Shown here one piece after another: positions 1 to 64,000 of a DNA stretch of 64,000 nt; the first letter of the stretch is position 1, and each line of letters starts with the position of its first letter. The notes below the pieces were generated by a model. The model made no database searches, was not told the origin of the DNA, and was given only the letters and a program-made list of their open reading frames with translations. Source of the DNA: Candidatus Aenigmatarchaeota archaeon. Lineage in GTDB: Archaea; Aenigmatarchaeota; Aenigmatarchaeia; QMZP01; QMZT01. The DNA lies in NCBI GenBank assembly GCA_026397315.1, contig JAPLVC010000003.1:32001-96000 (forward strand), written 5' to 3'. The position numbers were made by a program, and so were the translations under genes.

Positions 1-1
1 A

Positions 2-373
2 GAAAAAGATCTAGGTGATAATGAGTATGCTCAGGATATACGGAAGATAAATGAGGAAGTTGTCAGAACGTTTGAGAGTTTGGGCAAGGAAGGAATTACC
101 ATTTTGGGAATGGCTTTGATTAATCCAGATGAATGTACACTCAGACAAAATGCCGCAATTATTTTGGGTGAACTTGGAAAAAGATACCATCCACATACAG
201 AGAATTATAAATTTATCAGAGGCCTTCTAACGTCAAAGGCTATCGGTACCGGCGCTTCCATCGAACGCGATGGTTATGACTTCGGGTCCAATGTGGAACC
301 TGAGGGTTTTGTAACCGCGAGAATATTGCACGCCCTTAATGGGATGGGCGTTGTTGAGGATTCTAATAAGTGA
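2..373 (+). CDS. HEAT-repeat-like protein, 5'-truncated by window edge
   Basis: Frame open from position 2; LRQNAAIILGELG resembles a HEAT repeat; AT-rich. Confidence 0.5.
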   Translation, partial: EKDLGDNEYAQDIRKINEEVVRTFESLGKEGITILGMALINPDECTLRQNAAIILGELGKRYHPHTENYKFIRGLLTSKAIGTGASIERDGYDFGSNVEPEGFVTARILHALNGMGVVEDSNK

Positions 374-566
374 TTTCGCTTTTATTGCAGTAACGAGCCT
401 ATCCATGACAGCCCTCAGCCAAAGACCTGAAAGAAAGTTTCCATTACGGTCTCTCGTTTTGGGTTTTTAAAAATCCAGGATGTGCATACAAGCACATATT
501 TAAACCATTATGGTTATATATAAGGAATATAATAACCGAGTTATAGGATGTTTGTAAAGTGATATC

Positions 567-1088
567 ATGGGATTGAGACCGGCAAGATGCTACAGGAAGC
601 TTGAGAGGCCGAACACGCGCATCTCGATAAGCAAGCCCAGGAAAAGCTACGTGAAAGGCGTCCCGCCGTCGAAAATACACAGGTTCAACTCCGGAGTGGA
701 CAAGCCGGAATTCACGGTCAACATGTATCTCGTCATCAAGAACGCCGTCCAGGTGAGGAACAACGCGCTCGAGGCGATGAGGCTATCGGCGACGAAGGAG
801 CTTGAAAAGAAGGCGGGCGTCGACGGATACTTTGTCAAGATTCTTATATTCCCCCATCATGTTCTCAGGGAAAACCCGCTTGCAACAGGCGCAGGCGCCG
901 ACAGATTCCAGACGGGCATGCGCAAGGCGTTTGGAAGGCCCATAGGCACGGCAGCACGCACGAAGAAGAACCAGCGCATTCTAGTGGCGAAAATCGCCCC
1001 CATAAACGAGGCCGTGTGCAGGCACGCCCTGAAAATCGCTTCTTCAAAAGTTCCGAGCTCCTGCTACATCGAGACTGTAAGACTGTAA
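567..1088 (+). CDS. rpl10e: 50S ribosomal protein L10e (uL16)
   Basis: MGLRPARCYR start; HHVLRENPLATGAGADRFQTGMRKAFGRP signature. Confidence 0.97.
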   Translation: MGLRPARCYRKLERPNTRISISKPRKSYVKGVPPSKIHRFNSGVDKPEFTVNMYLVIKNAVQVRNNALEAMRLSATKELEKKAGVDGYFVKILIFPHHVLRENPLATGAGADRFQTGMRKAFGRPIGTAARTKKNQRILVAKIAPINEAVCRHALKIASSKVPSSCYIETVRL

Positions 1089-1165
1089 AGTAGGATGCAG
1101 GTTAGTCGGGGAGAAAACAAAAAGAAGAATGGGAAGTGTTAAAATGCTTCCCTAATCTTGTTGCT

Positions 1166-1432
1166 TTATCTTATCAGGCCACTGAACACTGCCCACAATG
1201 CACCAACCACCAAGAAAAGCCAGCCAAGAAACTCGAATATGTATACTCCGAAGATGTAAGTGCTTCCCAGCATGTTAGTGAACAAGCTCGCTGTAAATGC
1301 TATCGATACGAGGAAGAAAACCCCCGCGGCCGCTATGAAGTTAAACTGTCGCTCTGCTTTCGTCCTGATTTTCGCGTACTCTGCAAAAACTGGTGTTAGC
1401 AGCGTTGCAATGGCAAGCCATATGTCTATCAT
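1166..1432 (-). CDS. small membrane protein
   Basis: 88 aa, three hydrophobic segments, GGTG RBS upstream. Confidence 0.7.
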   Translation of the reverse strand: MIDIWLAIATLLTPVFAEYAKIRTKAERQFNFIAAAGVFFLVSIAFTASLFTNMLGSTYIFGVYIFEFLGWLFLVVGALWAVFSGLIR

Positions 1433-1505
1433 TTGAACACCCCTTGTTAAATAATTGGTCCCGACTCCAATATAAATCCTCGCATGCGTCTGGCAGCACG
1501 TTTGT

Positions 1506-2324
1506 TTATAAATAGACTTCTATGCCTGCGGCGACGAGAATGAACAATGCGCCTATGGCTATTATCTTGAGCGAGTCTAAAAATATGATCTCCATGACTT
1601 TCGTACTTCTGCACCTGAGTATCGCTGCCGACAGCAGTCCGCCCGCGATGCTGGCGCAAAGGTAGCCGACGACCTCGGGTATGCCGTGCGGCAGAAACGA
1701 TAGCGTGACCATGGGAATGTCGGTTATCGATTTAGATAGCTCGCCTATGCACGTGCCCAGGATGGAAGCGTTCCACACGATTATGAACACTGCGCCCGCT
1801 CCGTAGAGCAGCGAGAATATGAAGGAAAATATCATCACTTCCATGTTATTAGCGAAGACTGCTAGAAATGAGTCGAAGTTGCCTTTTATTATCCTGCCCG
1901 TGAACTGGCCGGAAACGGCTGCGCGTATCTCGGTTATCTTGACGAGCTGTACCTGGAAGAAATCCTGCGGCAGGATGAAGGACCACGCGGCGAAAGCGAC
2001 GGTCACGCCGAGGAAGTAGAACAGGAACATCAGTATGTCCTTTTCGTGGCGCTTGAAGAAGTCCTTTTTGTAATGGTTTATGCATGCCTCTTCCTCCATT
2101 TTCTCTTCCTTCATTATCACTCTGGTCAGGAAGTAGACCGACGGCATGATGGTGAATATGACCGCGAACATGCCCGTAAGGTTGAAAGACACGCCTGAAA
2201 TGGTGACCTTGTAGAAAAGCTGCGTCGAGAGAAGCACGCCCACCGTCGTTATGAGCAGCGCCCAGATGAACGTCAGGTAAGGCGACTTGTCCACCTCCCT
2301 GAAGCTGAGGATCGACTCGAGCAT
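1506..2324 (-). CDS. SpoIIM-like (DUF95) integral membrane protein
   Basis: FANNMEV...WNASILG...LPHGIPEV...AAGIE motifs, multiple TM segments. Confidence 0.85.
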   Translation of the reverse strand: MLESILSFREVDKSPYLTFIWALLITTVGVLLSTQLFYKVTISGVSFNLTGMFAVIFTIMPSVYFLTRVIMKEEKMEEEACINHYKKDFFKRHEKDILMFLFYFLGVTVAFAAWSFILPQDFFQVQLVKITEIRAAVSGQFTGRIIKGNFDSFLAVFANNMEVMIFSFIFSLLYGAGAVFIIVWNASILGTCIGELSKSITDIPMVTLSFLPHGIPEVVGYLCASIAGGLLSAAILRCRSTKVMEIIFLDSLKIIAIGALFILVAAGIEVYL

Positions 2325-2410
2325 AATATTATTATGGCCGCATGCATTTTAATCTCTTGCAGTCGCTAGCTGTCTGAAGCGATTTAAGGCCGGGCAGGCA
2401 GAATATAATC

Positions 2411-3115
2411 ATGAAGTTCCCGAAGCCGGGCAGGAACATTTTTCACAGGGGTTCGAAGGAAGCCGCGCCGCCTGCCGCGAAGGATGGCAAGTCAGCCGAA
2501 GACAAAAAGTTCGTGGAATCCATAAACGAGATATACAGGCAGTTCAAGGAGGAGAAGCTGCGCAAGGAGCGCTTTGCCATTCTCGGCGTTGGCAACGACC
2601 TGAAAGGCGACGACGGCGTTGGCCCATACGTCGCTGAAAAACTAAAGAAACTAATAGGCAAAGACGAATATTTCCTTTTCATAAAGACGGCGATGCCCGA
2701 GGATCACGTCCGCGAACTGAAAGCCTTCACGCCCACGCTTCTCATAATCGTCGACGCTGCGGATTTCGGGAAGAGGCCCGGAAGCCTTAAAGTGATAAGG
2801 GACTACGAGATAAGCGATACGGCGCTCTCAACGCACATAACGCCGCTCAGCATTTTCCTGCGCCTTTACAACGCCGACCAGCCGGTGAAAAACCCGGTCA
2901 CCATAATCGGCATACAGAAGAAAAGCAACGAGTTCGGCCAGCCCCTCGGCAGCGAGGCCAGAGTCGCTGGTGACAAGGTCGCGGAAATAATAAACGACCT
3001 TTATCGCAAGAAGCTGCTCGGCACCATGCTGGAGAAGGAATTCGAGCGTCAATCCAGCGCCATCAAGAAGATAGAGAGCGCTTTCTCGGGCGGAAAAAAA
3101 GCCACAGGCAAATAG
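2411..3115 (+). CDS. hycI: hydrogenase maturation protease (HycI-like)
   Basis: ILGVGNDLKGDDGVG, IIVDAADF, LSTH motifs; next to hydrogenase genes. Confidence 0.9.
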   Translation: MKFPKPGRNIFHRGSKEAAPPAAKDGKSAEDKKFVESINEIYRQFKEEKLRKERFAILGVGNDLKGDDGVGPYVAEKLKKLIGKDEYFLFIKTAMPEDHVRELKAFTPTLLIIVDAADFGKRPGSLKVIRDYEISDTALSTHITPLSIFLRLYNADQPVKNPVTIIGIQKKSNEFGQPLGSEARVAGDKVAEIINDLYRKKLLGTMLEKEFERQSSAIKKIESAFSGGKKATGK

Positions 3116-3121
3116 CGCGGA

Positions 3122-3460
3122 CTATTTTTTATGCGTTTCTTTGAACTTGTCCTTGTCGGGACCGGCGAGTTCGAACTTGTCCGAATTATCGACGGATTTC
3201 GGGTTTGTCGGGCAGACGTCGTGACATTTGCCGCAGAAGATGCATTTTCCGACATCGATGGACCACGTCTTCTGCTCCCTGTTGACGACTATCGCGTTTG
3301 TGGGACAGTTTATGGCGCAGAGCATGCAGAAGATGCACGTTTCCTTTTTCCATTCCACCTTGCCGCGGAATCCGGGCGGCAGCGAAGGCCGCTGTTTCGG
3401 ATAGCGTCTCGTCGCAGGTCTGGAAAAAAGCCTTTGCAACGCTTCCGGTAAGAGATTCAT
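3122..3460 (-). CDS. 2x[4Fe-4S] subunit of membrane-bound hydrogenase (NuoI/MbhN-like)
   Basis: CIFCMLCAINCP and CIFCGKCHDVCP motifs; PATRRYP...GFRGK. Confidence 0.92.
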   Translation of the reverse strand: MNLLPEALQRLFSRPATRRYPKQRPSLPPGFRGKVEWKKETCIFCMLCAINCPTNAIVVNREQKTWSIDVGKCIFCGKCHDVCPTNPKSVDNSDKFELAGPDKDKFKETHKK

Positions 3461-3471
3461 TTTTCATACAC

Positions 3472-4395
3472 CTACATGACATAAAACCCTAGCAGGACCC
3501 TGGCAAGGTCGATGAGAGCTAACGGCCCTACGACGAACCAGTAAAACCTGAAAGCCTGAGCTATCTGCAACCTGGCGAACACGACGCGGAATACGATCAG
3601 TATCGCTAGTAACGCGAGCGAATAAACGGCGAAAGTAAGGAGGCTGTTGGCCCCGAGGTAAAGGACCGCTCCCAGAGATATTAACACCCAGAATCCCGCC
3701 GCTTTAGCCAGCTCGAACAGCGCCAGCCTCGGGCCGCTGTATTCCGTCGTGGGGCCTGCGACTATTTCCTGCTCCGCGTCCGGTATGTGGAACGGAGGAA
3801 GCGAAAGCTTGCCCAGCACGCCCATCAGGAAAGCGAAAAATGCGAACGGCAGCTGCAGGGTGAAAAGGGGGACGATACGAAAGCCCGTTAATACGCCAAT
3901 CGTCACCAGTGAGATGACGAAGGGAAATTCATATGCGAACAGCTGCGTGAGCTCCCGTATGCTGCCTAAAGAAGCGAAGGGGTTGCCCGCGGCGAAGCCT
4001 GCGACCGCGAAAAATACGGAAGACATTATCAGGAAGTACAGTACGACGAAAAGGCTGCCCTGGAAAAATATGGGTTCGACGCTGAACATGCCGGGAAGAC
4101 CAGCGATGGGAATGAATAACGCTACAGTCATCAGCGACGCGAACGAGACCACCGGGCACAGCGTAGCTAGCGCGCCTGTTGCGTCGCGGGTTGTTATGTT
4201 CTCCTTCGACAGCAATTTGAAGAAGTCGAAGAATGGCTGCCACAAAGGCGGCCCGATGCGATGCTGCATGCGTGCGCTGACCTTGCGCACTATGCCCATG
4301 TAAAGGAAACCGATTATGAAAGCGGCCAGGAATCCTGGAAAGACGAGCATATTGAAAACGTTCTGCGCCAGCTGGGGCGTCAGCGCTTCAAACAT
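3472..4395 (-). CDS. membrane subunit of group 4 hydrogenase (NuoH/MbhM-like)
   Basis: RKVSARMQHRIGPP, QPFFDFFKLLSKE, PFHIPDAEQEIVAGPTTEYSG; start at 4395 overlaps upstream stop, GGAGG RBS. Confidence 0.92.
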   Translation of the reverse strand: MFEALTPQLAQNVFNMLVFPGFLAAFIIGFLYMGIVRKVSARMQHRIGPPLWQPFFDFFKLLSKENITTRDATGALATLCPVVSFASLMTVALFIPIAGLPGMFSVEPIFFQGSLFVVLYFLIMSSVFFAVAGFAAGNPFASLGSIRELTQLFAYEFPFVISLVTIGVLTGFRIVPLFTLQLPFAFFAFLMGVLGKLSLPPFHIPDAEQEIVAGPTTEYSGPRLALFELAKAAGFWVLISLGAVLYLGANSLLTFAVYSLALLAILIVFRVVFARLQIAQAFRFYWFVVGPLALIDLARVLLGFYVM

Positions 4396-5596
4396 GCGGG
4401 TGACCTCCGTGGCCATGCGCTTCATGCGAGCCGCCGTCTCTCATGTGCAGGATTTCGTGCTTGGTTATTATTTTTTCCTTGCACGATTTCGTGTCGATGA
4501 TGGTCATCCTGTCCGTGCACGAAAAACAAGGATCGAGTGAAGCGACTATAACAGGCACGTCGGATATCGTATGGCCTTTCAGTATTTCCTCCAGGACGTG
4601 GAAGGTCTGGTATGTCGGCGTGCGTATGCGCACCCTCGTCGGTTTTACGCCTCCGGACTGCATGTAATAGAACAGCTCACCGCGCGGCGCCTCGACCCGC
4701 GAAACTGTCTCGAGTCCTTCTTTTACGCTTACGGCTGACGGGAGCTTGAGCGAGATATCGCCCTTTATTTCAGTGAGAGTCGTCAGCGACAGCCGGATCA
4801 TGCGTATCGATTCGAGACATTCCTTCGCGCGGACTATGCAGCGCTCCTGCGCGTCGCCGCCCTCGCCGGTTACGGCCCTGAACTTCAGGTCCTTGTAGGC
4901 GAGATACCCTGTCTCCCGCACGTCGTAATCGATGCCTGAAGCACGAAGATTCGGGCCGACCGGGTTCAGCTCCTTCGCTTTCATTCGAGACAGATGCCCT
5001 ACATTCCTGGTCCTGATCTTCATCAGAGAATCATTCCTGAAAACGCTCAGATAATGCTTCAGCCGCTCTTCCAGCGTGTCGAGGTTTTTGGCCATCTTGC
5101 CGTAGTTTTCCTGACCGATGTCCCTTCTCACTCCGCCTATCACGTTCATCGCGAAGTGCACGCGGTTGCCTGTGAGCGATTCCTGCATGTCCATGACGAG
5201 CTCGCGGTCGCGGAAGATATAATGGAAGAGAGTATCGAGACCAACTTCCCAGGCGACCAGGCCCAGCGCGAGCATGTGCGAATGCATTCTTTCCAGCTCG
5301 CTCACCAGCGTGCGTATGTGCTTTGCGCGGTCGGGAATCTCGACTCCCAGCATCTGCTCGATGCCCTGACAGTAGCATGATGTATGGTAGTGCCCGCATA
5401 TGCCGCAGACGCGCTCGCTCAGGAAGACGCCTTTCGCCCAGGGCCTGTTTTCGAACGACTTCTCGATGCCCTTGTGATTGTAGCCGAGAACGAGCTCCGC
5501 CCCTTTTATCGTTTCCCCTTCGACGCGCAGCTTTATGTGGGCCGGCTCGACCAGCGCGGGATGCTGCGGTCCGAACGGCAGGACAAAATCATGCAT
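4388..5596 (-). CDS. group 4 [NiFe]-hydrogenase large subunit (MbhL/EchE-like)
   Basis: FGPQHP, L1 ERVCGICG, EAPRGE, L2 DPCFSCTDR, cleavable C-terminal tail. Confidence 0.93.
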   Translation of the reverse strand: MHDFVLPFGPQHPALVEPAHIKLRVEGETIKGAELVLGYNHKGIEKSFENRPWAKGVFLSERVCGICGHYHTSCYCQGIEQMLGVEIPDRAKHIRTLVSELERMHSHMLALGLVAWEVGLDTLFHYIFRDRELVMDMQESLTGNRVHFAMNVIGGVRRDIGQENYGKMAKNLDTLEERLKHYLSVFRNDSLMKIRTRNVGHLSRMKAKELNPVGPNLRASGIDYDVRETGYLAYKDLKFRAVTGEGGDAQERCIVRAKECLESIRMIRLSLTTLTEIKGDISLKLPSAVSVKEGLETVSRVEAPRGELFYYMQSGGVKPTRVRIRTPTYQTFHVLEEILKGHTISDVPVIVASLDPCFSCTDRMTIIDTKSCKEKIITKHEILHMRDGGSHEAHGHGGHPHV

Positions 5597-5739
5597 ATAA
5601 TTATTTTGCTTACCTGTTATAAGTAACTTTCCTGTCAAAAATTACTCTTCGACGAAATTAAATAAAATAAGAAATTATGCAGTCATTAAAAAACAGCAAA
5701 CCAAAGGATGAACGGCCCTCTGAAATCCATTTTCCTTTA

Positions 5740-6081
5740 TTATGACGTTCTCATGTTCTTGGGCGTTATCTCTACACGATTGCCATCGAGCAAGTTCATG
5801 TTGAAGCCATTTCCAAGCTCGTTCTCGAAGACAACTTTTTGTACCATACCGGTTCGCGCATTCGCTTCTGATTCCATTATCATGCCTTGATAAAGGAAGC
5901 TGTGCGTTTCTCCTATAGAATCCGCAGGTATTGAATATTTTCCCGGCGTTCTCACGACCTTGTCCCCGATAGCATAATATCCGTGGCCGTCTAAGCCCAT
6001 TCCGATATAAACCGGAGTGGCTTTCCCTGCACCGATCCTGTCAGCTTCTTCCATGCCTTTCCGAAGATCTTTCATTTTCAT
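5740..6081 (-). CDS. hypothetical protein (AT-rich orphan)
   Basis: 113 aa ORF with GGTGA RBS. Confidence 0.6.
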   Translation of the reverse strand: MKMKDLRKGMEEADRIGAGKATPVYIGMGLDGHGYYAIGDKVVRTPGKYSIPADSIGETHSFLYQGMIMESEANARTGMVQKVVFENELGNGFNMNLLDGNRVEITPKNMRTS

Positions 6082-6192
6082 TTCATCACCAAATTATTAG
6101 TGCTTTTGATTTTCTGTTAGCTCTAAGTTTTATAAGCCTTGATTGTTGCTACAAAAAAGTAGAATAAGTGAATAAAAATAAAACCGGTTTCT

Positions 6193-6516
6193 TTATGCGA
6201 CGTCCGCTCCGACTTCAGCGCCTTTGTCGACGGTGACGAGATGGATGTTGTCGCCTTTCACCGCTGCGAGCAGCATGCCCTCCGAAGTCACGCCTTTTAT
6301 GAGCGTCGGCCTGAGGTTGGTGAGCACGACTATCTTCTTGCCGGCCAGCTTCTCCTTGTCGTAGTGATTCTTGACGCCGGCGACCAGGGTTATTTGTTTA
6401 CCTCCAATGTCGACTTCGAGCTTGTAAAGTTTGTCCGATCCCGCTATCTCGTCGGCCCTCAGGATTTCTCCCACCCTGAATTCCATTTTTTCAAAATCCT
6501 TCATTTCAACTTCCAT
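6193..6516 (-). CDS. tRNA-binding OB-fold protein (Trbp111/CsaA/MetRS C-terminal-like)
   Basis: FRVGEILRA..GSDKLYKLEVDIG..NLRP...GVTSEGMLLAA. Confidence 0.9.
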   Translation of the reverse strand: MEVEMKDFEKMEFRVGEILRADEIAGSDKLYKLEVDIGGKQITLVAGVKNHYDKEKLAGKKIVVLTNLRPTLIKGVTSEGMLLAAVKGDNIHLVTVDKGAEVGADVA

Positions 6517-6622
6517 AAAATCCCCTCAATAATAGGGTGGCGCCGTGATTTAAATTATTGAGCGACCTTGAGCGGCCATCCGTCTCGCGCCATTTATTAA
6601 CCTCTGTAAGACAATTATAATT

Positions 6623-8530
6623 ATGAAAAGGGGTTGGGTTTTTGGGTTAGTTTTACTTTTAGCCGTTGCTTTTTTGCTGGTGCCGGGTTTTGCCCGCGCC
6701 GCCAGCCCTGATGTCATCATACTGCCTGACGAGAAAGTCCTTTCCGTCAACTCGGCGGTCCTGATAAAAGTCGACCCCAAGACGACTGAAAAGCCGATGC
6801 GCATCACGTGGTCGGTATATAATACAGGCAGCATAGGCCTCGGCTCTTTCCCGGCAACAACGGACGGAAAGGGTCTCTGTTATTTCTCCAACAGCGACGG
6901 CAACGCGACATGCGGACCGTCGCCATTCTTCAATTCGGGCCCGACCGAGATGTATATCAACGTCATAACGCCCAGCGGCGCGACGAACAAGACCGTCCCG
7001 CTTAACATATCCAACATATCGATCGAGCTCACGGGCGTGAACAAGGTGGACAACACCGTATACATGTTCTTCTACATGGCTCAGAAAGCCTGGATGAAAT
7101 ACAGCATATACAAGGAGGACCTGAGCATATACCAGACCGAGCGCCCGCTTGAATACGATACCGTTAACGCCAGATACGCCGGCAACATCACGCTGAACCC
7201 GGGTGTCTACTACTTTACTTTCATGGTCAACAATTCCGGAACGTATGGCAGCACGCTGAAGAGGATTGAAATCCCTTCGGGCGACTATCTCACCATGCAA
7301 ACCAGCAAGGCTGAATACTGGACCGGAGAGAAGGTCGGAGTGACAGGCACGTCCAGCGCCTCGAGCGTGACTGGAGAAGTGCGCTACCCGGATGGCAAGA
7401 AGGCCAAGGATTTTTCTGTTTCAGTCGCTTCCGATCACACGTTCTCTTACGAGTTCGTGTCCGAGGGCAACTGGCCAGAGGGCGAATACGAGATCCGCAC
7501 GCTCAGCCCGCTGGCCAAGACTACGAAATTCTCGATAGTGGAGTTCTTCGAACTCATACCGGATTCCATTTCCGCCGCCGTCAACGAGTCTGACGATTTC
7601 TCTGAGACCATACAGATAAAGAATCTCAGGCAGAACTCTACTAACATATCAGTTTCCGTATCAGGCGATCTGAAGGACAGCTACGTCGACTTGGGTAAAT
7701 CGTCTTTAGGTCCGCTCGAAGCCACGACGATAAGCATAGACGTGCCTAACATCGAAGCGGACGTCGAGGGCAAGGTGACGGTCAAATCCGGCGACGGCCT
7801 CGAACTCGCGATACCGGTTTCAATAACAATGCTGGAGCCCGGGCAGGTATGCACGGGCGGCAAGTCGCTGGCGATAGATAAAGAGACGATGATTCTTTCC
7901 AGGGAGTGCATAGACGGCGACCCTGTTTACCACGAGATCCGCGTCAGCAACAGCGGCGCTGCAGGACTAACGAGTTTCAGCTACAGCGTCGAGGACACCG
8001 GAGGCGGTGACCAGTATCTGGAGACGCTCGACAGCAGCGGCTACATTGACGTCCCTGTTTCCGACCTGTCGGTTGCGGCAGGCGATTCAGAGACAGTTGA
8101 AATATCCATCACGCCTTCGGGCGCGGGCAAATACGAGGGCCTGATAAACATAAAGGCAGGCGGCGAGACCGCTAGCGTCCTGGTGGTTCTCAACTGCTAC
8201 GCTAACATTTCAGAAGACATAACCAGCCTCTCATACGCGCTTGCGGGCAAGAGCGTTTCCGAGACCGTGAGAAGCGATATCGGCTCGGACATCTCGAAAG
8301 CCGAGAGTGCCCTGACGCTGGGCAACTACGCCCAGGCGAACGAATACTACCAGAAAGCGCAGGCTAAAATCGACATGCTTGAATCCGGAGTAGCGCCGGC
8401 CATGGATCTCACGTGGATAATCATCATAATCGTCATAGCTGTCGTGGCAGTCGTCTTCCTCTGGTTCTTCAAGTTCAGGAAGACGACGGTAGTTTCTGAA
8501 GACGTCGACGACCTTGAGAAGTTCTCGTAA
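6623..8530 (+). CDS. cell-surface protein with signal peptide, Ig-like beta domains and C-terminal TM anchor
   Basis: N-terminal signal peptide, S/T/N-rich beta-strand repeats, C-terminal hydrophobic helix plus basic tail. Confidence 0.8.
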   Translation: MKRGWVFGLVLLLAVAFLLVPGFARAASPDVIILPDEKVLSVNSAVLIKVDPKTTEKPMRITWSVYNTGSIGLGSFPATTDGKGLCYFSNSDGNATCGPSPFFNSGPTEMYINVITPSGATNKTVPLNISNISIELTGVNKVDNTVYMFFYMAQKAWMKYSIYKEDLSIYQTERPLEYDTVNARYAGNITLNPGVYYFTFMVNNSGTYGSTLKRIEIPSGDYLTMQTSKAEYWTGEKVGVTGTSSASSVTGEVRYPDGKKAKDFSVSVASDHTFSYEFVSEGNWPEGEYEIRTLSPLAKTTKFSIVEFFELIPDSISAAVNESDDFSETIQIKNLRQNSTNISVSVSGDLKDSYVDLGKSSLGPLEATTISIDVPNIEADVEGKVTVKSGDGLELAIPVSITMLEPGQVCTGGKSLAIDKETMILSRECIDGDPVYHEIRVSNSGAAGLTSFSYSVEDTGGGDQYLETLDSSGYIDVPVSDLSVAAGDSETVEISITPSGAGKYEGLINIKAGGETASVLVVLNCYANISEDITSLSYALAGKSVSETVRSDIGSDISKAESALTLGNYAQANEYYQKAQAKIDMLESGVAPAMDLTWIIIIIVIAVVAVVFLWFFKFRKTTVVSEDVDDLEKFS

Positions 8531-8615
8531 AACCAATCTGAAAAGGCGAAGATACGAAGATGGCGCGACAGCTTATTCGCACTTTTTTTAAAGGCCGGGA
8601 ATTAAAGCGCCCCGA

Positions 8616-10163
8616 CTACTTCGAGAAGAACCTTTTCAGGGCCGGGTGCATGTCTTCCATGTGCTGCATCGATATCTGCTCGTAAAGCTGGTAGACTATC
8701 ATGACTGCCAAAAGTATACCAGTTCCTGTTCCCAGCGCGTCGGTGAAGTCGGCGAAAGACGCCAGGAAGCCGACGGTCGCACCTCCCAGCACGGAAAGCG
8801 CAGGTATGTATCTGTCAAGGACTTTTTCTATAATCCTGATGTCGCGCCTGAAGCCTGGGATTTGCATGCCGGTCGATTCTATCTGGGAAGCGACGGTCTT
8901 CGAGTCCATGCCAGCTGTGCTGACCCAGAAATACGAGAATATGACCGAGCCGCCCACCATGAACAATGCGTATGTGATAAGCCTGACTATGTCTATGGGG
9001 GCTATGTTGACCAGCGACGTAAGGCCCATCGAGAGCATGGAGAAATACCATACAAGAGCGCCCAGCACGCCGAAGCCGAACACTATCTTTATGCCGGTGC
9101 TCATCTTCTTCTTGGTGTAATAAACGAGCAACGCCCCTAGCAGGGCGAAAAGGCCTATGGATATCATGGTACCAGCGATTGCGGTCGTCCTCGGGTGTAT
9201 CAGGAAGAACACGAGCCCGCTGGTTGGCTGGCCGCTCGTGTCGAAGGTTCCGAGCCATGCGTTGCCGCCCTGCTGCGCGAGCATTTTAGCAAAGACCTGC
9301 ACATTCGCTAGTAACGCGCCTATGAGTATGACCGGAATGTTTGAAGTGTAAAGGAACTTGAGAGGCCAGCGCCTGCCGAAGCCGCGCACCGTCGAAAAAG
9401 CCAGCGGTATCTCGACGCGAATCGCCTGGACGTAGACAACTAACAGGAAAACAATCAACGTCGCTATGACGGGTAGCAGGACTATGAACGCGCTGAGCGG
9501 TTCGCCCGCGCCCATAAGGACGGCGGCGTTGGGTATCGCTCCGGACGGCGGGTTCTGGATGCCGGTCGATATGGACCCGTCCGACGTGAGCGGGTTGAAG
9601 GCGCGGATGACCATCGTCTTCGCGACGCCGGCGACTATGAAAAGGCTTATGCCCGAGCCGAAGCCCCACTTGGAGACGACCTCGTCCATGAACAGGACTA
9701 TCCATCCGCCCAACGCCAGCTGGAGCACGACGATGAAAGCCATGCCGGAGATCGCGGCTATCGCTCCGAAGGCAACGTAAACATAACCTTCTATGAGACA
9801 GAGTGCTATTGAGAGCAGTTTCTGAGTGCCCTGGAAAAGCGTCTTGCCCTTCTGTTCGGAGAGGTCCCATGGTATTATCTTGGAACCGACGAGCAGCTGA
9901 AGAATAATGGACGCCGTGACTATGGGGCCTATACCTAACGTGACTAGAGAACCGAAGGTCGAGCCGAGCAGGATTTCAAGGTATTTGAAGTATTCGTAGT
10001 TCGTCTTCGATATGCCGAAGACGGTGACCTGCGTCATCGCGAAATAAATAAGCAGCGCGATGCCCGTCCACTTCAGCTTTTCCTTGAAGCTCTGCCTCTT
10101 GAGAGGCTCAGATACGCCTGGCAGCCTCTTCAACACGCCGATATAAGCATCTTCAAGTCCCAT
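8616..10163 (-). CDS. secY: preprotein translocase subunit SecY
   Basis: LGIGPIVTASIILQLL, KWGFGSGISLFI, IPGFRRD, GTGILL. Confidence 0.98.
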   Translation of the reverse strand: MGLEDAYIGVLKRLPGVSEPLKRQSFKEKLKWTGIALLIYFAMTQVTVFGISKTNYEYFKYLEILLGSTFGSLVTLGIGPIVTASIILQLLVGSKIIPWDLSEQKGKTLFQGTQKLLSIALCLIEGYVYVAFGAIAAISGMAFIVVLQLALGGWIVLFMDEVVSKWGFGSGISLFIVAGVAKTMVIRAFNPLTSDGSISTGIQNPPSGAIPNAAVLMGAGEPLSAFIVLLPVIATLIVFLLVVYVQAIRVEIPLAFSTVRGFGRRWPLKFLYTSNIPVILIGALLANVQVFAKMLAQQGGNAWLGTFDTSGQPTSGLVFFLIHPRTTAIAGTMISIGLFALLGALLVYYTKKKMSTGIKIVFGFGVLGALVWYFSMLSMGLTSLVNIAPIDIVRLITYALFMVGGSVIFSYFWVSTAGMDSKTVASQIESTGMQIPGFRRDIRIIEKVLDRYIPALSVLGGATVGFLASFADFTDALGTGTGILLAVMIVYQLYEQISMQHMEDMHPALKRFFSK

Positions 10164-10320
10164 GCAAAAACCTTCAGATATCCTGTTTTATCCTGCATAA
10201 TTTTGTGGTGTGTTTTTTATTTGCAGTATTAACAGATAACAGGATTTGTTAATTATATTTATAAGTCTTGCTAAAATACGTTTCGGATTTGGAAGGTTTA
10301 GTTAAAATAAAAAATAAGAT

Positions 10321-10746
10321 TTACTCGCTGGCTGCGTTCTCTTCCACGGCTTTGCCGCCGGCTTCCTCTATCTTTTCCTTCGCGTGCACTGAGAATGCCT
10401 TTGCAGTCACAGTCAGCGCCTTGGTTATCACGCCTGAGCCGAGGACCTTGTCGAAGCCGAATTCCGCCAGGTTTATTTCGACCTTGCCGTTTTTCAGCGC
10501 CAGGTCTTCGAGGCTGCTGAGGTTTATGACCTTTACTTCCTTCACGCACTTGTAGCTCTTGGGGACGAAGCCGCGCTTGCCGAGATGGTCCGGTTCGTAC
10601 TTCTGAAGCCATGACTTCATGTGCTTGAAACCGCCGGAATAACCCTTGCCGCCGCGCACGCCTTTGCCGCGCCTCTTGCGCATGCCGCCGTAGCCGCACG
10701 TGCGCGTTCCGCGCTTCTTCTCTATTTTCTTTTTCCTGTTCGCCAT
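10321..10746 (-). CDS. rpl15: 50S ribosomal protein uL15
   Basis: RGTRTCGYG...RGGKG...GKRGF...KVLGSG...AKEKIEEAGG. Confidence 0.96.
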   Translation of the reverse strand: MANRKKKIEKKRGTRTCGYGGMRKRRGKGVRGGKGYSGGFKHMKSWLQKYEPDHLGKRGFVPKSYKCVKEVKVINLSSLEDLALKNGKVEINLAEFGFDKVLGSGVITKALTVTAKAFSVHAKEKIEEAGGKAVEENAASE

Positions 10747-11178
10747 TTACATCATCCTCTCGATGAGCTTGTTTATCTTGTCGCCCCTGTAACCCAGCGC
10801 GCCCTTCGGGAACGCTCTCTTAATGCCCTCGTATCCCTTCCTCGGCGGGCTGAGCCTGAAAAGGGGCTTGAAACCCTTGATATCATTCATGTTTTTCTGC
10901 TTCTTTATCGTGTCTGCGACGTCCTTAGCAGCTTTTTCGTCGAGCTTCTTGTCGCCTTCCATGCGGCCGCGGGCAGCGACTAGCTTCTCGAGCGTCGCTT
11001 CGCTGATCTCGCCCCACGTGACGAAGTCCTTGACCTTTTTTATCATGCCCTCGATCTGCGGCTCTTTCCTGACGATGACGCAATGATTCACGCGCGTGAG
11101 GCGCATCATCTTCATCGTGGCGTTTATTTCCTTTTTCTTGTCGACTGTGCCGCGGACCCTTATGACAGCAAACATCAT
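10747..11178 (-). CDS. rpl30: 50S ribosomal protein uL30
   Basis: AVIRVRG...FVTWGE...FRLSPPRKG...GYRGDKINKLIERM. Confidence 0.96.
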   Translation of the reverse strand: MMFAVIRVRGTVDKKKEINATMKMMRLTRVNHCVIVRKEPQIEGMIKKVKDFVTWGEISEATLEKLVAARGRMEGDKKLDEKAAKDVADTIKKQKNMNDIKGFKPLFRLSPPRKGYEGIKRAFPKGALGYRGDKINKLIERMM

Positions 11179-12062
11179 CAGATATCACCCTTCGTCCTGC
11201 TCAGGTTCTTCAGAGCCTCGAACATAGCCAGCGCGAGGTTTATTCTCGTGCATGACTGGCCGGAAATCTTTGAGCGGATGTCTTTTACGCCGGCGAGTTT
11301 AAGCAGTTTCTTGCTTTCCTTGTCAGCCACTATGCCTACGCCCATCGGCGTGGGCATAAGCTCGATCTTGACCGAGCCGGTCTTGCCTGTTGTCTTGAAA
11401 GGAATAGAATGCGCCCCGCCGCAGTTGCACTCCCACGAGCCGCAGCCCCTGCGGACGCTTATGACGTTCAGTTTCGCCTGTTGTAAAGCCTTTTCTATCG
11501 CGGTCCTGTGCTCGTTTGAGGACGCCTTGCCTATGCCTATGACGCCGTCGCCGTTGCCTACTGCGACGACCGATGTGAGCTTGAATCTCCTGCCCGACTT
11601 GTGCATCCTGGCTGTCATTCTCGTTGGCGTGCGGCGAATACCGCCGCCCTTGCCTGGCGTGCCGCCTATGTGCACAAGCTCTTCCATCAGGTCCGGGACA
11701 AGATAATCGACAATCTGTGGCTCGAGAATTATTTTGCCTTTCGAAAGCAGGTCTTTGATGTCCTTGAACTTGCCGCTGACCACTTCTTTACCCAGTTCAG
11801 TCTTCGGCAACCATGCGGAAACCCTTTCCTCAGCCTTTCGCCTCCGAGACGGTTCGTATTCGCGGCCCTTCTTTATCTGCTCCTCGACTTCCTCGGTCAC
11901 GACTTCCTTTTTCTCGGCCGTTTCCTCGACAGCTTCCTGGACTTTCTCCTCTGCAACTTCGAGTTCGGTTTCAGCCGTTTCCTGGGCTGCGTCTTCCAAG
12001 TTTTCTTCCTTCTTCTCCATTTCTACTCCGGTTTCCTCATGCTTGAGTTTCTTTTTAGTCAC
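11178..12062 (-). CDS. rps5: 30S ribosomal protein uS5 with acidic N-terminal extension
   Basis: WLPKTELG, RMHKSGRR, VRRGCGSWEC, TRINLALA; GTG start with GGTGA RBS. Confidence 0.96.
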   Translation of the reverse strand: MTKKKLKHEETGVEMEKKEENLEDAAQETAETELEVAEEKVQEAVEETAEKKEVVTEEVEEQIKKGREYEPSRRRKAEERVSAWLPKTELGKEVVSGKFKDIKDLLSKGKIILEPQIVDYLVPDLMEELVHIGGTPGKGGGIRRTPTRMTARMHKSGRRFKLTSVVAVGNGDGVIGIGKASSNEHRTAIEKALQQAKLNVISVRRGCGSWECNCGGAHSIPFKTTGKTGSVKIELMPTPMGVGIVADKESKKLLKLAGVKDIRSKISGQSCTRINLALAMFEALKNLSRTKGDI

Positions 12063-12139
12063 TTTTTCACCTGCAATCCTGAATCCTAAATGATAATTTT
12101 ATTGGTTATTATAGATATACACATTATATAAAAGGATAC

Positions 12140-12766
12140 TTATTTATATCTTCGCCTTTTTTTAATAGTTTCCATCCTCGCCAGGACGTCTTTTGAGGCC
12201 GTAAAACAGTCCGCATAAGCGGCCAGCACGCTTTCCCAGCACTCGTCGAGGACGGCGAAATGAGTCGATTTCAGCGCCTCGTACAGCAGGAAAAGGTCGA
12301 CCGCGCGATCTTCTGCCGAAAGCGAGAACTTGCCCAGGCCGAAATCGATAAGGTAAACGCGGCCATCGCTTCCGCTTAGAATCATGTTCGAGGTCGTCAG
12401 GTCGCCGTGTATGATGCCCGCGATATGGAGGCCTGCGACCAGCGCGCCGACCTCTTCGCACGTCTTCCTGCGCGCTTCTGCATCCATCGAGTTGAGCGCG
12501 TCCTTCAGCTTCGTCCCTTTCACGTATTCCATGACGAGCCTGAAGTCGTCCTCTGTGCGGACGCGCGGGACAGACACGTTGCTAGCGCGTGCGCGCTCCA
12601 TGAGCTTCGCTTCTGCTCGCGTCCTCTGCTTGCGTATCTTCACGTCGATCTGCGGGATGCGATACCCTTTCGCGACGCGCTCTTTCACCAGTTCGCCATC
12701 GCGCAGGTAGAGAATCGCTTCAGCGCCCCGCTGGATTATTTTTTCCTTTGTAATATCATGGCTCAT
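12140..12766 (-). CDS. bud32: KEOPS complex kinase Bud32
   Basis: RGAEA, KER..KGYR, HGDLTTSN, IDFGL, AVDL, RRRY end. Confidence 0.95.
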   Translation of the reverse strand: MSHDITKEKIIQRGAEAILYLRDGELVKERVAKGYRIPQIDVKIRKQRTRAEAKLMERARASNVSVPRVRTEDDFRLVMEYVKGTKLKDALNSMDAEARRKTCEEVGALVAGLHIAGIIHGDLTTSNMILSGSDGRVYLIDFGLGKFSLSAEDRAVDLFLLYEALKSTHFAVLDECWESVLAAYADCFTASKDVLARMETIKKRRRYK

Positions 12767-12797
12767 AGAATAAAGATGTAAGGCTTTTTTATATGGT

Positions 12798-13124
12798 TTA
12801 GCAGTTGTACCTGTTGACGTCTCTTTTTTCAAGGCACAGAAGCGGTGAACGTGTGAGGTACATCAAATAAGTCTTAAATTCGCCCTGTGTTATGTCATAG
12901 GAATTGCTCGAACCGTAACCGTTTTTTACGTATAACTTAACGGGGGTTTTCGGCTTTCCTGTATCAACATAGCGTTGCAATATTATGCTCGATGTCTTTG
13001 GGCCTATCTCTATGGTTTTATCTCCGAGCGTTATCTCTCCAAATTTAATATTACCGGAATCGTCTTTCTGTGACTTAAAATGATATTGTATATCTACGAT
13101 ATCCTTGTTCAATCTAGGACACAT
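12798..13124 (-). CDS. hypothetical protein (AT-rich orphan)
   Basis: 108 aa ORF between bud32 and ttuA. Confidence 0.5.
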   Translation of the reverse strand: MCPRLNKDIVDIQYHFKSQKDDSGNIKFGEITLGDKTIEIGPKTSSIILQRYVDTGKPKTPVKLYVKNGYGSSNSYDITQGEFKTYLMYLTRSPLLCLEKRDVNRYNC

Positions 13125-13193
13125 TTAAATCACTTATTAGTGATAAATTTTGTATTTAAAAAGGTTATTGCGCCGCTTTTGATGATTTCGAAG

Positions 13194-14129
13194 TTATTTT
13201 CTCCACAGCTCGCACGTCTTGCATATTTTCTGCGAACTCGGCTCCCCGCACTTCTGGCAGCGCAGCAGCTCGAAGCCGCCCTTCTTGACGACTTCCCTGA
13301 TACCGGGCGCGAGGCGAAGGAACGTGTTGAGCACCGAGAACTTTGTGCCCGGACTCTCGGCCTCGAGCGTGTTCAGGAAGTCGCGCACTTTGAAACGCGG
13401 CCCCTCGATGAACGGGCATTCGTTCTCCTGTATCTCCAGCCCGTTGAGTAGCGCGTAGAGACCGATCTCGCGCTCAGGAATCTCGCGAAAAGGCTTTATA
13501 CGCGGCACGAAAAGCCTGCTCTGGACCAGCGGCTCGCCTGCCATGCGCGCTAGGCGCATCAGGTCGCCGCGGATGTAATCCATCATTATGCCCTGCACTT
13601 CGTCGTCGAGGTTCATGCCGAACACGATTTTATGCGCGCCCAGCTCCCTCGCCTTCCTGTTGAGCAGCCAGCGGCGGGCGAGGCCGCAATAAGTGCACGC
13701 CGTCCCTTCCCACTTGCCGGACTTTTTCAGGCCTTTGACGACGTCGCTCAGCGGCCTGCCTAATTCGTCGCTGAACGAAAAAACGTGATGCTTTATGCGG
13801 AGCTTTTTGCACAGCTTTTTGGCTATTTTTAGGCTATCGTCCCTGTAACCGGCGATGCCCTCGTCGATGGTTATGGCGAACATCGCTACGTCCCGTCGCT
13901 TGCGCAGGATTTTGTGCAGCATGTAGAGCGCGGCTGTCGAATCCTTGCCGCCGGAGACTGCGAAAGCGACGGTTTCGCCATGGCCTATCATCTTGCCCTT
14001 GCGCATCGTCTTGCGGACCTTGTCCTCGATGCTCTGGATGAAGTGCCCGCGGCAGAGATACGTGCCCTCGTATTTCCTATGATAGACGGCCTTTTTGCCG
14101 CATTTGGTGCAATAACCGGGCTTTGACAT
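13194..14129 (-). CDS. ttuA: tRNA 2-thiolation protein (TtuA/Ncs6 family)
   Basis: N- and C-terminal Zn fingers, PP-loop SGGKDS, CTYCGLARR, ECPF. Confidence 0.92.
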   Translation of the reverse strand: MSKPGYCTKCGKKAVYHRKYEGTYLCRGHFIQSIEDKVRKTMRKGKMIGHGETVAFAVSGGKDSTAALYMLHKILRKRRDVAMFAITIDEGIAGYRDDSLKIAKKLCKKLRIKHHVFSFSDELGRPLSDVVKGLKKSGKWEGTACTYCGLARRWLLNRKARELGAHKIVFGMNLDDEVQGIMMDYIRGDLMRLARMAGEPLVQSRLFVPRIKPFREIPEREIGLYALLNGLEIQENECPFIEGPRFKVRDFLNTLEAESPGTKFSVLNTFLRLAPGIREVVKKGGFELLRCQKCGEPSSQKICKTCELWRK

Positions 14130-14243
14130 AATCATAGAATAAACCCTGGATTTAAATCCCGGCGTATGGCCGGTATGAATTAGTGTTATCACTATAAAGA
14201 AGTTAAAATAAAGCTTTATAAGGAGAGAAACGTAGTATATAAT

Positions 14244-14636
14244 ATGGTCAAAAAAGCAACGATTATCGCGCTAATACAACAGTATGATAAACACACAGAA
14301 GTTGAAATCAACTTTAAACCGCGCAACGAAGACGTTGATTTGCACGCGCACGATTTTTTCGCAACGCCACGTTTGGCCGGCACCAAAATTTTTACATATG
14401 ACCAGGAGCCGGAAAAAAAACACCCCGGACAAACTGTCCATAAAATAAGATTCAAATTGCCTCACACAGGAGATCTGAATGCTCAAGCCGTTGAAGTCAT
14501 GGTAAATGGCTATGTGAGCCAGCTCACTAGCACTATTAGCGATGCGATGGCAAAAAGCACGGGTGTAAACACATACCCGATTGCAATGAAAAGTGTCACA
14601 CAATCAATGGGAAGTGCCGCACAAAAGAAATACTGA
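14244..14636 (+). CDS. hypothetical protein (AT-rich orphan)
   Basis: 130 aa ORF with TATA-like upstream sequence. Confidence 0.55.
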   Translation: MVKKATIIALIQQYDKHTEVEINFKPRNEDVDLHAHDFFATPRLAGTKIFTYDQEPEKKHPGQTVHKIRFKLPHTGDLNAQAVEVMVNGYVSQLTSTISDAMAKSTGVNTYPIAMKSVTQSMGSAAQKKY

Positions 14637-14647
14637 TCCCGTTTTTT

Positions 14648-14848
14648 TCAGCCGCCTGAGACTACCTTTATCAATTCTATTTTATCGTTGTTCGCCAGCG
14701 GCTCGTCGTCCGTTATTATCTCCCTGCCGCGCCTGACGAGGACGGTTTCCGGGTTCACGCCGAGCTTTTGCACGGCGTCTATCGCTTTCGCTTTATCCGG
14801 CAGGACGAGCGTGTGTTTCCTGCCCTGGAGCTCGGCGACGATTTTCAT
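14648..14848 (-). CDS. ubiquitin-like sulfur carrier (SAMP/ThiS/TtuB)
   Basis: 66 aa ending VVSGG; near ttuA. Confidence 0.9.
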   Translation of the reverse strand: MKIVAELQGRKHTLVLPDKAKAIDAVQKLGVNPETVLVRRGREIITDDEPLANNDKIELIKVVSGG

Positions 14849-14909
14849 AACTAATATAAAAGAGATTTATAATAAATACTGTAAACCGGGAACAGAGCGC
14901 AAAAACAAA

Positions 14910-15069
14910 GCTGGGATGGCCGAGCTAGGTTCAAGGCGATGGACTCGAATGGATATCATGAGGCGAATGCCTGTGATTGCGCGACATCCATTGGGCTTCT
15001 GCCCGCGCAGGTTCAAAAGCGAAAGACGCAGATTGCATCTGCGTCCGCTTGAAACTCCTGCTCCCAGCG
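14910..15069 (+). tRNA. tRNA-Ser(CGA) with two introns: 37/38 (14950-14985) and T-loop 59/60 (15018-15055)
   Basis: Acceptor GCTGGGA/TCCCAGC+G73; anticodon stem ATGGA/TCCAT with CT-CGA-A; variable arm GGGC/GCCC; T stem GCAGG/CCTGC; both inserts fold as BHB-like hairpins. Confidence 0.9.
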
Positions 15070-15075
15070 CTAACC

Positions 15076-15147
15076 GGGCTGGTGGTCTAGTGGCATGACG
15101 TCGCCTTCACACGGCGAAGATCAAGGGTTCAATTCCCTTCCGGCCCA
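15076..15147 (+). tRNA. tRNA-Val(CAC)
   Basis: Full cloverleaf; TCGCC-TT CAC AC-GGCGA; AAGGG-TTCAATT-CCCTT. Confidence 0.96.
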
Positions 15148-15192
15148 TCACGCTGAACTTATAAAAACGCATCGGAATAATATGTTGTAATC

Positions 15193-15265
15193 GGGTCCAT
15201 GGTCTAGTGGCTATGACGTCTGCTTGACGTGCAGAAGATCGCTGGTTCGAGTCCGGCTGGACCCA
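15193..15265 (+). tRNA. tRNA-Val(GAC)
   Basis: Full cloverleaf; TCTGC-TT GAC GT-GCAGA; GCTGG-TTCGAGT-CCGGC. Confidence 0.96.
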
Positions 15266-15351
15266 TCTTTTTCCAAAGCTTTCACGTGCTTTTTCCGGCG
15301 CCTCTTATCAATATATAAATAAAAGACACAGTGATTATTGTTATCAGGCAT

Positions 15352-15484
15352 GCCCCGGTAGTCTAGTGGCCAAGGATACCGGCCTTTCGGGTGCTTTTCG
15401 AAGTCTCGAAAGGTAAGAGCTCCGCAGCGAGCGATGACTTCACGAAGAAAGCCGGTGACCCGGGTTCAAATCCCGGCCGGGGCA
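15352..15484 (+). tRNA. tRNA-Glu(TTC) with 60-nt canonical intron (15390-15449)
   Basis: GCCCCGG/CCGGGGC acceptor; CCGGC-CT TTC G^..^A-GCCGG; BHB with central CTTT/GAAG, bulges CG^G and AA^A, outer GTG/CAC. Confidence 0.95.
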
Positions 15485-15495
15485 CTTGAGCAAAA

Positions 15496-15526
15496 GCGCG
15501 GTTTCCGCCGCGCCGGCCTGCTTTTT
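15496..15526 (+). terminator. GC hairpin plus T-tract after tRNA-Glu
   Basis: GCGCGG...CCGCGC followed shortly by TTTTT. Confidence 0.4.
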
Positions 15527-15558
15527 AAACTTTTAAAATTTGACGACAAGTATATTAC

Positions 15559-16317
15559 ATGAACTACGGCTGCGACAACTGCACCAACTGCGGCGCATGC
15601 TGCACTGGCTTGGACATCGAGCTCTCGAAAGAGGACATCCGCTCGCTCGTTTCTCTGGGCTACAAGCTTGAAGATTTTCTCGAAACAGAGCCGGTTCCCA
15701 TGCTCAAGACGAGCCCAGGCAAGAGGAGATGCATTTTTCTCGACAACAAAAATTTCTGCGCTATCCACGGCCGACATGGCCACGCAGCGAAGCCCCACAC
15801 GTGCAGACATTACCCGAAGATGACGCAAGAAGCGCTTAGCCAGAGGGATTACAGATTCTTCAAATACGGCGGCAAGACGCTTTCGCGCGACGTGCTGGCC
15901 AATATCCTGGCATCCATGAAAGACGTCCACGAGAGCGAGCTTTTCAAGTCTCTTCTCTTCCGCCTGGAGAAACTGAGAAAACAAAAGGCGTCTTACATAG
16001 ACACGTTCAATTACGACGATAACAGGAGACACTCGGAACTGCGCAAGACCTTCGCGAGGAGAAGGGCAATCAAGCTGGCGAAGGCTAAGGTCAGAAGCGA
16101 CGACATCGCGGAATTCGCCGCCATTACCAAAAGGCGAAGCTTCGACTCGTCCGGTTTCACCGGTGAGCTGCGCGCGAGGCTCATGAAAGGCGAGGGACAC
16201 AACCACAACCTGCCGGAAATGTTGCTAGCGTATCTCTACGCGATAAAGAAAGCGGAGCCGCGCGACGCGAAGGCGGCTGCCAAATATTTCTTCGAGTGGA
16301 ACGCCAAGAGATTCTAG
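15559..16317 (+). CDS. YkgJ/CxxCxxCC-family Fe-S/Zn cluster protein
   Basis: CTNCGACC, CIFLDNKNFCAIH, KPHTCRHYP. Confidence 0.85.
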   Translation: MNYGCDNCTNCGACCTGLDIELSKEDIRSLVSLGYKLEDFLETEPVPMLKTSPGKRRCIFLDNKNFCAIHGRHGHAAKPHTCRHYPKMTQEALSQRDYRFFKYGGKTLSRDVLANILASMKDVHESELFKSLLFRLEKLRKQKASYIDTFNYDDNRRHSELRKTFARRRAIKLAKAKVRSDDIAEFAAITKRRSFDSSGFTGELRARLMKGEGHNHNLPEMLLAYLYAIKKAEPRDAKAAAKYFFEWNAKRF

Positions 16318-16384
16318 TTTCCGCCTGCGGCGGGCGCTCAAGTTTTTAAACTGCGAAATACTATGTATTCTACAGTGATGGCAA

Positions 16385-16546
16385 ATGCCCGTGTTTGAAA
16401 AATACTGCGACAAGTGCGGAGAGCCTTCCACGAGCCTCAAGAACGTCAACGGCAGGATGATATGCGCCAAGTGCCGCGGCGTGCATTTCGAAGAGGACGA
16501 GGAGCTCACGAGGAAAGCGAAACTCAGGAAAATGTGGCTGAAGTAA
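16385..16546 (+). CDS. small zinc-ribbon protein (53 aa, below ORF-track cutoff)
   Basis: MPVFEKYCDKCGE...MICAKCRG. Confidence 0.65.
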   Translation: MPVFEKYCDKCGEPSTSLKNVNGRMICAKCRGVHFEEDEELTRKAKLRKMWLK

Positions 16547-16586
16547 GCAAAAAATGGCGCCATATAAAAAATCACTCGAAACAATC

Positions 16587-16743
16587 GCGGGGGTACCCAA
16601 GCGGTCAAAGGGGCTAGAATACCTAAGTTCGCTTCGACTGGTATGGCCAAGTTTAGGTATGGCTAAGTTCAGGCATTGGCTGCAAGGCCGTTGAAATGCC
16701 TAGTGCTTTAGTAGCTTCCAGGGTTCGAATCCCTGCTCCCGCA
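16587..16743 (+). tRNA. tRNA-Leu with introns at 30/31 and 37/38 and two alternative anticodon mini-exons (TAG, 16651-16657; CAG, 16667-16673)
   Basis: GCGGGGG/CTCCCGC+A73; CTAG..G/CCTAG anticodon stem; variable arm GCT/AGC; CAGGG-TTCGAAT-CCCTG; BHB motifs for both routes. Confidence 0.92.
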
Positions 16744-16807
16744 TAACTTTTTCTTTTGTTGTCCGGTCTTTTCCAGATTTATTAATAAACCGGGACATAA
16801 TCTAAAT

Positions 16808-17206
16808 ATGGCAGTTTTCGGCAAATCGCCAGACGAGAAACAGGAAAGGATAATGGTGGACCTGATAAACAGGGTCAACGAGAACGTCCAGCGATTGAGG
16901 GTCATAGAGCAAAAGATGCAGGCGGCCGACCTCAGGATAAACTCGGCCGAGCAGAACGTCGTTTCTTACACCAAGAACATGCAGAAGGAGCTCTCGGACA
17001 AGAATACAACCATTTCCCAGATAGATGAGAGGATAGAGAAGATAGAGATCGCATACATGGAGATTCTCAAGCAGCTAAAGCTCGTCGCCACCAGGGCGAA
17101 TCTCGATGAACTTAAGCAACTCGTTTCGATATACGACCCGATGAAATCGAGTTTCGTCACCAAGGAAGAGATGGAAAGGTTTGTCGAGGAAAAGCTTTCA
17201 AAATAG
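16808..17206 (+). CDS. coiled-coil hypothetical protein
   Basis: 132 aa, heptad-rich. Confidence 0.8.
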   Translation: MAVFGKSPDEKQERIMVDLINRVNENVQRLRVIEQKMQAADLRINSAEQNVVSYTKNMQKELSDKNTTISQIDERIEKIEIAYMEILKQLKLVATRANLDELKQLVSIYDPMKSSFVTKEEMERFVEEKLSK

Positions 17207-17244
17207 TATTTTAAGAGGATGCTACAAAGAATATAATAGACGGG

Positions 17245-18111
17245 GTGTTCGCAGTGAATCTTAATCCTTTTGGCGGCAAAAAAAAGAGTAAAGGCCCACC
17301 GGGCATGGGTGACGAAGCTTTCGGTCCGCCGGCTCATGCGAGAGGTCCTCCGGAAAGGCGCATCGTACCCACCGATGAAGTGAGGGCATGGTCGTCGAGG
17401 GGGATGTCGGAACCCGACATAATAAGGAACCTGCGAAGGGAGGGCTATGCCACGGGCGAGATAGACCAAGCCATGAAGGAGGCGCTGCGCAGCAGGGTCT
17501 CAGGCAACTTCTACAACAACAAACCCATGGTCAACGAATACGGCGAGGCGTCGCTGGGGCCTCCGCCGGAAGAGGCGCCTGAAAGGGAAGACATACCCAA
17601 GGGCCTCGGCTACCCCGGAGCCGACATGGACGATGATGACATAACGCCGCCGCCTTATGATTCTCCAGCAGAGCAGCAGAGAGAGCCGCAATACCCTGAC
17701 ATGCCTGAAGGCGACTACTTCAACGAGCCTGCCCCAAGAAGGCCCGCTCCGGCCATGAGAGGCCCGACGAGGGGGGTTGACAGGCGCGAAATCGAAGAAC
17801 TAGCGGAAGTCATAGTCGAGGAGAAGCTGCGCGAACTAAAGGAGCACTTCAAGGCGATAGACATGCAGTTCCAGCAGGTGACCAGGAAAGTCGACTCGAT
17901 TTCGGATGAGATGAACAGGGTGCGCATGGAAAAGAGCAACGAAGTGAAAGGCATCGAGGGCAAGATAGACGGCTACTCCAGGAACATGGACGAGATCAAC
18001 GGCCGGATGGAATCGATGGAGAAGGCGCTTAAAGACTCGTTGTCACCGATGCTCGAATCGATGCGCTCGCTGGCGGATCTCGTAAAGAGCATGAAGGAAA
18101 AAAGCAAATAG
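17245..18111 (+). CDS. hypothetical protein: N-terminal helical domain, Pro-rich linker, coiled coil
   Basis: GMSEPDIIRNLRREGY...IEELAEVIVEEK coiled coil; host-like codon use. Confidence 0.8.
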   Translation: MFAVNLNPFGGKKKSKGPPGMGDEAFGPPAHARGPPERRIVPTDEVRAWSSRGMSEPDIIRNLRREGYATGEIDQAMKEALRSRVSGNFYNNKPMVNEYGEASLGPPPEEAPEREDIPKGLGYPGADMDDDDITPPPYDSPAEQQREPQYPDMPEGDYFNEPAPRRPAPAMRGPTRGVDRREIEELAEVIVEEKLRELKEHFKAIDMQFQQVTRKVDSISDEMNRVRMEKSNEVKGIEGKIDGYSRNMDEINGRMESMEKALKDSLSPMLESMRSLADLVKSMKEKSK

Positions 18112-18113
18112 TT

Positions 18114-19058
18114 TTATTGCGGCTTATTGTCTTCTTTTGTCCACTTCTTTATTTTCAGCGTTATCTTGTTGGTCCTGCCCATGCTTTCCACGTCGACGAC
18201 TTCGCGCTCCTTCAGGTCGGCGATTATTCTCGAAACCTTGGCCTTCGAGAAATCGCTTTCGCGCACGATGATCTTCTGGTTGACGGTGTCGCCGTGCTTT
18301 CTCAGGATGTCGACGATCATCTTCTCGTCCCTCTTGAGCAGAGGCATGACGACTTTCACAGAGTCCTGCCTGCGGATCGAGCGCACGTAATACATGCCCA
18401 GCGACGCTATTATCACGACCGCTATCACGACCATTATGCCCACGCCGTAAACGCCCATCATGTTGGTGGCCGCTGTCCTGTAGGTCGCGGAGAAATATAG
18501 GTCATCGCCAGCCTCGACGTTCTCCTTGTCCCAGTAGACCATTATGTGCTTGCCGTCGCTGAGAGTCTTGCCGTTGCGCGGCGAGAAAGACTCGTTGGAC
18601 ACGTCTGTAGCGAGCGTCGACGACGTCGGCAGGTAAATAACGTTGAAGAACCTTTTCGCGTTCGCGTCCATCGAGACGAAATTGGAGAACTGGTAATCGT
18701 CGTTCTTCTTTTCCACGAGGCCTGTCGCCTCGAAAGTTATCCTGACGTTTGCCTGCACGCCCGGCCTGGGGTTTACGAATCTGCACGAAATGAGCGTCGT
18801 GTCCGTGACTTTCGTCTGGCAGTCGATTGGAGACTGGTCGGACTCGTAATTGATGTTTAGTGCCCTGTATTTCATATTGTATTCAAAATTGGTGACGTTC
18901 TGGTCCATTGTAAGCGTAACAACATTCGAAACGGTCGTATCGTCCTGAATGCGGCTCTCTATGCCATAGTATTCAAGGTTTAAAGCATTTACCGGCGCGA
19001 TGAAACAATTAAGAGCAAGAATGAACAATATCATGCCTGAGATTTTACTGAATTTCAT
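18114..19058 (-). CDS. membrane-anchored protein with C-terminal winged HTH (COG2512-like)
   Basis: Signal peptide, TM, then QKIIVRESDFSKAKVSRIIADL..GRTNKI. Confidence 0.85.
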   Translation of the reverse strand: MKFSKISGMILFILALNCFIAPVNALNLEYYGIESRIQDDTTVSNVVTLTMDQNVTNFEYNMKYRALNINYESDQSPIDCQTKVTDTTLISCRFVNPRPGVQANVRITFEATGLVEKKNDDYQFSNFVSMDANAKRFFNVIYLPTSSTLATDVSNESFSPRNGKTLSDGKHIMVYWDKENVEAGDDLYFSATYRTAATNMMGVYGVGIMVVIAVVIIASLGMYYVRSIRRQDSVKVVMPLLKRDEKMIVDILRKHGDTVNQKIIVRESDFSKAKVSRIIADLKEREVVDVESMGRTNKITLKIKKWTKEDNKPQ

Positions 19059-19127
19059 ATAGAATATATTGGTTCAAATGGGTTTAAAAAAGCAGAAAAA
19101 TGCCCTGCGATAAAGCCGATGCGTGAC

Positions 19128-19379
19128 TTAAAGGCTTCTCGAAATCTCGACGGTTTCGGCGTTCTGCACGCCGCTGATTTTCGCAAGCTTCTCTTCCATG
19201 GCCGGAAGCGTCCCCTCTGCGTCGGGTATTATTATTGTGAACTTCCACGCCTTGATGCCGAAGGCAAGCGGCTCCTCTTCGAGGCGCTGCGGCTTGAGCT
19301 TCTCCAGCTCGTGCTTAAGTTTCTCGAAATGAATCATGTCATCCGGCGTTATCCTGAAAACAACGATTACGTCTCCCAT
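19128..19379 (-). CDS. ef1b: elongation factor 1-beta
   Basis: MGDVIVVFRITP...EEPLAFGIKA...GVQNAET; next to COG2888 zinc ribbon. Confidence 0.93.
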   Translation of the reverse strand: MGDVIVVFRITPDDMIHFEKLKHELEKLKPQRLEEEPLAFGIKAWKFTIIIPDAEGTLPAMEEKLAKISGVQNAETVEISRSL

Positions 19380-19435
19380 TTGAAACACCTCACAAGTATA
19401 ATAAAATCATAAAATCCGAATTCAGGCGCGAGCGT

Positions 19436-19621
19436 TTAAGGGCCCTTGAAACTGCAGTTCGAGCACTCGTAAACGTTCATGAGGCTCCTGCACTTCTCGC
19501 ACCTTATTATCTTTGCCTTGCCGCAGCCGGGGCACTCGAATTGGACCCAGTTCTTCTGGTTCTCTATCCTGACGCCGCAGCTTGAGCATTTCATTGAATC
19601 GGCACTGGTTTCGCTTTTCAT
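19436..19621 (-). CDS. Zn-ribbon RNA-binding protein (COG2888/DUF1610)
   Basis: CSSCG..FECPGCG..IRCEKCR..YECSNCSFKGP. Confidence 0.92.
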   Translation of the reverse strand: MKSETSADSMKCSSCGVRIENQKNWVQFECPGCGKAKIIRCEKCRSLMNVYECSNCSFKGP

Positions 19622-19759
19622 ATTTTTCCTCTCTGGTCCGGTAACGCTAACCGGTGATTTACAATAATTGTAGGGCGATATATTTAAATACAATACAGCA
19701 TTAATTAGTGTATTAATATGACTGAGCCTTTCGTTATCGAAGGGCGAGGAGGGATGAAT

Positions 19760-20131
19760 ATGGCAAAATTCGTTAAAGTCGAAATCTCAAAGGATCTTAC
19801 GGACAAGATATACGAAGCGATAGAAGCTGCAAGCAGCACGGGCAAGCTGAGAAAAGGCGTCAATGAAACGACCAAGTGCATAGAGCGCGGCATGGCCAAG
19901 ATGGTCATACTCGCGACTGATGTCACACCCGAAGAGGTCGTTATGCATCTTCCCGTGATTTGCAACGAGAAGAAAGTTCTTTGCGTTGAAGTGCCTTCGA
20001 AGCTTGAACTGGGCAAGGCCGCGGGCCTTGAAGTCGGCACCTCGAGCATCGCCATCGAAGAGGTGGGAGACTCGAAGAAGCTCGTCGACGACATAAAGAG
20101 GAAGCTTGAAGGCCACGCTATTCAGGCTTAA
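19760..20131 (+). CDS. rpl7ae: 50S ribosomal protein L7Ae
   Basis: GKLRKGVNETTKCIERG...DVTPEEVVMHLP...LGKAAGLEV. Confidence 0.97.
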   Translation: MAKFVKVEISKDLTDKIYEAIEAASSTGKLRKGVNETTKCIERGMAKMVILATDVTPEEVVMHLPVICNEKKVLCVEVPSKLELGKAAGLEVGTSSIAIEEVGDSKKLVDDIKRKLEGHAIQA

Positions 20132-20142
20132 GAGGATGAACC

Positions 20143-20340
20143 ATGGTAGTTACTGCTGAAATCATTCAGGTATTGGAGAAGCTTGGAGTAAAAGGCGTAA
20201 CCAAAGTCCGCTGCAAAGTCCTTGAAGGCAGGGATAAAGGCAAGGTTCTGATGCGCAACGTCTCCGGCCCGATAAGGAAAGGCGACATCATAATGCTCAA
20301 AGACACCGAGATGGACGCCTCAGGCAGGATGTCCGGTTAA
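20143..20340 (+). CDS. rps28e: 30S ribosomal protein S28e
   Basis: [28 protein letters not shown]. Confidence 0.95.
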
Positions 20341-20357
20341 GCCAGGAAAGTGAAAAC

Positions 20358-20528
20358 ATGAAATGCTCGATGTGCAAGACAAACGTGGCGAGAGGAACGG
20401 GAAAGATGTACGTCCGAAACGATGGTCGGATTTTTTACTTTTGTGGCTCCAAGTGTCATAAGAACTGGAAAATGGGCAGGGCGGAGAAAAACATAAAGTG
20501 GGCCAGCCCAGAGAAAGCCAAGAAGTAA
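20358..20528 (+). CDS. rpl24e: 50S ribosomal protein L24e (56 aa, not in ORF track)
   Basis: MKCSMC...GTGKMYVRNDGRIFYFCGSKCHKN...KWA; conserved order after rps28e. Confidence 0.95.
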   Translation: MKCSMCKTNVARGTGKMYVRNDGRIFYFCGSKCHKNWKMGRAEKNIKWASPEKAKK

Positions 20529-20574
20529 AATTCCTTACTTTATTTTTCCGTTTTAATCGCGTCAGGCGTCAGTC

Positions 20575-20979
20575 TCACTGTTTGTGCTGCTCTTTTTCTT
20601 CCTTCTTCTCTGCCTTGCTTTTCCCGGCGGCCACGAACTTCTGCAGCCACGTGACCAGGACCAGGATGGCCGTTATGCCCAGCCATAAAAGCAAAAAGCC
20701 CCAGACATGGAAAGCGAGGGACACGACCAGACCCAAACCAGCGAAAACGAAATTCTGGAAAATGAACACCTCTTTGCGGTAGCTGATGTTAGTGTCTATG
20801 AAAAGTATGATGCCGGCGGCTATCAGCGCGAGGCAGGAGAAGAAAGATACGATGTTATCCGTTGCCGTGATAGTTATAATGAGATAAATGAATGCGGATG
20901 TGACCAGGCTGCCCGTAAGGAAGCATTTCCAAGCCTGCTTTTTGTCGGCCACGCGGCCCGGGTTGTACATCATCCTCAT
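20575..20979 (-). CDS. membrane protein
   Basis: Four hydrophobic segments. Confidence 0.7.
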   Translation of the reverse strand: MRMMYNPGRVADKKQAWKCFLTGSLVTSAFIYLIITITATDNIVSFFSCLALIAAGIILFIDTNISYRKEVFIFQNFVFAGLGLVVSLAFHVWGFLLLWLGITAILVLVTWLQKFVAAGKSKAEKKEEKEQHKQ

Positions 20980-21050
20980 GTTAAATAATTAAGCGGGGAA
21001 TTTTAAAAACCAATTTCCCCTTTTGAAACCAGAGTTTTCGCTGACAGCGC

Positions 21051-23471
21051 CTATTCGAGATAGTCAGTGTCCTCTTTTTTGCTGCCTTTCTTCATCTCCA
21101 TGCCCCTGCTCCTGAAGCTCTCGATTATCTTCTCGTAGTAGCGGAGCATGTCAGGCGTTATGGACGGCCTTGAGTTTCTCAGCGCCTCGTCGAAATGCTT
21201 TTTGGTCACGAAGTATTCTTCCTTATTATCGGCGGGCTTCTCCGTTTTCGCTTTCTTCGTCTTTGCATTCGCTGCGCTTGGCGTCGCCGGCTTCTCCTTC
21301 GCCATTATCTCCCTTATGGCGTTTATGCCGGCTTCCCTCACTAACGCTTCGAGATCCGCGCCTGAATAACCGTCGGTCAGTTTCGCGAACTTCTTCAGGT
21401 CGACGTCCTTCATCTTCATTTTTTTGGTGTGTATCTTGAGCACCTCGAGCCTCGATTTCTCGTCAGGCGCTGGAACGAGAACCTGCCTGTCGAAACGGCC
21501 AGGCCTCAAAAGCGCGGGGTCGAGTATGTCCGGCCTGTTCGTCGCGCCTATCACGACGACGTTGTGCATCTCTTCCACGCCGGACATGTGGGTGAGGATC
21601 TGCGACACCACGTTCTCTGCCACGCGCGTGCCCATGTCGAGGCCGCGCCTCGGCACGAGCGCGTCCATCTCGTCGAAGAAGATGATGCTCGGCGCGACCT
21701 GTTTCGCCCTCTTGAATATCTCGCGTATGTGCTTCTCGCTCTCGCCGACCCATTTGCTCAGCACTTCGGGTCCGCGAACCGATATGAAGTTCGCGCCGCT
21801 TTCGGAAGCGACAGCCTTCGCTAGCAGCGTCTTTCCCGTGCCCGGCGGGCCGTAGAGCAGTATGCCTTTCGGAGGCGAGACTCCGATGTTCGTGAAGACT
21901 TCAGGGTTTTTGAGCGGCCACTCGATTATCTCTTTCAGCGACTGCTTCACCCCTTCGAGGCCTCCGATGTCGTTCCATTTCACATTCGGGATTTCTATCA
22001 TCACTTCACGCATGCCGGACGGCTCGACCATCTTAAGGCCGTTCTCGAAGTCCTTCTTGCTGACCTTCAGTTTCTTGAGCACGTCCTGCGGGATTTCCTC
22101 TTCCTTCCTCCAGGTTATCTGGGGAAGAATGCGCTTCAGCGCGGACATCGCAGCCTCTTTAGCGAGCGCTTCCAAATCGGCGCCGACAAAGCCGTATGTC
22201 CTGCCTGCAAGGAAGTCCAGGTCGACGTCGGGCTCGAGCGGCATGTTTCTCGTGTGTATCTGCAGGATTTCTTTGCGTCCTCTAGCGTCCGGAACGCCTA
22301 TCTCTATCTCGCGATCGAAGCGCCCGGGCCTCCTGAGGGCAGGGTCGAGTGAGTTGGGTATGTTGGTTGCGGCAATGACAATAACCTTGCCTCTCGCTTT
22401 AAGACCATCCATGAGCGCAAGCAACTGTGACACAGTGCGCTTCTCCACCTCGCCCGTCACCTCTTCCCTCTTAGGAGCTATGGCGTCAATTTCATCTATG
22501 AATACTATCGACGGCGCGTTCTTTTCGGCTTCCTCGAAAAGCTTGCGCAGGTTTTCTTCCGTTTGTCCGTACCACTTGCTCATTATCTCGGGTCCGGCAA
22601 TCGAATAGAAATTCGCGCCGCTCTCGTTAGCTACCGCCTTCGCTAGCAGCGTTTTACCAGTGCCCGTTGGGCCGTATAACAAAACGCCTTTCGGCGGGTC
22701 GATGCCTAAGCGCACGAAAAGCTCCGGATGTCGTAGCGGCAGCTCGACCATCTCCCTTATCTTGACCAGCGTGTCGTGCAGGCCGCCTATGTCCTCGTAG
22801 GTGATCGTAGGCACCCTGCCCGCTGCTTCGAGATCGACTGCTTCTTTGCGCAGCTCTATCTGCGTCGTTGGAGCTATCTTGACTATGCCCTCCGGCTGCG
22901 TCGCAACTATTGCCAGTCTCGTCTCGCTCTGCATGGGGATGAAAGACGAGAAGTCGCCTCCCTGGATGTTTATACCCATGCTCCTGAAAATGTCGAAAAA
23001 AGGATCCATCCCATTGTCACCGAACGGGCTTCCCTGCCTTTGACGGCCGCGCGAAGCCGGCGATGGTGATATCACGTCGCCTTTCGTCAGCGGCCTGCCC
23101 ATAAGGTTCTGCCTGAGCAGGTCAGCGACGCCCTGGGATATTTCCAGCACTTCGTCTTTCTGCGCGGGCGCGATGACGACTTTCTTCGCCTCTTTGACGT
23201 CGGCTTTTGCGATTTTGACCGTTTCTCCCACGCCAACGCCGATGTTCGTCCTGGTTATGCCGTCCATGCGGACCAGGCTGAGGCCGATGTCAGCAGGGTA
23301 AGCGCGCACGGCGATAGCCCCGGTCTTCTTCTTGCCCTGGAGCTCGATGACGTCGCCCTCTCGTATGCCGAGCTCGTTCATCATCTTGGACTCCAGCCTT
23401 ACCATGCTCATGCCCGACTCGCTCCTGTCGGTCAGCTCTCCCACCCTCAGCGATATATCTTTCTCTGCCAT
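21051..23471 (-). CDS. cdc48: Cdc48/VCP AAA+ ATPase
   Basis: N domain plus two AAA modules ([28 protein letters not shown]). Confidence 0.98.
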
Positions 23472-23476
23472 GAAAA

Positions 23477-23704
23477 TCACCCTCCATAAGGCATTTCCTG
23501 AATGCCTTCAAAAACATCATTAAACGCAGTAGACGCGTTAGCTGCAATGATTGTATATAACAGCTGGTCAGCGTCCTGCACCGGGAATTCGAATTCGCGT
23601 CCCGGCCTCAGCGGGAACGGCCTTTCTGGTCTGTCGCCCGCAGCGGCCTCTAAACCAAAAATCTCAAACGTTCTCATAACATTACCTCCGAACAATTGCG
23701 TCAT
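23477..23704 (-). CDS. small hypothetical protein between HTH gene and cdc48
   Basis: ATGA overlap with upstream gene; stop overlaps cdc48 RBS; internal GGAGG-ATG may be the true start. Confidence 0.45.
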   Translation of the reverse strand: MTQLFGGNVMRTFEIFGLEAAAGDRPERPFPLRPGREFEFPVQDADQLLYTIIAANASTAFNDVFEGIQEMPYGG

Positions 23705-23928
23705 TCTCTCTTCTCCTTCCTTATCCTGACTATGATCGAATGGCCGGTCCTGATGATCTCGATTTCCGGCTCGTTTCTGACCATCTGGATTATCTCGACG
23801 TAGCGCCGGACCGTGACGTTATGAATCCCGGTTTTCTCCGATATTGCGTTGAGGCTCATCGCCTCGTTCCTTTGCTTTTCAAGGAGCGTCAGTATCTCCC
23901 TCATTATTTCCAGCGGGTCTCGTTTCAT
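23701..23928 (-). CDS. winged-HTH transcriptional regulator
   Basis: MSLNAISEKTGIHNVTVRRYV HTH. Confidence 0.8.
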   Translation of the reverse strand: MKRDPLEIMREILTLLEKQRNEAMSLNAISEKTGIHNVTVRRYVEIIQMVRNEPEIEIIRTGHSIIVRIRKEKRE

Positions 23929-24248
23929 ATCCGGTCACGTCAATTTCCAGTTCTAAGTGTTCAGCGTCTCAGTGAATGACTATTATATTTTGATGATGTA
24001 GTTTGATACCATAATGTATAAACTTATACATTAACTGGTATATAAAGGTTACGCATCAGTAGTAGATAGAAATAACTAACGTATTGTCGCCAGAATGTCA
24101 AGATATTCAATATTGCTAACGAAAAGCTTTCATGACTACTTTAGAAATGAATCATGAATCTGCGCTAAAACTTGAAAATTCAACTCAAAAATCACGTGAG
24201 AATTAGTCTTTCATCTGAACAAAAAGCAGCTGCCAGAAGGAAAAATCG

Positions 24249-25838
24249 TCATGGACTATAGTTTATGAAAGCTTCGTAGAACTTCTTCATAAACATCTTG
24301 GCTGTGATGAGCCTGTATTCGACTTGTTCTCCGAACAGATACTGACTCAACATGGCGTTTGTGATAACCCAAAGATTGTATAATAGCGTTGAAAACATGA
24401 AGTAAAAGCAGCGTATCTTGTGATTTTTTGACGTGGTGTTCGGTCGGAACTCATGTTTTTTGACTCTGTATCCAGTTTCTATGTTCCATCTTTTTCCGTA
24501 AAGCCTGAACAGATTGGCGGTATATAACATCAGAGTCGGAAGGTTCGTGATAAAGGCTACGTCCTTTCCTTCATGATCTCTCTTTACGACCAGCTTCGTT
24601 CTGGCTAAATATTTATCGTCGTTGCTTCTCAATTTCATTTCAACGACAGCCGGTGGCGAACTTCTTTTCATGATTCTTAAAACTCTTTTCGTCTTAACGC
24701 CTGGCATCAGATATTTGATTCCCATTTCGTCGAACAGGCTGATGAACTTCGCGGAATAGAAACCCCTGTCGACATAGAAATATCTCGCGTCAACCTTGTT
24801 TTTCGCGTATTCTATAAGCGTTTTTACGGCTTCCCTTTCGTTAGTGAAAACGCCTACGGGCAGAGCCAACAGAGTAAAGTCTCCGTATTTTTCGGCTATC
24901 TTGATTGTGACGAACCTGAATCTTTTGCAAGTTCCGAGCTTGTATTCTCCGCCCACGACCATCTTATCGGTCTTGTCTCCGTAATACAGCCAATCGTGAT
25001 AGTCTATCGCCAAGTCCACGGGACCGCTTAACAATCCTCTTGCTTTGGCAATCTTGTATATCCTCTCGAAAGCAGCCATGAACATTTCTTTAATCTCTTC
25101 AGATTCGAGCTTGGCGAGGTATCCAAGCATGGTTCTCGCATGCGGAACGTTGTCCTTGAACTCTTTCTCGTCTCTCATGAGCTGGTAGCCTTGATTCGCG
25201 AACGTATTGTTGTAAGCGACATAAGCCAGCAGGTCGAGTAAGTTATCTTTGCAATATCTCGCCTTGCAGTTCAGGGGAAGCGCAAGCGTAGGGAAAATCT
25301 CTTCCCTGAGCAGCCTGATTACTTTGGTTCCTTCCTTGTCTACATGTCTTTTGATAGTTTTCTCGCACTTCTTGCCAAGATTTTTATCTTCCGCGAAGTC
25401 GATGTCGAGCAATTTTCCCTCTTCCTTTGCGATTTCCCTTATCCGTTTCGCCATGAAGTCGATTATCGATTCGATTTCATCGTCTATTCTTTCGTTCACC
25501 ATGACGCTGAAGCTTTGCTGACAAGGAAGCGTTCCGTCCTTGTAGCCGAGCAGCTTGGCTTCTTCCGGTCTTCTTTTCAGATGAGAAATCAGCGAACCGA
25601 ACGATTTTATGTCTTTTAGCTCTTTGTAAAGAATCGATTTTATTATGGTGAAAGGGTCATACCTGAGCCTTCGGTCGCCGACCCATGTCTTGTATTTGGT
25701 GAGCAGAAGCTTCTCAAGTGAATACAATTCAACCTTAGAGAGAAGAGCCGCTATCGTGCTTTCTTCTGGTTTAAGCTCCGAAAAAGCTTTTTTAATCTTC
25801 AATTCCAAGTCATTACATGTGGTAGGTGTTGTCTGCAT
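24249..25838 (-). CDS. DDE transposase, ISH3-like, with extra N-terminal domain
   Basis: LAIDYHDWLYYGD, YVDRGFYS, YGKRWNIETGYR, RPNTTSKN...LYNLW. Confidence 0.9.
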   Translation of the reverse strand: MQTTPTTCNDLELKIKKAFSELKPEESTIAALLSKVELYSLEKLLLTKYKTWVGDRRLRYDPFTIIKSILYKELKDIKSFGSLISHLKRRPEEAKLLGYKDGTLPCQQSFSVMVNERIDDEIESIIDFMAKRIREIAKEEGKLLDIDFAEDKNLGKKCEKTIKRHVDKEGTKVIRLLREEIFPTLALPLNCKARYCKDNLLDLLAYVAYNNTFANQGYQLMRDEKEFKDNVPHARTMLGYLAKLESEEIKEMFMAAFERIYKIAKARGLLSGPVDLAIDYHDWLYYGDKTDKMVVGGEYKLGTCKRFRFVTIKIAEKYGDFTLLALPVGVFTNEREAVKTLIEYAKNKVDARYFYVDRGFYSAKFISLFDEMGIKYLMPGVKTKRVLRIMKRSSPPAVVEMKLRSNDDKYLARTKLVVKRDHEGKDVAFITNLPTLMLYTANLFRLYGKRWNIETGYRVKKHEFRPNTTSKNHKIRCFYFMFSTLLYNLWVITNAMLSQYLFGEQVEYRLITAKMFMKKFYEAFINYSP

Positions 25839-25852
25839 GGCTTCACTTCCAC

Positions 25853-25886
25853 CCAAAGGGTTAGGGGTCCAATCCAGACCCTTTGG
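25853..25886 (-). promoter_or_regulatory. hairpin between tRNA-like gene and transposase start
   Basis: CCAAAGGGT (25853-61) / ACCCTTTGG (25878-86) 9-bp inverted repeat abutting the RBS. Confidence 0.5.
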
Positions 25887-25893
25887 ATATTGA

Positions 25894-25965
25894 TGCGGCA
25901 GGCGGGAATCGAACCCGCATCACCCAGTTGGGAACACCGGTGGGTTGCCGTTACCCCACTGCCGC
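25894..25965 (-). tRNA. atypical tRNA-Gly(TCC)-like gene
   Basis: GCGGCAG/CTGCCGC+A73; GGG/CCC D stem; CCGGT-GT TCC CA-ACTGG; GCGGG-TTCGATT-CCCGC; G32 and C37 are unusual. Confidence 0.75.
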
Positions 25966-26120
25966 TTTTTCTTTATAATTCTTCGTCCGATGTACTATTA
26001 ACTTGGATAGCGTATTTATAAAGGTTATCTATTTTTCGTCCTACAAATTATCAAATAAACTTATATATAACTTCGTCCTAACTATTATATATAAATACAA
26101 AATATTAAGGACGAATTATT

Positions 26121-26387
26121 ATGGAAAAAGAACTGACCGATATTGAACGAAAATTTGCAGATGAGTTGATCGAAACATTACCATTGGAACCAGAAATAAA
26201 GAAAAGTTCAGCAGAAGTGCCAATTATTTATGATGGAAGGCAGTATTCTATTAGGATACCAAAGAAATTTGCAGAGGCACTGAAACTTGATCCAAAAAAT
26301 GACAGATTTGAGTTTAATATGGAAATTCCACCTTTTAAGGCTAAAGATAATAAACCGAAATTGATTGGAAAATTGATAAAGGGTTAA
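26121..26387 (+). CDS. AbrB/MazE-like DNA-binding protein
   Basis: YDGRQYSIRIPKKFAEALKL. Confidence 0.7.
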   Translation: MEKELTDIERKFADELIETLPLEPEIKKSSAEVPIIYDGRQYSIRIPKKFAEALKLDPKNDRFEFNMEIPPFKAKDNKPKLIGKLIKG

Positions 26388-26388
26388 T

Positions 26389-26562
26389 ATGGTAGGTTCA
26401 AGACATCTTAATAAAAATGAGCGAATAATTCTCGCACTATTATACAAAGAAAGAAGACCTATGAGCATCAGAGAAATATCAAAAAGAACGGGCATAAGCT
26501 GGATAACTGTAAAAAAATATCTTAAAACACTTCAAAGCAAAGGTGTGTTGGTGGGTGGATGA
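26389..26562 (+). CDS. small winged-HTH protein (57 aa, not in ORF track)
   Basis: LNKNERIILALL..RPMSIREISKRTGISWITVKKYLKTLQSKG. Confidence 0.75.
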   Translation: MVGSRHLNKNERIILALLYKERRPMSIREISKRTGISWITVKKYLKTLQSKGVLVGG

Positions 26563-26692
26563 AAAGAAAAAGGCTTCCGAGAAACAAATGGGAAGTTAAC
26601 TTTGATAATGTAGGAAGGTTAATTGACACAAGACTTAGGGAACTCGAAAGACAGAGAAAGAAGAAATTCAAATTCATATAGAAGAGATATTT

Positions 26693-27559
26693 ATGGAAAA
26701 CAAAAAACTAAACATATCGTATTTGAAAACTTGTAATTGTTCGCCTAATCATATCAACTGTTTAACTGCTAAAGAATGGGTCAAGGGTCAGGTTGGCATC
26801 TGGGAATTCTTTTATGAAAAAAGAGACGTAAGAGACAAGAGCATCCATCCTGCTGTTTATCCGATTGCTTTGGCATCTCAATGCATCAAACTCTTCACAC
26901 ATAAAGGCGAATTGGTTCTGGATCCGTTTGCTGGCATAGGAACAACACTAATAGCCGCAAGTGATTTAGAAAGAAATGCGGTAGGTTTCGATTTGAAAAA
27001 GGAATATATCGAATTTACAAAGAAGAGATTATCTCAAAAGAAGTTGGAAGAAAAAACAAAACAGATACCGATACTTGACGATGCAATAAACATCCCAAAA
27101 TATTTGAATGAGGAAACAGTGTCTCTTTGTGTAACATCGCCACCATATGCTCACATGCTTGGCAAGCCTCGCCTTAACAAAAGCATGAGGGGCGACATCA
27201 GGAGCAATAATCATTTCAAGGAAGTTCAGCAATATTCCGATAATCCGAGAGATCTCGGAACCATGACACATGATAAATATGCAGAAGCCTTAACAGAAAT
27301 CTACAAAGGAATTTTACCATTAATGAAGCCAAGAGCTCACAGTGTAATTAATGTAAATGATGTGTGGTGGGAAAACAAGCGCATACCAACACATCTCTAT
27401 GTCGTTGAAGCTCTTCAAAAAGCAGGTTTTGAACTCAGAAATATTTTAATCTGGGATAAGAGAAACCTCGTAAATAAAGTTGGTATCTTCGGATGGCCAA
27501 GTAATTACATCAAACTTGGAGCTACTTTTGAATACATTCTGGACTTTTGGAAACCTTGA
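26693..27559 (+). CDS. site-specific DNA methyltransferase, probably N4-cytosine
   Basis: Motif I VLDPFAGIGTT followed by motif IV TSPPY. Confidence 0.92.
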   Translation: MENKKLNISYLKTCNCSPNHINCLTAKEWVKGQVGIWEFFYEKRDVRDKSIHPAVYPIALASQCIKLFTHKGELVLDPFAGIGTTLIAASDLERNAVGFDLKKEYIEFTKKRLSQKKLEEKTKQIPILDDAINIPKYLNEETVSLCVTSPPYAHMLGKPRLNKSMRGDIRSNNHFKEVQQYSDNPRDLGTMTHDKYAEALTEIYKGILPLMKPRAHSVINVNDVWWENKRIPTHLYVVEALQKAGFELRNILIWDKRNLVNKVGIFGWPSNYIKLGATFEYILDFWKP

Positions 27560-28505
27560 AGTTATTCCCTTCTCTATCGCATCTATTACAAATTTTATTA
27601 TATGTTTTTTCACATTTAAAAGTAGATTTCCTTGTTTCTATTTTTATTTCTCTACCGTCTGGTTTTTTACCTTTAAACTGTTTCAAACATAAATATTCTT
27701 TCGGTAATGTGTATCGATATTCTATAATAAAATATTCATAAATTTTATTTAACAGTTCTGGAGATATTTTAAGTTGGTCACAAATGAACTTCAATTTATC
27801 TTCGTGGTCTTTGGCATCAAATGTAGATGATCCTTGCTGCTTCACCGATAAGTCAATATAAAATGGGACTATGCCTTTTTTTAAGATGTTAATAATAATG
27901 TCAAGTTCAATTTCAAAACCATTTGCACTCAATTCTAAATCTTTTACAATTGAATGATGCATTCCCCAACAACCACACTGACCATCTGGAATTGATTTGT
28001 TGAATATAGACTCAACTATGTTTAATTCAAATCTTTCAATCTGATCTCTTGGTTCACCCATTCCGAATTTACCTTGTCGACAAGAAAGGCAAACTTTTTC
28101 TCCACTTATAAGAGAATCTAACACTTTGAAAATATTATTGAATGATATGTCATTATCGCCATCAATACATATCACAAAATCATGCACTTTCTCTATGTTT
28201 CCATAAACTTCTTTATGCATCTCTTTTAAATAATATCTTATAATATCCCCCTTTTTGTGTGTTCCAACAAACAAATCTTCTTCGCCAGTATCTGCATTGA
28301 CAATAATTGGTCTACCTCTCAAAATTGGTATATGATGTGGATTAACATCTCTTTTGGCAAACTCGTTTTTGTGTTCTCTAAACCAATTTAAGAAATTATT
28401 GCAAAGTGTCATTTCATCATCTATTTTGCCCTTAAACATAGGTGTGAGCAAAAGTAGATTTTTTACAATAACCATAGAAAATCGCATTTTATTATTTGAA
28501 TGCAA
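27522..28505 (-). CDS. glycosyltransferase family 2-like protein
   Basis: FVICIDGD (DxD), DGQCGCW, GFEIELDI resemble DPM1-like GT2 motifs. Confidence 0.6.
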   Translation of the reverse strand: MHSNNKMRFSMVIVKNLLLLTPMFKGKIDDEMTLCNNFLNWFREHKNEFAKRDVNPHHIPILRGRPIIVNADTGEEDLFVGTHKKGDIIRYYLKEMHKEVYGNIEKVHDFVICIDGDNDISFNNIFKVLDSLISGEKVCLSCRQGKFGMGEPRDQIERFELNIVESIFNKSIPDGQCGCWGMHHSIVKDLELSANGFEIELDIIINILKKGIVPFYIDLSVKQQGSSTFDAKDHEDKLKFICDQLKISPELLNKIYEYFIIEYRYTLPKEYLCLKQFKGKKPDGREIKIETRKSTFKCEKTYNKICNRCDREGNNFKVSKSPECIQK

Positions 28506-28749
28506 ATGAAAATATTTTGTCTACATCCTTATGAAGTCCCTGAATTCCAATTCCCATTCCAAATTCAATCATTTTTTCTTGAGAGGGATTATTTTCTCTC
28601 GTTTCTTGAGCTATTCTTGGATTATGATAAAATTTAACCGTAATATTAAACTCTTTTTCTATATCTTTTATATGTAATCCAATAAGATGTGAATTACGAC
28701 AAATAGGCAAAACAGTGTCCGTCTGTAAATTTTCTAAATCTATCATCAA
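28492..28749 (-). CDS. RCK_C/TrkA-C-like small protein
   Basis: NSHLIGLHIKDI...NPS..MIEFGMGIGIQG pattern. Confidence 0.5.
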   Translation of the reverse strand: MMIDLENLQTDTVLPICRNSHLIGLHIKDIEKEFNITVKFYHNPRIAQETRENNPSQEKMIEFGMGIGIQGLHKDVDKIFSFAFK

Positions 28750-28869
28750 ATCCCCATTTTCATAAATGGGTTATATATTTAAATAATAAAACCCTATTTT
28801 TGACACTTATATATAAACTTTACTGTTTTTTGGAATATATACGTTTCTGTTTACTGATAAGTAATTAAT

Positions 28870-29625
28870 TCATATAATATTCTTTCTTTTTTGGAAACAC
28901 ATATCGAGTTTGTTAATTTGAACTCTAAATCCAGTCCCATGATCATGTGATCTCCCATTTGGATATTGCCCTATCCGTATGTCAACGAGAATATCTCCGC
29001 TTTTCAATAGATTAATGAAATTATCGAAACTAAACTCACTAAGCAGCCAAGCTTCATTGAACCAGAATTCTTCATTTTTCCCGCTTCCTCTGCATTCTGC
29101 CTTAACGAATAACAACTGAGGGAACTTCTTCTCGAAACACTCCCTTAAAATTCTTCTATTCCAATACCCCAAAACTTCTTTCTTCTCTTCAGGTTTGTCA
29201 GTTAGATATTTCATTATATCCATTGGTGCAGGACCGCCAGACACAAGTTCTACCTTATCTTCGCTTACCTCAACTATGAATCCTTGTTTCCCTCTGAGAG
29301 TATTGAATTTTAATGTGCTTACCGTGGTATGCAGGTCTGGTTTTTCATTCCCTCTGGCTTGATACCCGAATCTTTTGAGAAGAACAGAATTGGCACCATC
29401 CGGCAAAGGCGATTTTGTGAATAGTGTCAGCATGCTTTTAGCGGTTTTCCTTGTAGACTTCAATTCAGCACCCTTCATATCGGGAGTTGGAATGTTATTT
29501 TCTGGTATCCCAGTGAGGTCTTCAAGCGTTTTCCCTATCCCAGTTGGACCAGCTCTATGAGTTTTAACCCATTTCCTTTCGTTTAGAAGTTTCAACTGTT
29601 CTACGACTTCCTCATATGTAAGCAT
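28870..29625 (-). CDS. MvaI/BcnI-family restriction endonuclease
   Basis: RAGPTGIGKTLEDLTGIPENNIPTPD..AELKS..TLFTKSP...HDHGTGFR; start set at MLTYEE. Confidence 0.92.
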   Translation of the reverse strand: MLTYEEVVEQLKLLNERKWVKTHRAGPTGIGKTLEDLTGIPENNIPTPDMKGAELKSTRKTAKSMLTLFTKSPLPDGANSVLLKRFGYQARGNEKPDLHTTVSTLKFNTLRGKQGFIVEVSEDKVELVSGGPAPMDIMKYLTDKPEEKKEVLGYWNRRILRECFEKKFPQLLFVKAECRGSGKNEEFWFNEAWLLSEFSFDNFINLLKSGDILVDIRIGQYPNGRSHDHGTGFRVQINKLDMCFQKRKNII

Positions 29626-29653
29626 ATTTATAATTGGTCGAGACATTAAAAAT

Positions 29654-29953
29654 ATGGCAAAACAGGTAAAGATTATCAAATGTCCATTTTGTAACGATGG
29701 TGACGTTGAGATTACGATGTTTACATCGGTTTTAAACAAAAGAACTGGACCATATGGCGGCAATAAGCCCAAATTTGAACGTTCAGCCGAGCAGATGTAT
29801 GTCAATACCATAAAGTGTCCAAAATGCGGGAGATCTGGCAAAGACATACAAAGAGTAATGAAAACCGGAAAAACAAAGCAATTATCTCACGAAGAACGCA
29901 TAGAAATGCTAAAAAAACGAGGCTTACCGCTTGTTCTCGATTCAAAAAACTGA
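29654..29953 (+). CDS. zinc-ribbon protein
   Basis: CPFC ... CPKCG. Confidence 0.7.
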   Translation: MAKQVKIIKCPFCNDGDVEITMFTSVLNKRTGPYGGNKPKFERSAEQMYVNTIKCPKCGRSGKDIQRVMKTGKTKQLSHEERIEMLKKRGLPLVLDSKN

Positions 29954-29965
29954 ATTTATTTTTAC

Positions 29966-30181
29966 TTACGCTTTCATAATTTTCTTCGCTTTGAGTTTGC
30001 CGTCTTTCGGTAAAATGACAATGATATTCTTCCCGATATGCCTTTTGTGGACGGACACGTAGCCCGTATTGCCGAGACGTTTTACTTTCTTGACAAACAC
30101 TTTCTCTACATCATCGACATGAACAGATATCGGAAGTTCGGCTTCGTCTTTCATTGTCGCTTCAACCCTAACAAATCCCAA
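29966..30181 (-). CDS. DUF2080-like transposon-associated protein
   Basis: KKVKRLGNTGYVSVHKRHIGKNIIVIL. Confidence 0.7.
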   Translation of the reverse strand: MGFVRVEATMKDEAELPISVHVDDVEKVFVKKVKRLGNTGYVSVHKRHIGKNIIVILPKDGKLKAKKIMKA

Positions 30182-30630
30182 CGGTTTAAATATTTTCCTT
30201 CTTTATCTCTGAACATTCTTATCGAAGTTTTATTATGTTTTTTACCGGTCTTCCCTGGTTTGTTCTTCCATTCAGCATGTTCAGTTTTTGTATATTTTGA
30301 GACATTCTTACACGGAACTACGAAGAATTCTGGCAATCTTCCTCTTTTCGCTTCATCTAAATTCACAAAGACATAGAAAAGGTTATCGGATTTAACTACT
30401 TCATCATTTTCAGAAAGTATCCACGCTCTCGGTGAATTCTTACCCAATGTTGCTTTAACCTGTATGGCTATTGGCTTTTTACCACCACTGTCTGAAACGA
30501 GGATGTCTATCCCCTTGGTGTTTCTTGAAGTAATCGTAGCGATATATCCCCGTCTCGTCAACTCACCGGCAACAAAATGGGTTCCAGAAATTCCGATTAG
30601 AGCTTTCGGAATCGATTTTGCATTATTCAT
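30151..30630 (-). CDS. PD-(D/E)xK-fold nuclease-like protein
   Basis: GISGTHFVAGELTRRG...GIDILV...IQVK...FYVFV. Confidence 0.7.
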   Translation of the reverse strand: MNNAKSIPKALIGISGTHFVAGELTRRGYIATITSRNTKGIDILVSDSGGKKPIAIQVKATLGKNSPRAWILSENDEVVKSDNLFYVFVNLDEAKRGRLPEFFVVPCKNVSKYTKTEHAEWKNKPGKTGKKHNKTSIRMFRDKEGKYLNRWDLLGLKRQ

Positions 30631-30815
30631 TATCCACCTCTTTTCCTTAAAACAACCTTTCCGTTTTCCATTATAAACACCAGTTCGTCGCCCTTCTTCC
30701 AATCAAGCGTTTTAATGATTGAAGTCGGTATGGTGACAAAATGCTTGACATATTCCTTGCTTCTTTTTTTATCTGCCAAAAGGTTGGTGCTTTTGAATGC
30801 TTGAATTCGCGGCAT
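30630..30815 (-). CDS. AbrB/MazE/SpoVT-family protein
   Basis: FVTIPTSIIKTLDWKKGDELVFIMENGKVVLRK. Confidence 0.85.
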   Translation of the reverse strand: MPRIQAFKSTNLLADKKRSKEYVKHFVTIPTSIIKTLDWKKGDELVFIMENGKVVLRKRGG

Positions 30816-30931
30816 ATTTGAAATTCAGAAGCTGGGTATAAATTGTTATGTTTAAACATTTTTTGGTGATATTTTTGCCATATATCGGTTTACAAAATTA
30901 TTGGTAACTTTTGTCATTTCCAACTACTGTC

Positions 30932-30999
30932 AGGCTTTGCACATTAAGTCCTTGATTTAAGCGACTATTTGTGCAGGAGCTACTATTTGTGCAAAGCCT
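30932..30999. repeat. 68-bp mini inverted-repeat element (MITE-like)
   Basis: Perfect 12-bp IR AGGCTTTGCACA/TGTGCAAAGCCT; internal direct repeat ACTATTTGTGCA at 30964 and 30982. Confidence 0.7.
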
Positions 31000-31019
31000 A
31001 CGCATCACGCACGCATCAG

Positions 31020-31610
31020 TCAGCCAGCATTCAGAACGTGTAACGTTATCGGCACGTTGGAGCCGAAATTAGTCGTGTTTTCCAGGCAGTCGCCGAACTT
31101 CATGTCCCTGCACGCGACCGCGTTATACATGTATGTCCCGGCAGGCGTGCCGTCGGGGATGCGTATTTTTATCGAATAAAGGTCCACGTATCCGTAGCTC
31201 ACGAGCGTCGAGTTATCCGGTTGTTCCATCATCACCCGCATGCGAGTGAGGAGCGGCTCGCACGTCGTGAAATGCAGGCACTGGTAAGCCGCCATCACGT
31301 CGAAATCCGCGGCTGAAGGGAATACCTTGGCGACGAACATGTGCGCCTCTTCATCGTCCGCGAAGTTGTTGAAGACGACGTCAAATCCCACCGTGTCATT
31401 CGCCTTCAGCCAGAACACGCCGTCGCCGTTTATCTTGAATGTGAAGTCATTCGACACGGATATCTGCGAGCCGTTGGTGGAATTATCCAGCGTTTTGTTG
31501 TAGTATTCGTATTCCGTGGTCTCGTTTACGTCCTTGACGCCTCTGCCGACACATCCGCTTGCCGCGACGAGCGCGACCAGCGCGAAAGCGATAACAAACG
31601 AAACTCTCAT
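31020..31610 (-). CDS. secreted lipoprotein-like protein
   Basis: Hydrophobic signal ending ASGC lipobox. Confidence 0.75.
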   Translation of the reverse strand: MRVSFVIAFALVALVAASGCVGRGVKDVNETTEYEYYNKTLDNSTNGSQISVSNDFTFKINGDGVFWLKANDTVGFDVVFNNFADDEEAHMFVAKVFPSAADFDVMAAYQCLHFTTCEPLLTRMRVMMEQPDNSTLVSYGYVDLYSIKIRIPDGTPAGTYMYNAVACRDMKFGDCLENTTNFGSNVPITLHVLNAG

Positions 31611-31668
31611 AATAACCAATTCCCCGAGCCCTAATAAATGATTAAAAGCTTGCAACGAAGATTTTAGC

Positions 31669-32100
31669 ATGAAGGCGCTCAAAACCTTCTACAGGGCAGT
31701 CCTGCCGTTTGATTATTCCGCGTTTAAGCCGGAGGAGCTTAACGAACATATGATAAACGTAATGGCAGGCGATCTTCACAAGAACCACGGCTATGACGTT
31801 TCCGTCAAAGGGAACATGATGAAGATAACGGTTCCAGACGGGGAAGATGGGATTTCAAAGATGCCGGGTTATATGCTGGAAGGCCTGAAGAAAGCCGGCC
31901 TGTGCATGGAGGAAGTTTTTGTTCTGGATGATCTGACAAAAGTGGAGCTTTTCGGCATCGAGATGAGGGCCAACCGCCGAGGAAAAACCATATTTCCCAT
32001 AGCCATGCACGAAGGAGGCGGCGTAGAGATAGTGTTAAGAGACTCGCCTTACAAGCCGGCCGTTTCTAGGAAAAAAGCAGCGCAGCGAAACCAGCGATAG
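31669..32100 (+). CDS. hypothetical protein
   Basis: 143 aa ORF filling the gap. Confidence 0.55.
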   Translation: MKALKTFYRAVLPFDYSAFKPEELNEHMINVMAGDLHKNHGYDVSVKGNMMKITVPDGEDGISKMPGYMLEGLKKAGLCMEEVFVLDDLTKVELFGIEMRANRRGKTIFPIAMHEGGGVEIVLRDSPYKPAVSRKKAAQRNQR

Positions 32101-32662
32101 CCAGAGCTAACGCGGCAAGCCATATCTTCTTGCTCCAGTCCATCACTTTCCTGCCGTCCAGCGGCCCGAACGGGATGAGGTTGAATATCGCCAGCCATCC
32201 GTTTACCGTGCCGATGAACGAGAACAGCTGGAAGCCTGTCCAGAAGTAAAGCGACAGGGAAAAATACATGACGCAGATGTTGAACACTATGCCTGCTATG
32301 CCTATTATGCCTATGTCCTCTATGGTCGGGTTCCTGAACATCCAGTAGCCCGCGAAGATGACCGCGCCCGGCGCGGCGAATATCATGTTCCCGTTCGACA
32401 CGAACGCCATGACCAGCGCTAGCAATAAACCCTGAGGCCACATCTTGTATGCCGAATAGAAGCCGCGTTTCCTGGCGATGTATCGATGCGCCATCTCGTG
32501 TCCGAAGAAGGCGATGCCTACTCCGAGAAGCGACGTGACTATGAATACAGGGCTCGTCAGGATTTCCGGATAGGCGAAAACGAAGGTCAGCACTGCCAGT
32601 GAAATCAGTATCTCCTTTATCTCCTGCCTCGTGAAATCGAATGGACTCAGCATGCTGTTCAT
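32066..32662 (-). CDS. site-2 (M50) membrane metalloprotease
   Basis: HEMAH and FNLIPFGPLDG. Confidence 0.92.
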   Translation of the reverse strand: MNSMLSPFDFTRQEIKEILISLAVLTFVFAYPEILTSPVFIVTSLLGVGIAFFGHEMAHRYIARKRGFYSAYKMWPQGLLLALVMAFVSNGNMIFAAPGAVIFAGYWMFRNPTIEDIGIIGIAGIVFNICVMYFSLSLYFWTGFQLFSFIGTVNGWLAIFNLIPFGPLDGRKVMDWSKKIWLAALALAIAGFAALLFS

Positions 32663-32833
32663 ATGCTCACCTTGAAACCGGCATTTAACCTATTGGAGTT
32701 TTTCTGTATTTAACTTTTTTCCTGTAAGTGGCCTTGTATTTCTTCCGCTTCTTGCTCTCGAAAAATTCAATCTTTCCCTCTTCCATATTCTCTAATTATC
32801 TCGTTTTTTAAATAAAGGCCCAATAAGATAATT

Positions 32834-33664
32834 ATGGCGCTCGAAGGGGACGTTTTCTTTTACGCACTGGCAGGGCTTGTAGCAGGACTAGTGCTTTTCA
32901 TCCTTGGCCTGAAGTGGTTCAGGCAGAAGCAGCTCATGGACAACACGCCGACTTCGAAGGTTCGCTCGTTAGCGATGGGGCTCGTCGAAATATACGGCGA
33001 GGTCGTGGCTGCCAAAGGACGGCTGCTCAAAAGCCCGTTCACTGACAACGACTGCGTATATTACAGATACACTATAGAGGAGCAGAGAAAAGGCAAGGGC
33101 GGCGGGATGTCGGGCATACCCGGCAGCGTAGTCATGGGCGAGAATCCAGGGAGCTTCGCCACCGGTGGCTCGTGGGCGGTCGTGCGCAAGGGCGAGGAGA
33201 GGACGCAGTTCTTTCTGAAGGACGAGACGGCTCTCGTTCTGGTCGACCCGGACGGCGCGAAGGTGGACATACCCAAGGACGCGGAATATAGTTCGGGCTT
33301 TGGCAGGGACCCGCCGGTTCAGGTCACCAATTTCCTCAAAAGCCAAGGCGTCAGCCACGAAAGCTTCTTCGGCCTCAACAAGACTATGAGATATCGCGAG
33401 TTCTTCATCGCCCCGAAAGACAAGCTCTACATAATGGGCACGGCTGGCGACAACCCGTTCGTGGACGAGCTTACCGCGAAGAACAGCGTCGACGACGTGA
33501 TGATACAGAAAGGCAAGAACGACAGGTTCTATTACATATCGGACAAGCAGGAGAAGGACATCGTATCCGGCCTGCGGTGGAAGTCGCTGGGAGGCATATG
33601 CGGCGGCATAGCGCTTGTCGCCATCGGGCTTTTTGTCATTTTCTTCCAGACCGGAATGCTGTAA
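32834..33664 (+). CDS. GIDE-domain membrane protein
   Basis: TPTSKVRSLAMGLVEIYG...SPFTDNDCVYY...FFLKDETA...YRE; terminal TMs; near lemA. Confidence 0.8.
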   Translation: MALEGDVFFYALAGLVAGLVLFILGLKWFRQKQLMDNTPTSKVRSLAMGLVEIYGEVVAAKGRLLKSPFTDNDCVYYRYTIEEQRKGKGGGMSGIPGSVVMGENPGSFATGGSWAVVRKGEERTQFFLKDETALVLVDPDGAKVDIPKDAEYSSGFGRDPPVQVTNFLKSQGVSHESFFGLNKTMRYREFFIAPKDKLYIMGTAGDNPFVDELTAKNSVDDVMIQKGKNDRFYYISDKQEKDIVSGLRWKSLGGICGGIALVAIGLFVIFFQTGML

Positions 33665-33670
33665 TCGCGC

Positions 33671-34081
33671 TTAAACATCATGAGCTAATTCACGTTCAAT
33701 GGCGTCATGCATCGTTTTCAGGTCTTTTACGTGGCTCAATATTCTTTTTTTCATCCATTCCTTATCCAAAGTTTCCTTGTCATATTCGTCATCTATAACT
33801 CCCAGTTCTTTAGCGTTATTGTAAGTTTTTTCGCCAACTCTTTCCTTGAATCTTACGCCATCCTGGTTGGCTTTTACAAGATCGAAATAGCCTTTTAACC
33901 CTTCGAGTTTATATCTCATGAGCCTTATGTCCCCTTCTAAATGCACACTCTTTTTTCCATTCGTTAGAAGTTGCGGAAGCTCAAGATATTTTTTTTCAAT
34001 TGGGTCGAAATACGCTCTTTTGAGAAGATCTATGCACACGTATTTTTTGCAATCTGGCGATATTCCAAAGTACATAAGCAT
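33671..34081 (-). CDS. hypothetical protein (AT-rich orphan)
   Basis: 136 aa ORF between GIDE gene and lemA. Confidence 0.5.
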   Translation of the reverse strand: MLMYFGISPDCKKYVCIDLLKRAYFDPIEKKYLELPQLLTNGKKSVHLEGDIRLMRYKLEGLKGYFDLVKANQDGVRFKERVGEKTYNNAKELGVIDDEYDKETLDKEWMKKRILSHVKDLKTMHDAIERELAHDV

Positions 34082-34145
34082 TTAAAAATGGAAAAAGTTT
34101 AATATACACATATTACATATAGACAGAATAGGATGGTGATGCCGT

Positions 34146-34715
34146 ATGGCGTTCGGTCTTGAGTTGATAATCTTGATTGTGCTTGGCCTTGTAGCTTTAG
34201 TCATTGTTTTCTACGTGATTTCCGTTTTCAACGGGCTGGTGCGCCTGAAGAACAACATCAAGAAGTCGCTCTCTAACATAGAAGTCTTATTGAAGCAGAG
34301 GGTCGACGAGCTGCCGAAGCTTATCGAATCTGTCAAAGGATACATGAAGCACGAGCGCGGCACGCTGACTGAGCTCACGAAAGCGCGAACTGAGTTCATG
34401 AACGCGAAGACGCTGCCTGAGAAAGCGAAAGCCGACGGCATCATATCCGGCGCGCTCAAGACGATATTCGCGGTCGCGGAGAACTACCCGAACCTCAAGG
34501 CGAACGAGAACTTCATTCAGCTCCAGACGAGGATAAGCGGCATCGAGAACGAGCTGGCTGACCGCCGCGAATTCTACAACGATTCCGTCAATACATACAA
34601 CATCCGCATACAGTCAATCCCTGATAGATTCGTCGCGGGCATGCTGGGCTACACGCCTGAAGAATTATTCAAGGCGACGGAAGCCGAGAAGCGCGACGTG
34701 GAAGTGAAGTTCTGA
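34146..34715 (+). CDS. lemA: LemA family protein
   Basis: FNGLVRLKN...HERGTL...AENYPNLKANENF...YN. Confidence 0.95.
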   Translation: MAFGLELIILIVLGLVALVIVFYVISVFNGLVRLKNNIKKSLSNIEVLLKQRVDELPKLIESVKGYMKHERGTLTELTKARTEFMNAKTLPEKAKADGIISGALKTIFAVAENYPNLKANENFIQLQTRISGIENELADRREFYNDSVNTYNIRIQSIPDRFVAGMLGYTPEELFKATEAEKRDVEVKF

Positions 34716-34782
34716 ACCGGGCTTTCGGTCAAAGCCGAACAAAAACGCAAGACTATTTAATGAGGCCTGCCAAGATTAGTGC

Positions 34783-37023
34783 ATGAAAGGCAAAATGGTT
34801 CTTGGCTCAAAAAAAGGTTTCGCAGGAATAGCTGTTTTTTTTGTTCTGGCTCTTCTGGTCAGCGGGACGGTCGCGTATTACGCTTACACTTCCAACCCGC
34901 AGCCGGTCGAACGGCTGGAAAAGTTCGGCTCGTGCAACGCTATAACCGACAAGCTGAAGGACATCCAGACCAGGACTCAGAATTATTACGCGCTGCAGGG
35001 CGGCCTTATGAGAACCTTCGGCGCAGTTGGCGCTCCAATGGCCATGGCCGAGAATGCGGCTAAGGATTCCAGCGCGAACGGTGCCGGAACTGGCGGTGGC
35101 GGAGTCGCTTACTCAGAGACTAACGTCCAGGTCGAGGGCGTAGATGAAGCGGACATAGTCAAGACTGACGGTCAGTATATTTACACCATAACGACTTCTT
35201 ACGGATATTACGGCAACCAAAACAGCACTCTTGTCATAGCAAAAGCATACCCAGCCGATGAAGCTGCGATACTAAGCGAGCTTGACCTTGGCGAATTCTA
35301 TCCTCAGGAAATGTTCATACAGAGCAATCACGTTCTCATATTCGGCAGCACGAACAAGCAGATTCCCCTCACCGAGGAAGAAATGGCTGCATCAGGCGGC
35401 TCGGGCAGTTCAGGCTCATCTGGCTCCGCAGCACCAGACTCTCCCACAGCGGAAAAAATGATAGCGCCACCTTATTATCAGCCCTATCGCTACATCCAGC
35501 TCGCAACCGTGAGAATCTACGACGTCGCGGACAAGGCCAATCCATCATTAGTCCGCTCTGTCGATTTCGAGGGCAATTACCTTTCATCGAGGAAGATTGG
35601 CTCATACGTTTATTTCATCGTTAACTCCTACCCGAACTACGCCATAATGCCGGTGCTTTACAGGGGCGCTGCCGCCACCGATGAAGGGCAGGCTTCAACC
35701 AGCGTAAGCGCAGAAGACATAGTGCCGGAATTCAGGGACAGGAAAGCAGGCGACGTTTCCAAGGAAACTGAACTGGTAAATACTGTTGGCTGCGACGAGG
35801 TGGCGTATTTCGAGCCGGTCAACCCCGAGAACTTCATAACCATAGCTTCAATTTCAATGGACGACACGCAAGCGGAAGTTGAGAAACAAGTCATAATGGG
35901 TTCCGGCCAGAGCGTTTATGCATCGCTTTCGAACATCTACATAGCGGAGACCAACTACCCGATGTGGATGGCTTACGACGAGACGAACCCGATCCAGCCG
36001 ACTGAGACGACGCTTATCCACAAGTTCGCGCTTAGCAACGGCCAGATAACGCACATCGGCCACATGGAGGCGCCGGGTCACATACTCAACCAGTTCTCCA
36101 TGGACGAGTACGATAGTCACTTCCGCATAGCCACGACCATAAGCGAAACCTGGTCGCGCATGGGACAGGAGGCGGCCAAGAGCAAGAACAACGTCTACAT
36201 ATTCGGCGACGACCTCAAGATGACAGGCAAGATCGAGGACATCGCTCCGGGCGAGAGCATTTACTCCGCGAGGTTCATGGGAGCGCGCGGCTACCTAGTC
36301 ACGTTCAAGAGAGTCGACCCGCTTTTCGTGCTCGACCTTTCGGACCCTTCGAATCCTCAGATACTGGGCAAGCTGAAAATCCCAGGCTATTCAGACTATC
36401 TCCACCCGTATGACGAAAACCACATAATCGGCATAGGCAAGGAAGTCGACGAGAGCATAGACGCGGACAAGGTCCACGAGTCAGATGCGGTCTACTACAC
36501 GGCGATACAGGGAGTCAAGATAGCGATATTCGACGTGACTGACGTCGCGAACCCTGTAGAGATGCACAAGGTCGTGATAGGAGACCGCGGGACCGATTCG
36601 TACGCCCTCAGCGACCACAAGGCTTTCTTGTTCGACAAGGAGAAGAACCTGCTGGTCGTTCCCATACTGCTGGCACAAATATCTGAGAAGCAGAAAGAGG
36701 AAGGCCTGCAACAGGGATGGCTGCCAGACGGCGAATACACGTACCAGGGCGCGTACGTTTACGACCTTACGCTGGAGAACGGGTTCCAGCTTAAAGGACG
36801 CGTTACGCATTACGACGACAACCAGACGTTCCAGAAGGCCGGATACTATTACTTCGGCGACGACTATTCGGTGAAGCGTTCGCTCTACATAGACAACATC
36901 CTATACACCATATCCGGCATGAAGATAAAGCTCAATTCGCTGGACGACGTGTCAGAGATAAAGCAGCTGGTCTTTACGAAGAATGTTTCGCAGTCGCCAG
37001 GACCTATTGAATACTTGAAATAA
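34783..37023 (+). CDS. secreted beta-propeller domain protein (Beta_propel-like)
   Basis: YSETNVQVEGVDEADIVKTDG, NQFSMDEY, IYSARF, LKIPGYSDYLHP. Confidence 0.9.
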   Translation: MKGKMVLGSKKGFAGIAVFFVLALLVSGTVAYYAYTSNPQPVERLEKFGSCNAITDKLKDIQTRTQNYYALQGGLMRTFGAVGAPMAMAENAAKDSSANGAGTGGGGVAYSETNVQVEGVDEADIVKTDGQYIYTITTSYGYYGNQNSTLVIAKAYPADEAAILSELDLGEFYPQEMFIQSNHVLIFGSTNKQIPLTEEEMAASGGSGSSGSSGSAAPDSPTAEKMIAPPYYQPYRYIQLATVRIYDVADKANPSLVRSVDFEGNYLSSRKIGSYVYFIVNSYPNYAIMPVLYRGAAATDEGQASTSVSAEDIVPEFRDRKAGDVSKETELVNTVGCDEVAYFEPVNPENFITIASISMDDTQAEVEKQVIMGSGQSVYASLSNIYIAETNYPMWMAYDETNPIQPTETTLIHKFALSNGQITHIGHMEAPGHILNQFSMDEYDSHFRIATTISETWSRMGQEAAKSKNNVYIFGDDLKMTGKIEDIAPGESIYSARFMGARGYLVTFKRVDPLFVLDLSDPSNPQILGKLKIPGYSDYLHPYDENHIIGIGKEVDESIDADKVHESDAVYYTAIQGVKIAIFDVTDVANPVEMHKVVIGDRGTDSYALSDHKAFLFDKEKNLLVVPILLAQISEKQKEEGLQQGWLPDGEYTYQGAYVYDLTLENGFQLKGRVTHYDDNQTFQKAGYYYFGDDYSVKRSLYIDNILYTISGMKIKLNSLDDVSEIKQLVFTKNVSQSPGPIEYLK

Positions 37024-37053
37024 GCCGGTTTTTTTGCGGCTTTTTCTTTCCCT

Positions 37054-37248
37054 TTATTTTTTCCACTTCTTGCCGAACCTGCCCACGTTCATCGCGACCA
37101 GCCAAACGGCAATCATCATTATGGCGAAGAACGCAGGCGCGTACGCGCGGAACGCTTCAAGCGTCGAGCCGAACCACAACACCATTATGACGGACACCAG
37201 AACCAGTATTATCATGATGTTCAGGTCGCGCTCTTTCTCGTAGTCCAT
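37054..37248 (-). CDS. small membrane protein
   Basis: Two TM segments, basic tail. Confidence 0.6.
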   Translation of the reverse strand: MDYEKERDLNIMIILVLVSVIMVLWFGSTLEAFRAYAPAFFAIMMIAVWLVAMNVGRFGKKWKK

Positions 37249-37310
37249 GCATATTATTTGTGAGCGGCGGAATAAATCCATATTAAATACGCTGACAATA
37301 TTAACACATC

Positions 37311-38036
37311 ATGAAGCCGCTTACATTGTCGCCGTCGTCCATCTCCATTTTCAGGGACTGTCCGCGCTGCTTCTGGCTGCAGTTCAACCGTGGCATAAAG
37401 AGGCCGGACACGATTTTCCCCTCGCTTCCGGCGGGCATGGACCGGGTCCTGAAGATGCATTTCGACAGGCACAGGGCCGACCGCTCGCTTCCGGAGGAGC
37501 TGCACGGCAAGTTCCAGGGCTCGCTGTTCGACGACCTTAAACTCCTGGAAATATGGCGCAACAACTACAAGGGCTTGCGCTACAAAGACGAGCGGACCGG
37601 CGCCACGCTCATGGGCGCGCTCGACGATCTTTTCGTGACCAGCGAAGGGAAATACGCGCCGCTGGACTTCAAGACACGTGGCTACCCGAGGAAAGACGAT
37701 ACTCATTCGTATTACCAGCACCAGATGGACATATACTCGTTCCTGCTGGAGAAGAATTCGCTGGTCCCTGCGGATTTCGCGATCCTCATATTCTTCCACC
37801 CGACCGGCGTCGACGAGCGGCATAACGTCATCTTTGACGCAGACCCTGTGAAAGTCGCGGTAGACCGCGCGCGCGGCGAGAAGCTTTTCCTGTCCGCGGT
37901 CGCATGCCTTAACGGGGCAGAGCCGCCGTCGGCGAAGGAATGCGGTTTCTGCCAGTGGGCGGAGAAGCTGAACCATAAGGAAGAGAAGCAGGCAAACAAA
38001 ACGGAAAAGAAAAACAACCTTTTCGATTTCGCCTGA
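37311..38036 (+). CDS. PD-(D/E)xK (RecB/Cas4-like) nuclease
   Basis: LSPSSI..DCPRCF...GALDDL...LDFKT...QMDIY...CGFC. Confidence 0.88.
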   Translation: MKPLTLSPSSISIFRDCPRCFWLQFNRGIKRPDTIFPSLPAGMDRVLKMHFDRHRADRSLPEELHGKFQGSLFDDLKLLEIWRNNYKGLRYKDERTGATLMGALDDLFVTSEGKYAPLDFKTRGYPRKDDTHSYYQHQMDIYSFLLEKNSLVPADFAILIFFHPTGVDERHNVIFDADPVKVAVDRARGEKLFLSAVACLNGAEPPSAKECGFCQWAEKLNHKEEKQANKTEKKNNLFDFA

Positions 38037-38075
38037 TGCGCCACATTTAAATAATCGGTCCTCAATAATTATTTC

Positions 38076-38537
38076 ATGAAAACTTTGGTCATTTTTTATT
38101 CGCGCACAGGTAACACTAGAAAAGTCGCTGATGAAATAGCGAAAGTGTTTGGCTGCGACACTGAGGAACTCGCGGACACCAAGAAGAGAGCGGGCATTTT
38201 GCATTACCTGTCATCTGGCCGAGACGCCCAGAAGGAGATGCTAACGACTCTCGTGGAGCCGAAAAACGACCCTTCCAAATACGATCTCGTCGTAATAGGC
38301 ACTCCCGTGTGGGCAAGCAAGATGTCAGTCCCCGTCAGAGCATATCTGCATCTTAAGAAGGATAGTTTCAAGAAAGTCGCCTTCTTCTACACCGCGGGCA
38401 GCCAGAACGACAAAATATTCCCGGACATGAGCAAGGTCTGCGGCAAAACGCCTGTCGCGACTCTCGGCCTGTCAGCAGCGGAAATCAGGAAAGGCGACAG
38501 CGCCCAGAAGATAAAAGAGTTTTTGGAAAAATTGTAA
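38076..38537 (+). CDS. flavodoxin-like protein
   Basis: YSRTGNTRKVA, GTPVW. Confidence 0.9.
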   Translation: MKTLVIFYSRTGNTRKVADEIAKVFGCDTEELADTKKRAGILHYLSSGRDAQKEMLTTLVEPKNDPSKYDLVVIGTPVWASKMSVPVRAYLHLKKDSFKKVAFFYTAGSQNDKIFPDMSKVCGKTPVATLGLSAAEIRKGDSAQKIKEFLEKL

Positions 38538-38547
38538 ACCACCCATC

Positions 38548-38844
38548 TCAGTTGGCATTTGTTTTTTTGTGTCTTGCATATCGAATTTGCCCATAGGCAT
38601 CGCCAGCCTCGTGATCATACCAGTATTTCTTGAGCAGCTTGCGGTATTCCATGACTTCCGGTGTTGCCCATGTTTCAGGATCGCTTTTCGAGAGTCTGAC
38701 AAGATAATTAAAGACGCCATATGCCTTCCTCTGACCCGCCGGGTTCGCCATGTCAAGCTGGACTTTCAACCCTTCAAAAGGCATTGAGGTCTGTATGGCG
38801 TATTTTATCTTCTCTATTTCAGGAACTGTGTAAATCACTGCCAT
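38548..38844 (-). CDS. hypothetical protein
   Basis: 98 aa ORF, AT-richer than neighbours. Confidence 0.5.
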   Translation of the reverse strand: MAVIYTVPEIEKIKYAIQTSMPFEGLKVQLDMANPAGQRKAYGVFNYLVRLSKSDPETWATPEVMEYRKLLKKYWYDHEAGDAYGQIRYARHKKTNAN

Positions 38845-38885
38845 GAAAAGCTTTCGATAAAAAGTTTTTTAAGCCAGCCGTTGCC

Positions 38886-39809
38886 TCAGATGGCGTGGCC
38901 TTTGCCTATAAGATGCAGTTTCTTCGCGTTCAGGTCTAGCAGCAGGAACACGTCGCTCCCCGTGTACGCCAGCGGCTTCTCGGCCTCTATGACCAGCGAG
39001 CTGTCCGTGATTTCAGAAACTTTCACTGGCACGGTCTGCATGCCCACGGAGACGTGGAGCATCCCTTCCGTGAGCTTTTCCGCGTAGAACTTGCTCTTCT
39101 CAAACGAAAGTTTAATTCTGGTCCCGGTTTTCACGCTTCCGGGAACGCAAAGGACCGCGCCTCTTTTCAACTCGTCTATGGACGCGCCCTTGAGCGCGAG
39201 ACCGACGCGCGAGCCTGCGTCAGCCGAATCGAAATCCTTGTCGTGCATCTGTATTGAGCGGACCACGATCTCTTTGCCGGCTGGCAAGAGCATGAGCTTG
39301 TCGTGCTTCTTCAGTACGCCTCTCTTCACAAACCCCAGTATGACTTCTCCGACGCCTTTGACTGCGAAGGAATGGTCTATCGTGACCAGCGTCGGGAGAG
39401 CGACGTCCCTCACGACGTCGATTTTTTCCAGCGTGGCCATTATCTCAAGCGCGTTGCGCTGCTTGACCACGAACGACTCCAGCGACGTGTCTTTGGTCAG
39501 CTTTATCGCCTGGCATATGTCAGTCCCAGCGGGCACGATGCATATGCCCTTCTTTATGCCCATCGCGTCCAGCATGAGTATCGTCTCCCCGACTTCGGAG
39601 GTCATGCTGGCGAACGAGACGATAGCCGCGTCTATGCACGCCATTATCTGCACCTTCGCGGCTAGCTTGTCGTCCACGGGCTGCAAAAAGGTGAATATCG
39701 CGTCGTCAGTCTTGCGGTTGAACATGCGTATGTCGCTTACAGTCCCCTTTTTCGCAATCTCGTTAGCCAGCGTCTCGTCATGGAAAACGCCGACAGTGAG
39801 GTTTTTCAT
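38886..39809 (-). CDS. SelB/EF-Tu-like protein with degenerate G domain
   Basis: KKGTVSDI; IDHSFAVKGVGEVILG...VRSIQMHD...RVGLALKG; no P-loop. Confidence 0.85.
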   Translation of the reverse strand: MKNLTVGVFHDETLANEIAKKGTVSDIRMFNRKTDDAIFTFLQPVDDKLAAKVQIMACIDAAIVSFASMTSEVGETILMLDAMGIKKGICIVPAGTDICQAIKLTKDTSLESFVVKQRNALEIMATLEKIDVVRDVALPTLVTIDHSFAVKGVGEVILGFVKRGVLKKHDKLMLLPAGKEIVVRSIQMHDKDFDSADAGSRVGLALKGASIDELKRGAVLCVPGSVKTGTRIKLSFEKSKFYAEKLTEGMLHVSVGMQTVPVKVSEITDSSLVIEAEKPLAYTGSDVFLLLDLNAKKLHLIGKGHAI

Positions 39810-39903
39810 GGACTAGTTTTGTTGTTCATAATTTAAAAAAGATTTTCGGTTTTCTCCGAACAAAAAGCTGCCGGTTTATAAGACGGCTTAACTGATTGTT
39901 ATT

Positions 39904-40407
39904 ATGGAAAGGAAAACTCTTGTTTATGGCTTGTTCATGATACTGATAATAATAACGGTCGGCGTGGCCGGCTGCGTCAGCGGCCAGCCGAAGGCATGCA
40001 CCGAGGAAGCGAAGCTCTGTCCCGACGGAAGTTACGTGGGACGCGACTCTAACAACAACTGTGCGTTCACGCCATGCCCGGGCGAAGGCACGCAACTGGC
40101 CAATCCTGCGTCGGTAAACTGCATCAACAACGGCGGAAAGCTTGATATCGTGACTGCGGAAGACGGCAGCCAAAGCGGCATGTGCACTTTTGAGGATGGC
40201 TTCTCCTGCGAGGAATGGGCTTATTACAGGGGAGAATGCCCTCCGTTCAGGCACATATGCACGGATGAAGAAAAGGCGGCACAAAACTGCACAACGGCAT
40301 ACGAGCCCGAATGCGGAAACAACGGTGTCACATACAGCAACGGATGCCTGGCATGCGCGAGCAATAACATAACCTTGTGGAGCCACGGAAAATGCCTCAC
40401 AGTGTAA
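39904..40407 (+). CDS. Cys-rich lipoprotein (DUF333 plus Kazal-like domains)
   Basis: VAGC lipobox; ACTEEAKLCPDGS; LANPASVNC...CEEWAYYRGEC; CGNNGVTYSNGC. Confidence 0.85.
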   Translation: MERKTLVYGLFMILIIITVGVAGCVSGQPKACTEEAKLCPDGSYVGRDSNNNCAFTPCPGEGTQLANPASVNCINNGGKLDIVTAEDGSQSGMCTFEDGFSCEEWAYYRGECPPFRHICTDEEKAAQNCTTAYEPECGNNGVTYSNGCLACASNNITLWSHGKCLTV

Positions 40408-40736
40408 ACGCGCGATTAATTTTTCTAAAACACAGATTCAAGACTTGCTCATGGACATCCTACCCGAGATAGCCAAAAGAAAAAGCCCGCTGGTTTTCGA
40501 CGAAACGAAAGATGTTGAGAAGGCGAAGCAAGACGGCAACTCATCAAATTCAAAAAGCTGATGCCCAACAAAAAAACGCATCTCTTTTATTACATCGGCC
40601 AAACCGGCCTTATGGATGAAGTCTTAATGTGATTCTTGTCAAGGATAAAAAAATTCGCATGCAATATATAATCAGGGTTGTTCTCCGGGTGGGGTAAATC
40701 TTTTCGAAAAGGGAAGCAACGTTAACGTGCATAGTT

Positions 40737-41210
40737 TTGGTTTTTGCTGCAGGTCTCTTCATCTCAATGCCCACGCAGTTCACCGGCCAGATGACGACTA
40801 ATGTAAGCGAGAAAGCAGACGTTTCCGGCGGCGAGCAGTCAAACGAGCCTGAAATCATTTTCACTACTTTCGACACCGAGCAATGCAAAAGCGACTTGGC
40901 CGTCTGCGAGAACTCCGTGGGCGAGCTGAAAGGCATAGTGCTTGACAAGTGCGAAAAACCCCACCATGATTTCGAACTGGCCGCGTGGGACGTCGCCAGG
41001 TCGAACGTGTACCTCGAAGACGATTTCAACTGCGTGGATTTCAGCAACTTGCTTGTAAACCGGCTGAATGGCATGGGCTACAAGACGCGCATTGCACACG
41101 GCTTTTACAACGGCGAGCCGCACGCGTGGGTGGTCGCCGAAATACCGATAGAGGCGACGAGCGGCAGGCTCATTACCCCGCAGCAATATGTCGAGTATGT
41201 TGAAAAATAA
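40737..41210 (+). CDS. transglutaminase-like cysteine protease-fold protein (start uncertain)
   Basis: DFNCVDFS ... HAWV ... IEAT. Confidence 0.7.
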   Translation: MVFAAGLFISMPTQFTGQMTTNVSEKADVSGGEQSNEPEIIFTTFDTEQCKSDLAVCENSVGELKGIVLDKCEKPHHDFELAAWDVARSNVYLEDDFNCVDFSNLLVNRLNGMGYKTRIAHGFYNGEPHAWVVAEIPIEATSGRLITPQQYVEYVEK

Positions 41211-41259
41211 TGAAATCTTTTTATCGGCGGCGCGCAATAAGTATTATTCCGGTGTTTGC

Positions 41260-41898
41260 ATGTTCAGGCTTGTGATTTTCGACCTCGACGGGACGCTTTT
41301 CAGTTCGGAGAATGTGATACTCGAGAGCCTCAACAGGGCTTTCAATGAGATTAACCTCGGTCCATACGACTGGGAAAGCGACATAGTCAGGTTCTTCGGA
41401 AAGCCTTTCCGCATATGGGCCGAAACGCTGCTCAGGGAAGCGGGCAGATACACGCCCGGGCTTGCGGAAAGGATTACGCAGAAGGCATGGGACAACTACG
41501 CGCTTTTAGGGCCGTCAATGGTCAGGCTTAACCCGGGCGCGAAAGAAACCCTGGAAAAACTTAAAAGCAAAGGCGTGAAGCTTGCTGTGGCCAGCAATAT
41601 GATGACAAGGCACGCGCATATACTCCTGCCCCATTTCGGCATCCAGAACTATTTCGATAAGATATGCACCGCTGACAGCGTGAAGCGGCCGAAGCCATTC
41701 CCGGACCAGTTCGACTGCATAATGGAAAGCGTCAAAGCGGACAAGAAAGAAACACTCATGGTCGGCGACACCGCTTCGGATGTGGACTTCGCGCGCAACT
41801 GCGGCATAAAGGTCGCGCTGCTGGACGCATCGTGGAACAGGTCGCTAGCACCGGATTACAGGATAAAAAATCTAAGCAAAGTCTTGGAACTTAAATGA
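41260..41898 (+). CDS. HAD-superfamily phosphatase
   Basis: FDLDGTL, KP.P, MVGDTASD. Confidence 0.92.
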   Translation: MFRLVIFDLDGTLFSSENVILESLNRAFNEINLGPYDWESDIVRFFGKPFRIWAETLLREAGRYTPGLAERITQKAWDNYALLGPSMVRLNPGAKETLEKLKSKGVKLAVASNMMTRHAHILLPHFGIQNYFDKICTADSVKRPKPFPDQFDCIMESVKADKKETLMVGDTASDVDFARNCGIKVALLDASWNRSLAPDYRIKNLSKVLELK

Positions 41899-41943
41899 AA
41901 GTTCCAAGTTCCATATCCCTTTATAATGCATCGTGTTAAATAA

Positions 41944-42099
41944 ATGCAAGGTGATTTCATAGCGAAGAAATGCAACAATAACATAGGTGCTTACGGACAA
42001 ATAAGCAGATGCAAACTTGACAATTGTCTGTGTTGCATATACCCGCAGGACAAATGCCCCCAGTTCGTAGAAAGGAAATTCCCCAAGTTCAAAGCCTGA
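41944..42099 (+). CDS. small Cys-rich protein (51 aa)
   Basis: KKCNNN...RCKLDNCLCCIYPQDKCPQF. Confidence 0.45.
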   Translation: MQGDFIAKKCNNNIGAYGQISRCKLDNCLCCIYPQDKCPQFVERKFPKFKA

Positions 42100-42109
42100 T
42101 TTTAACAGT

Positions 42110-42256
42110 TTAGTCTTTCTTGTTGAAGATGAAATAAGTCGCTATCCCTATCAGCGTCAGGACCGGCCCCAAAGGCGACTGAAAAAAGGCGAAAAGCACG
42201 GTGCCGGTTATAAGCACCGCGAGTATCAGAAGCGCGATAAATTTGTTTTTTATCAT
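42110..42256 (-). CDS. small membrane protein (48 aa)
   Basis: MIKNKFIALLILAVLITG..., two hydrophobic segments, directly after htpX. Confidence 0.55.
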   Translation of the reverse strand: MIKNKFIALLILAVLITGTVLFAFFQSPLGPVLTLIGIATYFIFNKKD

Positions 42257-42269
42257 TTCATCGACCGTC

Positions 42270-43214
42270 TCACTCGAGCGTCGAAAGGTGCTGCACTCTC
42301 TTGAGCATGTTGGGGTGGGTGCTGAGGATTTCCATGAGCTTGTCGCCTGTGCTGACCCGTACTTTGGAGTTCCTTATTTTGGCAAGTTCGTCCTTTTCTA
42401 TGGAACCGCTCATGTCGCTGTCGAGCTCTTTGAGATTCTGGAAATCGCTTATGGCCCTGGACGGGTCGTTCACGAAGAAAGCCTTGAAGCCCTCCACATG
42501 TTTCAGCGAATCCTTGTTGGCCCTTGCGCTGCCGTAGACCAGCTTGTAAAGAGCCGACGCCATCGAAGAAGGCTTGTTGCCCAGCTTCACGCTGCCCTTG
42601 TCCGCCCCGTATTCGCGTATCCTCGATGCGTAAAGGACCAGCAACTGCGTGACGAAATAGAGTACGAAAGCGGCTATGCCTATCAGCACGGCGTTGCCCT
42701 TGTTCCTGCCGGATGAATATAAAGTGCCCCTGCTCACGAACCAGCATATCATCGGGATGACGCTAAGAAGCGTTATGAACGCGACGTCACGGTTGTTTAT
42801 GTGGGAAATCTCGTGGCCCAGGACTGCTCGCAGCTCGTCCTCTTTCATCAGGTTGAGTATGCCTCTCGTCACGCAGACGCGTCCGTCGCTCTTCCAGCGG
42901 CCGAAAGCGAAGGCGTTGGGCACTGCTATCTCCGAGATGCCTACGCGCGGCTTCTTGATGCCGGCCTTTTCGGCCAGTTCGGCGACCATTTTGTGCAATT
43001 CAGGCGCGTCTTTCTCCGAAACGTAGTGCACGCCCATGGACCATTCGACTATCTTCGGCCCGATCATGTACTGTATGAAAATTATTCCTATCGCGACGAC
43101 GCCGTAAAAGAAAAATCCCTCGATGCCCATGTATGCAGCCACGGCTGCTATCATGGCGTAAAGTATGCCGAAAAGTATAGTCGTGAGCAGGAACATCTTA
43201 AGCTGAAGCCACAT
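42270..43214 (-). CDS. htpX: zinc metalloprotease HtpX (M48)
   Basis: PNAFAFG, LGHEISH, SRIREYGAD, STHP. Confidence 0.95.
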   Translation of the reverse strand: MWLQLKMFLLTTILFGILYAMIAAVAAYMGIEGFFFYGVVAIGIIFIQYMIGPKIVEWSMGVHYVSEKDAPELHKMVAELAEKAGIKKPRVGISEIAVPNAFAFGRWKSDGRVCVTRGILNLMKEDELRAVLGHEISHINNRDVAFITLLSVIPMICWFVSRGTLYSSGRNKGNAVLIGIAAFVLYFVTQLLVLYASRIREYGADKGSVKLGNKPSSMASALYKLVYGSARANKDSLKHVEGFKAFFVNDPSRAISDFQNLKELDSDMSGSIEKDELAKIRNSKVRVSTGDKLMEILSTHPNMLKRVQHLSTLE

Positions 43215-43296
43215 GATATCACCGGGTAAATTATATAAGAGCGCCTGCTTTAAAAGATTTCGCATTTTTTAGGATGGCCGGCCAAGATTTAATCAG

Positions 43297-43680
43297 GTGC
43301 GCATGGGGCAGATGGGCTACTACAAGATGCTGGCGGTCATTTTCGTAATCCTCGTCTTCTCCGTCGCCGTGCAGGGCCAGCAGCTTTTTGCCGACACGTT
43401 CTTCGCGCTCGCTTATGCCGTCATGGCTTTCGCTCTGTTCATAGGCACGAAATGGAAAAGCACGTCGCGCACGGCGATAGCGATCGGCCTGCTGCTCATC
43501 TTCTCGGTCGGCTTCCTCTCGACGAACGTGCTGATAGACTTCTTCAGCAAGCCCGTGACCCCAAACGTCTTCTTCAAGCTGGCGATTGTCGTCTCGCTTG
43601 ACGCGAGCGCCCTCTTCTTCCTGAACTACGGCAGGCAGATGAGGAAGGAAGAGCGAATTCCGGAGACCGTCGAGTTTTGA
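43297..43680 (+). CDS. membrane protein
   Basis: Four TM segments. Confidence 0.65.
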   Translation: MRMGQMGYYKMLAVIFVILVFSVAVQGQQLFADTFFALAYAVMAFALFIGTKWKSTSRTAIAIGLLLIFSVGFLSTNVLIDFFSKPVTPNVFFKLAIVVSLDASALFFLNYGRQMRKEERIPETVEF

Positions 43681-43730
43681 GGCTCGGCTCGGCATGCAAA
43701 ACTTATATTGGGGTAAATTATATTGTAAAT

Positions 43731-44477
43731 ATGGAAGCTTCCGGAGAACCGCAAAATCCAGCAGTCCCTCAGGTCCAGCCTCAGCAGGCACCTGCGGGCC
43801 AGACGGGCGCGTATCCGGAGCAGGCTTCCGGCGGCGTTCTTTTCGTCCTCAAATGCATATGGCTCTTCATACTCGGCGCCATTCTCGCGGTCGTGGGACT
43901 CATCACTCTTCTTACAAGACCCGACATGGGCACCAACCCCTTCATCATAATGCTCATGGGACTAATGTTCACGGCCATCGGCTCGATATACGGAAAACGA
44001 AAGCTGGCTGGCCAGGCAGCGGTCGCGGATTACGTGGTCGACCCTGCCCAGATGCTGCAGATCAGGCCGGTGGACACGCCACCGCAACCACAGCAACAGC
44101 AGCAGATGCAGCCGTTCCCTACATATCCCGCTTACCCATCATATCCTCAGTCCGTCCAGCAGAGGCCGGCTGAAACGCCAAGAATCCAGCAGCCAGCGCA
44201 ACCATCGACACAGTTGGCGCAGGCGGAACAGCCTTCCGGAATAAAGAGGATATTCGTATGCCCGAAGTGCGGTGCCGAGAACGAGATGGATGACAAGTTC
44301 TGCTACAAGTGCGGTTTCAAGTTCACCAAGCCGAAAAAGAAACCCGCCAAGAAAGCGGCGAAGACGAAAACAGAAAAGGAAAAGCCCATATTAAAGTCAA
44401 AGCCCGCCGCAAAGCCAAAGCCAGCACCGAAAAAAGCACTCGTCGCCAAAAAGAAAATACCTAAAGAAACCGTTTAA
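43731..44477 (+). CDS. membrane protein with Pro/Gln linker, zinc ribbon and Lys/Ala-rich tail
   Basis: Two TMs; CPKCGAEN...FCYKCG; KPAKKAAK tail. Confidence 0.8.
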   Translation: MEASGEPQNPAVPQVQPQQAPAGQTGAYPEQASGGVLFVLKCIWLFILGAILAVVGLITLLTRPDMGTNPFIIMLMGLMFTAIGSIYGKRKLAGQAAVADYVVDPAQMLQIRPVDTPPQPQQQQQMQPFPTYPAYPSYPQSVQQRPAETPRIQQPAQPSTQLAQAEQPSGIKRIFVCPKCGAENEMDDKFCYKCGFKFTKPKKKPAKKAAKTKTEKEKPILKSKPAAKPKPAPKKALVAKKKIPKETV

Positions 44478-44485
44478 TTCTGCAT

Positions 44486-46021
44486 TCAGATGATTCTCCA
44501 CCTGACGCCGCCTTCCTTGTCCTCCAGCGTTATGCCTGCGTCTTTCAGGTCCGCGCGTATCTTGTCTGACAAGGCGTATTCTTTCTTCTTGCGCAGCGTT
44601 TCCCTCACGTCGATGAAAACCGCCATCAGTTTTGCGAAGTTCTCCGGGTCGTATTCCTTGCCTTTCAGATGCGTTATGTCCTTGTCCAGCCTTTTAGCTG
44701 TCTCGGCATCCTTCGTCTTTAGCGTCTCGTGAACTTCCACCAAAAGGTTCAGCGCCTTCTCCACCAGCTCTTTCGACGGACCAGCGTCCTTCTTCAGCAC
44801 GCCCAGAACCTTGTCGAAGCGCTGCATGGCATGGATGCATTTTTCAGCGCCTGCCTTGCCGATTTTTCCCGCGTCAATGAGCTTGTTTATCTCTTTCATG
44901 AAGTCGAATAATGCTGCGAGAGCGGTGTTTATGTCAAGATCGTCGTCCATCGCTTCTGTGAAAGCCTTCTCGGCCTCATGGACGAGCTTGTCCACATCAT
45001 GTTGCGGCTTCTCGCCTTTCGCTTCCCTGAGAAGGTCGATAAAATTATCGATTCTCTCGACTGTCTGCTTCGCCGCCCATAAAGATTCGTCAGTCACGTT
45101 GAGCTTTGAGCGGTAATGCGTCGATAGCAGGACATATCTTATGGCGCGCGGGTCATGTCCGCGCGCTAGTAACTCTTTGAGCGTGAGGTAGTTGCCCAGC
45201 GACTTCGACATCTTCTGCCCCTCGACCATGACGTGGTCGTTGTGCAGCCAGTAGCGCACGAACTGTTTGCCATACGCCGCCTCGGACTGCGCGATCTCGT
45301 TTTCATGATGAGGGAACATCAGGTCGACGCCGCCCGTGTGGATGTCGAATGTCCTTCCGAGATATTTCGACGACATCACGGAGCACTCGATGTGCCATCC
45401 CGGCCGGCCTTTACCTATCTCCGTATCCCAGAAAACGTCGCCATCCTCCGGCGACCACGCCTTCCATAAAGCGAAGTCCCTTGCCTCGTCTTTAGCGTAT
45501 TCGTCCTGGCAGACGCGCGCGCCGGACTTGAGGGCGGACACGTCGAGCTTCGAGAGCTTCCCGTAGTCCGGGAATTTCCTTATGTTGAAATAAACAGAAC
45601 CATCGGAACCCTTGTATGCGACGCCCTTGTCAAGCAGAATCTTTACCAGTTCGACCATTTCATTGATATGCTCCGTCGCCCTCGGGTAATGTTCCACCCT
45701 TTCCGCATTCATCGTCTCCAGACTCTCGAAGAATACTTTCGCGTATTTCTCCGTGAATTCGGCCAGCGTCATGCCCTCTTTCTTCGAGTTGCGGATGGTC
45801 TTGTCGTCGACGTCCGTGAGGTTCATGACGTGCGTAAGCTTGAAGCCACGGTATTTGAGGTAACGCCTTAGCAGGTCGTCGAAGACAAACGCCCTCAGGT
45901 TGCCGATGTGCGGGTAGTCGTATACCGTCGGGCCGCACGAATACATCCTGACCTCGCCCGCGTGCAGCGGCACGAATTCGTCCTTCGAGCGCGTCAGCGT
46001 ATTGTAGAATTTCAGGACCAT
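44486..46021 (-). CDS. cysS: cysteinyl-tRNA synthetase
   Basis: CGPTVYDYPHIGN, GRPGWHIEC, FPHHENE, KMSKS. Confidence 0.98.
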   Translation of the reverse strand: MVLKFYNTLTRSKDEFVPLHAGEVRMYSCGPTVYDYPHIGNLRAFVFDDLLRRYLKYRGFKLTHVMNLTDVDDKTIRNSKKEGMTLAEFTEKYAKVFFESLETMNAERVEHYPRATEHINEMVELVKILLDKGVAYKGSDGSVYFNIRKFPDYGKLSKLDVSALKSGARVCQDEYAKDEARDFALWKAWSPEDGDVFWDTEIGKGRPGWHIECSVMSSKYLGRTFDIHTGGVDLMFPHHENEIAQSEAAYGKQFVRYWLHNDHVMVEGQKMSKSLGNYLTLKELLARGHDPRAIRYVLLSTHYRSKLNVTDESLWAAKQTVERIDNFIDLLREAKGEKPQHDVDKLVHEAEKAFTEAMDDDLDINTALAALFDFMKEINKLIDAGKIGKAGAEKCIHAMQRFDKVLGVLKKDAGPSKELVEKALNLLVEVHETLKTKDAETAKRLDKDITHLKGKEYDPENFAKLMAVFIDVRETLRKKKEYALSDKIRADLKDAGITLEDKEGGVRWRII

Positions 46022-46070
46022 AAAGCCACTTATAATAGATTGTCTTTTGTGCCTTTAAAAACAGGGCTGT

Positions 46071-46802
46071 TTATTCAGCAATTATTGTATTGCCATTATC
46101 GTTTTCGTCATCGTAGCCAAGAGAAATTGACAACACACCTTTATTTTCAGTTATTGACGTGATTGAGTCCAATTCTTGCGGTTTTATCTGTTTTTCTTTC
46201 AGCAGTGCGTTCAGAAGTCTTTCTTCGAAGAATATTCCTTCCCCCCTTTTAACGAGTTTCATTGCAGTGCTACCTTCTTTCAGTGCTTGTTCCAAATTGG
46301 AGAAGAGCTTCTTTATTTGCGGGTTTAATATGTAGTCCCAGAAGAATATGCCGCCTTCCCTTATTCCTGTTTCAACCGAATCCGATAGATGCACGCCATT
46401 GTCCATTGGCCTGTTTTCCCTGTTGACCCGTTCTATCGAATCACCGGTCACTTCATACACAAAACTCCTGAAACTGCCGGGTTTTGCCTTAATCGGGTCT
46501 TTGTATCCTATCACGTCGTCTCTCATGTGCTCAATCCATTTTGCAGGGTTTTTATGGTCTTCTCCCGCTTCAAAAACATTTGTCACAAGCCTCTTGCCGG
46601 AATAGAGATTCCACAGGGAATCGAAGAACGGCCTATCTTTGTGTACGGCATAAAGCTCTTTCATGAGTTCATCTGGGCTTGCATCCCATGTTCTTGTCGA
46701 TATTATGCGCCCTTCCTGCCTCAGCAGGTCAAGAAGTTTTTTTTCGATGTACTCATGGCTTGCCGTTAACGGCTTGTAAAGCATCAATAACCTGGGTTCC
46801 AT
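46071..46802 (-). CDS. divergent nucleoside-diphosphate-kinase-like protein
   Basis: LYKP, ELYAVHKDRPFF, DPIKAKPGSFR, DNGVHLSDS. Confidence 0.7.
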   Translation of the reverse strand: MEPRLLMLYKPLTASHEYIEKKLLDLLRQEGRIISTRTWDASPDELMKELYAVHKDRPFFDSLWNLYSGKRLVTNVFEAGEDHKNPAKWIEHMRDDVIGYKDPIKAKPGSFRSFVYEVTGDSIERVNRENRPMDNGVHLSDSVETGIREGGIFFWDYILNPQIKKLFSNLEQALKEGSTAMKLVKRGEGIFFEERLLNALLKEKQIKPQELDSITSITENKGVLSISLGYDDENDNGNTIIAE

Positions 46803-46877
46803 TTTTAGTATTCGTGGTTAGTTTTAAATTCATTGCCTTTTCCAAACATTTTTAACCCCGCGGACGAAAACGATAGC

Positions 46878-48065
46878 ATGGAGCTGTGGGTGAACAAGTA
46901 CAAGCCGAAAACGGCGAAAGAAATTCTCAGCCAGGGCAGCGCGCTCAGCGCGACTGAAGCATGGCTTTCCTCATGGAAGCCGGGCAAGGCGCTGCTCATC
47001 GCGGGGCCGCCGGGCACGGGCAAGACTCTGATAGCCGAGACGGTCGCTAACGAACGAGGATGGATGCTCATGCAGGTCAACGCGAGCGACGAGCGCAACT
47101 CGGAAGCGGTAGAGAAGACGCTGACAGAAGTTTCGAGAAACCAGCCTCTCTTCCATAGTGGCAAGATAATTCTCATAGACGAGGTCGACAGCCTCTCTTC
47201 CGGCGACCGCGGCGGCATACAGGCGATAGTCAGGATAGTAAAGGCATCGCGCTTCCCGATTATAGTCACGGCCAACGACCCTTACATCCACAAGCTGCAG
47301 CCCCTGCGCTCTTATGCGAAAATAGTCAAGCTTTCCAAGGTCGACGTGCGTTCCGTCGAGAAGCGCCTCCGCGAGATATGCGAGGCCGAGAGAGTCGAAG
47401 TCAGCGGCGACGTGCTGAAGAACCTGGCGCGCTGGTCATCCGGCGATTTGCGTTCTGCGATAAACGACCTGCAGATGATGTGCGAGGGCCGCAAGGAGAT
47501 AAGCGAGCGCGACTTCGAGGCCCTGGGCTTTCGCGAACGCGAGTCCAACGTCTTCTCCGTCCTGCCCATCGTGTTCCGCTGCAAGAACATCACTGCCGCG
47601 AAGAACGCCATAAACACGTGCGACAAGGATGCCGACGACCTGTTCTGGTGGATAGAGAACAATATCCCGTTCGAGTTCACGGACGCTGAATCGCTGGCTA
47701 ATGCGCTTGACATGCTTTCAAAAGCCGACATTTTCAGGCAAATAGTCCACCGCCAGCAGAACTGGAGGTTCAAGGCGCACATGGTCGACATGCTCGCGGG
47801 CATATCGCTCGCGGGCGAAGGGACGCACCAGTACGTACAATACAAGCCGCCTGAGAAATTCGCGCTGCTGGCGCAGCTGAGGTTCAGGAACGCGGAGATG
47901 GGCAAGATTTACGAGAAACTGTCGGCGTACACGCACAGCCCGCAGAGGATCGTCAGGAACGAATACCTGCCATTCATTAAAATCATACTTTCTTCAAAAA
48001 AGACGCATGACAGCTCCGGCATAGAATTCACAGAGGAGGAAGCGAAGGCGCTTGTTTCTGGATAA
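46878..48065 (+). CDS. rfcL: replication factor C large subunit
   Basis: [41 protein letters not shown]. Confidence 0.95.
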   Translation: MELWVNKYKPKTAKEILSQGSALSATEAWLSSWKPGKALLIAGPPGTGKTLIAETVANERGWMLMQVNASDERNSEAVEKTLTEVSRNQPLFHSGKIILIDEVDSLSSGDRGGIQAIVRIVKASRFPIIVTANDPYIHKLQPLRSYAKIVKLSKVDVRSVEKRLREICEAERVEVSGDVLKNLARWSSGDLRSAINDLQMMCEGRKEISERDFEALGFRERESNVFSVLPIVFRCKNITAAKNAINTCDKDADDLFWWIENNIPFEFTDAESLANALDMLSKADIFRQIVHRQQNWRFKAHMVDMLAGISLAGEGTHQYVQYKPPEKFALLAQLRFRNAEMGKIYEKLSAYTHSPQRIVRNEYLPFIKIILSSKKTHDSSGIEFTEEEAKALVSG

Positions 48066-48102
48066 CGAACGGTTTTTATTTTTTATTGCGATAATCAATA
48101 AA

Positions 48103-48537
48103 ATGAAAAAGCCATTTCACAGTTGGCATGAATTGGGCGATTATTTTTCAGCTGTCCGTTTCGGAAAATATACGGTTTGCCTTAACGATGAAAGTTGCAG
48201 AGCAATAACGACCACCTATCGCGACAAGGGGCCCAGAATAGAATTTTACGGAAATCCCATGAACGGTTTTCCGTTGGGATTCTGTTTTCCTGAATTTAGA
48301 GAAAATGCCGAAGAAACCGAAGTGGCGGTGAAGTCGCCGCTCTCCGGCCTGAGAATCAGCGACATTGGATCGGACTGGGCGGATTTCACCGAAGGCCCCG
48401 TGCCAATGGAAGGCCGTAAATTTCATTTAAAAAGCGGTGACATAAAGCGGATAACAAAAGAGCCGGGTTTTCTGCGCAGAATTTTTGGCGCAGCCGAAAA
48501 AGAAATTTATGTTGCGGACAACGAACAAATTATTTAA
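48103..48537 (+). CDS. hypothetical protein
   Basis: ORF filling the gap. Confidence 0.45.
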   Translation: MKKPFHSWHELGDYFSAVRFGKYTVCLNDESCRAITTTYRDKGPRIEFYGNPMNGFPLGFCFPEFRENAEETEVAVKSPLSGLRISDIGSDWADFTEGPVPMEGRKFHLKSGDIKRITKEPGFLRRIFGAAEKEIYVADNEQII

Positions 48538-49480
48538 GGTAAACGCTGCCGAAATTGCCCAGGAAGATGTAATCGTCGTCCGTCTCGGCCTTGTTGATGT
48601 ATGTTATCATTTCAGTTATCTTTGAATCGATGTCGTCCGCCATGTAGACGGCCAGTGCTTCAGGGATTGCCGGCTGCTTTGGCGAGCCGTATTCCAGCTT
48701 GCCGTGGTGGCTGAGAAGCATGTGCTTAACTTTCATCTTGAGCTCTTCAGGCGTATTGAGCTGGTCCATCTTCTTCGAGACGTCTTCGAAGGTCATGGCC
48801 AGGTGCCCGAGAAGCATGCCCTCGTTAGAAGGCTTTATGTGCGTCGTGACTTCCAGCTCTCGCATCTTGCCTATGTCGTGGAGTATCGCTCCGGTGAGCA
48901 TGAGGTCCCTGTCGAGCTGGGGATGTATTTTGCTCAGGAAGTCGCATATTTTCGCGACGTTGAGAGTATGCTCCAGAAGCCCGCCCAGCCATCCGTGGTG
49001 CTTGTACATCGCGGCCGGATGCTTCACGAATTTCTCAGAGAACGCCTTGTCCCTTATGAACGCCTCTACTATATCCTTAAGGTGGCGGTTGCCTATCGAA
49101 TCCGACAGTCTCGTCAGCTCGGCATACATTTCTTTCGTGTCTTTTTCGCTCTCTGGAACGAACGCAGCCTTGTCGTATTCGTTTTCCTTGAGCGCTGCTA
49201 TCTTGCCGACCGGCGGGTTGACGTTAACAGCGATCTTGCCGTTATACATGGTGGTTTCGCCTGAGACGTAAACTACTCCGTCTCTTTTTATGGCGTTGTA
49301 TATGCGTTCGACTTCGTCCTTGCTGTCGGAGCCCCAGTAACTGACCGGCACTTCGCCTGACGCATCGCCGACACGGATGTGGAACATGTAACCCTTGGCG
49401 TATTTCTGGACCGGCTTCTTGAATTTTACGACGTATTTTCCATCGAATGCCTCGTAAGCCACGAGGTTTTTCACAAGCAT
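48530..49480 (-). CDS. YhaM-like OB-fold plus HD-domain 3'-5' exonuclease
   Basis: PAAMYKHH..GGLLEHT, LHDIGK, LSHHGKLEYGSP. Confidence 0.92.
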   Translation of the reverse strand: MLVKNLVAYEAFDGKYVVKFKKPVQKYAKGYMFHIRVGDASGEVPVSYWGSDSKDEVERIYNAIKRDGVVYVSGETTMYNGKIAVNVNPPVGKIAALKENEYDKAAFVPESEKDTKEMYAELTRLSDSIGNRHLKDIVEAFIRDKAFSEKFVKHPAAMYKHHGWLGGLLEHTLNVAKICDFLSKIHPQLDRDLMLTGAILHDIGKMRELEVTTHIKPSNEGMLLGHLAMTFEDVSKKMDQLNTPEELKMKVKHMLLSHHGKLEYGSPKQPAIPEALAVYMADDIDSKITEMITYINKAETDDDYIFLGNFGSVYLK

Positions 49481-49529
49481 GGTTAAGATAGGGATGTACG
49501 ATTTAAAAATATCATGCAGATTGGATAAT

Positions 49530-49991
49530 CTAATATGTTGTAGACAATCCATACAGCCTGTGTTTAATTGCGGGAACATTACCATTTTCAGTGCCAATTA
49601 AGAAAAAACCTAGTCTTTGACAAATTTTTTCTGAGATAGAACCAGCTTCCACGTGCGCGTCAATTTCTTTAATACCAACATTTTTTCTAGCGAAATCTAT
49701 TGCATGTGAAACTAGAATCTCACCTATTTTCCTCTTTCTGAATTCTGGGTGAACTAAAGCGGCAATCATATATTTACCATCATCACGCTCTTTTAGCGAA
49801 GAATAGCCTACCATTCCTGTATCAGCAGATAATCTGGCGTAAAACTTAAACTCAGCCCCGCCATCAAGAAGAAGAGGTGTATCGGGATCAATTTTATAAC
49901 AATCTTTCCAAAAATTTATCAGCTCTTCGTCTGAGGAAGCGTTCGGGGATACGTTTTCAATAACCAAATCTGCATATCCCACGTACATCAC
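49530..49991 (-). CDS. GNAT acetyltransferase (AT-rich)
   Basis: VHPEFRKRKIG...RLGF. Confidence 0.75.
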   Translation of the reverse strand: MMYVGYADLVIENVSPNASSDEELINFWKDCYKIDPDTPLLLDGGAEFKFYARLSADTGMVGYSSLKERDDGKYMIAALVHPEFRKRKIGEILVSHAIDFARKNVGIKEIDAHVEAGSISEKICQRLGFFLIGTENGNVPAIKHRLYGLSTTY

Positions 49992-50055
49992 TTCCTGAAA
50001 ATGATATTGTCAGAAGTTTTAAAAATGATATATACACAAAAGTCAAAATAAGAGC

Positions 50056-50469
50056 ATGGATATCGCGGATGATGAAACGATTGGTTCTGAAGAGCAGGCC
50101 GAGCGGGAAAGGGAAGAATATGTCGACTTCGACTCGCTCAAGGAAAAAGTCAGGCACTTTGTGCGCGAGCGCGACTGGGAGAAATACCACAACCCGAAGG
50201 ACATAGCCATATCGATTGCCGTCGAAGCCGGCGAGCTGTTGGAGATATTCCAGTGGATGCAGCCGGACGAACTGGCGAAGGTCAAGGACAACGAGCAGGT
50301 CGTGGAGAAGATACGAGGCGAACTTGCCGACGTAATAAATCACTGCATCAGCCTTGCAAACAACCTGGACCTCGACATCCCCACGCTGGTCGTGGATAAG
50401 CTGAAAAAGGCAGAGAAGAAATACCCCAAGGAACAGTTCATGGGCGTCTGGCAGAAGCCTGAAGGATAG
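50056..50469 (+). CDS. MazG-like nucleotide pyrophosphohydrolase
   Basis: RDWEKYHNPKD..EAGELLEIFQW...ELADV...KYP. Confidence 0.92.
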   Translation: MDIADDETIGSEEQAEREREEYVDFDSLKEKVRHFVRERDWEKYHNPKDIAISIAVEAGELLEIFQWMQPDELAKVKDNEQVVEKIRGELADVINHCISLANNLDLDIPTLVVDKLKKAEKKYPKEQFMGVWQKPEG

Positions 50470-50504
50470 GCTCCGGATTTAAAAGTTCCGGCTAATTTTA
50501 AAGC

Positions 50505-50999
50505 ATGAACGGGCTTAATAAAAAGAATTACATGACGCTTCTTGAGTTCGCAGGAGTAATCGGAAACCCGAAATGCGCTGAATGCCCGCTCAACAGGTTT
50601 TACGAGAATGGATACGCGGCCCTGCGCGAAGGCAGGGAAGGCGACGCGGTCGTGCTTCTCGAAAAAGCCTCGGAATCACTGCTCTCGCAGAACATGGAGT
50701 GCTGCGGCGTATGGGGTTCGCTGGGCTACATCCTTGGCATAGGAAAAACCCTGGCGCCCATTTACAAAAAAGAGCTTATGAGAGACCTTTCCAGCAGCCA
50801 TACCCCGGAAAAGGCCAGCCTGGCCATGAGCATATCCGGGCTTTCCTCGACCGATGAAATCAACGACGTCCTGGCGTTATCCGGCAAATACATGGAAGTT
50901 GCTGATTACAGGAAAAAAATGGACTGGTTGAACATCATGCACCTGAAAGTAAAGGGAATGATGCTCACGAATCTGGTGAAAGCCGGAATTTTCGATTAG
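50505..50999 (+). CDS. hypothetical protein
   Basis: 164 aa ORF. Confidence 0.55.
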   Translation: MNGLNKKNYMTLLEFAGVIGNPKCAECPLNRFYENGYAALREGREGDAVVLLEKASESLLSQNMECCGVWGSLGYILGIGKTLAPIYKKELMRDLSSSHTPEKASLAMSISGLSSTDEINDVLALSGKYMEVADYRKKMDWLNIMHLKVKGMMLTNLVKAGIFD

Positions 51000-51036
51000 C
51001 TCAAAAAGGTTTAATATCCGTTTCGCAATTCTTATC

Positions 51037-51561
51037 ATGAAAGTCATAGTCTTCCGCCTCGGCCACCGCATCTCCAGGGACCACCGCATCTCGACGCACT
51101 GCGGTCTCGTCGCCAGGGCGTTGGGCGCGGACGGCATCGTTTATTCAGGCGACCAGGACCAGGCGATACTCGACAGCGTGACTCGCGTCCGTGAGGATTG
51201 GGGCGGGAAATTCTCCGTAGCTTATGAAAAGAGCTGGAAGAAGGTCGTGAAAGATTACAAGCGAAAGGGTTATACAATCGTGCACCTGACCATGTACGGC
51301 ATGCCAGTCCAGAAGAAGCTCAGCGGCTTGCGCAGGAAAGGAAAGCTGCTGGTCGTCGTGGGCGGGGAAAAAGTCCCCTGGGAGATGTATGAGATGGCAG
51401 ACTTCAACGTCGCCGTCACCAGCCAGCCGCACTCGGAAATAGCCGCGCTGGCGGTTTTTCTTGACAGGATTTTCTTCAGCAAGGAACTGGACAAGAAATT
51501 TTCTAGGGCGAAAAAAACCGTCATCCCGCAGGAACGCGGGAAGAAGGTCATAGGGAAATAG
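51037..51561 (+). CDS. trm56: tRNA (cytidine-56-2'-O)-methyltransferase
   Basis: RLGHRISRDHRISTH, VHLTMYG, VGGEKVP, QPHSEIAAL. Confidence 0.96.
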   Translation: MKVIVFRLGHRISRDHRISTHCGLVARALGADGIVYSGDQDQAILDSVTRVREDWGGKFSVAYEKSWKKVVKDYKRKGYTIVHLTMYGMPVQKKLSGLRRKGKLLVVVGGEKVPWEMYEMADFNVAVTSQPHSEIAALAVFLDRIFFSKELDKKFSRAKKTVIPQERGKKVIGK

Positions 51562-51763
51562 GGAAGCCCGCATTTTTTTTATACTCTTCAATCAGCGTTT
51601 CCACAAGTTCCTGGCTGCTGTCGTCCACGCCGACGGCATAAAGGTTAAAATGGCCAGCTATGGTTTTTATGTCACTTTCAGAAAGGCCGTATTTGTTCAA
51701 ATTGTTGAGCTTGGCTATGTACAGTTCCCATGAATTATTTAGCATGTTTTTACTTGAAGGCAA
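51548..51763 (-). CDS. hypothetical protein (AT-rich)
   Basis: 71 aa ORF. Confidence 0.35.
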   Translation of the reverse strand: MPSSKNMLNNSWELYIAKLNNLNKYGLSESDIKTIAGHFNLYAVGVDDSSQELVETLIEEYKKNAGFPISL

Positions 51764-51781
51764 GTTTTTTAAACAGACCCT

Positions 51782-52789
51782 TCACTGGGAAAACATTATG
51801 TTCTCGAGAAGCGCCTTGGCTCTCTGTTTCTTCGCCTCGTCCAGCGTGACGACGACGAGACCCTCGTCGAATTGCCCGTAGACGATTTTGCTGCCGAGCG
51901 GGAGATGGATGGCGCACGGCAGGACAGCGAGGTCTTCTTCTCCGCTCACGGTAATCCTGACTTTTTTCTTCTTGAGCGTTGGTATCGACTTCTCGACGGC
52001 CTTCCATAGCCGGGCCGTTATGCGAGTCTTGGGATTCCTGACCTTTATCTCGGTTCCCTTGAAATGGATTTTATCCTTGAATTTGCCGCGCTTCTCCTTG
52101 CCGTCGACTATTATCATGTGCGGTTTTATGCCGCTTTTTATGAGCGAGTAGCTGGCCGAGTCGCCTACGGCGACGAGCAGGCCCCTGAAGCCTTTGAGCT
52201 CTTTCGCGACCATTCTGGTCGCCTCGATCTTGTCGCCTTTATAGAGCTTGCCGAAAGGCATCCTGAATTCCATGAGCAGTCGCTCGGGCACGGCCAGGTC
52301 TTTTTCCACGTAGCTCTGGTCGTTTATTATCTCCTCGATTTCCTTAGCGACGACTCCCGGTTTTTTTCTCGTCGTGTCAATCTCGTGGACGTTCTTGTGC
52401 GCTTCCTTCGCCTCGTCAATAATGACCTGCATCATTTCCGCCTCGATGTTCTCCGCAACTTTCTCGGTGTGGAAGCCCTTTTTCAGCATGCGCTTTCTAA
52501 GGACGGTGGTGTCGGTCCTCAAAACAATCACCATGTCGCACGGCATGTCGTGCGCGTAATGGGACTCGATTATGAAATTCTTGTGCTCGTTTGCCAGAAG
52601 GTTGACTTCGGCTTTCAGCCGTTCGATGTCCACTATCTTTGACATGCGTTCGCTGTCGTAACCCTCGTAAAGTCCCTTCGCCGCGGCTATGCAATTCAGC
52701 GAGAACCAGTTCCAGCCCAGGCGTTTCGCCAGCGCCTTCGCCACTTCAGTCTTCCCGGTTCCTGGCGTGCCCGTGATGGCTATTATCAT
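51782..52789 (-). CDS. fusion of AK6/Fap7-type adenylate kinase and DUF359 GTP-dependent dephospho-CoA kinase
   Basis: N: ITGTPGTGKT, IESH, ENIEAE; C: AVGD, IVDGKEKR, GEEDLAVLP, YGQ..EG. Confidence 0.88.
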   Translation of the reverse strand: MIIAITGTPGTGKTEVAKALAKRLGWNWFSLNCIAAAKGLYEGYDSERMSKIVDIERLKAEVNLLANEHKNFIIESHYAHDMPCDMVIVLRTDTTVLRKRMLKKGFHTEKVAENIEAEMMQVIIDEAKEAHKNVHEIDTTRKKPGVVAKEIEEIINDQSYVEKDLAVPERLLMEFRMPFGKLYKGDKIEATRMVAKELKGFRGLLVAVGDSASYSLIKSGIKPHMIIVDGKEKRGKFKDKIHFKGTEIKVRNPKTRITARLWKAVEKSIPTLKKKKVRITVSGEEDLAVLPCAIHLPLGSKIVYGQFDEGLVVVTLDEAKKQRAKALLENIMFSQ

Positions 52790-52855
52790 ATAATAATGTT
52801 TGTCCAGCCCTCTTATATCCTGCGGCGGCGCAGGCTTTTAACATTCGCGCTTCAA

Positions 52856-53632
52856 ATGAATACTATGTTCAGGAAAGACAAGAAGAGGAGCTTCTGGGAT
52901 TCGGTGAAGAAGGTAATACGCCTGGCCGACGTCCTGCTGCTCCTGCTTGACGCGCGTTTCGTGGACGAATCGAGAAACATCGAGATAGAAGACAAGGTCA
53001 GGCTCGCGAGGAAGCCGCTCATTTACGTCGTCACAAAGTCTGACATGGTGGGCAAGCGGAAGGCAGAGTCGCAGAAGGGCAAGATGAGCCCGTGCGTATT
53101 CATTTCCGCGAAAGACCACACAGGCAGGGCGAAGCTCAAGGAGCGCATAATCATCGAGGCCGAGCGACGCTTCGGCAAGAAGGCTAGGATAAACATCGGC
53201 GTGCTCGGCTATCCCAACGTGGGCAAGTCGTCGCTCATCAACTACATGAAGGGCCAGCACTCCGCCAGGACCAGCAGCCTCAGCGGTTATACGAAGTTCG
53301 CCCAGGTCATAAAGAGCGACAACAGGCTTTACTTCATAGACACGCCGGGAGTCATACCCTACATGGAAAAAGACGCTGTCAAACACGTCTCGATGAGTGT
53401 CATCGACTCCACCAAGGTGCACGACCCGGACCTCATGGTCGCGGAGCTCATGCGCAGGCATCCCGGGAAGATAGAAGCCTATTTCGGCGTCGCCGTCCAT
53501 GAAGACAAGCAGAAGACAATCGAAGAAATCGCTCTCCAGAAGCACATGCTCTTGCGCGGAGGCGTGCCTGATGTTGAGCGCATGTGCAGGCTGATAATAA
53601 AGAACTTCCAGTCGGGCAAAATAAAAATCTGA
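52856..53632 (+). CDS. circularly permuted ribosome-biogenesis GTPase (RbgA/YlqF family)
   Basis: LDAR, TKSD, ISAK, GYPNVGKSS, DTPG order. Confidence 0.92.
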   Translation: MNTMFRKDKKRSFWDSVKKVIRLADVLLLLLDARFVDESRNIEIEDKVRLARKPLIYVVTKSDMVGKRKAESQKGKMSPCVFISAKDHTGRAKLKERIIIEAERRFGKKARINIGVLGYPNVGKSSLINYMKGQHSARTSSLSGYTKFAQVIKSDNRLYFIDTPGVIPYMEKDAVKHVSMSVIDSTKVHDPDLMVAELMRRHPGKIEAYFGVAVHEDKQKTIEEIALQKHMLLRGGVPDVERMCRLIIKNFQSGKIKI

Positions 53633-53699
53633 ATGCCGTAATCATAAATCTTAAAAACCACGGAACCATTAGATTGTTATCTGTTGACAGGGTATCATT

Positions 53700-54647
53700 A
53701 TGCATCTCGAGATATGGACGGAGAAATACAGGCCCAAGATGCTGGAAGACGTGATCGACCAGAAGCACGTCGTTTCGCGCCTGAAGGCCTGGGTCAAGAG
53801 CGGCTCGATACCTCACATGCTTTTCGCAGGGCCGGCCGGAGTGGGCAAGACTACGGTCGCGCTATGCCTCGCACGCGAACTCTTCGGCAGCAACTGGAAG
53901 AGCAATTTTCAGGAGACAAATGCATCGGATGAAAGAGGCATCAACATCGTGCGCGGGCGAGTGAAGGAATTCGCGCGCATGAAGTCCATGGGCTCAGAAT
54001 TCAAAATCGTGTTTCTCGACGAGTCGGACGCGCTCACGCAGGAGGCGCAGCAGGCGCTCAGGCGAACGATGGAGCGCTTCTCCGATTCGTGCCGTTTCAT
54101 TCTTTCATGCAATTATTCCAGCAGGATAATCGACCCGATACAGTCGAGAACTTCCGTCTTTCGTTTTAAACGCCTCAACAAGGAAAGCGTCAAGGAATAC
54201 ATGAAGCGCATCGCGGCCGGAGAGAAGATTCAGGTTAATGACGACGCGCTTGACGCGATTTTCGAGATTTCCGAGGGCGACCTGAGAAAAGCGACCAATC
54301 TTCTTCAGTCGAGCTCGGCGCTGGGCAAGGTCACAAAGGAAAGCGTATACGATGCCGCGGCGCAGTCGAAGCCCGAGGACATCCGCAACATGATAGAGAG
54401 CGCGATGGCCGGCAAATTCATGGACGCGAGGAAGAAGCTATACGAACTGCTCATAACCCAGGGCCTTTCCGGCGAGGACGTCATAAAGGGGATACACAAG
54501 GAAATCTTCGACCTGAAGCTTGCCGAGGAGACTAAGATACAGCTCGCCGAGAAAATAGGCGAGTTCGAGTTCCGCCTGAACCAGGGCGGCTCGCCTGAGA
54601 TACAGCTCGAGGCATTGCTGGCCCAGTTCATGAAGCACGGCAAATAA
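53700..54647 (+). CDS. rfcS: replication factor C small subunit (no intein)
   Basis: WTEKYRP, GPAGVGKT, NASDERG, AQQALRRTME, IQSR. Confidence 0.97.
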   Translation: MHLEIWTEKYRPKMLEDVIDQKHVVSRLKAWVKSGSIPHMLFAGPAGVGKTTVALCLARELFGSNWKSNFQETNASDERGINIVRGRVKEFARMKSMGSEFKIVFLDESDALTQEAQQALRRTMERFSDSCRFILSCNYSSRIIDPIQSRTSVFRFKRLNKESVKEYMKRIAAGEKIQVNDDALDAIFEISEGDLRKATNLLQSSSALGKVTKESVYDAAAQSKPEDIRNMIESAMAGKFMDARKKLYELLITQGLSGEDVIKGIHKEIFDLKLAEETKIQLAEKIGEFEFRLNQGGSPEIQLEALLAQFMKHGK

Positions 54648-54658
54648 AAAAATTTTTA

Positions 54659-55216
54659 TTAAAGCCCTAATTTTTCAAAAGCTAGTCTAATCGAAGGATT
54701 TTGTGGAGGAACTTCGTTCTTGATTATTGGCGGCTTCATAGGTTCTTCCGGTTTGAATATTCCGTCACCTAAAAGCTCATATTCGGCAAATGCTCTTATT
54801 GCATGCATTTGACCTCTTTCAGAATGGATATAAGAATTATATGTCATTGCTAGCATTTCCAGTAATTTACGATTATCACTGCATATGAATTGAAATATTT
54901 TTTTTGCAGCATTTTCTTTCAACTTAAGACCGGATTGCAGATTTTGCACACATTTTTGCTCAATTATTTTACCCTTTTCGGCATTCACTACAAATTCATA
55001 ACTTTTACCGACAAGGTCTTTATATTTTTCAGCTTCAGGACGTCCCTGAATTTCTGTCAATATTTCATTATATCGATTTCTTATCTTTCTGTCCAAGTAA
55101 AAAGCTACAGGATTCCTTTCAATCAAACATTGCAGAGGATAAAGAGTCATGTTTTGAATTTTTATTAAAAATTTTATAAAATCGGCATGTTCCTTAATCG
55201 GCTCTAGTTTTCTCAA
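54659..55216 (-). CDS. hypothetical protein (AT-rich orphan)
   Basis: 185 aa ORF overlapping the alaX stop; start uncertain. Confidence 0.55.
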   Translation of the reverse strand: MRKLEPIKEHADFIKFLIKIQNMTLYPLQCLIERNPVAFYLDRKIRNRYNEILTEIQGRPEAEKYKDLVGKSYEFVVNAEKGKIIEQKCVQNLQSGLKLKENAAKKIFQFICSDNRKLLEMLAMTYNSYIHSERGQMHAIRAFAEYELLGDGIFKPEEPMKPPIIKNEVPPQNPSIRLAFEKLGL

Positions 55217-55922
55217 GCTCGAACCTGACGCGTATCGTATCCTTGCCTTTGTTGTCGACCTTCGTTATCCTTATGTGGCCGATTTCTGCCGTGTTCGCGA
55301 CGTGCGTGCCGCCGCAGGGGACTTTGTCCGCGCCCTCGATTTCGACGATGCGGACTTCCTTTACCGATTCCGGCAGGCGCGCGAACAAACGCCTCCGCCT
55401 CTCATCGACGGACTTGAGCACTTCATCACGGGCGGTGAAATATATCTTTACCGGCAGCGCGTCGTCGACTGCCTTGTTGAACTTCGTGGTAAGAATGTCG
55501 ATGAAGTCCGTTGGAGGCGTTAATGGATTGAAGTCGATGCGCGAATAATCAAGCTCTATCTGGTTCCCCGCCGTCGAGGAGCCCCATAGGTCGAGCACAA
55601 TCGCCGAAAGCAGGTGCTGCGCGGTATGCATGCACATGAACGTGTGGCGCTTATCCCAGTCTATCGCGCCTTTCACGAGCGTCTCGTGGACCGGCGCTTC
55701 TGTGAAGTGCTTGACCACGCCCGCGTCTTTCTGAACACTGGTCACGCGAATGCCGTTCAGCGTTCCAGTATCGCTGCTCTGGCCGCCGCCAAGCGGGTAA
55801 AAAGCAGTCTTGTCCAGCACGACGAAATGGCGTCCTCCGTCCTCGCCGCGCTGGAGGACCCTCGCCTCGAATTCCCTCAGGTAACAGTCGCGCATGTAAA
55901 GCATTTCAGTTTGCATAATCAT
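55194..55922 (-). CDS. alaX: alanyl-tRNA editing protein AlaX-M
   Basis: TAFYPLGGGQ..DTG, HTAQH, CGGTH. Confidence 0.93.
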   Translation of the reverse strand: MIMQTEMLYMRDCYLREFEARVLQRGEDGGRHFVVLDKTAFYPLGGGQSSDTGTLNGIRVTSVQKDAGVVKHFTEAPVHETLVKGAIDWDKRHTFMCMHTAQHLLSAIVLDLWGSSTAGNQIELDYSRIDFNPLTPPTDFIDILTTKFNKAVDDALPVKIYFTARDEVLKSVDERRRRLFARLPESVKEVRIVEIEGADKVPCGGTHVANTAEIGHIRITKVDNKGKDTIRVRFELEKTRAD

Positions 55923-56857
55923 CAGAAATTCTTTTTAAGAAAGTCCGCGGCCTGCTTTATCACTGAAAATTTCGTGACCGGGGTCTCGATGGTGTCGCTG
56001 GCGTAATACTCGTCGGACTCGTCGCGTATGAGGTCTATCGAGTCCTTCCTGAACTGGCCGTTATAAACGGAAATCGCGTGGACCGCGATGCAGATTATCT
56101 TCTTAGCGTTCGCCTTCCTGCCCATCTGCACGGCCTTGTACATCGTGCCTCCGGACGACGTTATGTCGTCGAAGATTATGAGCTCCTTACCGGTAAGGTC
56201 GGGGATGACCGCGGACGACTGTATCTCGCCCGTTATGTAATCGCGTTTCTTGTAGACTGCGAGCGTCTCGCCCTTTATCGCCTTTGCGAGTATTTCGACA
56301 TTCCCTTTGGTGGTCATGTCGGGCGCGATAACGATGGGTTTCTTGAAGCCCATGCCCCTGAGGAAGTCCGCCGCTGAAGAAGTGGCGTCTATGTTGTATA
56401 CGCGCTTGTCTATCCAGCCCTCCTGCCTGAAGTCGTGGCTTGTAACGTTGACCATGAGGTCGCACTTGGACGAAAGCGCAGCCCTGACGCTTTTCAGCGA
56501 CACCACTTCGCCCGGGGTGAACTCCTTGTCCTGGCGCGCGTATGGTATGTAAGGCATGACGAGGCACGTCTTCTTCGCGCCCAGCTCCTTTATCGTGTCG
56601 AGGACGAAAAGCGCCTCTGTGAACATCTTATCCTGGTTCATGCCCGGCGTGCGGCCGCGCACTACGAGAATGACCTTGGCGCCTTTTAGCTGCTCCGGGT
56701 CGGATATCTTGAAGTTGCTCTCGCCGTCGGGGAAAACCTTGCTCTCTATCCTGACGTGGCCTGCTTTCATCTCTTTTGCAAGGCCTTCCGAAAACCTGTC
56801 CCTGCCCAGAACAATCATAAAGAAATGTAGTATGCCCGATATAAAAATGTAAGCCAT
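55922..56857 (-). CDS. prs: ribose-phosphate pyrophosphokinase
   Basis: FPDGE, PYARQDK, IAPD, FDDITSSGGT. Confidence 0.93.
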   Translation of the reverse strand: MAYIFISGILHFFMIVLGRDRFSEGLAKEMKAGHVRIESKVFPDGESNFKISDPEQLKGAKVILVVRGRTPGMNQDKMFTEALFVLDTIKELGAKKTCLVMPYIPYARQDKEFTPGEVVSLKSVRAALSSKCDLMVNVTSHDFRQEGWIDKRVYNIDATSSAADFLRGMGFKKPIVIAPDMTTKGNVEILAKAIKGETLAVYKKRDYITGEIQSSAVIPDLTGKELIIFDDITSSGGTMYKAVQMGRKANAKKIICIAVHAISVYNGQFRKDSIDLIRDESDEYYASDTIETPVTKFSVIKQAADFLKKNF

Positions 56858-56906
56858 TCGCTAGCGCATGCGGAAACTTTTTAATCCCGTAAAACAATTT
56901 TTTAGC

Positions 56907-57137
56907 ATGTCAAAGGAAGAAACACGCGAAGAAAAGAAAAGCGTCTCCCTGTGGTGGATGTTCGTGCCGGTATTCTTCGGAGTGGCCGGCGGCTGGCTCG
57001 CCTGGCAGCAGCACAAGGAAAGGGAGAGGGAAATGGCGAGGATAATGCTCGTCATAGGCATAGTGTTCACCGCGATAATACTGCTTCTTTACATATGGCT
57101 CGTTTCCGGCGTTAGAATCCCGCTGGTCCACCTCTGA
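56907..57137 (+). CDS. small membrane protein
   Basis: WWMFVPVFFGVAGGWLAW, two TMs. Confidence 0.7.
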   Translation: MSKEETREEKKSVSLWWMFVPVFFGVAGGWLAWQQHKEREREMARIMLVIGIVFTAIILLLYIWLVSGVRIPLVHL

Positions 57138-57188
57138 AGGCGCCAGCTTAAATAATTCCAGCCTCAATAATAAAACAAGTGATATTTT

Positions 57189-57344
57189 ATGATGTGCCCC
57201 ATCCGCAGCCTTAACAGCCACGCTTCAGACGAATGTGTCGAGAGGCACTGCGCTTTCTGGAACAAAAATGAATGCGTGATAACAGGATTTCTGAGAAGCT
57301 TCGTCAAAGGGAATGCAGATGACAGGGATGAGGCATCGATGTAG
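57189..57344 (+). CDS. small Cys-rich protein (51 aa)
   Basis: MMCPI...ECVERHCAFW...ECVI; GTGA RBS. Confidence 0.5.
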   Translation: MMCPIRSLNSHASDECVERHCAFWNKNECVITGFLRSFVKGNADDRDEASM

Positions 57345-57381
57345 GCAGGAATAAGCTGTAAATAAAAAAATAAATGCCAGT

Positions 57382-57897
57382 TTACTTGCCCAAGCTCATT
57401 ATATCATTAAGATTAAGGCCCTTTATTTCGCCGCTCTTCACCGCTTGCACCATGCGCTGCTCCAGGCCTTCGTAATTCTGCGAGTCGGTCCTCTGCTTCA
57501 GCTCCAGCGCCAGCTCATAGCTGACGTAGACCGTGCGCTGCGGCGTTTCTGACGACTCGGTTATCTTTCCGCCCTCTATCTTCAAAACCTGGCAGTAGTT
57601 GTAGTCCTTGAACACGCAGAACTTTATCGGGTTGCCTATCTTAGCCAGGATGTTAAGCGAGCTGCCGGCATCGGACGAAGTCAGAGTCTCCAAGAGATTC
57701 GATAGCTGCGCGTCGCTTTTCATGTCCTTTTCAGGCAGGTTCGGTGGCGCCTGGTTGAACATGAAGTTGATCATGTCAGCGAAGCCGATTTTCTCGCCCA
57801 TGACTTCAGTAATGGGAAAGTTGGTCACGTAAAGCCCGCCGAACACTGCGGTTATAACAAGCGGTATTAACAAAACTAGCATGCCGATGCCTTTCAT
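57382..57897 (-). CDS. membrane-anchored hypothetical protein
   Basis: N-terminal TM. Confidence 0.7.
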   Translation of the reverse strand: MKGIGMLVLLIPLVITAVFGGLYVTNFPITEVMGEKIGFADMINFMFNQAPPNLPEKDMKSDAQLSNLLETLTSSDAGSSLNILAKIGNPIKFCVFKDYNYCQVLKIEGGKITESSETPQRTVYVSYELALELKQRTDSQNYEGLEQRMVQAVKSGEIKGLNLNDIMSLGK

Positions 57898-57921
57898 GTT
57901 CCCCACCCCACTACAACGTCT

Positions 57922-58119
57922 CTACCTGCAGCATTTCTTGGCCAGGAGGAAAACGCCCAGTATGAGGAAAATTATCGTCCAACTGCCCACGCCCGCTATA
58001 AAACCGACATCGCGCGCTAGGAACAGCAGACCTATCACCAAAAGGGCAATTCCCAGTGTGGATCCGTGCGCACCATGACAGCAGCAGTGTCCGTTTTCCT
58101 TGCTTTCTTTGTTTGCCAT
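57922..58119 (-). CDS. small membrane protein
   Basis: GIALLVIGLLFLARDVG...W.IIFLILG. Confidence 0.7.
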   Translation of the reverse strand: MANKESKENGHCCCHGAHGSTLGIALLVIGLLFLARDVGFIAGVGSWTIIFLILGVFLLAKKCCR

Positions 58120-58162
58120 GATATATAGTTGTTTGGAGCCGCTTAAAAACAAGTTCCATTTA

Positions 58163-58477
58163 TTAAGTCTCGTTATGTCTTGGCTTTAAGCGGCTTATTA
58201 TTTTGTCAACTATCAGTGCAATAAAATAAGAGTAGAATGGTATTAGCACCAAACTAAACATAAAGCCAGTGCTTCCGAAAAACTCCACTAATATCAAAGG
58301 CGGGCTGATCGCATAAGATTGTTTATCACACTTCATTCCCTCTTCTCCACCACCCACCGGACTTATCCCATCGTTGCAAAATTCACGTACAGGCAAAAAA
58401 CATATAACCAACAATGCTAAGAAAACAATCATGCTGATGGTAGATTTGAGCTTGAGGCTCGTTTTCATGAATATCAA
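58163..58477 (-). CDS. small membrane protein (AT-rich)
   Basis: Two TMs; lies at left edge of the integrated element. Confidence 0.5.
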   Translation of the reverse strand: MIFMKTSLKLKSTISMIVFLALLVICFLPVREFCNDGISPVGGGEEGMKCDKQSYAISPPLILVEFFGSTGFMFSLVLIPFYSYFIALIVDKIISRLKPRHNET

Positions 58478-58602
58478 TTGTCAGCTTCACTTAAATAACA
58501 CATAACACAAGCCCCAGGAGGGCTTCATAACAGGCGCGGAGACTACTTCTGGTGAAAAACCTGCAGAAAACGCTAAATCCAAGACTCTGGGGCGCACTGA
58601 AA

Positions 58603-58933
58603 GGAAAAACCGACATGCAGTGGGAAATGTCAACGGCAAGAAAATCAATGTCAACGGAAAAAACCGACACACTGCGGGAAATGTCAACGGTCAATGTCAA
58701 CGGTTGCTCATCAAACTGTTGACAATGCCGTACGCGTCCTTTTCTCTCGCCCCGATCGGGAAGGAAATGAAAATATCGAGGCAGGTTATGTCCAAGTACA
58801 AAAAACGTTTGGCGCATATCGGTTTAATCAAAAGAATCCTGCCGAGCTGGCCCCCGATGTACCGGCTTACCGAGAAGGCCAAAAAGCTCAATGTCAACGA
58901 CTTCTCGTATAGTACGACCACCGTTGACATTGA
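58603..58933. repeat. iteron-like repeats and hairpin (putative origin)
   Basis: AATGTCAACGG at 58626, 58647, 58680, 58693; 12-bp IR 58888-58899/58922-58933. Confidence 0.85.
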
Positions 58934-59903
58934 CGAGAAAATCGGCATGGAGGACGTGTTCATCACAATCCCGATCGCCGACAAAACCGGCTCAAACCTG
59001 CCGGAAGGGTTCTGGGAAAAAATAAACCTGAAGCTGAACAACAACGTCCAGAAGCACGGCCACGTCAACCTGGGCGACTATACCTGCTCGATCAGGGAGA
59101 CCTCGAAGAGCGTGATCATCCAGCTGGGCCCGGTCAGGCTGCAGGACTTCAAGGACGCCATCCCGATCTACAACGAGCTCGTCATGCGCCTGTACCAGCT
59201 GCTCATCCAGTACAACTACTTCATCGACCCTTTCAAGGCTCGCTGCTCCGATCCTGAGTTCACGTATTCGAATGTTGTCACCAGGGAGAACGCCAAGGAA
59301 ATCACCGAGCCCAGAGTCACGGAGTATCTCGGATTTCCAAGAGAGAAGATGCTCCCGGGCGATCAGCCGGAAGAGACCTGGGTCAAGGGCGACAACAGCC
59401 CGGACACCGGCACGATCGAGTCCAACCACCGGCCGCTCGCCGCGGCCTGGCGCGCATTCCCGCTCGCCATTCACCAGCTGCTCCAGCTGCAGACCAGGCA
59501 GACCGAGATTATGGGGAAGTACGCGGCCGAGATTGAGGCTCACCTGGACACCTACGCGAAAGTCAACGTCGCCTTCGAGAAGAACAACGCGCTCACCGCG
59601 GACGTCGGCAGGATCGCGCAGGGCTTTACTTCGGCGCTCGATTCTTTCAAACAAGCCCTGAGTGAGGTCCGGACACCGGCTCCCCAAAAACGCTCTGTAG
59701 ATACAGTTCTGAGCGACCTGCAGGCCATGCAGCCATGGGAGAGGGTCAGGGTCAGGATAATCCAGAACATCAGGGATTTCACGTTTACGGACGAATCCGG
59801 AGCGTCCAGGAAGGTCGATCACCTGAAGGCCGGCTCGGAGATATATCTCGCTCGGGACCAGGCCATCGACGTGGTGACGTGGAAGGAGGCCGAGCTCGTA
59901 TGA
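58620..59903 (+). CDS. putative replication initiator: N-terminal wHTH, C-terminal GINS B-domain-like (start uncertain)
   Basis: LAPIGKEMKISRQVMSKYKKRLAHIGLI..YRLT wHTH; C-terminal VRVRIIQNIRDF...LKAGSEIYL...AELV. Confidence 0.65.
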   Translation: MGNVNGKKINVNGKNRHTAGNVNGQCQRLLIKLLTMPYASFSLAPIGKEMKISRQVMSKYKKRLAHIGLIKRILPSWPPMYRLTEKAKKLNVNDFSYSTTTVDIDEKIGMEDVFITIPIADKTGSNLPEGFWEKINLKLNNNVQKHGHVNLGDYTCSIRETSKSVIIQLGPVRLQDFKDAIPIYNELVMRLYQLLIQYNYFIDPFKARCSDPEFTYSNVVTRENAKEITEPRVTEYLGFPREKMLPGDQPEETWVKGDNSPDTGTIESNHRPLAAAWRAFPLAIHQLLQLQTRQTEIMGKYAAEIEAHLDTYAKVNVAFEKNNALTADVGRIAQGFTSALDSFKQALSEVRTPAPQKRSVDTVLSDLQAMQPWERVRVRIIQNIRDFTFTDESGASRKVDHLKAGSEIYLARDQAIDVVTWKEAELV

Positions 59904-60178
59904 CGGAAACACCAAAGGCGAAGATTTTGAAAATATGGAATAAAACATACTGCCCGAAGTGCGAGGGAAAATTCAGTGTTGATTGGTCCTGCTCAGATTG
60001 GGATGCTCATCACGACAAGCTGGCCGGCATCGCCATCTCCGAAATCCTATCAGCAGCCAGGAAAGTTGTCGAAGACGAAAGAGCCAGCCATTCGAAGGCC
60101 TGCAATAAACACTGCGATCTGCCGTTCTGGGACATCTTAGAAAAACTCGAAGCCCTGAAGGAGCCCGTGAAAAAATGA
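59900..60178 (+). CDS. hypothetical MGE protein with CPKC motif
   Basis: ATGA overlap, GGAGG RBS. Confidence 0.7.
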   Translation: MTETPKAKILKIWNKTYCPKCEGKFSVDWSCSDWDAHHDKLAGIAISEILSAARKVVEDERASHSKACNKHCDLPFWDILEKLEALKEPVKK

Positions 60179-60372
60179 AGTACGTGCCGCACATCCCGTT
60201 CGACCGGAAGCTGGTCCGGAAGTGTTCGAACGTCACCGGCACGGACCCGAAGATAATCATGAAGAACGTCGAGGCGATCCTCGAGGCCATCGGCGGAAAA
60301 AAGGAGAGCGACCTGCTCTTCACGTCCTGGGGAGTCCGGAGCAACAAGGAAATGGAGGCCGGAAAATGCTGA
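60175..60372 (+). CDS. hypothetical MGE protein
   Basis: ATGA overlap. Confidence 0.6.
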   Translation: MKYVPHIPFDRKLVRKCSNVTGTDPKIIMKNVEAILEAIGGKKESDLLFTSWGVRSNKEMEAGKC

Positions 60373-60521
60373 CAAGCGGGAAATTGCTATTTCCCGACTG
60401 TAAAGCCGGGTTTCAAGCGACAGATGCCGGTTTTCATCTGATGGAAGACCTGCCAGAAAGCATCCTGGAAGAAATTAATAGTAACTGAATATTCAGACGA
60501 ATATTAAGGAGTTGATGACGC

Positions 60522-61295
60522 ATGGAAGCCAGAGAGATTGAAAAATACCCGAAGCAGATCCTGGTCACTGTCGAGAACAGCGATGAGCTCGAGAAGCTGA
60601 CCGAATTGTGCGACGGGTCGCTTGAGCACGTCGAGGCCGAGATTGCATTTCCAAACGGCAAAGAGATAGAAGTCCCTTCCCCGGCGCCTCCCGAGAAAGA
60701 GAAGCGGCACTACAAAAAGCGCGAGCCGAAAAAGCCCGAGCAGGAACTCGTCGGCGTGAAGCTGCGGAACAAGGACAGGAAAAAGCTGCCCATCGCCGCG
60801 GCCGCGAAGCGTGAGCGCATAGAGAGGGCCAAGGAGCTCGTGCGCAACGGCATGGAGCCGCTCAAGGCATACAAGAAGGTTTGGGGAGAAGGCCGCGTGA
60901 GCGGAAGGGTCCTGGGCGAACTCAACAAGGAAACCGGAAAAGAAGGGAGGCCGCCCGAGGAGACGGCCTCCACGGTTGCGACACCCAGACACATGACCAG
61001 GAAAGAGAGGGACGTCCGCAAAGAGAAAAAGAACGGAAAGACTGCTGACGCATTCAAGATCGCGGCCGGCTTCCTCGAGGATAAGAAAGGAAACGCGGAC
61101 GGATTCGCGTTAGGATCCCTGCAGGAGCATCTTCAGATGAATGGAATTCCAGATTACGAGATTGGAAAGATATCGTCAGCCATGACCGACGCGGGAAGCG
61201 ATTTCATGAGAATGTTGTGGCACGATCACAGCGTCAAAATATCTACATTCAGAGGAGAGAACGGCAAGATGTTTTTGGCCGAGGAAGCATCATGA
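60522..61295 (+). CDS. basic hypothetical MGE protein
   Basis: 257 aa, Lys/Arg-rich, GGAG RBS. Confidence 0.75.
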   Translation: MEAREIEKYPKQILVTVENSDELEKLTELCDGSLEHVEAEIAFPNGKEIEVPSPAPPEKEKRHYKKREPKKPEQELVGVKLRNKDRKKLPIAAAAKRERIERAKELVRNGMEPLKAYKKVWGEGRVSGRVLGELNKETGKEGRPPEETASTVATPRHMTRKERDVRKEKKNGKTADAFKIAAGFLEDKKGNADGFALGSLQEHLQMNGIPDYEIGKISSAMTDAGSDFMRMLWHDHSVKISTFRGENGKMFLAEEAS

Positions 61296-61441
61296 AAAGA
61301 CTCAACATCGAATTCCTACCTCTCAATACATCGAAGTGGAAATGCAGGAGATGCGGCTGCACCGACGACAAGCCATGCAGGGACGTCTACGGAAAGCCCT
61401 GCAGCTGGGTGAAGCCCGATCTCTGCTCGGAGTGTGCCTAA
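61292..61441 (+). CDS. small zinc-finger protein, phage-like
   Basis: CRRCGCTDDKPC...CSWV..DLCSEC. Confidence 0.75.
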   Translation: MKRLNIEFLPLNTSKWKCRRCGCTDDKPCRDVYGKPCSWVKPDLCSECA

Positions 61442-61444
61442 ATT

Positions 61445-61705
61445 ATGCAGAAAGGAAGATGCGCGATGTGCGGACAGCAGGGAGTGATCGCCTGGTCCAC
61501 GAGTGACGAGAAGGCAGGGAAGCTCAGCGGACAGCCCATCCTGATCAGCCACGGAAAGGAGTATCACTGCCTCGGCTGCGCGTCGGAGCACTGCAGGGAA
61601 TGTTTTCTCAAGTCCGGAAGGTCGTACGGCGACCTCCGGGATTTATTGGTTTTGTCACCCCTTAAGGCCCGGGCGTCTTTCAGGAGCGGAGGTCTGCCAT
61701 CATGA
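61445..61705 (+). CDS. zinc-finger protein
   Basis: CAMC, CLGC, CREC. Confidence 0.6.
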   Translation: MQKGRCAMCGQQGVIAWSTSDEKAGKLSGQPILISHGKEYHCLGCASEHCRECFLKSGRSYGDLRDLLVLSPLKARASFRSGGLPS

Positions 61706-61863
61706 AGCTCCAGGAGACGAAAACGGGCCAGCTGACCGTGACAATACCTCGGCCGCTGGCCCGGGCCATGGGCCTGAAGAAAGGCGACGAGCTGCAGGTC
61801 GCAATCAACCAGCGCGGAAACCTGGAGATATCGAAATTGAAAAATCAGGAGAAGACTGAATAA
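61702..61863 (+). CDS. AbrB/MazE-like protein (53 aa, not in ORF track)
   Basis: MKLQETKTGQLTVTIPRPLARAMGLKKGDEL. Confidence 0.85.
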   Translation: MKLQETKTGQLTVTIPRPLARAMGLKKGDELQVAINQRGNLEISKLKNQEKTE

Positions 61864-61940
61864 CATGAATCTTAACTATTGCCCATTGTGCGACTGCCAT
61901 TACAGAAAAAAGCACAGGCATGTTTGAGGAGATGGTTTGA

Positions 61941-62342
61941 ATGAGAGTAATAGTCATTTGCAGCGAGAAGGAACTGAATCAGATGGAAATTATTCAGAGC
62001 GAGTTCAACGGAGTAATGCATAATTTCGTCAAGCGTGGCTTCAGCGGAAGGATAACGATTGAGAAGGCCGAACATCAGGACGTCCGAGATGCGGTTGAGG
62101 CGGAACTGGAAAACGCAAAAAAGAAATTTCCTTACTGGCCGGTCTGTGCTGTTCAGGCTGCCGCTGTCCCTTGTGAAGAGGCTGGCGAACTTCTTCAGGC
62201 ATCCCTTGAATTCACGTTTGAAAACGGCAACAAGGAAGCCATGCGAAAGGAAGCGCTGCACACTGCGGCCATGGCGATCAGATTTCTCGAGAGGTTTGAG
62301 ACTATAAAGAAAATTCCACCGAAGTCTATGGAGGACTCATGA
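61941..62342 (+). CDS. phage-type MazG-like (all-alpha NTP-PPase) protein
   Basis: AKKKFPYWP...EEAGELLQA...EALHTAAMAIRFL. Confidence 0.7.
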   Translation: MRVIVICSEKELNQMEIIQSEFNGVMHNFVKRGFSGRITIEKAEHQDVRDAVEAELENAKKKFPYWPVCAVQAAAVPCEEAGELLQASLEFTFENGNKEAMRKEALHTAAMAIRFLERFETIKKIPPKSMEDS

Positions 62343-62500
62343 AGCCCCAACCAAAACCAGCCTTCGAATACCAGGAAGACGTCAAGGATTTCACGGGCCT
62401 CATATTTCACTGCCCGGGCTGCGACGCCTGCTTCCACCTGCACATCGCGAAGGTCGAGCTGCTGCCGCTGCCAAAAACCAAAGTGAGGAATCGACTATGA
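62339..62500 (+). CDS. small protein with CPGC motif (53 aa)
   Basis: ATGA overlaps at both ends; GGAGG RBS. Confidence 0.6.
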   Translation: MKPQPKPAFEYQEDVKDFTGLIFHCPGCDACFHLHIAKVELLPLPKTKVRNRL

Positions 62501-62754
62501 AAAAAAAGGGTACAAATAAAAAAATTAGAACGGTCCTGGACATCGCAATGTTTGCCGTGAAATTTATTATAACCATGTCTTTATGGTTGTTGCTGGTTGC
62601 TGCATATAATCATGTCTGCGGAATTTACTGTGCAGCAGATCCTCCGATCTGCCCATGGATACGAGGCGTAATTTTTGCATACTGGCCGCTCGTAATATTG
62701 TTTATTTTTCGATACGCATTAAAGGATGACCATGAAATCAAAACCAAAAAGTAA
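62497..62754 (+). CDS. small membrane protein
   Basis: Two TMs. Confidence 0.6.
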   Translation: MKKKGTNKKIRTVLDIAMFAVKFIITMSLWLLLVAAYNHVCGIYCAADPPICPWIRGVIFAYWPLVILFIFRYALKDDHEIKTKK

Positions 62755-63268
62755 GGCCCAGAAAATCGCCCTGGCGGCTGGCGCGATCCTCGGGGTCGTT
62801 CTGCTGGTTGCCCTGGCGTCGATGACGTTCCAGGAATATTCTCTCGTCCAAGTCGTGCTCCTGGTATCTTTCGTCGCGCTCGCCGTGCAGGACGCCAGGA
62901 CCGGGAAGGTCAACATTCTCGTCCTGGTTCTCATGGCCGTCCTCGAGTGGATATTTCACCAGTACATTTTCATGCAGGTATTTTTCATGCCTTTCATGGT
63001 CCTCACTGCGATCTGGGGAATTGTTTATTTCATACAGAGAAAAGCCGTTTTTAAAAACCGCCTGCCTTTCGGCTTCGGCGACGTCGTCGCTGTCCCTCTC
63101 GCGATGACGCTGGCAGCCATACTCGCCGGCTTCTGGGGTCTCGTCCTTTTCGGAGCATTGACAGCCCTGGTGATATTGCCGGCCGTCCTGAAAAGGAAAA
63201 CCCTGAGGCTGGTCCCCTGGCTGCTCCCGGGCGTCCTGGCTGCTTTTGCCCTGGGATTTTTTCTATAA
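62732..63268 (+). CDS. prepilin peptidase-like (A24) membrane aspartic protease
   Basis: LAVQDARTGKVN (Asp1), PFGFGDV (GxGD), LVPWL tail. Confidence 0.75.
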   Translation: MKSKPKSKAQKIALAAGAILGVVLLVALASMTFQEYSLVQVVLLVSFVALAVQDARTGKVNILVLVLMAVLEWIFHQYIFMQVFFMPFMVLTAIWGIVYFIQRKAVFKNRLPFGFGDVVAVPLAMTLAAILAGFWGLVLFGALTALVILPAVLKRKTLRLVPWLLPGVLAAFALGFFL

Positions 63269-63516
63269 GATTTTTCACTTCTAAAATAAACAGCATCGGT
63301 CGAGATACTGACGAGCTCGTGCACGTCGCCGGCACCAGGCCTGCAGGATTCCGCAGCTGCTCCGCCGGCAACGCTCAGGAAGACCCGACCTTTACCTGTT
63401 TACAAAAGTCACTAAAAGTTACTTAAAGTAACCGATAAAAAAATATTCATGTCCCTTGAGAAAAGTAAAAACTGCGATGCAACGGATTGACCAGGGGGAC
63501 GGCCTCCCGGCATCAT

Positions 63517-64000
63517 TCACAACTTTCGATGAGCTGTTTTAGAGTCCTTCGAGATGTTTTCCATGATATCCCTGGTAGTATTAAGGTCCCTTTCCCGGTC
63601 CATGTACTGGGTATATTTCAGAGTCGTCTCGATCTTCTCGTGTCCCAGCATCCTCTGGACCAGCTGCAGATTACCTCCGGTCTTCTCGAGGAGCTTTGTC
63701 GCGAACACGCGACGGAAGTCATGCGATCCCGTGGACCTGCCCAGGACGGCCTCGCATGTTATTTTAAGTTTACGGTTGAAGATGTCGACTTTGCTCTCGA
63801 GGCTCGCCTTCGAGTTCGGCCAGAATATCGTCTCGTTGTCCAGGATGCCGTCGGCTTTCGCGGCCTTCTGCAGCTCCGCGCAGAAATCGAGCGGCAGTTT
63901 TGTGGGCCTTGGCTTTTTCTGCAGCCTGCCTTTTCCGTAAAGAATTACCCTGCCGGTCTTGAAGTCCACGTCTCTGAGCTTCACGCCCAGAGCCTCGTGT
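63517..64000 (-). CDS. tyrosine recombinase/integrase, C-terminal part (5' end outside window)
   Basis: GKG, SHDFRRVFAT (HxxR), LGHEKIETTLKY. Confidence 0.95.
   Translation of the reverse strand, partial: HEALGVKLRDVDFKTGRVILYGKGRLQKKPRPTKLPLDFCAELQKAAKADGILDNETIFWPNSKASLESKVDIFNRKLKITCEAVLGRSTGSHDFRRVFATKLLEKTGGNLQLVQRMLGHEKIETTLKYTQYMDRERDLNTTRDIMENISKDSKTAHRKL

Follow-up and report, generated by a model that had tools for sequence, protein, structure and literature searches.

A tRNA-Leu gene with tandem UAG and CAG anticodon cassettes in Aenigmatarchaeota: a candidate for alternative splicing in cis

Results

Organisation of the gene

The window analysed here is a stretch of 64,000 nt from a Candidatus Aenigmatarchaeota genome (G000; assembly of 1.05 Mb in 7 contigs, estimated to be 91% complete), which lies on contig C5 and starts at C5:32001. 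Window positions 16587–16743, read from the sequence, hold a 157-nt class II tRNA-Leu gene on the + strand, in which the 7-bp acceptor stem, the D arm and four anticodon-stem bases are followed by an 80-nt interior and then by the anticodon-stem 3' strand, a long variable arm, the T arm and discriminator A; the gene does not include the 3'-terminal CCA. A putative TATA-like A/T-rich box (16563–16571, + strand) lies about 20 nt 5' of the mature end and a T-rich tract, a likely transcription terminator (16748–16757, + strand), follows immediately 3' of the gene. Since no other promoter-like element was seen, we take the gene to be a single transcription unit. We considered the class of split and tri-split tRNAs for this locus and rejected it, because the separate loci and separate transcription of that class were not found: all pieces are contiguous within 157 bases, flanked by a single A/T box on the 5' side and a single T tract on the 3' side, and contiguity was seen in 39 sequences.

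The interior of the gene contains two tandem 16-mers (16640–16655 and 16656–16671) that agree at 14 of 16 positions, which bears out the duplication described in an earlier note on this DNA. Among 33 candidate tRNA regions scanned in the genome, this gene alone has an internal direct repeat of at least 11 nt. As the note had also proposed, reading of the sequence gives two candidate mini-exons for tRNA positions 31–37, the heptamers 16651–16657 (TAG) and 16667–16673 (CAG), whose sole difference is wobble base 34, U in the first and C in the second.

The remaining features, all on the + strand, can be arranged around these heptamers. The common 5' exon (16587–16617; positions 1–30, comprising the acceptor 5' strand, the D arm and anticodon-stem bases 1–4) was delimited from sequence, an exon scan and in-silico splicing, and shows no variation in its aligned part (columns 1–8 of alignments A1 and A2). 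It ends in the donor of intron 1 (16612–16618), which consists of a 4-nt central-helix strand (16612–16615) and a 3-nt bulge (16616–16618), with the cut predicted after 16617, that is, at position 30/31. The adjacent switch strand (16619–16627) can pair with either of two partners, namely site 1 (16640–16644) in what we call fold A and site 2 (16652–16660) in fold B, where it buries cassette 1. Acceptor module 1 (16640–16651) is composed of site 1, a central-helix strand (16645–16648) and a bulge (16649–16651), with a predicted cut after 16650, and leads into cassette 1 (16651–16657, anticodon UAG, invariant in 39 of 39 sequences). A 9-nt spacer (16658–16666), recognised from sequence and alignment, would open intron 2 of the UAG route and carries acceptor module 2, whose central-helix strand (16661–16664) and bulge (16665–16667, reaching one base beyond the spacer) predict a cut after 16666, directly in front of cassette 2 (16667–16673, anticodon CAG, likewise invariant in 39 of 39). 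In the CAG route, intron 2 (16674–16697) would occupy the canonical position 37/38 and consists of a hairpin (16675–16691), a shared central-helix strand (16692–16695) and the first two bases of the bulge 16696–16698, with the acceptor cut predicted after 16697. The donor cuts of intron 2 are predicted after 16657 for the UAG route and after 16673 for the CAG route, which makes the introns 33 and 40 nt long in the former and 49 and 24 nt in the latter. The common 3' exon (16698–16743; positions 38–73, with the anticodon-stem 3' strand, the long variable arm, the T arm, the acceptor 3' strand and discriminator A) was again derived from sequence, scan and in-silico splicing. All four proposed BHBs show 3-4-3 geometry, and every helix and bulge that the earlier note had listed was recovered at its coordinates, including the placement of G16693, in the shared strand 16692–16695, opposite either U34 or C34. 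A third cassette was considered for the site 1 region, which resembles the cassettes, and was rejected; the similarity arises because both must complement the same switch strand.

In-silico splicing along either route yields an 84-nt tRNA, called tRNA-Leu(tag) or tRNA-Leu(cag) by ARAGORN, and after removal of the intervening sequences both predicted products are canonical cloverleaf tRNAs. A 100-nt product in which both heptamers and the spacer are retained is not recognised by ARAGORN. The gene itself is reported neither by ARAGORN nor by the Rfam tRNA model at default settings, and with one intron allowed ARAGORN wrongly returns a tRNA-Thr(agt) with an 81-nt intron; the two introns are the reason why these programs miss or misread it.

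Leucine tRNA genes and codon use

Most tRNA genes of the genome are interrupted. A scan for T arms and acceptor stems found four Leu-type genes, AAG on contig C3, UAA on C6, CAA on C7 and the present gene. No uninterrupted NAG anticodon arm was found in tRNA context in this genome, and a fuzzy search with the Leu 5' and 3' exons gave no fifth Leu locus. In the 22 family relatives, every other BLAST match to the Leu exons that was fetched proved to be AAG, UAA or CAA, and an uninterrupted CAG or UAG arm in Leu context occurred in 0 of 22 genomes, so that no separate Leu(UAG) or Leu(CAG) gene, whose absence the earlier note had named as a point in favour, was found in this genome or in the 22 relatives; the present genome and most relatives are 77–95% complete. 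Two family members depart from the pattern, G007, which has both anticodons in another layout, and G018 (77% complete), where no such gene was found. Apart from this gene, no source of UAG and CAG leucine tRNAs is detectable in the family, and it is the only candidate source of a CUA/CUG decoder besides a possible I34 tRNA. Among the leucine codons of the genome CUG is the commonest (31.5%) and CUA the rarest (4.7%).

Outside the family, stand-alone genes do occur. Sister family f6 has an uninterrupted CAG arm in 11 of 14 genomes and an uninterrupted UAG arm in 4 of 14, its other UAG genes having an intron at 30/31; over the whole order, an uninterrupted UAG arm is present in 14 of 91 genomes. 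The anticodon arm of the predicted CAG product is letter-identical to that of stand-alone CAG genes of sister families. For the predicted UAG product, the 7-nt loop is present in the stand-alone UAG gene of G048, and the full anticodon arm (the 21-mer with T) was found as an ordinary gene in 0 of 371 genomes of the phylum. The spliced UAG arm was not found in JGI contigs either, a result that is uninformative in both directions because tRNAs rarely assemble.

Every genome of the family has a tRNA-Leu whose anticodon is AAG (A34) in place of the GAG that is usual in archaea (in this genome at C3:50143–50282, − strand; in relatives including L054, L059, L083, L085, L088 and L090), while two relatives of family f5 (G032 and G056) have GAG, not AAG. 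To our knowledge, A34 tRNAs are regarded as absent from archaea. Outside the window, a 163-aa deaminase ORF (C5:771–1262, + strand) has the tRNA adenosine(34) deaminase TadA as its best NCBIfam match, at 72.9 bits and below the family cut-off of 150. Together, the TadA-like ORF and Leu(AAG) hint at inosine-34 in a DPANN archaeon, and if Leu(AAG) is deaminated to I34, neither the UAG nor the CAG product is strictly required. A second deaminase, on C3, resembles dCMP deaminase.

Conservation across relatives and metagenomes

Orthologs were collected from 60 relatives with the full 157-nt gene as BLAST query, so that invariance of the cassettes is not a result of picking sequences by their cassettes. 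Orthologs were found in 20 of the 22 other family genomes, in 9 genera, giving 21 distinct sequences from species representatives. Both heptamers and the shared exons are invariant in all 21 sequences, counts that overstate independent support since the related genomes are kin, while the intron 1 loop, most of intron 2 and extra introns in the D and T loops and the variable arm vary between genera. Invariant columns amount to 14 of 14 in the cassettes against 15 of 57 in the alignable intron (Fisher p = 3e-7), and the columns of the intron 1 loop are 38% identical on average.

The exact double-cassette pattern was found in 20 GTDB species records, all of them Aenigmatarchaeota, and no other species matched among the 185,579 scanned. 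In a scan of JGI metagenomes, both wobble bases were left free; the 24 contig matches in tRNA context nevertheless all had U first and C second, and the other wobble combinations all lay outside any tRNA. Eighteen of these 24 matches were new and were combined with the 21 species to an alignment of 39 sequences, in which both cassettes are unchanged throughout. Within the same study, a second sample yielded a contig that spans 16609–16762 without a difference. Recurrence of the layout in 21 species, in GTDB records and in 24 JGI contigs shows that it is neither chance nor an assembly merge, and it contradicts the merging of two paralogues that the earlier note had put forward as a way in which its proposal could fail. 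We conclude that the gene is real and functional as well as conserved.

Pairing, covariation and fold energies

The two routes were written as two structures on the alignments and the pairs were counted, with partners slid by 1–3 columns as a control. In the UAG route (fold A and the UAG donor of intron 2) 91.6% of cells are paired, compared with 32–47% after sliding, and in the CAG route (fold B and the CAG donor) 95.0% compared with 18–46%. The central helices of the four BHBs are 88–99% paired across the 39 sequences, and the shared donor of intron 1 is paired with either acceptor in 99% of cells in the alignment. Pairing reaches 97.9% in the fold A helix and 97.4% in the fold B helix, and each helix has compensatory changes specific to its fold, of the kind that the earlier note had suggested looking for in related genomes. 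Covariation is limited here because one strand must fit two partners, one of which is an exon.

Pair 13–35 of fold A (alignment A2) is C–G in 24, U–G in 10 and U–A in 5 sequences. In fold B, column 13 pairs instead with G37 of cassette 1, a base without variation, so that the counts there are C–G in 24 and U–G in 15. The appearance of U–A in 5 sequences while G37 stays fixed indicates that fold A is under selection. The complementary case is found in L036, where two A–U to G–C changes, involving the switch strand and the three bases 3' of cassette 1, are compensatory in fold B only and turn the fold A partners of the changed bases into G–U; these fold-B-only changes point to selection on fold B as well. 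Among the donors of intron 2, the CAG hairpin directly 3' of cassette 2 covaries strongly, with pair 70–127 (A2) showing six pair types and 19 double changes. Of all elements, the UAG donor's long-range inner helix is the weakest; it is 78.6% paired and has little covariation of its own. Opposite position 34 stands a G in 27 of 39 sequences, able to pair with U34 and C34, and in the other 12 an A, which can pair with U34 but not with C34. Cassette 2 retains C34 in every one of these 12 sequences, so that this base is not preserved for pairing. The alignments hence contain two competing structures, each conserved individually and each predicted to select one cassette.

For the fold energies, the central helices and bulges were forced and the remainder was folded; these values describe a fragment without the tRNA body or kinetics and are descriptive. 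On this basis no more than 1 kcal/mol separates the two productive states in 13 of 21 species, and in this genome fold A with the UAG donor (−19.8 kcal/mol) and fold B with the CAG donor (−19.3 kcal/mol) are nearly isoenergetic, in line with the alternative folding suggested in the earlier note. A mixed state, which combines acceptor 1 and the CAG donor, has lower stability than either productive state in 17 of 21 species; in this genome it is only 1–1.5 kcal/mol worse. A mixed splice would yield a dead-end RNA of 100 nt, and one may speculate that a second, relaxed cut could rescue it to the CAG form.

Processing enzymes and RNA data

EndA is a single protein of 395 aa, encoded on contig C1 (34559–35746, − strand), of which residues 6–395 align with PDB 4FZ2 (E = 3e-104), the three-unit epsilon2 enzyme of ARMAN-2. 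For the epsilon2 type of endonuclease, cleavage at non-canonical positions has been demonstrated with both strict and relaxed BHB motifs (PMC3239211). An RtcB ligase is encoded as well (521 bits), and by homology the genome has an epsilon2-type splicing endonuclease of broad specificity together with RtcB. Metatranscriptome X20, a single run, returned the 5' exon of a relative alone, on 16586–16615, which is uninformative on this gene.

Other layouts with two anticodons in the order

Further one-gene, two-anticodon layouts occur in the order, other families included. One of them has positions 20–37 in two copies, of which the first, in line, contains UAG and the second CAG (L093 in G007, L149 in G025, L145 in G040, L134 in G052 and L058 in G058). 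The BHB scan predicts the same 30/31 splice for this layout, with the exon GGCU strand pairing with its own copy; our permissive scanner gave many chance motifs on the relatives, and only hits yielding a correct tRNA were kept. As the GGCU strand is nearly self-complementary, its duplication at once creates a cleavable central helix, which would provide a simple origin of the acceptor modules. G023 holds a hybrid of the mini-exon cassettes and the duplicated 20–37 layout. In another layout the UAG loop is in line and the canonical intron holds a CAG mini-exon with A37 and an acceptor of its own, which forms a perfect 4-bp helix with the exon and a 5-bp hairpin burying the UAG loop (L123 in G028, L053 in G031, L056 in G042 and L142 in G046). 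Finally, L144 (G029) is a 341-nt Leu gene with UAG and CAG mini-exon cassettes, both with A37 and 20 nt apart, the same 6-nt acceptor before each cassette and additional introns that interrupt the variable arm and the T loop. A stand-alone CAG or UAG arm was found in none of the genomes with two-anticodon layouts; these genomes are kin, so their counts are not independent events, and several distinct layouts are involved.

Sister families have separate Leu(UAG) and Leu(CAG) genes, often adjacent and sometimes in tandem (L060 in G049, L116 in G047, L143 in G044, L150 in G048 and L152 in G054). Separate adjacent genes are a plausible ancestral state, from which fusion could have proceeded by deletion or unequal recombination.

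Discussion

On the comparative data, which support the idea well, we consider it probable that this one gene gives rise to two leucine isoacceptors by alternative BHB splicing in cis. In the mechanism we propose, a single transcript would comprise the shared 5' exon (positions 1–30), the tandem cassettes (31–37, UAG then CAG) and the shared 3' exon (38–73). Intron 1 would have one donor and two acceptors, between which the 9-nt switch strand just 3' of the donor would choose, pairing in fold A with the site upstream of cassette 1 and in fold B with cassette 1 itself plus three bases. Each fold would set a GGCY strand opposite the exon GGCU, leading to a 3-4-3 BHB with the 3' cut before cassette 1 or before cassette 2, respectively. 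Intron 2 would have two donors, one 3' of each cassette, and one acceptor at 37/38. Since fold B uses cassette 1 as a helix strand, the UAG donor would be excluded and the CAG donor alone would be available, while fold A followed by use of the UAG donor would lead to the UAG tRNA; the epsilon2-type endonuclease would perform the cuts and RtcB the joining. We infer that both routes run in cells, and our guess is that CAG is the major and UAG the minor product, because the gene body equals that of stand-alone CAG genes and CUG is used far more often than CUA.

Among the alternatives, the one that best withstands the data, and which we nonetheless hold to be unlikely, is an ordinary two-intron Leu(CAG) gene, in which the apparent UAG cassette is the 3' strand of the fold B helix, a relic of the duplication that is never joined, and in which CUA would be read by an inosine-modified tRNA-Leu(AAG). 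The latter assumption draws on the existence of the TadA-like ORF and of Leu(AAG) genes, although sister families retain a UAG gene beside their AAG and CAG genes. The reading would also account for the identity of gene body and CAG arm with stand-alone CAG genes, for the fact that the UAG arm has never been seen as an ordinary gene, and for the pairing and covariation of fold B and the CAG-route hairpin, which are the best of all elements. Cassette 1, however, is fixed while its fold B partner varies, leaving U opposite G37 in 15 of 39 sequences without compensation in any of them. Acceptor module 1 and the fold A helix would be mere loop under this reading, yet they are 98–99% paired, with C–G to U–A changes specific to fold A, and as fold A would compete with the productive fold, its upkeep is left unexplained.

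U34 can read both CUA and CUG, and many small genomes manage without C34 isoacceptors. A gene producing Leu(UAG) only, with cassette 2 always removed in a second intron of 40 nt, would accordingly serve both codons by wobble, and in 12 of 39 sequences the shared acceptor strand fits U34 perfectly and mismatches C34. We regard this as improbable nevertheless: cassette 2 and its acceptor would then be unpaired intron, yet the cassette is invariant; the hairpin 3' of cassette 2 covaries strongly although it would compete with the UAG-route helix; L036 shows compensation specific to fold B; the CAG product matches genuine CAG genes found in sister families; and CUG is the commonest leucine codon. 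That the locus is an assembly merge of two paralogues or a decaying pseudogene is scarcely credible, for although the genome is metagenome-assembled and standard tRNA finders fail on the gene, the same layout is present in 21 independently assembled species and 24 metagenome contigs, the contig from another sample covers the gene with zero differences, exons, cassettes and splice modules are invariant, and the gene is the only candidate source of a CUA/CUG decoder besides a possible I34 tRNA.

Returning to two products from one gene, we found no example in cis of two tRNAs made from one gene in the literature searched (full text), and neither a 2026 review of non-canonical splicing nor an Asgard tRNA-intron preprint mentions one. 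Among published cases the nearest is the tri-split tRNA-Gly of Caldivirga maquilingensis, where isoacceptors are put together from separate pieces joined in trans via leader complementarity (Fujishima et al. 2009, as outlined in PMC4390854). There, constitutive 5' and 3' parts and alternative short anticodon-loop pieces are combined into synonymous isoacceptors through BHB-type motifs cut by the splicing endonuclease; the layout of the present gene and its conservation fit such a scheme, and its parts would be combined likewise. In Caldivirga, the pieces stem from separate genes and transcripts, whereas here one 157-nt gene holds them all and the choice would be made by alternative folding in cis.

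In Nanoarchaeum equitans, the split tRNA-Glu(UUC) and tRNA-Glu(CUC) share a 3' half. The likeness to the present gene lies in U34 and C34 isoacceptors sharing sequence, which saves space in a reduced DPANN genome, and the difference in that N. equitans joins separate half-genes in trans, without intron cassettes. Both tRNA-Glu species are among the split tRNAs listed in PMC4390854. With the multiple-intron tRNA genes of Thermoproteales and of Ca. Micrarchaeum ARMAN-2 (PMC3239211, PMC4090602), the gene has in common introns at 30/31 and 37/38, BHBs of 3-4-3 or relaxed type and a broad-specificity endonuclease. Those genes make one product each, while here acceptor and mini-exon are duplicated and, unlike in the known cases, two BHBs would compete for one donor and two donors for one acceptor.

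A further parallel, as analogy only, is offered by eukaryotic gene expression. In Dscam pre-mRNA, several selector sites are open to one docking strand, and the site with which it pairs determines the cassette that is kept. The mutually exclusive choice by competing RNA pairings would be alike in both systems, although Dscam involves the spliceosome, a eukaryote and an mRNA, and the present gene a protein endonuclease with a ligase, an archaeon and a tRNA.

We lean slightly towards a broader interpretation, in which Aenigmatarchaeota routinely encode two Leu isoacceptors per gene, chosen by a two-state fold of the pre-tRNA, with at least four or five layouts across the families of the order; this would be the first alternative cis-splicing by the protein-only machinery of archaea, and the balance of the folds would set the ratio of UAG to CAG. 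As the two folds are nearly isoenergetic in most species, temperature, ions or folding during transcription could tune this balance. If both products are made, the rule of one gene for one tRNA would be broken for cis-encoded tRNAs, and mutually exclusive cassette splicing would have evolved in archaea with just a BHB endonuclease and RtcB. Intact, multi-intron and split or tri-split tRNA genes would be linked in one evolutionary series, visible within a single order, one family of which keeps its UAG and CAG genes apart while others have fused layouts. The system is small, with 157 nt, one enzyme and one ligase. It also bears on annotation, since standard tRNA finders miss or misname such genes and DPANN genomes consequently appear to be without CUA/CUG decoders.

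In the family relatives from other genera (L036–L052), as many as three additional introns interrupt the ortholog, in the D loop, the variable arm and the T loop (at about 58/59), with gene lengths of up to about 330 nt, which would mean five introns per tRNA gene. Another interrupted tRNA lies close by at window positions 15352–15484; it scores 54 bits with Rfam and is miscalled by ARAGORN as a stop-codon (tta) tRNA. By eye it resembles a tRNA-Glu(UUC) with a long insert 3' of the anticodon loop, and it adjoins two intronless tRNA-Val genes (15076–15147 and 15193–15265).
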